From NCBI RefSeq assembly GCF_001194135.2, contig NC_068983.1, forward strand, positions 118,530,114 to 118,567,215: DNA of 37,102 nucleotides, written 5' to 3'. Below are positions 1-37,102 of this stretch, piece after piece (position 1 is the first letter of the stretch; the number at the start of each line of letters is the position of its first letter). The notes beneath the pieces were generated by a model that saw only the letters and a program-made list of their open reading frames with translations, was not told where the DNA came from and searched no databases. The DNA comes from Octopus bimaculoides (lineage: Eukaryota). The position numbers and the translations under genes were made by a program.

Positions 1-18
1 TATATATATATGTATATG

Positions 19-51
<33 letters not shown>

Positions 52-78
52 ATATACACACACATGCACACACACACT
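1..78. repeat. Compound (TA)/(TATG)/(CA) microsatellite
   Basis: Direct reading of the sequence. Confidence 0.95.
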
Positions 79-693
79 CCATAGAAAAACTAGACATTAG
101 CTTAAATTTAACTCTAGCTTTAATACTTTCAGATATAAATTGATAAATCAATAACATTCCAATAAATTCAAATGAATTTGAAAATAAACTCTATACTTGC
201 TTGTATTATTATTATTAGCATTATGAATATGAAACTTAAAGGAAGTGGTTACAAGTAATGATATCTTTTGTTTCTACAACTATAGGCTATCAGAAAAGAA
301 ACTGCCAATGTCAGTGTACACACACACACACACACAGAGGCATACCTCTTACATATTTTTCAACTTTATGCTGTGTTTGTAAGAATGTAATCAAAAAATA
401 AACAGCAACTTCAGTCAATTTATCTGACTTCATGTCGGTCTCAGTGAAACACATTTAAAAGCATAAAAATGAAAAAAAAAAATGAAAATAAACCTATAAA
501 CTAACATTGAAGTGGATAATCAAATAGAATAGATATGAAAATATGTACAAGCCATTTTAAAGCAGATATAAACTAATAAATTTGTTTTAAATGTCTTTTT
601 ATGTATTTTTCATGTTATATCATTTTTGTATTTTAAGTCACATGTCTTGTAACCATTTACTGACATATGTTGAGGTATACCTCTCTCTCTCTT

Positions 694-734
<41 letters not shown>

Positions 735-1254
735 TGAAAAATATCATTCTACTTATGTATTTTTTGATGGTGGTAGTAGTGGTGGGGAGTCAAATTTTGT
801 AGGTGTTAGCTCAAAGTTTTGAGATCCTATGTCTGAGGTTATTATTATTGTATATAATTCTTAGCTTTACAATTTCACTTATCTAACAGGAACCAAACAA
901 GCTTACTGAGGCAAAGGGCCAGTTGAGAAAATTATTACAGTACTAGAGAGATGCTGTAAATAAACATTGAGAAAGAGTGGCTATATTAGGTTAAAACAGT
1001 TGTATTAGAAATACATATCATTAATTAGCTAAATATTTCAGCATCTATTATCAGTGTGTGTACAATTACTGCACCAGTAATTTAATAGCATTTGATGTAT
1101 TTATGAAGTATTTTACTTTAACTTCTATCTAGATTAGTGAAAGTTAGACAAATTTGTCATCTCTTTCTCCCTCTCTGTCTCATGGAGCAGGTTTTATTTA
1201 CATATGTCTTTTTTAAGAATAAAAATTTGCTTAGAAAGAAGGTAGTATATTATT

Positions 1255-1420
1255 GTTGTTGTTTAGCCCGAGGTCAATTGTGATTAAGTAGACCTATGAC
1301 AACCAAATGCATTCCTGCTATGATAATTATCTTGTTATTCCAATATATTGTTTCAATAACTACATAATTCAATGTATCTTTCCTTTCTTCGTTTGTTTTT
1401 AATGTTAGGGTGTTATCAGA
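1255..1420 (-). mobile_element. Old dispersed repeat (SINE-like, (AAC)n tail), degenerate copy
   Basis: Reverse complement ends ...gtcataggtctacttaatcacaattgacctcgggctaaacaacaacaa, resembling the tail at ~18340-18395 and the copy at 26270-26460. Confidence 0.4.
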
Positions 1421-3155
1421 GACAAACTTCTATACAGACACATTGTCTCCTTTATTGGTTTGTAGTAGGATAAGCTAACAAGGCTGGATCAATGTATTTC
1501 CTTTATCACATAAATTTTTTTATTACAGTCTTACACCCATGTTCTATGCTATACGAGTAGGATAGGTTTACGTTGTAAATATGTATAGAAATTTTCATAC
1601 TTCTTGTACAAATCTTTTGACAGATTGAAGTTATTCTTACAGCTTAGAATTCAACTGATAAGCAAAAGTAAATCACTGTTAATAAACCCCACTGACTCAA
1701 GCAGAATAAAATTCTTTGCTTAGAATCACACTGCAATGAATTTAGCAAGGTTTGAACTTACTATAAGACTAGCAATCTAGTACTTTATTATTTCCATTCA
1801 GTGACATTGACAAAGTGTATCAATGTGTTACTGAGATTGGTAACAAGATCATAGCTCAAAAGGAAAAAATAAGGTAGAAAATATGGAACTTCTAGTATTA
1901 CTACTTTGATAACAAAAGAGCTCATGTGAGAAAATAATTTTCAATCTCTAAATAAAAAATAGTTACTAAATTACACTGTGTAACAAAATTTTTATTTATC
2001 TATTTTTTGTCTTTGGTCAGTAAGTGTTATTTTCTATTCACTTCTATCTAGAAGTCAAGGGAAATGACAACTATTCCCATCAAACTTTGCTTTTGTGACC
2101 TGGAAATCAATGTTTTGAAACTGATCTATTTTCCATTACATTTCAGACAGATTCAGTGATGAGTTGCTGAAGCAGAAATATTGTTATAGCAAATATACTG
2201 CTCAATACCATAGATTTGCTTGTCAGTTGCTTGACTGTAATCACTTGAGCATGTCCCTTAGTGTCTGACAATATGTGTATCTCTGATCATGAGCAGGAGT
2301 AGCAGGGGAGCATCATAGCCATGTATTGAGAGGGATTCTTTGGGGTTTGAACAAATGTAACAAAAGCAAAGTTTGAAGGAAATATTAGCTATTTTCATAC
2401 TTTCTAGGGGTAAGCAAATAGGAAATAACAGTTGCTACTCAAGGACAAAAATTGCATTACAGTGTTATTCAGGAAACATTACAAGTAAATTAAATTAAAG
2501 CTGTTTGAGAACTAGATATGAAGTGAACATAGAAATATATGTTTGTATTTTAGAATTAAGTGTACATGCAAATACAGATAATTCCTATGACACAGCTAAT
2601 GTTTAGTTTTTTTTTGCTATGATTCTGTATCATGAGTCATTTGTGATTGCATTCACACTTGATTTAAATATGGATATGTCTTAAAAGCTTAGACGTATGC
2701 CTTGTCAACAGCAAATGATATCTAAAAACGTAACTTTAACTATGCTAAACATTTAGTCTCAGAAAAATTTAAGCACTGTTAGTCATTGGCTATATTCAGT
2801 ACCCATGAACTATACTCAGCCATTATGAAATACATTCAGTAATTAACTAAACTAAGGATAAATTATGATTCAAGTTAATATGGAACTAAACCACAACAGA
2901 AAGATATGATGAATTAGTTTCAGAACCTATAATAATATTTCAATAACAATCTATATTATTATGGGAAAATGGAGTTCACAGTGACAACTAATATGACATA
3001 CTGACAGATCCTACAATTATATGTTTACTTTCAATGATTATCAATAATTAGGAAATATGTTACAATATATTTTAATAACAATATAATAAACAAATAAATA
3101 TGTATCAGTTAAGAATACATTCATAAAAATATGATAACTTTGTTTAAAGATTAAT

Positions 3156-3385
3156 TTAACCCTTTTGTTACTATATTTCTGTTGAAATACTCTGAGTTTC
3201 TTTCAATTAATTTTAAATATAACAAAGAATTTAGTAAAATAGCTTAGTTATCATTAAACTAGCGTTATGAACATAAATTGTGATTAAAGTTTGGTGGGAG
3301 ATTTTAATTCAGAACTTTTGAAAACAAGACATTTGTATGACTGAACAAGAGGCAGTTTCAGTCGGGTTGGTATCAAAAGGGTTAA
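3156..3385. mobile_element. piggyBac-like MITE, family A (~230 bp)
   Basis: TTAA|CCCTTTTG...CAAAAGGG|TTAA: TTAA target duplication plus short TIRs. Related pieces at ~6785-6900, ~17560-17699 and 29668-29973. Confidence 0.8.
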
Positions 3386-4453
3386 ATGTTCCTGGAAACA
3401 CAAGTGGCTAGCCTAAAGTTAGTTCTTTTAAAACTTTTATTGAAGAATTTATCAGATTAGCAGATTTATTTACTTCCTCAATTAACTAACTGCAGAGCTT
3501 ATCAACATTTATATCATTAAAATAAGTTGAAATTTGAGATATACTGAGCAAAAATGTTCAAATTTGTGGTTAAGTGAAGCCTTCTGCTGATTATGTATCC
3601 ATGATAACTGAATTAATTTGCCACTTTTAATGATTCAATCTTGTTGTTTTTAAATTCTTTGTGATGAGAGTATTTATATTATCAACACTGACAGAGTGGG
3701 TATTAGTTGTACTTGAAGTTTTGGGTAGCCTGTTTATCAATGTACCAGTTATCTCAGGAGTCTATTTCTACAAACTCTATTGCTTCACTGAGTATAGAGT
3801 TTCTCCTTACTTTACATATTGAGTAATACCATTTTGTTTCATATTATCAGTGCTATGACTGGAATAGTTCTTTATTGTTAGTCCTACACTATTATGCATA
3901 AAAAATTACACATATACAAAACTAAATGGGAATACTAAATAATGCAATATAAGACAGTGAAACACCAGATGAAGTGCTTAGTTTTATCCTTCCATGTTCC
4001 ACATAGTTGATCATATCTAAAGGATCATTGCAATAAGTTTCAATAATATACTACTCACAAGTCAACTAAAAAATTACATGTTTTTCTGACAAAATAAAAT
4101 ACTAATATGATTATAGAAATCTTAAAGAGAGCAATTCCTACTTCTGTCATCCAGAGCTCCTTTGATTCCATTCTAACAGTGTTCTATTAACCACTTATTG
4201 TTCTTGTGTATTGTTTAAACTAACATTATTTTGTTATTCTAAACACTACTTGTCTAAATAAATTGTTTTGTAAGACAATTTAGAAATTCAAAGATGCCTT
4301 TAACAGACTATTTTAACTTATTTAAAGGACAGTTATATACATAGTAGATACCATAGATTATATAAATTTTGAAGCTTATTAAAACATTTTGATCTATTAC
4401 TTTGAAAGGTCTTACAGTGTGATACAATTATTTATGAAAGATAACTTGAGTGT

Positions 4454-4680
4454 TTAACCCTTTAATATTCACATTATTCTGCCAAAAGTAATTCTTATTT
4501 ACTCACATTGTTTTGAATTAATCATGAATTATCTTGTAGCTATGGGATTTTGATGAGGTGACCATTAATTTTTTAGAATGACATTGTAGAGGTATGAGAA
4601 GCCATATCTGGCCAGTTTGAACATAAAACAGGCAGAATATTTTGGACGGATATGGTTGGTTTAAATGCTAAAGGGTTTAA
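4454..4680. mobile_element. piggyBac-like MITE, family B (~225 bp)
   Basis: TTAA|CCCTTTA...TAAAGGG|(T)TTAA. Internal sequence shared with 16237-16466, 18069-18287 and 31782-32006. Confidence 0.8.
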
Positions 4681-4960
4681 GGACACCATTAGTTAATTTA
4701 CATTCAGTTCTCATAGACATAACATACATTTATTAAATATGCTTACAGTTTATTGGGTATATATGAAAGGTTAAAAGCTTTTTAATAATTTGCTAATCAG
4801 CATGATTTCGTTTATGAGAAATGAAATTTAAATAATTAGATTTTCTGACAAATCCAAGATATTTCTGTCATACCTTAACTGAGAAATGAAACAATAATTG
4901 CATTGCTACATAATGGCTATATTATAATACTGATTTTACTTTAATATAATATATAATAAT

Positions 4961-5283
4961 GTGAAGATGCATGGCTTAGTGGTTAAGGTATTTGGCTCAT
5001 GATTGTAAGGTCATGAGTTCAATTCCTGGCGACGCATTGTGTCCTTGAGCAAGACACTTTATATCACATTGCTCCAGTCCACTCAGCTGACAAAAATGAG
5101 TAGTACCTGTAATTTCAAAGGGCCAGGATTGTCACTCTCTGTCATGCTGAATCTTCCTGAGAACTATGTTAAGGGTACATGTGTCTGTAGAGTGCTCAGC
5201 CACTTACACATTAATTTCACGAGCGGGCTGTTCCATTGATTGGATCAACTGGAACCTTTGTTGTCATAACTAATGGAGTGCCA
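4961..5283 (+). mobile_element. tRNA-headed SINE (head X + tail P)
   Basis: A box TGGCTTAGTGG and B box GAGTTCAATTCC. Central GTGTCCTTGAGCAAGACACTTT block shared with 32838-33184; 3' half shared with 13078-13449. Confidence 0.85.
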
Positions 5284-6088
5284 GTATAGTATAGAATAAT
5301 ACTTCAATATTTCAGCAATCATTTTAAAGTGATACTTTATTGAAATTAAAAACAGCCCGATCAATTCACTAACTTTCAACTATAATGAAACACTAGTACA
5401 ATGATATAATTTGATATTTATATCAAAGCATGAAGCATGTTCTTACACACACACATGCGTGTGTAAAATATTCCTACTTTATGAAAATATTTCTCTAGTT
5501 CTGCAAATGAAAACTTATTTGTTGAAATGTTAATTAGTTCATTTTTGATTCTGAGCAAAAACTAATTTTTGTATTTACAGATTAGACTAAATAATAATTA
5601 CATAACAAATTGGCACTTTTCTATTAAATTGTCATTGTTGGTATATACAAGCAATAAAGAGTATACATGAATTTACATGTCCTCAGATTCTGCAGTGAAT
5701 ATTTTTTGCTTATACTTGTGATATTGCCAGAAATATAGAAACTGACAAAAAAAAAAAAAAAAAAAAAATTACGATAATTATACATATATACACACTCATC
5801 AACACAACAAATATTTTTAGGTGAAGAATTTAATATATTATCAATGTAACTACGTCATATTTATATAAAACCAATGTTTTCTTTTCACTTTTGAAAACTT
5901 TTCAGGAATTCTATTTTTCTACCAGTTACTTATAAACTATATTTATTGTGGTATGGTGTTTGTCCATGAAATTGCAGGTTTTCGTATTGACTCACAAAGA
6001 AGGATATTCAAACTACGTTAAAGAAGCGGAAAAAAAAATCAATTTTTACTTTTGCAACTTAGATGATTAGAAATGAACAATGAATTAC

Positions 6089-6089
<1 letters not shown>

Positions 6090-6154
<65 letters not shown>
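6090..6154. repeat. (ATT)n microsatellite
   Basis: Perfect trinucleotide run. Confidence 0.95.
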
Positions 6155-6155
<1 letters not shown>

Positions 6156-6164
6156 CTGAAGATT

Positions 6165-6243
6165 AAGGCACCGAGCTGGCAGAATTGTTAGCACGCTGGG
6201 CAAAATGTTTAGTGGTATTTTGTTTGTGCTATGTTCTGAGTTC
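6165..6243 (+). mobile_element. 5' head of SINE family 2, running into a gap
   Basis: aaggcaccgagctggcagaattgttagcacgctgggcaaaatg matches the head of 19753-20086. Confidence 0.75.
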
Positions 6244-6635
6244 NNNNNNNNNNNNNNNNNNNNNNNNNNNNNNNNNNNNNNNNNNNNNNNNNNNNNNNNN
6301 NNNNNNNNNNNNNNNNNNNNNNNNNNNNNNNNNNNNNNNNNNNNNNNNNNNNNNNNNNNNNNNNNNNNNNNNNNNNNNNNNNNNNNNNNNNNNNNNNNNN
6401 NNNNNNNNNNNNNNNNNNNNNNNNNNNNNNNNNNNNNNNNNNNNNNNNNNNNNNNNNNNNNNNNNNNNNNNNNNNNNNNNNNNNNNNNNNNNNNNNNNNN
6501 NNNNNNNNNNNNNNNNNNNNNNNNNNNNNNNNNNNNNNNNNNNNNNNNNNNNNNNNNNNNNNNNNNNNNNNNNNNNNNNNNNNNNNNNNNNNNNNNNNNN
6601 NNNNNNNNNNNNNNNNNNNNNNNNNNNNNNNNNNN
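6244..6635. other. Assembly gap (N)
   Basis: N run. Other gaps: 14366-14375, 15554-15872, 19879-19888, 23070-23317, 24298-24410, 34967-35114. Confidence 1.
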
Positions 6636-6670
<35 letters not shown>

Positions 6671-6784
6671 AGAGAGAGGTTTAAAGAGAAAACAGATCAC
6701 TATAAATGTAAATAGTATTTCAAAGAGTTAGCACATATTAACCTTGGTATAAAGTAATAGAATGACATGAGGACTTCAAATGAA

Positions 6785-6900
6785 ACTCAACCGTTCTTAT
6801 ATCAACCTTGCTGAGACAACTCCTGGTTCTATGATACAAACTTCCGATTTTAAAGGAATCTATATTAAAACCTTTCAAAATTTTGTGTTAATTTATGTTG
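6785..6900 (-). mobile_element. Partial family A MITE
   Basis: Reverse complement (…gtatcatagaaccaggagttgtctcagcaaggttgatataagaacggtt) resembles the right half of 3156-3385 and 17560-17699. Confidence 0.55.
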
Positions 6901-7715
6901 TGCTCTTATTGAAGATTCACACATTGACATAAAGTGCAAGGCTCATTGGTGCTAGGTCTCTGCATTTTCTACACATAGAGAAGCAGACTGTTGTTTTTAA
7001 TTGACAGCCAAGTAAAAATACAGAAGACAAGTTTGATGTTTAAAAATCAGTACAAACACTGATTATATGCCAGCAGCAGTGGTAGCATCCTGAATTTTCT
7101 CTGACCTGTTCTTAACTTAAGTACTTAACTTTCAGAGCAACCATCTTTCCTGCAAATCTCGTCTTCCTAGGTAACAAAAGCTACTGACTAATTCTAGTGA
7201 GCTAACCAGACATTGAAGAAAATCCATTTCTGAGTGTTCATAGTATGCACTGTGCACTGCTCCAGGGTATCTATCACACTGATGCTTACCTTCTCTGTTA
7301 GTCTACCTGCAATTCTACTACACCTCATACTGCTTGTGTGTCCATAGCTTACATTGGGCACAGTGTACAGAGTTTATATGTGATCCTTTCCTGTATACTG
7401 AACAAGACAATTTCCATGAAGATAACAAAATCCAGTCTTTTTTTCTCACTCACTAAAATCTTAGTCATTGCTAAATTTGTCATGAGGTTTCTTGATTCTT
7501 GGTTTAATGCTTAGAATTCTTGATTCTTGGTTTGGTTTAATGCCTAGAATTTCCTCTCTAATCCTACTATTGTCTAAGCTAGGAGAACAACTCATTGAAC
7601 AATCCAGTCTTAAACTCCTCTGTGATGGCCTGTAGGGCTATGATGAATAGGAGATGACTTTGATGAACTCCTGCTTTCATGCTAAATTCTTCACTGACTT
7701 TACTTACTGCATATT
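6895..7715 (-). pseudogene. Decayed RTE-type LINE ORF fragment (RT core to C-terminal region)
   Basis: Manual minus-strand translation gives broken motifs: EEFSMKAGVHQ...LLFIIALQAITEEFKTG, INSVHCAQCKLWTHK, LELVSSFCYLG, RKF...LPLLL. The last two parallel the intact fragment at 22740-23069 (LEVVDSFRYLG, KFRELLPLL). Many stops and frameshifts. Confidence 0.8.
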
Positions 7716-7839
7716 TGTGAGTGAGTGAATACATACACACATTTTGCTATGAGTGGACAGGTCTTGTGTCGTATCACATATCAGCAGTCAGCACAGTTCA
7801 ATGACAATGATATACAAAGTATGTTATGTTATATTATAT

Positions 7840-8063
7840 TATATTATCCTTTGCCATATCGCGGTTCACCTACTGCAATTTATTATTTAAGCTTATGTTG
7901 ATTCCTCTGTGGTGTTGTTTTGCATTTATAATGAAATAAATATGTACAAATTATAAAAATTATTAAAAAAATACACAGTACAGTACTGTTTCTACTTTGT
8001 GGATTTTCACCTACCACAGAGGGTTTAGAATGTAACACCCGTGATATTTGAGGGATTACTGTC
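7840..8063. mobile_element. Degenerate Tigger/pogo-like (Tc1/mariner superfamily) MITE
   Basis: Right end reverse complement cagtaatccctcaaatatcacggg versus left end tattatcctttgccatatcgcgg. Weak TIR match. Confidence 0.4.
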
Positions 8064-8724
8064 TATATATATATATAATGATAGAAAATTTAATATCAGT
8101 ATGTTTATAGAATGCTGATAATGCTAAATACTGTGTGTATATGTGTGTTAGTATGTGCATAGGACTTGTGAATGTCATTGTATAAAGAAAGATCATACAA
8201 GAGTTTATGTTTGTGTACAGTTGTAAAACTAAATTATAACTGTGATGATGATAATGATGATGATGATGATGACTAAATTTAATTATTATAAATGTAAGTG
8301 CAATAAGTAGAACAAGACAAAACAGGTATTTCTTGGTTAACAAGTTATACCTGTTGTTTAACAAAATACTCTCATGGATTTCTTTCCATCATAAACAAAC
8401 CCTCACACACATTGAAATGAAAATAGTTATAGAAAAAATATTTTCATAGTTTAAGTACACATTTCACAGTACTTTAAATGTATAAAAGTATTTTTAAAGA
8501 AACTCAACATAAAGCACTCTATGTATATTTAACAGTTTTTATATAGATATTACCACTTTTAATATAGCCATTGGAGCAAGAAACTATAACACTGTTTTAT
8601 AAAAGAGACATATCTTTAATTTGTGCAAGAGTAAAATTTTACTATCTAAAACTATTATTGTAAGAACTGTAATATATGTGTGTGTGTGTGTGTGTGGATT
8701 TATTATTTTGGGAGAAATACTTAC

Positions 8725-8818
8725 TTGCAATATTTCTCATCTAAGGGAGGTAACCGGTACCAGCATTCACCTTTGTTTAGACAATAATGTTGGTCTTCAC
8801 ACTGTTTTTCTGATGGTT
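8725..8818 (-). CDS. Internal coding exon: N-terminal part (Cys1-Cys4) of an EGF-like domain, (E)PSEKQCEDQHYCLNKGECWYRLPPLDEKYC(K/N)
   Basis: Acceptor ttgtatgtttgtattctattcag|AA and canonical donor TGCAA|gtaagt. 94 nt, phase 1 to phase 2, 30 open codons. Pattern C-x5-C-L-N-x-G-x-C-x11-C-x matches the EGF consensus (YCLNxGxC). Confidence 0.85.
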
Positions 8819-8972
8819 CTGAATAGAATACAAACATACAATAATATAGTTTTCAATGGACAATTACAAATGAGAAATCTTCATGGTAAACAAATTTTTT
8901 TCAGTAGAGTGTATGAAATTTCAAACTTGAGAGTAATTAGGTTGGGGGTTAGGAAAGCTACTTTGATCATCT

Positions 8973-9170
8973 CTAATATTGATTTCTTTTGGAAGCAGGA
9001 GTAGCAGAAACGTTAAGGTGCTTCACAAAATATTTTAGTTTTACTCCTCTATAATCTAAGTTCAAACAGTGCTTAAAGTCATCTTTGAATTTTATATCTT
9101 CAGGTTCAATAGCTGAAATACTAAGCAGGGATAGTGCTATGCACAAAGTAAACAAGGCTATTATTTCCAT
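8973..9170 (-). CDS. Candidate 65-aa ORF with signal-peptide-like N-terminus (MEIIALFTLCIALSLLSISA|IEPED...)
   Basis: Hydrophobic 20-residue leader followed by a charged region. Preceded on the minus strand by an acceptor-like ttttttgtgtaatcattcag. No strong donor links it to the EGF exon. Confidence 0.3.
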   Translation of the reverse strand: MEIIALFTLCIALSLLSISAIEPEDIKFKDDFKHCLNLDYRGVKLKYFVKHLNVSATPASKRNQY

Positions 9171-9728
9171 GGGTTCTAAATCTCAGGATACCATTGAATT
9201 TCTGAATGATTACACAAAAAATTTTTAATCCAACTAAGATCTCAAAAATTTAGCAAGAAAGGGAACAGGTAAGATAATTCCTGGAAGAGAGAAGAATGAA
9301 GGGTTGGAGATGAGCAGTTCATGCTGATGCTATGAGGTATTACATGATGTATGCAAATTTTTCCAGGTAACAGATTATCTTGGTGATAAACATTATCATA
9401 ATTATAATTTTTTGATTGCATTTATCATCTGGAATAAAAAGGGGTGTTAACTGGAGATAGATGTATGAAAAAACGAAAATTTGGAAAAAGAAGGGTGCAC
9501 ATCGAAAGCCTGGCTGGGAGATGAGGTTCACAAAAAACTGAGAGGATTCATATAGTGTAGAGCTTGCAGAAAAAGGCACACATTGTGAAACTGGAAGAGA
9601 GATGAAATATGTAAAAAAGAAATTAATGCAATAGGAATGTAATAATGAATTTTTCCTCCTTGGTTCCATTCCCTCTCTCAACAAAAAAGTCATTGTCTTG
9701 CAAGTTACTTGGTGATCTCGCTGGTGCA

Positions 9729-10053
9729 GGTACCATGTAAAATGCACCTATGCTGATGCCATGTTAAAGGCACTTGTGCTGGTGCCATGTAAAAAACACC
9801 TGTGCTGGTACCATGTGAAAAGCACTTGCACCAGTGCTATGTAAAGAGCACCTGTACTGGTGTTGCATAAAAAACACCTAGTACACTCTGTAAAGTGATT
9901 GGCATTAGGAAGGGCATCCAGCCAAAGAAACTCTCTGAAAACAAACAATTGGAGCCCGGTGCAGTTTCCTGGCTTGTCAGCCCCTGTTGAATCATCCAGC
10001 CTATGCCAGCATGGAAAATGGATGTTAAATGATAATGATGATGATGATGATGA
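9729..10053 (+). mobile_element. RTE-type 3' UTR/tail with ~6 tandem ~26-bp units
   Basis: Contains ggcattaggaagggcatccagc...atgccagcatggaaaatggatgttaaat(gat)n, as at 23450-23620. Preceded by ggtgccatgtaaaaaacacctgtgct-like repeats. Confidence 0.8.
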
Positions 10054-10091
10054 ATGGTGTTTATTTTTAGTTGGCTATAATTAAACAGTAG

Positions 10092-10401
10092 TCTTGGGCC
10101 AATCAAAACTTTGTGAGTAGATTTGATAGCTGGAATCTGAAAGAAGTTAGTCATGTATATATGTGAGTGTGTGCATAGTTGTGTCTCTTTGTCTTGATAT
10201 TGCACAACACTGTAAATGAATTTTATTCATTTGAAATATTCTGCAAAAACATGTCTAACCAAGGAGAAATATTATCTTGCTTGGAAACAGGTAACAGATG
10301 GTGACAGGAAGGGCAACAAGCCTTATAAAATCTGCCTCAATAAACTCCATCCAACTTGTGCATGCCTGGAAACTTAGACATTAAAATGATGATGATGATG
10401 A
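10092..10401 (+). mobile_element. 5'-truncated SINE with family-1 front half and RTE-like tail
   Basis: ttgtgagtagatttgatag...ctgaaagaag as in family 1. Tail ggaaacaggtaacagatggtgacaggaagggc...cattaaaatgatgatg matches 23868-24000 reverse complement. Confidence 0.55.
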
Positions 10402-10921
10402 AGACTGATTATAAAAGTATATTCTGATGAAGTGGAATTATATCACTGACCAGGTTGGAAAAGTGTAATTAAAACTTTTTAACACTTCGTAATGGGCAAT
10501 ATAATTATAGAATGAAAGTAAATATAAACAGTTAGTGAATTCTTAAATGGCTAAAGTGACCTTTCCACAGTGTAAATTGTTGCATACAATCTCAGATCAA
10601 GTTGCTTGTTAAACAAGTACAACTCTGAAATATTATATATTATCATATATATAAATTAAGATAATATATACTATTACTGTAAAATATTATTGTGATATAT
10701 ATTACTATATTAAAACACTTAAGTTAGAAATTTTGGTAAGCTTAATTTCTGGTTGACTTCAAACTAATTCATACTTTCCTTCATTTATAAGTTAGAGTTT
10801 CACCTTTCCTTATATTTCATCGCTATCTATAATATAATGATTGAAGAAGTGCTGGACTGTGTCCAGTTTTTTTTTTCCTTGCATCATTAAAAAAGTCATA
10901 TTGCTTTGAAGAAATTATGGC

Positions 10922-11009
10922 GGAGGTAAAGAAGATGCACACTACCTGTTTTCGCCATAACCCTAACCTTAAATACTGAGAACAGGTGGTGTGCATATTC
11001 TTTACCTTC
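10922..11009. mobile_element. Small fold-back (MITE-like) element with ~30-bp arms and TAACCCTAACC spacer
   Basis: ggaggtaaagaagatgcacactacctgttttc pairs with the reverse complement of gagaacaggtggtgtgcatattctttaccttc (about 4 mismatches). Confidence 0.65.
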
Positions 11010-11187
11010 ATGGCTGTGTGGTAAGTAGCTTGCTTACCAACCACATAGTTCTGGGTTCAGTCCCACTGCGTGGCACCTTGGGCAAGTGTCTTCTACTATA
11101 ACCTCAGGCCAACCAAAGCCTTGTGAGTGGATTTGATAGACGGAAATGGAAAAGAAGCCTGTTGTATATATATATATATGTGTGTGT

Positions 11188-11232
<45 letters not shown>

Positions 11233-11423
11233 TCTCCGCAACATTGCTTGACAACCAATGCTGGTGTGTTTACGTCCCCGTAACTTAACGGTTCGGCAAA
11301 AGAGACCGATAAAATAAGTACTAGGCTAACAAAGAATAAGCCCTGGGGTCGATTTGTTCGACTAAAGGCGGTGCTCCAGCATGGCCGCAGTCCAATGACT
11401 GAAACAAGTAAAAGAGTAAAAGA
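11010..11423 (+). mobile_element. SINE family 1 (tRNA head, central TA/TG microsatellite, (GAGTAAAA) tail)
   Basis: A-box-like TGGCTGTGTGG and B-box-like GGTTCAGTCC. Near-identical to 11442-11840 and 30637-31083. Confidence 0.9.
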
Positions 11424-11441
11424 ATATAATTTTTAAACTCT

Positions 11442-11840
11442 AGGTGCAGGAGTGGCTGTGTGGTAAGTAGATTGCTTACCAACCACATGGTTCTGGGTTC
11501 AGTCCCACTGTGTGACACCTTGGGCAAGTGTCTTCTGCTATAGCCTTGGGCCGACCAAAGCCTTACGAGTGGATTTGGTAGACAGAAACAGAAAGAAGCC
11601 CATTGTATATAGATATATATATGCATGTGTTTGTGTCTCTGTGTTTGTCACCCCACCATTGCTTGACAACCAATGTTGGTGTGTCTACATCCCCGTAACT
11701 TAGTGGTTCGGCAAAAGGGACCGATAGAATAAGTACTAGGCTTACAAAGAATAAGTTCTGGGGTCGATTTGTTCAACTAAAGGCTGTGCTCCAGCATGGC
11801 CGCAGTCAAATGACTGAAACAAATAAAAGAGTAAAAAAGA
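11442..11840 (+). mobile_element. SINE family 1, second tandem copy
   Basis: Full-length match to the preceding copy. Confidence 0.9.
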
Positions 11841-11990
11841 GTGTAAAGTTTATTTGTATATTAAACATAAATGTCAACTTCCGTTTGAATTCCATATGTA
11901 AACAAATAGCTTTTCTTCATATTTGTAAAAAATGGAATAAAATGAAAAAACAAAAAAAAAAACAAAACGAGTGAGTAAATTATTTTTAAC

Positions 11991-13063
11991 AGATCTTGTC
12001 GGTTTGGCTGCCAGCATCAGTTTGTTCAAATTGATTTCATATTCAATATAATGATACACATTTATGGGCTAATTAATGATGTGAAAGTAATTTTGACTAT
12101 AAATCAATAAATAAAGAGTTATTAATAATTAAAGTTTGGAGATTTTGATAATTTTAGCCAATCGTAAGTCACAGACACATTCATGCCTGTTTTGATAGTA
12201 AGAAGTGGAACACGAGAACTCATTTGTCTGCGTGCCTGTTGCCATAGTAACAGTCTTTGAAAAGTCTTTTATCTGCGAGGAAGCATGTATTGACAAATTT
12301 GATGCTGTGTTCTGTGTCGTACTTTTAAGAAAAGGGTGTTGTACCCAAAAGAAAATTATGTAAAAAGAGACATGTTATGTGTATGAAAAGACGTGGTGGG
12401 AACATCTACATTTATTTACATGAAAGAGAATTACTGGAGAACTTTCCTCTAATTCTTCCAAATTTTTCCGTTAAAAATTCTAATGTGTTTATCGCATGTA
12501 ATGTGCTGTTCATCACATTTGCATTAAATGCATATCAAATGCTTAAATGTTTGTTTTTTAAGCATATTTAAATTGTAAAGTGTTTATTGCATGTAATGTG
12601 TTATTTATTGCATTTGCATTAAATGTATATTGAATGCTTAAATGTTTGTTTACTCATTTCTTTTTGTCATTGAGCACTGAGGTAGTTGTGAGGTGTGCTA
12701 AAAATAACAGCTAAATAAGATTTTTTGGATAAATCTTTTAAATTAGCATAAACATTTATATACATGAAAGAAAATTACCAGGGACATAACATATGTTTAC
12801 AAATATTGACAACACATGCTATTTTCAGGATGTTGATGACAAAATGTGCAGTCACGCACAAAATGACAGCTTCTAAATCCTGTTTCCTGACTGGGCGAAA
12901 ATAATCAAACTTTAAACCTCTATAACTTTTTAAAAACATTTTTCTTGAAAAAAATGAAATAACTCCAGCAATTCAGTTTGGGCAACTGTATTATTGTGCC
13001 AAATTTTAAAATTTTCGGTAAACTTTAATTTTTGAAATGCAGGCAGCCTAACTGATAAGATCC
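11991..13063. mobile_element. Non-autonomous DNA transposon, ~27-bp TIRs, 8-bp TSD (TTTTTAAC)
   Basis: Left AGATCTTGTCGGTTTGGCTGCCAGCAT versus right reverse complement GGATCTTATCAGTTAGGCTGCCTGCAT. TTTTTAAC at 11983-11990 and 13064-13071. Internal ~90-bp tandem duplication at ~12485-12652. Confidence 0.75.
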
Positions 13064-13077
13064 TTTTTAACAGTATT

Positions 13078-13449
13078 TGTTGGCACTCCGTCGCTTACAA
13101 CGTCAAGGGTTCCAGTTGATCCGATCAACGGAACAGCCTGCTCGTAAAATTAACGTGCAAGTGGCTGAGCACTCCACAGACACGTGTACCCTTAATGTAG
13201 TTCTCGGGGATATTCAGCGTGACACAGAGTGTGACAAGGCTGACCCTTTGAATTACGGGCACAACAGAAACAGGAAGTAAGAGTGAGAGAAAGAGTACAG
13301 CAGGGTTCGCCACCATCCCCTGCCAGAGCCTTGTGGAGCTTTAGGTGTTTTTGCTCAATAAACACTCACAATGCCCGCTCTGGGAATCGAAACCGCGATC
13401 CTATGATCGCGAGTCTGCTGCCCTTACCACTGGGCCATTGCGCCTCCAC
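13078..13449 (-). mobile_element. tRNA-headed SINE (head Y + tail P) with 12-bp TSD
   Basis: A box TGGCCCAGTGG and B box GGTTTCGATTCC on the minus strand. TSD TTTAACAGTATT at 13066-13077 and 13450-13461. 3' half matches 5115-5283. Confidence 0.9.
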
Positions 13450-13499
13450 TTTAACAGTATTACATAATGCAAAAACAACAATCCCTATCTATAATTGAT

Positions 13500-13810
13500 T
13501 AGATCGACCCTATTATTCCACTGGTGCTTATTTCATTGACCCTGAAAGGGTGAAAGCAAAGCTGATCTCAGCAGAATTTGAACTCAGAATGAAAAGCTGG
13601 AAGAAAGGCTGCTAAGCATTTCGTCTGCCATAGTTAATAATTCTACTAGCATGCAGGCTTTAAATCCTATTGGATAATATTAGCTTCAAATTTACGTTTA
13701 AGGCTAGCAAGTTCGAGGATGAGGTAAGTTGATTACATTGACTCCAGTGCTCAACTGGTACTTATTTTATTGACCCTGAACTGATGAAAGGCAAAGTCAA
13801 TCAGGGGCAT
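13500..13810 (-). mobile_element. Two degenerate SINE family-2 fragments
   Basis: Repeated ggtacttattttattgaccctgaa...atgaaaggcaaagtc / cagcagaatttgaactcagaa blocks match the family-2 reverse complement. Confidence 0.65.
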
Positions 13811-14027
13811 TCTATATACTAAATTCAAGTATGGTGGTTACAGCACATGTAATACAGGGAATTGAAAAACTTCGATTAACTGAGATTATTCAAGCAATTA
13901 GTAAAAAAACTCCCTTTAAGAGTATTTTAAATTAAAATGCTTTTAGCATTTAGATTTAAATATTGTTTTTTTGATTTTAAAGGTAAATGCTACTTTTTTA
14001 GACTTCAATCACCCTAAGAAGGAATAT

Positions 14028-14245
14028 TTACTCTTTACTCTTTTATTTGTTTCAGTCATTTGACTGCAGCCATGCTGGAGCACTGCCTTTAGTTGAGCAA
14101 ATCTACCCCAGGACTTATTCTTTGTAAGCCTAGTACTTATTCTCTTGGTCTCTTTTTGCTGAACCGCTAAGTGACAGGGACATAAACACACCAGCATCGG
14201 TTGTCAAGCAATGCTAGGGGAGCAAACACAGACACACAGACATAC

Positions 14246-14296
<51 letters not shown>

Positions 14297-14497
14297 CACG
14301 ACAGGCTTCTTTCAGTTTTCGTCTACCAAATCCACTCACAAGGTCAGCCCGAGGTCATAGTAGAANNNNNNNNNNGTAAGCCTAGTACTTATTCTCTTGG
14401 TCTCTTTTTGCTGAACCGCTAAGTGACAGGGACATAAACACACCAGCATCGGTTGTCAAGCAATGCTAGGGGAGCAAACACAGACACACAGACATAC

Positions 14498-14548
<51 letters not shown>

Positions 14549-14708
14549 CACGACAGGCTTCTTTCAGTTTTCGTCTACCAAATCCACTCACAAGGTCAGC
14601 CCGAGGTCATAGTAGAAGACACTTGCCCAAGGTGCCACGCAGTGGTACTGAACCTGGAACCATGTGGTTGGTAGGCAAGCTACTTACCACACAGCCACTC
14701 CTGCACCT
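14028..14708 (-). mobile_element. SINE family 1 (242 bp duplicated across a 10-N gap)
   Basis: Reverse complement matches family 1. 14124-14365 is identical to 14376-14617. Confidence 0.9.
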
Positions 14709-15502
14709 ATTTATCAACTAATCTTTAGGATATTTGCAGTGGGTCATAGTTTTTCAACATGTTATATTACATTTGTGAGACATTGCTAAACAATAATATA
14801 CATATCTATAGTGAGCAGCGGAAGAATAGTAATGATAAGTGATTTGTTAGCTTTTAGTACAGAGTTTTGTTAACCTGAAGACAATGGAAAACTCTTGTGG
14901 TGTGTTACTTCTTTGTTACTTCCTTAGATCATTCAATAAAAAGAAAAGCGGGTCTCTGGAGGTTCTCCTTAAGAAATGATAATAGAGTTCTTTGTACTTT
15001 ATATGGCTTAATCAGAAAAGGTGTCTCTAAGATTGGTAGGAAAAAAAAGGAAGAAGAAGCCATTACTTATGTTTTGTCCTCGAATCAGAGACCTGGACTC
15101 CTCTAAAGGTATCTGAAGTCAACCACTAAAAAGCTGAGAACTGATCATACACTGGAATTACAGGTGAATTTAATAAGATGGTAACTTGCAACCACAAGGT
15201 CCTGCACTTAATATTGCATAGTATCTTGAGCAAGTGTCTTTAACCATTGTCTCAGGTCAACTCAAGTCTTGTGAATGAAACTGGACTGCTGGAAATAGTG
15301 CAGAAGCCCATCACATGGATTGTACTTATAATTCAAAGGTACAGCCTTGTTACACACTGTGTTATGATGATTCTACATGAGGATTATGTTAGTGTTACAC
15401 ATGTTTATGAAATGCTCAACAAATTATACTAATTCAATGAGTAGATAACTCAGTTGATTGGACAAGTGGATTTGCATTGTTGAAACTGACAGCAACCTAT
15501 TT

Positions 15503-15553
<51 letters not shown>

Positions 15554-15872
15554 NNNNNNNNNNNNNNNNNNNNNNNNNNNNNNNNNNNNNNNNNNNNNNN
15601 NNNNNNNNNNNNNNNNNNNNNNNNNNNNNNNNNNNNNNNNNNNNNNNNNNNNNNNNNNNNNNNNNNNNNNNNNNNNNNNNNNNNNNNNNNNNNNNNNNNN
15701 NNNNNNNNNNNNNNNNNNNNNNNNNNNNNNNNNNNNNNNNNNNNNNNNNNNNNNNNNNNNNNNNNNNNNNNNNNNNNNNNNNNNNNNNNNNNNNNNNNNN
15801 NNNNNNNNNNNNNNNNNNNNNNNNNNNNNNNNNNNNNNNNNNNNNNNNNNNNNNNNNNNNNNNNNNNNNNNN

Positions 15873-15923
<51 letters not shown>

Positions 15924-16236
15924 GTAAGTTATATTTTTAAGATTGACAATTTCATAATGTAACAGTACAGCAGGAAGTGAAAATAATTATGGCTCATTTA
16001 GTAAGACTCCTAAGTCAATAGTGAAGGGTATAAGGTTTTCTATAAATTCCTCACAGATAATTAAACATGGTAAATATATCTCCTGTAACTTCAATACCTA
16101 ATAATTTCTTCACAAGCTAATTACATTGTGAGTAATTCATCATTGGTAAATTCACTATCACGCCAAATGCCATCGCTGGTAAATTAATTATCATTGTGCT
16201 TTTTATCTGCAAATTAAATACATCACTGAACATCAT

Positions 16237-16466
16237 TTAACCCTCTAGCATTCAGATTACTCTGTCAAATGTAATAATTATTTATTGAGATTGTTCTGAA
16301 TTAATTATGTGCTACCTTGCAAGTTCAACATTTTGATAATGTGATTGTTTATCTTGAGAATGACATTGTAATGTAGGTGTGAGAGGCTAGATTAAGCCAG
16401 TATAAATACAAAATGGGTAGAATATTTGGGCTGAATATATGGCCAGTTTAAATGTTAAAGGGTTAA
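16237..16466. mobile_element. piggyBac-like MITE, family B
   Basis: TTAA|CCCTCTAG...TTAAAGGG|TTAA. Confidence 0.8.
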
Positions 16467-16475
16467 AGTTTTTAT

Positions 16476-16776
16476 TCATCATCATCATCATTTAACATTC
16501 GCTTTCCATGCTGGTATGGGTTTGATATGGAGCTGGCTATCAGAGAGCTGTCCAGACTCCAGTTGTCTGTTGAGAGCTGCCCAGACAACAGCTGTCTGTT
16601 GAGGGCTGTCCAGACTCCAGCTGTCTGTTGAGAGCTGTCCAGACAACAGCTGTCTGTTGAGAGCTGCCCAGACTCCAGCTGTCTGTTGAGAGCTGTTCAG
16701 ACTCCAGCTGTCTGTTGAGAGCTGTCCAGACTCCAGCTGTCTGTTGAGAGCTGTCCAGACTCCAGCTGTCTGTTGC
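16476..16776 (-). mobile_element. RTE-type 3' tail with an 8 x 29-bp minisatellite (16545-16776)
   Basis: (cat)n-ttaacattcgctttccatgctggtatggg is the tail's reverse complement. Unit gagctgtccagactccagctgtctgttga repeated 8 times. Confidence 0.85.
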
Positions 16777-17107
16777 ATTTCATAAAGAAAAAAAAAAAAA
16801 CTGAAAGATCAAAAATTCTATCCTAAGTGCTGGAAATTTCTAGAGATCTTGAAAAAGGAAAAAAAAAAAATTAAGTAGTTATTGAACAGTATATCATCAT
16901 TGTCAAATTTCCATATTACAGAAATAGATATTTGAAGAGTGTAGTGAGAATGCATTGAATTGTTAAATAAACATCAAAATTATGAAATTCTGGATTATAT
17001 AACACTGTTGTCTGAAATTTATCTTTACCAACTGTTTCTACTTCTCTGTTGTCTTTTTCTGTTTTCTGACTAGTTTTAAAAGTAATTCTTCTCTTTTTCT
17101 CATATAG

Positions 17108-17513
17108 CTCTTTTATCTTTTACATGCTTCAGTCATTAGTTTGTGGCCATGCTAGGCACCATCTTGAAGAATTTTTAGTCAAATGAATCAGCCCCAGTAC
17201 TTATTTTTTGCTAAGCCTGGTACTTATTCTATCAGTCTCTTTTGCTGTAACACTAAGTTATGGCGATGTAAACACACTAACACCAATTGTCAAGTGGTAG
17301 TGGGGGACAAACAAAGACACACACACACACACACACATTCAAATATATATATATATACAACGGCCTTCTTTCAGTATCTGTGTACCAAATTCACTCACAA
17401 AGCTTTGGTCGGTCCGAGGCTCAGTAGAAGACACTTTCCCAAGTGCCATGCAGTGGGACTGAACCCAGAATCATGTGGTTGGGAAGCATGTTTCTTACCA
17501 CACAACCATGCCT
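17108..17513 (-). mobile_element. SINE family 1
   Basis: Reverse complement matches family 1 from head to tail. Confidence 0.85.
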
Positions 17514-17559
17514 ATAATAATGTATATATTGAATAAATTTGATAGTAATATTTTTTATT

Positions 17560-17699
17560 TTGTTGTAATTAAGCTATTGTTCGGAACACTAATTAACATG
17601 AAGTTTTGATGGAAGATTTTAATTCAAATTATTTTAAAACATGAAATTTGTATCGTAGAACCAGGGTGGTCTAAGACAGGTTAGTATCAAAAGGCTTAA
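17560..17699. mobile_element. Right half of a family A MITE
   Basis: ...ggttagtatcaaaaggc|TTAA matches the right end of 3156-3385. Confidence 0.65.
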
Positions 17700-18068
17700 A
17701 GGTGAATTAATTCAAACTCTTCAGATTGAACACATAGATAAGAGGGTCCAGTATTGTTTGCCTACTTTGGTCAACCTTTCTTAGTAGACTAATATCTTAA
17801 GAGTGCATATTTAATAAATGTAAGTAGGATGATGTGAGAGTTGTAAGGCAGATTAACTTTTTTGTGAAATAAGTTCATTTCTCTATTTTGATTTATAGAG
17901 GTAAGTACTTTGTTTAATTTATAATGCTAATCCTTTTGAAAAAGTCAGGAACATCATAAGTTCTTTCAGCTCTTCCCTAAACACAAAATTGGAGACTGTT
18001 TGTGTTGATATAGGTATGTGCCTTATATGTATTCACTTGGCCAGCTAAAAATAGGAACCAAATACTCT

Positions 18069-18287
18069 TTAACCCTTTAGCATTTAAACCAGCTATATCT
18101 GTCCAAAATATTCTATTTGTTTGATGTTCAAACTGGCTAAATCCTGCCTACCCTATAATACCATACTAAAAGTAAACTATCACATCATTGAAATCTCAAA
18201 GCTATGAGATAATGCATAATTAATTTAAATCAATGTGAATAAATAAGCTTTACATTTGGCAGAATAATCTGAATGCTAAAGGGTTAA
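18069..18287. mobile_element. piggyBac-like MITE, family B (opposite orientation)
   Basis: TTAA|CCCTTTAGCATT...AATGCTAAAGGG|TTAA. Confidence 0.85.
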
Positions 18288-19329
18288 ATTCTATCCCACT
18301 TTTTTAAAAACATATTGAATAATGAAGATGGTCAGAATGTCTTTGATCATAAATCTGCTCAGTCATGGCTAAACTTAGGCTAGACAACAACAACTAGATC
18401 TGGATTGTGATGGGGGAAAAAAAAATCAGGCTGGACTTGAAATTAAAACTTTTAGATAACCAGATCTATAATACTAAATCTGGAGGTTTCCAACAAGCCA
18501 TGCTTCTACTTTTAATACAGTAATTTATGTGCACACATGCCTACACACACATGCAGTCATATAAACAGTCAAAATTCTTTACAGTGCAATTCCTTTCAAT
18601 ATTAAAAAAATGTTTTTTACTGTTTAGTCAGTGAGAGAAGGATAGCACCTTTGTCCTCTTATATTCAAAAGGTGTCTGAGACTGATCGGACAAAGGGAGG
18701 GAGTTATTCTTAAACTGGAGACCTGATCCAGGTGCTCGCAACAGAATGAACTGCATTAAAATCATCCAAAGCTCTGGGTGGTGATGACCCAAGAACTCAA
18801 AACTCAAAGAGTTGGAACAAACACCACAAGGTCTCTTGTTTGATGATCTAACAATTCCTCCACCCTGACTCATACTCTGTTGTATTGAACCTGAAAGGAT
18901 GTAAAAAAATGACTTGGGGTTAAACAACAACAACTACATGTAGCATTAGGTTAACATCTCTTATTGAACAGTATTTTTCATGATTCCAGTGGGAATTCCT
19001 TATGACTGAAGAAGTTAGCCACTTGGTGGGTATTTGTGCATGATAAATTTAATGCAGAAGATGTATTTGTTAGTCATCAGTCTATAATAGGAATAAGAAT
19101 CTGATTATACATTAGCCACCAAGCACAGTCTTTAATCAGAATGAGAGTCTGGATCCAATGAAGAAGTAGGGTGAGAGAATTTAAGGGGTCTTCAGTCTGA
19201 GGATGGGTACTACTGGATAGGCTTTTCCAATTCCATAATATTCAGCATTGCATACTTATACAACACTTGTTTATTTTATAGTGCTACCAATAGTTATTAA
19301 AAATTGATCTTGAGCCTAAGAGGGAGCAT

Positions 19330-19500
19330 CTATGTATCTATGTGGTCACTTGATCTGCAAGAAATAGCAGCCAAATCTTTCTCAAATCAGAACATAATGT
19401 TTTAAGAAAATGACAAAAAAAAAAAATGACCATGTAAACTTGGGTATATAAAAAGACAGGGCTGTTATGAATGGAATATCTTTTACCATAGTTCTACACT
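19330..19500 (+). mobile_element. Old dispersed repeat, same family as 26270-26460
   Basis: gtggtcacttgatctgcaagaaatagcagccaaatctttctcaaatc versus 26410-26450 reverse complement gtcagttggtctgctagaaatagctactaaatcttcctcaaatc. Confidence 0.45.
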
Positions 19501-19752
19501 GGCAATGGCAACCACTACAACAACTAAGTCAGCTGGGCTATATTAGAGTTGTCTTGCTCCAGACACAATGCAGTTTCCATTACAAGATATTCTAGAACTG
19601 ATTTCTCAGTTGGTTTTCTGGTACTCTATCAACCCAATCATTTTACTTTTCATTTTCTAGCCTAGTCACTGTAGATCCTCTGATTATATATGATGTAAGC
19701 ATAAGCACACACACACACACACAGACAGACAGACAGAAACATAATTATATAT

Positions 19753-20086
19753 GCAAAAGGCGGCGAGCTGGCAGAAACGTTAGCACGCCGGTCGAAATGC
19801 TTAGCGGTATTTCGTCTGCCGCTACGTTCTGAGTACAAATTCCGCCGAGGTCGACTTTGCCTTTCATCCTTTCGGGGTNNNNNNNNNNGAAATGCTTAGC
19901 GGTATTTCGTCTGCCGCTACGTTCTGAGTACAAATTCCGCCGAGGTCGACTTTGCCTTTCATCCTTTCGGGGTCAATTAAATAAGTACCAGTTACACACT
20001 GGGGTCGATATAATTGACTTAATCCGGTTGCCTGTCCTTGTTTGTCCCCTCTGTGTGTAGCCCCTTGTGGGCAGTAAAGAAATAAA
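19753..20086 (+). mobile_element. Young SINE family-2 copy with 16-bp TSD (85 bp duplicated across a 10-N gap)
   Basis: TSD AAACATAATTATATAT at 19737-19752 and 20087-20102. CpG-rich body. 19794-19878 equals 19889-19973. Confidence 0.9.
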
Positions 20087-20102
20087 AAACATAATTATAT
20101 AT

Positions 20103-20522
20103 ACAGGCATGGCTGTGTGGCAAGAGGCTTGGTTCTTAACTACATGGTTCCAGGCTACTGTGTGGCACCTTGGGCGAGTGTCTTTTACTATAGCCTTGGG
20201 CAGACCAAAGCTTTGTGAGTAGATTTGGTAGATGGAAACTGAAAGAAGCTTATTGTATGTGTTTGTGTGTGTGTGTGTGTGTGTGTATGTTTGTGTGTAT
20301 TTGTGTCTGTGATTGTCTCCTCATTACCACTTGACAACTGGTATTGGTGTGTTTATGTCCCAGTAACTTAGTGGTTCAGCAAAAGAGAGCAATAGAATAA
20401 GTACTAGGCTTTAAAAAGAAAGAAAGGCGTGGGGTCAATTTGTTCGACTAAAACCTTTGAAAGAGGTGCTCTAGCATGGCCACAGTCAAATGACTGAAAC
20501 AAGTAAAAGAATAAAAGAATAA
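20103..20522 (+). mobile_element. SINE family 1
   Basis: Head, central (TG)n and tail all match family 1. Confidence 0.85.
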
Positions 20523-20829
20523 ACAAATTTGATAAAGATCTTGTAACTGATAATCTATGATTACAAGTCTCCTGGTGAATTTTTACCTTTCTATATAATA
20601 TTTTCATTTTTAACAAAAAATATTAACAATATCAACATTGCCTTCAAATCTAAACTGTTTTGATAATGATATCTGTAATATCAAAAAGTACTGTTGAATA
20701 GTGTTGGCCATAAAAATATCAGTTGAAGAGACTGGGAGTTGAGACACAGTGGGGCTTCAATTTGTTTTTTTGTTTTGTTTTTTTGCATCAAAATTACCCC
20801 CCACCCCATCCAATCTTCCATCTTCAGTA

Positions 20830-20987
20830 TCACCATCATCATCATCATCATCCCCGCAATCATTATCATCACTGTTACATTAATGCCCTCAGTATCACTG
20901 TTATCAATATCTATCATCATTGTTGTCAAATCATCATCATCCCCTTTATCATCACCATCATCATCATCATCATCATCATCATCATAG
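20830..20987. repeat. Degenerate (ATC)n microsatellite
   Basis: Direct reading. It produces the poly-H/D/S/I ORFs in the track. Confidence 0.9.
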
Positions 20988-22739
20988 CCACTTTGCAAAA
21001 CAAATTGGATGGATGAAATAGGGAAAAAGTTTTTCAAAGAGGTAAGTTTAATGAGAGTCTTTTGACAGAACAAGAAGAATTATCTTTATTTATTTCATCT
21101 GAGGTTCTGAAATTGAGGAAGGTTAAAGGTAAGAACTTTCTTCAATACAAGACAGCAGATGTGAGAATCTTTGGTTAGAACTGTTAAAATGATGAGAAAA
21201 TGGTGCTAGAAGCTGGGATGTCTATGAGGGAGACTTTAACGAAGACTGTTATTGACAGTGTGATGTTTGAAGTTATCTAGAATTTATTGACTACACTAAA
21301 TATAGTGTATCTATGGACTTCACTAACAGCTATCTGTCTGTACCAAATTTTCTTCCCATGTTCATGTTTAACCTGCCTTATGTATTTTTGTTGTTGTTTT
21401 TTCTTAAGAAGTAGAGCACATTATTTATCAAACTTACTGTTGAGAGTCGGCACTTAGCATTCAGCTATTAAGAAATATTAGGAAAATATATTTCATAAAT
21501 GTTACATACACACACATGCATATACATTAATACACATATACCCACACACATAAATACACACACACACACACACATACAGACAGACAATAGATAGTCAGTC
21601 AGACAGATAGACAGACAAACAGATAAATAGATAGCTAGGCAGACAGACATGAACAGATAGACAGACAGGCAAACAAAGAGATAGACCAATAGACAGATAG
21701 GTATATAGATAAATATTTCTAAGAAATACTGCACAGAGTTTAAATGTTTTTCTGAGAAATATTTCAAGAACTAGAAATGAAATACATGGCTTAATTTCAG
21801 TAGAATGAAAGCAATAGTTATAGGTCATTGAAGAACTAATAGAAGTTGATAGAAATGATTTAACAAGAAAACTGGGTTGTAATTTGAGACGGAATGCTAT
21901 AGGAATGCTGTAGGGCCAAAAATATCTTTTATACTAATTAATCTAAATGTTCTGGCATTGGACAAATTATATTAAGCTCCTAAGTTTACTACCTGCTGTT
22001 TCATCTATTACATAAAAATAACATGGCTTAGTAACATTTGTGGGTGTACTGGTTAGTGTTTGTAAGCAAAATATTAGTTTTGAATTTAATATCTATGTAA
22101 TATATATCTAAGGTTTAGCTAAGATATTATTTGAAATTGGCCACAAGAATTTATATAATTGAAATACAATGATACTGTAAACCTCTTCAGAATAAATGAC
22201 AAATCAACAATTTGCAGAAATATTGCGTATAAAAATGTGTAGAAGTACTACTATATATTTAAAGTATTTAATGTATCTTCTTTATAAAATATATCTAATA
22301 TTTGTTAGCTAATATTTGTAGTAAGAGGTGTGGGAAGTGATTCTGAAATAATTGGCAAATAAGTGCAAAAAATGTTAATTTTATATTATACTTGTGACAA
22401 ATGTTTCTTTCCGACTAAGTATAAAATATCACTTTATTTTCTCAATAAATGTTAAACTGAGGTAGCAAATATGATTGAAAATATAACAAATTCCAATTTA
22501 GATATCTGTAATAAAAATGATATGCTAAAATGAAGACAATTAGCTCTTGAATAATGTACAATTTTTAACCTGATTTAAGAAAGAAAGATGAATTTGTTGT
22601 GAGATGTATAAATTCAGAATCAATAAACCAGTAATGGTTGTTTCTGAAGGCTGAAAACCCACACAGATTTTTTTCCATTATTTCCATTTCCCTTCTTCTG
22701 AAATTTATCACAACATTTGTAAGTATTTATTAAAATGAA

Positions 22740-23620
22740 ACAGGAAACAACTTCTATCTCATTCCAGGGTGAAAAACTAGAGGTAGTCGATAGCTTCCGC
22801 TATCTGGGCGACCAAGTTAGTAGTGGGGGTGGGTGCGCTGAAAGTGTAGCTGCTAGAATAAGAATAGCCTGGGCAAAGTTTAGAGAGCTCTTACCCCTGC
22901 TGGCGACAAAGGGACTCTCACTCAGAGTAAAAGGCAGACTGTATGACGCATGCGTACGAACAACCATGCTACATGGCAGTGAAACATGGGCTGTAACTGC
23001 TGAGGACATACGTAAGCTCGCAAGGAATGAAGCCAGTATGCTCCGTTGGATGTGTAATGTCAATGTGAANNNNNNNNNNNNNNNNNNNNNNNNNNNNNNN
23101 NNNNNNNNNNNNNNNNNNNNNNNNNNNNNNNNNNNNNNNNNNNNNNNNNNNNNNNNNNNNNNNNNNNNNNNNNNNNNNNNNNNNNNNNNNNNNNNNNNNN
23201 NNNNNNNNNNNNNNNNNNNNNNNNNNNNNNNNNNNNNNNNNNNNNNNNNNNNNNNNNNNNNNNNNNNNNNNNNNNNNNNNNNNNNNNNNNNNNNNNNNNN
23301 NNNNNNNNNNNNNNNNNGCCTGACTGGCTCCTGTAGGATTTTCGAGCGAGATCGTTGCCAGTGCCCCTGGACTGGCTTGTGCGGGTGGCACATAAAAGAC
23401 ACCATTTCGAGCGTGGCCGTTTTCGTGCGGGTGACACGTAAAAGCACCCACTACACTCTCTGAGTGGTTGGCGTTAGGAAGGGCATCCAGCTGTAGAAAC
23501 TCTGCCAAATCAGACTGGAGCCTGGTGTTGCCATCCGGTTTCACCAGTCCTCAGTCAAATCGTCCAACCCATGCTAGCATGGAAAGCGGACGTTAAACGA
23601 TGATGATGATGATGATGATG
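22740..23620 (+). mobile_element. 5'-truncated RTE-clade LINE (C-terminal ORF region, gap, 3' UTR, (GAT)n tail)
   Basis: Open frame GEKLEVVDSFRYLGDQVSSGGGCAESVAARIRIAWAKFRELLPLLATKGLSLRVKGRLYDACVRTTMLHGSETW is the typical RTE post-RT region. Tail ends ttaaacgatgatgatg. Confidence 0.92.
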
Positions 23621-23867
23621 ATTAGTTTAGTTACAAAGCAGCAAAACCAATACAGCAGTACTCTACAATACTAGTGCTTCTGTGGAGCACACATAATGAC
23701 TCTAATACAAATAGACCATTTCCAACAAAATATTTCATGCTATATGATTAAGTGTCCTTGCTGGTATGTATTGAGCTGTGTTTTTGTTTTTTTAGTAATG
23801 TTTATATTTGATAAATAATGTGTTTGACAAGTTTTCTTATAGACAAGACATCTCTAGTAAGTTTCTT

Positions 23868-24288
23868 CATCATTGTTTTAATGCTCACTTTTCCATAACT
23901 GCATGGGTCAGTCAGAATTCCCTGAAGCTGATTTACTATGGCTGGATGCCCTTCATGTTGCCAACTCTTACCTGTTTCTATGCAAGGTAACACTTCCTCA
24001 TGGCTTGATACACATTAAAAAAAAAAAAAATTTATGAAACATTGGAAACGAAAGACACTGCTTTTATGATGGTGGAACTTATTTCCAAATGTTGAGCAAT
24101 ATTAAAACAAGGAAACACAAATGCACAGAAATGCACTCACACAGATGTACAGACACTTACTTACACATACGCATACATGATAAGCTTCTTTCAATTTCCA
24201 TCTATCATGTCTACTCAGAAGCCACTTACCCCAAAGAAACACACTGTGGTTGGGAAGTGAACTTCTTAATCACAGTGATACCTGCACC
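23868..24288 (-). mobile_element. Degenerate SINE: family-1-like head plus RTE-like tail
   Basis: Minus-strand head ggtgcaggtatcactgtg...cttcccaaccacagtg. Tail gttggcaacatgaagggcatccagcc...acccatgcagttatggaaaagtgagcattaaaacaatgatg. Confidence 0.55.
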
Positions 24289-24587
24289 CCCCCCCCCNNN
24301 NNNNNNNNNNNNNNNNNNNNNNNNNNNNNNNNNNNNNNNNNNNNNNNNNNNNNNNNNNNNNNNNNNNNNNNNNNNNNNNNNNNNNNNNNNNNNNNNNNNN
24401 NNNNNNNNNNACTATGACTAAGCTTCATATGACTCAAAGTTTTGTGCGACTTGCTCATCTCATCAGATGTGATGGACATGTTCTATGCATCCACAGAACT
24501 AAATTGCGTGAAGCTGTGTCAAACTGTTATTAAATACATGTAACTCCAACTAAATGAATAGAGTGATACTTTTACCTTTTCACTCAC

Positions 24588-24627
<40 letters not shown>

Positions 24628-24870
24628 ATGCATGTATATGAGTGTGTACAGTTAAAAATGTACAATAAGATGTGAAAAATCTTTGCTGCAGAAACTGTCT
24701 AGAGAGAATAATTCTCCTTATAGACAATATAAGTGAAAACACACAGCTGGGCTGTGAATAAGGAGAACTTTTTTCTCTTGAGACCATTTCTATAATGAAG
24801 GTCTTTCCATATCCAAGAATACATCAATGTGTTAAATATAATTGTACATTTTTAACTGTACACGCCTGTA

Positions 24871-25050
24871 CAGCGCCATGTAAAAGCATCCAGGACACTC
24901 TGTAAAGTGGTTGGTGTTAGGAAAGGCACCCAGCTGTAGAGACCATGCCAAATCAGACTGGAGTCTGGTGCAGCTCCTCAGCTTGCCAGCTCTGGTCAAA
25001 CCGTCCAACCCATGCCAGCAGGGACAATAGACATTAAATGATGATGATGA

Positions 25051-25053
<3 letters not shown>
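24871..25053 (+). mobile_element. RTE-type 3' tail fragment
   Basis: Matches 23440-23620. Confidence 0.8.
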
Positions 25054-25085
<32 letters not shown>

Positions 25086-25109
25086 AACACACAATAAACT
25101 CCTAAATCC

Positions 25110-25632
25110 ACATGTATGAATGTATCTCCATGTACATTGTTACATCTATTGCAAACAAAAACCCGCAACATATGGACATTTCTTTCAGTTTTTATGTATC
25201 ATTTGTATATTTACACATTGTCACAGTTCTGGCCTTTACAAGTCTCACAGGCATGTAGCACTACTTTGCACATAAGCATTGTACAATTTGTTTTTGACTC
25301 TGGGTGAGAGGCCCTTTCTTGCCAGTAGTAGTAGTTGTAGCTCCCTAATTTTTTTCTAACCCTTTCTTTCCTTGGCAACTATGATCCCAGAATACCCATC
25401 CCACCTACTGATTAAATCACTTAAATAACAAAAACTGACTGTTTATAAGGAGCTTTCTGAGTAGTTGAGAGAATCCATTTCCTGGATACATTATTTCCTT
25501 AATGTTGCTGTACACAGGGCACATAATAAAAGTTGTCTTTGTTGTTGGCCTATTTGTGATCCCACTACATCTCTTGAGTGTTTATTATTTACATAAAGCA
25601 CAATGTATGGAGTTTCTGCCGACTCCTTTTGG
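25110..25632 (-). pseudogene. Decayed RTE-type LINE ORF fragment
   Basis: Minus-strand translation shows KGVGRNSIHCALCK, VSFCYLSDLIS and KKIREL...LARKGLSPRVKNKLYNAYV, homologous to 22780-22960. Stops and frameshifts present. Confidence 0.8.
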
Positions 25633-26269
25633 ATGGATGGATGGATGGTGGAGGGAGGGATGGATGGGTGGATGGAGGGATGGATGATAGATAGATAGAA
25701 AGGTAGATAGAGAGAGAGAGAGAGAGAAAATACATAGCCAAATGGATAGAGAGATAAACAGATAGAAAGAAAGACAATTAACTAGGTATGTAGTGAGGGA
25801 GGAAGGCTCTTGTAAGCAAATAATTTTTAATAAAAATCTCATTATTTTTCTCAAGGAACCAGGAACACTATTAGCTTGTCAAATGAGAAATTAGCTCATC
25901 TAAACAGTTGCTAGAGTTGTAAAATATGTTGTTGTAGTTGAAAACATTTGTTATATAATATTAATGGTCAGTGTGTGTGTTTGTGTGTGAGTCAGTTTGA
26001 ATCTCTGCAAATGCAGTTTGTTACATACAATTACAAAAAAAATTAAATGCTAACATGATTTTATATTTAAAATTACCTACAGGAATTCAAGTATTTTCTT
26101 GTAAATTGAATGGTTTTTAATTTTCATTCTTTTTTTATAACAAATGCCCCATGGTGTATATTTAAAGATATAATTGAAAAACTGTGTCTTATATTTTTAA
26201 ATTGCTTGACTACATTTAAAGATTAGGAAGAAAGCAGACAACTTTACATCTATTGCAATGTTAGGCTGT

Positions 26270-26460
26270 GGTTGCTTAGTCCGAATCAGAACTGATAAGC
26301 AGATCTATGATGCAAGATATATCAGCTGTGACTGTCATGTCTTTTAAAGTGTATCTAACACTTGTACCCTTCCAATGTATCCTTCCACTTTTAAGATGAT
26401 AGCATATGATTTGAGGAAGATTTAGTAGCTATTTCTAGCAGACCAACTGACAATGTAGAG
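26270..26460 (-). mobile_element. Old dispersed repeat copy
   Basis: Homologous to 19330-19500 and 1255-1420. Confidence 0.45.
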
Positions 26461-27393
26461 TCAAACACACTGGCTTGCTATTGCAGCTTATATCTGTGAT
26501 GAATGACTAAATTACAGTATGAACAGTGAGTGTTGTAGAATAGCAGGTAAGCTCATAACATGCTGAGTTTGCAATGCAGTTTTGATTTCTAGTTATAGCT
26601 ATCTACCTTACATTATTAATACTACTGGGGAAGAAGACATGCACAAAACAGTTCTTATTTTCCTCCCCTCTTAAAAAATCTTTTCAGCTCATGCTTCCTG
26701 TAGAAAGCAACAAGAATCTACCACAGGGTAGCTTTCTTGATACATTATATTGGTATCATTGAAAACTCATCTTGAAATGAATATGCTTTCAAGTAAATAA
26801 TTTATTTGTATGTATTTATACATGTAAGTATGTACTAATAACTATATGCTGTTCGGCATATGTCTCTGCATTTTGTGTTGCTTGAGTGTGATTGCATCAG
26901 CATTAAAATTCTCATTAATGTATAATTGTACTGGTACAAGTTGTAGCAACCGTAACTTGGGTTAGTATAAATATATATATATATATATCAGTAGGAAGAA
27001 GATTGACATTGTCAATGAACATCAATTACATAACTCTATGTAATTCGTAGTACTTGGAAATAAAACAGCAGTGATACTTGTGATGTATCCTTATTCAAAA
27101 TACAATGTTGATAGTATTGAAACCAGAGAATTTCAACATTACTTTTTACCAAATCTGTTCCTTTTAAAGCAACATTTAGAATGAAATACATCTATGATCA
27201 AAGGCCAGGGCTGGCCCTAGGGTTGCTCGCGCCCCAGGCAAACTAAACTTTGGCATATACAAGCTGATGGTCAGGGAAATTTCCTTGTCTTTGTCACGCC
27301 CTCCTTGGCACACTGGGTGACTGCCTGAGTTGTTGGTACTTTGAGCTGGCTTTGTCAAAAGCATTCCAGTTATGATTATCCTGCCTTTTTTTT

Positions 27394-27583
27394 CAACAGC
27401 AGTTGTCAAGTGGTGGTTGAGTGACAAATATAAATACAAAGACACACACATGACAGGTTTCCACATAGTTTCCATCTATCAAAGTCATTGGAAGCACTTG
27501 CCCAAAAGTGCCCTGTAGTGGGACTGAACTCAAAACCATGTGGTTAGAAAGTAAGCTTCTTAATTGCACAGCCATACCATACC
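27394..27583 (-). mobile_element. Partial SINE family 1
   Basis: Matches the family-1 head and middle. Confidence 0.7.
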
Positions 27584-27797
27584 TGCAACTAGGTTATAAT
27601 TATTATTACAGATTAAAAGGCTTTGATTCAATTGAGGGAAAATACTCCAATACATCGTATATTTTAAGTAAGAGAGAAATTAAACATTAAATATAAGGAT
27701 TAGAATAATTGTGATGAATTAGATCTGTGCTGTACACATTGGTAGGCAATGATATGTATTGGTCAAACCATAATTGTTTGCAATATATGAACTCTAT

Positions 27798-28245
27798 AAG
27801 GCAGCGAGCTGGCAGAATCATTAGCATGATGGATAAAATGATTAGCTGCATTTCATCTAGCTTTATGTCTGAGTTCAAATTCTGCTGAGGTAACTTTGCT
27901 GTTCATCCTTCCAGGGTTGAGAAAAATAAGTACCAGTTGAGCACTGAGGTTAATGTAATTGACTCCCCACACCCATAAATTGCTGGCCTTGTACCAAAAT
28001 TTGAAATCAGTATATGAACTCAAGTTAAGGTGATGAGCTGGCAGAATCATTAGCATGCTGGGCAAAAAATCCTTAGGGGTGTTTTGTCTGTCTTCATGTT
28101 CTGAGTTCGCATTCTGCTGAGGTTAACTTTGCTGTTTATCCTTCCAGGGTTGATAAAATAGGTACCAGTTGAGCATAGGGGTCACTATAATCGATTTGCC
28201 CCACCCCACCCTCGTAATTACAGGCCTTGTGCCAAAGTTTGAAGA
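27798..28245 (+). mobile_element. Tandem dimer of SINE family-2 variant
   Basis: Two ~215-bp copies starting at 27798 and 28027 (aagg(c/t)g(g/a)(c/t)gagctggcagaatcattagcatg), each ending ggccttgt(a/g)ccaaa(a/g)tttgaa. Confidence 0.8.
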
Positions 28246-28831
28246 CAGTATATGAATTGTAAACAGGTTTTGTAAAAATCATAGTTTTAAGAGGGAAATC
28301 CCATAGCATATAAGGTGGAATACCAAACTTCTTGAATTATTTGTTAACATGACCCTTTTGGTTAATGTTCTAAGTTCACATGTACTAAAAACTAATATAT
28401 ATGTTTCCCTTCATTTTTGCTTCTGTGAGTGGGTTGAATAAATAGCGGAGGAAAACAATCCATCAACAAATTTCAGCATAGAAGGAGGATAGTATTTGGT
28501 TCCAGCACTGTGTCTATGAATTGGAAGTTCAAAGATAGTTGTTCAGATGTAATGACAGTTATGCAAAACAAATACATGTTATCCAACATTTTTGCACAAT
28601 ATGCCACCTGATGTGATTGGCAAAGTTTCACCAAAGTTGTTTGTAATATGTTCTGAAGATAGCCAGTCAAAGTTATATATCATTCAGTTTTGTAAGCAAG
28701 AAAACTGTCACAATAAATATTAACATCTGGTTTCACAGAAAATTGGATGTGTCATCAGTAGCAACTCACCAAACATATGTATACACACACATACATTCTA
28801 TGTATATACATGTATATGTGTATGTACATAA

Positions 28832-28889
<58 letters not shown>

Positions 28890-28911
28890 GAAGTTTATAC
28901 GTATACATATA

Positions 28912-29267
28912 TTCTTTTATTCTTTTACATGTTTCAGTCATTTGATTGCAGCCCAGCCATATTGGAGCACTGCCTTAAAGAGTTTTTTAGTTGAAGAAAT
29001 CGACCCCCCAGGACTTATTCTATTGGCTACTTTTGCTGAAGCGCTAAGTTACAGGGGACATAAGCATACCAACATCAGTTGTCAAGCAATGACAGGGAGA
29101 CAAACACATCCACAAAGACATACACATATACGACAGGCTTCTTTCAGTTTCTATCAAATCCACTCACAAGGCTTTGGTTGGCCTGAGGCACTTGCCCAAG
29201 GTGCCATGCAGTAGGACTGAACCTGGAACCAGGTGGTTGGGAAGCAAGCTTCTAACTACACAGCCAC
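28912..29267 (-). mobile_element. SINE family 1
   Basis: Reverse complement matches family 1. Confidence 0.85.
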
Positions 29268-29667
29268 AGTGAGTTTTCCTAAGAGTACTTCAAATAACGT
29301 TTAAATTAACATAAGTATGATTAAAAATAGATTTCATGTATTTTCCAAAAGCAAAACATCACTAAATTATGTTTTTCTAAAAAAACTGGAATTAGTAAAA
29401 GTGGTGATCATCCCTCTTTGGAGTCAAACACAGTTTATTTAGTTTTTACATTATTGGTATTCATTGGGTATCCTTCATTTTTTTAAGAGAGTAGGGTTTT
29501 TTTTAGAAAAGAATATTTGATTATTACTTCTAGTAGTTTAAGAAACCACATAATGATTCTCTCAGTGTTTCAAATAAATCCACTAAGTCTTTATGGAGTG
29601 AATATATGCATGCATGTATTTTTATATGAATGGCTAAGTGATTTTACTTGTTAAAGAAGAAAGCTTT

Positions 29668-29973
29668 TTAACCATTATTTGTACCAGTATTTCTTATGTC
29701 AAAAACTAACTGACAGTCTTGGGCAGGCTAGTATCAAAAGATCTAACTCTTTCTGGTACCAAGCAACTTAAGACTGTCCTGGCTGTAAGATTCAAACTTC
29801 TTATTTTAATGTCTACTAAATTTAAAATTTTCCCTCAGAATTCCAAACTAATCTATCTTCCCAAAACCAGCTTAATACGGACCATGTTATTTTAATAAGT
29901 TCTTAATTATTTTCAAAATTAATGAACACAAAGGTAGTGTGTTTAAACAGAAATATGGTAACAAAAGGGTTAG
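29668..29973. mobile_element. Two adjacent family A MITEs: internally deleted (29668-29746) and inverted full-length (29743-29973)
   Basis: TTAAccattatttgtacc...gtatcaaaagatCTAActctttctggtacc...ggtaacaaaagggTTAG; ends match 3156-3385. Confidence 0.6.
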
Positions 29974-30004
29974 AGACCTTCAGCCTTTTTTCTGTAGATA
30001 GGTC

Positions 30005-30303
30005 TCATCATCATCGTCGTCGTTTAACATCCACTTTCCATGCTAGCCTGGGTTGGACGATTTGACTGAGGACTGGTGGACCAGGAGGCGACACCAGGCT
30101 CCAATCTGATCTGGCAGAGTTTCTACAGCTGAATGCCCTTCCTAACGCCAACCACTCAGAGAGTGTAGTGGGTGCTTTTACAAGCCACCGGCACGAGGGC
30201 CAGTCAGGCAGATACTGGCGACGGCCACGCTCGAAATGGTGTATTTTACGTGCCACCTGCACAGGAGCCAGTCCAAGCGGCACTGGCACGATTTCGCTCG
30301 AAT
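30005..30303 (-). mobile_element. RTE-type 3' UTR fragment
   Basis: Reverse complement is close to 23330-23620. Confidence 0.85.
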
Positions 30304-30636
30304 GTCTTACTGGCAAACAGCCATGCCTGAAATGGAGGTCTCTTCTTCCTATATAATATATTCTACAATTTGAGCATTTTTCACCAACTGCAAATGTTGC
30401 TTTTACCACAACACAGTAAATAATTCATTCTAACATCTTTTTGTTTTTAAAGAAGAAGCTGACTAGAAGATTCCTTTAGATAAATTATTTAGAAAAGGAA
30501 ATATTATAACCCCACTCCCACTACCAAAAAATATGGTTCAGACTATACAAGTGTGTGTATCTACACATACATACATATCTACATCCATCCACCCATTCAT
30601 CATCCATACATATTGAAATCATACTGACTATAGTTT

Positions 30637-31083
30637 AGTGGCTGTGTGGTAAGTAGCTTGCTTACCAACCACATGGTTCCGGGTTCAGTCCCACTGTGTG
30701 GCACCTTGGGCAAGTGTCTTCTACTATAGCCTCGGGCCGACCAAAACCTTGTGAGTGGATTTGGTAGACGGAAACTGAAAGAAGCCCGTCGTATATATGT
30801 ATATGTATGTATATATATATATATATGTGTATATATGTGTATATATATATATATATTTATATATCTGTATGTGTGTTTGTGTGTCTGTTTGTGCCCCCAC
30901 CATCGCTTGACAACTGATGGTGGTGTGTTTACGTCCCCGTAACTTAGTGGTTCGGCAAAAAGAGACCGATAGAATAAGTACTAGGCTTACAAAGAATAAG
31001 TCCTGGGGTTGATTTTCTCGACTAAAGGTGGTGCTCCAGCATGGCTGCAGTCAAATAACAGAAACAAGTAAAAGAGTAAAAGA
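30637..31083 (+). mobile_element. SINE family 1 (young copy)
   Basis: CpG-retaining full-length match to 11010-11423. Confidence 0.9.
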
Positions 31084-31381
31084 GAAGTGTTGGGCTTCAC
31101 AGAGGCAATAGCAAATGACCGAAACCTTTGGCAATATGCCATGCTTGAGTAGAAGATCAATCAAGCCAAGTGAACTCATAGTTGTGGTAGATGTCACACA
31201 ACTGGTGCCTGTGCTAGTGACATGTAAAAGCACCCATTACATCCTTGGAGTGGTTGGTGATAGGAAGGGCATCCAGCTGTAGAAATCAGACTGATGTTTG
31301 GTGCAGCCCCTCAGTTTACCAGCCCTGGTCACACCATTCAATCATGCCAGCATGGGTTGGATGATGATGATGATGATGATA
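31084..31381 (+). mobile_element. RTE LINE 3' end (last codons plus UTR)
   Basis: LGFTEAIANDRNLWQYAMLE*KINQAK* resembles an RTE ORF C-terminus. Followed by the shared UTR and (GAT)n tail. Confidence 0.7.
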
Positions 31382-31406
31382 ATTATATATATCTATATAT
31401 GGTATC

Positions 31407-31446
<40 letters not shown>

Positions 31447-31597
31447 ATATATATGTGTATATGTGTGTGTGTGAATGTATACATATACATATATATGTTT
31501 ATATATGTATGCCATAAATATGTATGTATACACATACATATCATCATCATCATCATCATCTGTTTTCCATGCTGGCATGGGTTGGACTATCTATCTA

Positions 31598-31630
<33 letters not shown>

Positions 31631-31781
31631 ACACACAATGTTATACAATAGTTTCTGTACCAAATTTCAGCCACATAGCATAAGTCAACATGAACCAAAA
31701 AGAGAAGACACCTAAAGTGTCACAGAGTGGGAAGGGAACAAGCCCAAAGCCATACAATCATAAATCGGAATCAGCTCTTCA

Positions 31782-32006
31782 TTAACCCTTTAGCAATCAG
31801 ATCCCTTTCTCAAATGTAATGCTTGTTTATTCACATTGCTTTGAATTAATCATGCATTACCTTGTAACTTCAAGATAACTGGTGTGTTAGTATATTTTAG
31901 AATAACATTGTAAGATAGGTGTGAGAGGTTAGATCTGATCAGTTTCAACATAAAACAGGTAGAATATTTGGGTTGGATATGGCTAGATTAAATGCTAAAG
32001 GGCTAA
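31782..32006. mobile_element. piggyBac-like MITE, family B
   Basis: TTAA|CCCTTTAGCAAT...AATGCTAAAGGG|CTAA. Confidence 0.8.
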
Positions 32007-32079
32007 GGGCATGTTGTATTGAAAACATGTCTGTAATAATTTTCAAATGTTTTCTGACAAGTTTATTAAATTTTCAACA

Positions 32080-32310
32080 TATGCGGGGGTGCTGAAAAGC
32101 TCCTGGCTTTAAGGGTATCATGAAAGGTCTGATTGGAGGCCCAACTTTCTGAGTTCTTTTACAGGGCTTAGAAAATCTTAGAAAAACTCAATGGCTGCTA
32201 CAATAAGTGTGTGAATCTGAGAGAGGAATATGTTTAATAAAATCATAATTAACTGATCCTCCTGTATTTTTTTTTATCTAAAGCCAGGAACTTTTCAGCA
32301 CCCACTTATA
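32080..32310. mobile_element. Mariner-like MITE with TA TSD
   Basis: TA|tgcgggggtgctgaaaagctcctggcttt ... aaagccaggaacttttcagcacccactta|TA. Second copy, inverted, at 36968-37102. Confidence 0.8.
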
Positions 32311-32837
32311 TCCAATACTATCTGAAAATGAAAAGCAACATGATATAAAGAAAGACCAGCTTATTGAGCTAAATTTCTAGCTGAATAGATTCAATAGCTA
32401 TAACCATTATTTTTTTTTTTTGTTTTTCAATCCTCTTTTACACAATTTTATTTTCCTATTACTGTTATTTAATACATTTTAACAATTTAAGAATCTCACA
32501 CTGTTCCATGTTTCTACATACTAAAAAACAGCAGTCAAATCTCCCACAGATCAAACATCATCTGAAAAATCAGGACAAAGCCCATATCTTTACAAAGACA
32601 AAAGAATCCTTGCTAGCATGTATTTAATCATCAGTCTGCTTGAAAAACATTGAGTCGCACAAAACAGTAGCAGCAGGACCAATAACAACATCAGCAAACA
32701 ACGCTGTTCAAACCTTACAGTGATCTTGTAGAAGAGGTAAATGATCAATAATGTGAATTTGTGATTCAGGTTTCAATCCCCATGAGTAGCAAATGCTCTT
32801 CTCTTACTTTTACTTGAGAAAACCATCAATATCATGC

Positions 32838-33184
32838 AGGGTAAAGGGTAAAGATTCCCTTCAGTCATTAATGATGATGGGATTGCACCTAGAAAGTTTG
32901 CTCTGAGGCACAAGTCCAGGCAAGGTTGTTTGTGGAAGACCAGCAGTTGCCCATGCATACCAGCTTCCTATCTCCATGCCATCGATGTTATCCAATGGAA
33001 CGGAAAAGGCTAATACAGCTTGGCCCTAGTGACATTGCAACTCATTTCTACAGCTGAGTGAACTGGAGCAATGTGAAATAAAGTGTCTTGCTCAAGGACA
33101 CAACACACAGCCGAGTCCAGGAACTGAGCTTACTATCTCATGATCATGAACCCAACACTCTAACCACTAATCCATGCACCTTCA
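32838..33184 (-). mobile_element. tRNA-headed SINE (head X + tail Q)
   Basis: Reverse complement shares head and GTGTCCTTGAGCAAGACACTTTATTTCACATTGCTCCAG...CAGCTG block with 4961-5100, then has an unrelated tail ending (ACCCTTT)n. Confidence 0.8.
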
Positions 33185-33611
33185 TTAAGACTCATACAAT
33201 CACACATGAAATATCATGCAATCATACATGAAAAAGGCATTGATATCACATTTCTCCTATCCTATCCGACAATGAGACATCTTTAATAATTGTAATATTT
33301 GAATATTGTATAACGTAATACTGTTTATAAAATTGAGGGCAGTCAATATACAATACATATCAGTACTACATTGGTGTCAATTATGTTGACTGCCTGTCCT
33401 TTTTCGCTGCAAAATTTGACATTGTACCTCAGCAAAGGAAAGCAATACTGCACAAAAAAATTTGATTTAAATGCAACTTTTTTATTCAAGTGTCATGGGG
33501 AAAAAAATCTACAATGAATTTATAAGAGTTAACAGCACCTATAAATAGGTTACATACAATATACACATATACACACACACATATGTGTATGTGCATGTGT
33601 GTGTGTGTGTA

Positions 33612-34966
33612 TCTATACTATAAAAGGCAAATCTACTCTGTGTGTGTGTATGTTTAAAATTCATACATTTACACAATTCAAAATTTTTTCGATTAAACAA
33701 TCGCAATTAATATTCTAAATACAATAAGTTAGGTCACTGCGTCATTTTTTCACTCCAAAAATGTCCTAATAATGAATAAAATCCGTAAAACTACAGGAGT
33801 AAACATTTTCTCCCTAATAAAATCTAATTTCCTCTTTCTAATACAAATCCTTTCAACTCCTACTTCCTCTTATGTCCTACTTTCTCTTATGAACCTTTAC
33901 AAAAATACAACAACAAATACAAAAAGAAAGGAAGGAGAAAAAGAAAACTATCAAAACTGAAACAATCACATTTCGATACTGTAATGACAGATACATACAA
34001 AATTACTTTGCCCCTCTAAAATTAACTATTTCTATTCCTCTTACACATCATTTCAATTGCTACTTTCTCTTATGAACGTTTACGAATGATCCAAGAAAAA
34101 AGACAAAGAAATGAAGGAGAGTGAGAGTCAAATAAACAGACACACTACCAATCATACGTAAATACACACATATATATGTACCTATGGTTACCAATGACCT
34201 CATTCTAATTGGCGGGAATTATAAGTTTACTTTCCATTTCTAACACCGTCATTTACCAGCGAAACATCTTTCTCAAATACCATCAACAAACATTTATTCC
34301 CTACAAACTATGAGTTTTTTTTGAAAATCTTTTCATAAATCTTGAGATTAACACCCACATCATTACCTACCTAACCCTAACACTGTAGTGAAAATTGTAC
34401 GGGTGTTAATCTGAAAATTTAACAATCTTTTTTAAAACACTTTTACTTACTAACATCTTTTTTATTTAGTGTGTGTGTTGCCCATATATATATATACACT
34501 TAAGACTTAGTTGTGGGTTTTCACTAGGGTGTTAGGGTTACGACGAGGGTTAGTCTTACGGTTACGGTTTTAGGGTTAGGGTTACGTAATCGTGCGGGTG
34601 TTAATCTGAAAAATCACTGAAATGTGAAAACTACCGACCCTCCCATCTGTTATAACTTTTGCTGTTCTGTTTAATATGTACATAGATTATGCCTCCGTTT
34701 AAAAAGACAGCAACAGACTGCAGCAATTCACCACTTTCCAGAAGTTACTTTGAACATAATGCAAAACAGTGCATCATCATCTACTGCCCAATCTGATAGA
34801 ATTCTGGCAGAACTGTGTAGCAACAGATCGCCAGCAATTGCTTCATCAGAAATTGCCGTCCTACCTCCTGCGAAAAGGAATTACCCTGCTATGTGTAATC
34901 AAGGCAGCGCAAAAAGTTGTTTTGCACAAGCATTTGTATAGCCAATTAGACGGATGAAATTTACGT
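33612..34966 (+). mobile_element. Probable Helitron relic with decayed PIF1-type helicase fragment
   Basis: 5' end A|TCTATACTATAAAAGG. 34801-34878 translates ILAELCSNRSPAIASSEIAVLPPAKR, resembling RepHel motif Ia region (AVASSGIAATLLPGGR), with a DE dipeptide at ~34953-34958 in another frame. 3' end not visible (gap). Confidence 0.5.
34345..34607. mobile_element. Fold-back element with telomere-like (TTAGGG/TAACCC) arms
   Basis: Left arm agattaacacccacatcattac...taaccctaacactgtagtgaaaa. Right arm reverse complement agattaacacccgcacgattac...taaccctaacaccctagtgaaaa. Confidence 0.65.
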
Positions 34967-35209
34967 NNNNNNNNNNNNNNNNNNNNNNNNNNNNNNNNNN
35001 NNNNNNNNNNNNNNNNNNNNNNNNNNNNNNNNNNNNNNNNNNNNNNNNNNNNNNNNNNNNNNNNNNNNNNNNNNNNNNNNNNNNNNNNNNNNNNNNNNNN
35101 NNNNNNNNNNNNNNTATATATATATATGTATATATATATATATAAACATATACATGTATATATACTATAGATTTACATATATAAACAAACATCCATCCAT
35201 ACATACATA

Positions 35210-35297
35210 CTAGCAGTAATACCCATCGTTGATCGGGTAATTACTTCTACTCTTTTTCAGGAGCCACATTCGAAGTGTTATTTTATATATATATAGA
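35210..35297 (-). mobile_element. 88-bp minimal Helitron-like element
   Basis: Minus strand: A|TCTATATATATATAAAA...TACCCGATCAACGATGGGTA (hairpin)...TTACTGCTAG|T. TC start, CTAG end, AT target, no TSD. Confidence 0.7.
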
Positions 35298-35671
35298 TTT
35301 ACTCCTCCTGTATGTGTGTATTTTATAAGAAAAAGAACATGTAATAATTGAAGTAGAAAAAAGATCATTTTCATACACGAAATTCTGTTTGTTTATTATA
35401 TGACAATAATAAGTGAGTTGTATGTGTTATTTCATATATCAATACAGTAATGGCAATTATATAATACACAAGGCTTTGGTTGGCACAGAACTGAAAGAGA
35501 ATTGCCCAATGTGCCGCACATTGGGACTGAACTCAAGGCAACATGAGATACATTTTGGATAATATAATCCTTGATACAATATGCTTAACAAAAAGATGGG
35601 ATGTTTACAGTGAGAAGACCTTTGATTTTGATATTTACTTGAGCAATGCAACAGCTAACAATGCTACACCA

Positions 35672-36156
35672 TACAGAGTGTTCCAGAATTACCTATCTAT
35701 TTCAGTGAAATTGAGAAAATTTTTTTTAAAATGACAGAATTTTATGCTTATTACCAAAACAAATAGGTTTATAAATCATGTCAAACTTTTATTGAAAATT
35801 TTCAACATGTCTGTATCTCTGCTTACTTCAAATCTCTCCTTAGTGTTGTGATACACATTTTGAAGCATTTCAGGAGTTCGCTCCTGCACTTTCTAACTGA
35901 ATGTGTTCTTTAAGCTCAGCTAAACGATTGCTCCATCTTAGGGATGGAGGTAAAGAAAATGATTGCTGCCATATTGAAAAAGAGCTGTCGTGGACAAATA
36001 AGAGGGGCTCAACAGGAATGAAAATAAAATCATAAACAAAGTTCAAAATTTATGCCCTTTTAACACATATCAAACATGATAAACATAAATAAAAGTGAAT
36101 TTTAAAAAATGCCTCCAATTTTACTGAAATCATCATTAATTCTGGGACACCCTGTA
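35672..36156 (-). mobile_element. Internally deleted Tc1/mariner element
   Basis: TA|CAGAGTGTTCCAGAATT...AATTCTGGGACACCCTG|TA with ~55-bp imperfect TIRs. Minus strand keeps a transposase C-terminus-like remnant (PEMLQNVYHNTKERFE...HVENF). Confidence 0.8.
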
Positions 36157-36169
36157 TTTACTTGTCTAA

Positions 36170-36961
36170 CTAAACAGGGGAGAGAACAGAGGGGTGGGGA
36201 CTAATTGCAGGTGGTGAGCATACCTCTCGGAAGTGGTCATGCGGTCAAACTCAAATAGCTGTGAGTCACAACAGCAGTTTGTTTCTTTTGTATGAACATT
36301 TTGCATTATATAGTTCAGACATGGCTGACATAGAAAGCAGACATGCTACTGGGCCATGTTGCATTGTGCAGGATTGGAAACGTAAAACATCAACAGGGCA
36401 CTTCTGGAGAATGGATGAATGAGTTTGTTGTGCCTTTACCCAGCTGCACACACATGCACATGGCCTGGTGTTGTGCAGGATAGTAACATAAAGCATCAAC
36501 AGGGCGCCGACAAAAATTTTAATGTTCTTCTCATTTCCTCTGCCAAATTGGACAAAAAGGTTTACGTGAAATATTATACACTACTTATAATGCATAAGTA
36601 GTGTCAATATTTCATTGTTGGAAAATGGCCTAAAAGAAAGATAAAACCCAGTGCAGTATACTCAAATCTGATTAATCTGCATTTTTGGGGGACCACAGTT
36701 GGCGTCAGAGATTTCTTTTAATCAACTGCAATTTGAGGAGCCTGATTAATGTTTCTTGCAAATTTGGAGGAATGCCAAAATACTTTAAAAATGCAGTTTA
36801 TCTGCCCTTGGGCTCACATTAGGCAAGAAGTTGAAAATTTTTTTGGCCCATGACACTCTATGGACCCTATGTAATGCATGTGTAAAATTTCATGGATCTT
36901 GAGTTTTAATGACATGACAAATACACAGACAGACATACATCCTGTGTTTTATATATATAGA
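36170..36961 (-). mobile_element. Probable non-autonomous Helitron (5' end clear, 3' end uncertain)
   Basis: Minus strand A|TCTATATATATAAAACACAGGATGTATGTCTGTCTGTG at 36961. Internal ~105-bp spaced direct repeat tgtgcaggat...catcaacagggc. Left boundary is a guess. Confidence 0.45.
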
Positions 36962-36967
36962 TATGTA

Positions 36968-37102
36968 TACAAGGGGGAACCGAAAGTTCCTGGCTTTGGG
37001 TAATAGAAAATACAGGAGGATCAGTTAACTATGATTTTATTCAATATATTTCCCTCCCAGATTCACACACTTATTCAGTTTTTCTAAGCCCTGTAAAAGA
37101 AC
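36968..37102. mobile_element. Mariner-like MITE, cut by the window edge
   Basis: TA|caagggggaaccgaaagttcctggcttt; body is the reverse complement of 32150-32310. Confidence 0.8.

Follow-up and report, generated by a model that had tools for sequence, protein, structure and literature searches.

The segment at 8725-8818 on the minus strand of this Octopus bimaculoides DNA raises the question of whether a lone cysteine-rich exon of 94 nt is real and, if so, which protein it helps to encode. We examined it against the whole analysed stretch of 37,102 nt (hereafter the window) and against related cephalopod proteins and transcripts. Read on the minus strand, 8725-8818 runs AACCATCAG...TATTGCAA, with tattattgtatgtttgtattctattcAG directly before it and GTAAGT directly after it. 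The exon, with its CAG acceptor and GTAAGT donor, is thus found where the preliminary description had placed it, entered in phase 1 and left in phase 2 as read from the sequence. Its 3′ splice site occupies 8819-8846 (minus strand), where the pyrimidine-rich tract tattattgtatgtttgtattctattc ends in AG (26 nt of pyrimidine-rich sequence before the exon, ending CAG), and its 5′ splice site, GTAAGT, lies at 8719-8724 (minus strand); both are placed by sequence and by the divergence of proteins and cDNA described below.

A codon is split at each end of the exon. The frame runs from the last two bases of the first codon to the first two of the last (AA CCA ... TGC AA) and translates as (x)PSEKQCEDQHYCLNKGECWYRLPPLDEKYC(K/N), and the spliced product is (Q)PSEKQCEDQHYCLNKGECWYRLPPLDEKYC(K), carrying Cys1 to Cys4 of an EGF domain. 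Of the end residues given earlier, the last is Lys, within the K/N allowed, and the first is Gln rather than Glu, the upstream exon giving the C of the CAA codon. Past the donor, the unspliced frame reads AAG TAA and stops, so it continues only by splicing. The ORF track does miss the exon, as had been noticed, because the mechanical ORF over it (8721-8837, minus strand) has 38 aa from its ATG and falls below the default cut-off of 60 aa. A 127-aa ORF runs antisense across the exon at 8621-9004 (+); it has no homologue or domain signal, and we take it as spurious.

We conducted an exhaustive HMMER search of 1.84 billion representative sequences with the exon peptide, which matched P0001 with E = 2.4e-14 (97%, 31/32 residues) and P0003 with E = 3.1e-9 (81%). 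All 31 complete codons are unchanged in proteins of O. vulgaris, O. sinensis and O. bimaculoides. The first two species contribute CAI9720502.1 and XP_036357500.1, both named "pro-neuregulin-2, membrane-bound isoform isoform X2," and O. bimaculoides contributes XP_014769146.1, XP_014769147.1 and XP_052822448.1, each an "uncharacterized protein LOC106868416." The peptide is therefore recovered from cephalopod sequences as anticipated, but the exon is not "hidden," as it had been called, since it is already part of RefSeq/GenBank models of three Octopus species, two of which bear the pro-neuregulin-2 name. On the strength of protein identity and junction position, the exon probably belongs to the gene listed as LOC106868416 in O. 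bimaculoides, LOC115209589 in O. sinensis and "pro-neuregulin-2, membrane-bound isoform" in O. vulgaris.

Further members of the family are Argonauta hians LOC115209589 and a cuttlefish-type transcript cluster that includes Acanthosepion pharaonis CAE1296430.1. Argonauta is identical at 29 of the 31 residues, and decapodiforms differ at 6 of the 31 (81% identity). Examination of the five-sequence cephalopod EGF-domain alignment reveals that the six cysteines, GECW, LPPLDEKYCKC and G-x-R-C-E are invariant. The searches returned one gene per species, and the profile search recovered no homologue outside cephalopods. The 32-aa exon peptide alone has no useful match in Pfam or the PDB, because the models need more than four of the six cysteines. 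A word-indexed protein search with the 43-aa stop-to-stop ORF gave no candidate, which is a false negative, since proteins with an identical exon sequence are present in that database. Two other HMMER matches, P0002 and P0004, were rejected as spurious, being repetitive proteins that match only through WY(R/Q)LPPLD-like repeats. The A. pharaonis model CAE1296430.1 (P0011, 265 aa) stops at ...EKYCK, the exon's last codon; the second half of the EGF domain, on the far side of the long intron, was missed by automated annotation.

Evidence for the splice junctions comes from both cDNA and protein. A spliced decapodiform Logan transcript, L001 (SRR20545806), aligned to the window without gaps, is 78% identical over exactly the 94 nt of the exon, whereas in the flanking 45 nt identity drops to 31% upstream and 24% downstream. 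Because cDNA identity ends at both junctions, splicing does occur at the 8818 acceptor and the 8725 donor, and the Cys4/Cys5 intron is genuine and, on this comparison of octopus genomic sequence with a decapodiform transcript, conserved. At the 5′ junction, the proteins read FL(F/I)VTQ followed by PSEKQ, whereas the genome upstream of the exon reads FVFYSE; at the 3′ junction, they continue from EKYCK into CHIDYTG(E/Q)RCE, whereas the genome meets a stop. With 31 codons identical in Octopus proteins and cDNA identity confined to the exon, homology settles that the exon is real, and these comparisons lead us to regard it and both its splice junctions as confirmed at the sequence level.

The rest of the coding sequence lies outside the window. 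We found no other exon of the gene in the 37 kb by tblastn with every retrieved isoform, no other cysteine-rich exon, and no Pfam domain in any minus-strand ORF of at least 30 aa. Upstream of the exon, 8847-37102 (minus strand) is intron by tblastn of all retrieved isoforms, a part of more than 28 kb that runs off the window, with abundant SINE-like repeats, microsatellites and assembly gaps. Downstream, 1-8718 (minus strand) is likewise part of an intron (>8.7 kb) that runs off the window. The next exon, expected to start N-TGY, is not within 1-8724: neither pattern searches (AG-N-TGY...C and C-x-[FYW]-x-G-x-C) nor tblastn with the downstream protein found a Cys5-Cys6 exon there, and that exon is beyond the window. 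The gene spans 291.8 kb in the O. vulgaris assembly GCA_951406725.2 and 233 kb in Argonauta, and a size above 200 kb, together with very long introns, explains the lone exon in a 37-kb window. In the O. vulgaris assembly, the next gene downstream of the P0001 locus lies on the opposite strand and encodes a 637-aa protein of the tubulin-tyrosine-ligase family (Pfam TTL), a possible synteny anchor.

To see the exon in its protein context, we used XP_014769147.1 (656 aa). A hydrophobic N-terminal signal sequence (about residues 1-23) and a conserved N-terminal region (about 24-130) precede an Ig domain at 161-251, with Cys173 and Cys235, that scores above Pfam cut-offs (P0005, 161-251: Ig_3, 39.9 bits against 30; I-set, 28.1 against 23.7; V-set, 37.3 against 26). 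A single EGF pattern follows at 260-295, with Cys6 at residue 295, and then a 20-residue stalk (296-315), a 25-residue TM helix that is the sole internal hydrophobic segment (316-340), and a cytoplasmic tail of 316 residues without a recognised domain (341-656). One EGF domain followed by a TM helix is what the preliminary description had predicted for a ligand gene, and its other observation, a Cys1-Cys2 spacing of 5 in place of the usual 7, also holds, being conserved in all five cephalopod sequences compared. In full, the EGF domain has the pattern C-x5-C-x5-C-x11-C-x-C-x8-C and ends YTGERC.

Profile scores for the remaining regions are modest. The Pfam EGF model reaches 17-20 bits, against a cut-off of 21.5, in the Argonauta and decapodiform proteins and is not listed for the Octopus proteins. 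Pfam finds no SEA, MAM/MATH, Kazal/follistatin, mucin-repeat or further EGF domain at E ≤ 1, and the Pfam Neuregulin intracellular domain has no match at E ≤ 1 in four cephalopod proteins. NRG2_N (PF25518) is matched weakly and in P0005 only (13.8 bits, E = 0.069, cut-off 27). An AlphaFold2 model of the 315-aa ectodomain isoform, built with a five-sequence alignment, had a mean pLDDT of 36.8 and a pTM of 0.25, and we judged it unusable.

Features of ErbB ligands include a splice site between Cys4 and Cys5, closeness of the EGF domain to the TM segment and, except in tomoregulins, an Arg before Cys6 (Stein & Staros 2006, PMC1618406), and the neuregulin type combines an Ig I-set domain, an EGF domain and a TM segment (Barberan et al. 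2016, PMC4914847). For this comparison, the window supplies Cys1-Cys4, and Cys5-Cys6 were taken from the proteins identical over the exon. The GTAAGT donor (8724-8719) lies between Cys4 and Cys5, the intron cutting the AAG codon of the single residue between them after its second base. In XP_014769147.1, 20 residues separate Cys6 from the TM helix; the Arg of YTG(E/Q)RC is invariant in 5 cephalopod sequences; and the Ig domain is N-terminal to the single EGF domain, which is followed by one TM region. Against the ligand spacing C-x7-C-x4-5-C-x10-13-C-x-C-x8-C, five of six spacings were counted as fitting, the first loop being two residues short. The ligand-type signature thus consists of a Cys3-Cys4 spacing of 11, Y-x-G-x-R before Cys6 and the Cys4/Cys5 intron.

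We also compared the complete EGF domain with all PDB sequences, using first the sequence by itself and then a profile of five species, and ErbB ligands came out best both times. With the profile, the top 21 matches (E from 2.8e-6 to 2.7e-3) comprise EGF/TGF-alpha chimeras, epiregulin, EGF, NRG1, Spitz, heregulin and epigen, ErbB ligands without exception; in the epiregulin alignment, YCL-x-G-x-C and YC(K/R)C-x-x-x-YTG-x-RCE can be read. The first Notch EGF appears at E = 0.026, far below the ErbB ligands. With an Ig domain, a single EGF domain and a TM helix, and with PDB best matches that are all ErbB ligands, the proposal of a cephalopod EGFR/ErbB-ligand gene stands in refined form: the architecture supports a putative neuregulin-type ErbB ligand. 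By analogy, we infer that it would bind and activate a cephalopod EGFR; molluscs have two EGFRs (PMC4914847).

Several other explanations bear on these data. The segment could be a chance open frame or a dead duplicated copy, a pseudo-exon, and the window has no companion exon of the gene. Taken alone, the cysteine pattern is suggestive, not proof: in 200 order-2 Markov simulations, the bare four-cysteine spacing is expected about 1.8 times per window by chance. The same spacing with the G-x-Cys3 motif, however, is expected only 0.04 times per window, before splice signals are required; the frame and the consensus splice sites are intact over a peptide identical at 31/31 residues to three Octopus species; the exon is conserved between octopods and decapodiforms; and the searches gave a single gene per species. 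With gene spans of more than 200 kb, a single exon in 37 kb is what one would expect, so the missing companions are also accounted for, and a chance frame or a pseudo-exon is very unlikely to be the right answer. The alternative that the preliminary description had named, a protein with tandem EGF repeats, would make the exon one module of a protein like Notch, Delta, fibrillin or crumbs; the C-L-N-x-G-x-C motif and a phase-1 5′ boundary are common to all EGF modules, and an exon peptide that matches nothing in Pfam or the PDB when used alone does not speak against it. Every full-length protein containing the exon nevertheless has one EGF pattern and at most one Pfam EGF stretch, which refutes the tandem reading; the low PDB ranking of Notch EGFs and the want of a second cysteine-rich exon in the window point the same way, and we give this possibility practically no credence.

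A closer competitor would be a non-signalling membrane protein with a juxtamembrane EGF domain, similar to mucins, IMPG2, meprins, neuroglycan-C or tomoregulins. The premise of the preliminary description, that ErbB ligands carry an intron between Cys4 and Cys5, is supported by the literature, but the same splice-site/TM signature occurs in mucins 3/4/12/17, meprins, IMPG2, neuroglycan-C and tomoregulins (PMC1618406) and is therefore not exclusive to proven ligands; a 316-residue cytoplasmic tail without a recognised domain would also suit such a protein. What makes this explanation improbable is that Pfam finds none of the SEA, MAM/MATH, Kazal/follistatin or mucin-repeat domains, that the proteins compared invariably have the Arg before Cys6 that is missing from tomoregulins, that the best PDB sequence matches are proven agonists, and that the Ig, EGF and TM layout is that of the neuregulin type (PMC4914847). 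We consider it highly probable that the feature is a constitutive exon encoding the first two-thirds (Cys1-Cys4) of the only EGF domain in an Octopus neuregulin-type ErbB/EGFR-ligand precursor.

Transcripts and predicted isoforms of the putative ligand differ at both ends. In decapodiforms, P0003 and P0008, from two species, join ...NLQS to an exon starting (V)KPTDEC in another frame; this join skips the TM-encoding segment and ends EAN-stop, and P0003 alone is found on 9 contigs. At positions 1240-1360 of L001 (SRR20545806), the stalk end, TM helix and proximal tail are skipped, giving a predicted secreted Ig-EGF isoform of 315 aa, whereas P0015 is a TM-containing decapodiform form. The RefSeq-predicted isoforms P0025, P0026, P0027 and P0028 start MILNEN(I/V)LQNK without a signal peptide, which points to an alternative 5′ exon, and some of them differ by a 22-residue cytoplasmic cassette, VRINLILFASHVVGIKPFLHRG. 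Neither the alternative 5′ exon nor the cassette is in the window.

If the protein behaves as neuregulins, TGF-alpha and Spitz do, its precursor would be anchored in the membrane in type I orientation, and a sheddase of the ADAM or rhomboid type might cut the 20-residue stalk. Release could alternatively follow from skipping of the TM-encoding exon(s), and the TM-skipping decapodiform transcripts directly support this second route to a soluble form. Either route would free an Ig-EGF fragment whose EGF domain may bind and dimerise a cephalopod EGFR/ErbB receptor. More speculatively, cephalopod neuregulin-type ligands might form a fast-evolving, lineage-restricted branch in which the short Cys1-Cys2 loop alters receptor contacts and a conserved TM-skipping switch alternates between membrane-bound and secreted Ig-EGF forms, an idea that we think doubtful. 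If it were true, the secreted Ig-EGF factor would become a candidate for the signal that nerves supply in arm regeneration.

To place the cephalopod protein among known systems, we compared it with ligands from vertebrates, flies and other molluscs. Vertebrate NRG1 and NRG2 share with it the Ig domain, single EGF domain, short stalk, TM helix and long cytoplasmic tail, the Cys4/Cys5 intron and the Arg before Cys6 (PMC1618406, PMC4914847), as well as a very large gene with huge introns and isoforms that differ at the 5′ end; in decapodiforms, TM-containing and TM-less forms both occur. Unlike NRG1 and NRG2, the cephalopod proteins have a Cys1-Cys2 spacing of 5, not 7, no Neuregulin intracellular domain detectable with Pfam and an NRG2_N match that stays below the cut-off; in the PDB comparison, epiregulin and EGF rank slightly above NRG1 as matches to the cephalopod EGF domain. 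The proposed relation to vertebrate neuregulins rests on the architecture and an automated name. The missing Neuregulin domain, weak NRG2_N match, five-residue loop and want of a non-cephalopod homologue do not support strict NRG1/2 orthology, as judged from sequence.

Drosophila Vein resembles the cephalopod protein in its Ig and EGF domains and its Cys4/Cys5 splice site (PMC1618406), and the TM-less decapodiform isoform is likewise a predicted secreted Ig-EGF protein; Vein, however, is secreted only and has no TM segment, whereas the main cephalopod form is predicted to be membrane anchored. Ligands of the TGF-alpha/Spitz type (EGF, epiregulin, epigen, Spitz and Keren) provide the best EGF-domain matches (E from 3e-6 to 1e-3) and have a single juxtamembrane EGF domain in a type I precursor that undergoes shedding, but they have no Ig domain and much shorter precursors, and Drosophila spitz is without the Cys4/Cys5 intron (PMC1618406). 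Among molluscs, Lymnaea L-EGF acts via an ErbB-type receptor and is a small secreted protein without Ig or TM segments (PMC4210270); it is, like the candidate described here, a molluscan EGFR-pathway ligand, but the cephalopod protein has both an Ig domain and a TM helix. The molluscan ligands catalogued so far are one EGF-like ligand in Lottia gigantea and one NRG-like ligand in Crassostrea gigas (PMC4914847, Table 2), and neuregulin-type ligands are expected in bilaterians, one having already been counted in a bivalve mollusc (PMC4914847).

RefSeq/GenBank already contain models of the gene from three Octopus species and from Argonauta, and it is not a discovery; little new biology is added here beyond tying the window to a gene of about 0.3 Mb. 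The case does illustrate that, in a reading of sequence alone, cysteine spacing and the place of an intron can be enough to recognise a solitary 94-nt exon and assign its gene family correctly, and it flags some cephalopod models, namely CAE1296430.1, truncated at the exon, and the O. bimaculoides gene, labelled "uncharacterized." Our literature search found no paper characterising a cephalopod neuregulin gene. Neuregulin is only a hypothetical nerve-derived factor in cephalopod arm regeneration (PMC10550383), and the gene is an uncharacterised candidate for that growth factor.

The window is AT-rich (≈33% G+C) and crowded with microsatellites, N gaps and SINE-like copies. Searches for tRNA genes and Rfam families across it returned nothing. 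A SINE-like repeat of ≈240 nt that encloses a (CA)n(TA)n microsatellite is present in at least eight copies with 70-80% identity among them, at 11091-11330 (-), 11533-11745 (-), 14124-14365 (+), 14376-14617 (+), 17212-17429 (+), 20183-20411 (-), 29007-29171 (+) and 30719-30990 (-). These repeats yield many spurious cysteine-rich "ORFs," and a Pfam search of a few repeat-derived ORFs gave only noise. The two 242-nt copies within 14124-14617 are 100% identical and flank a 10-N gap at 14366-14375; this pair was most likely created by the assembly, a true tandem duplication being the less likely reading. Other runs of N, at 6244-6635, 15554-15872, 19879-19888, 23070-23317, 24298-24410 and 34967-35114, bring the total to 1240 with that gap included and indicate a gapped scaffold, and several of the gaps adjoin TA or TG microsatellites. 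One of the runs cuts an open frame at 22723-23069 (+), ...FRYLGDQVSSGGGCAESVAARIRIAWAKFRELLPLL..., which presumably resembles the C-terminal tail of a LINE reverse transcriptase; Pfam gave nothing significant for it. Finally, there are two tandem repeats of longer unit: a 29-nt minisatellite with 8 copies and 91% matches at 16543-16775, and a 26-nt repeat with 5.3 copies at 9724-9862, in the intron ≈900 nt upstream of the exon.
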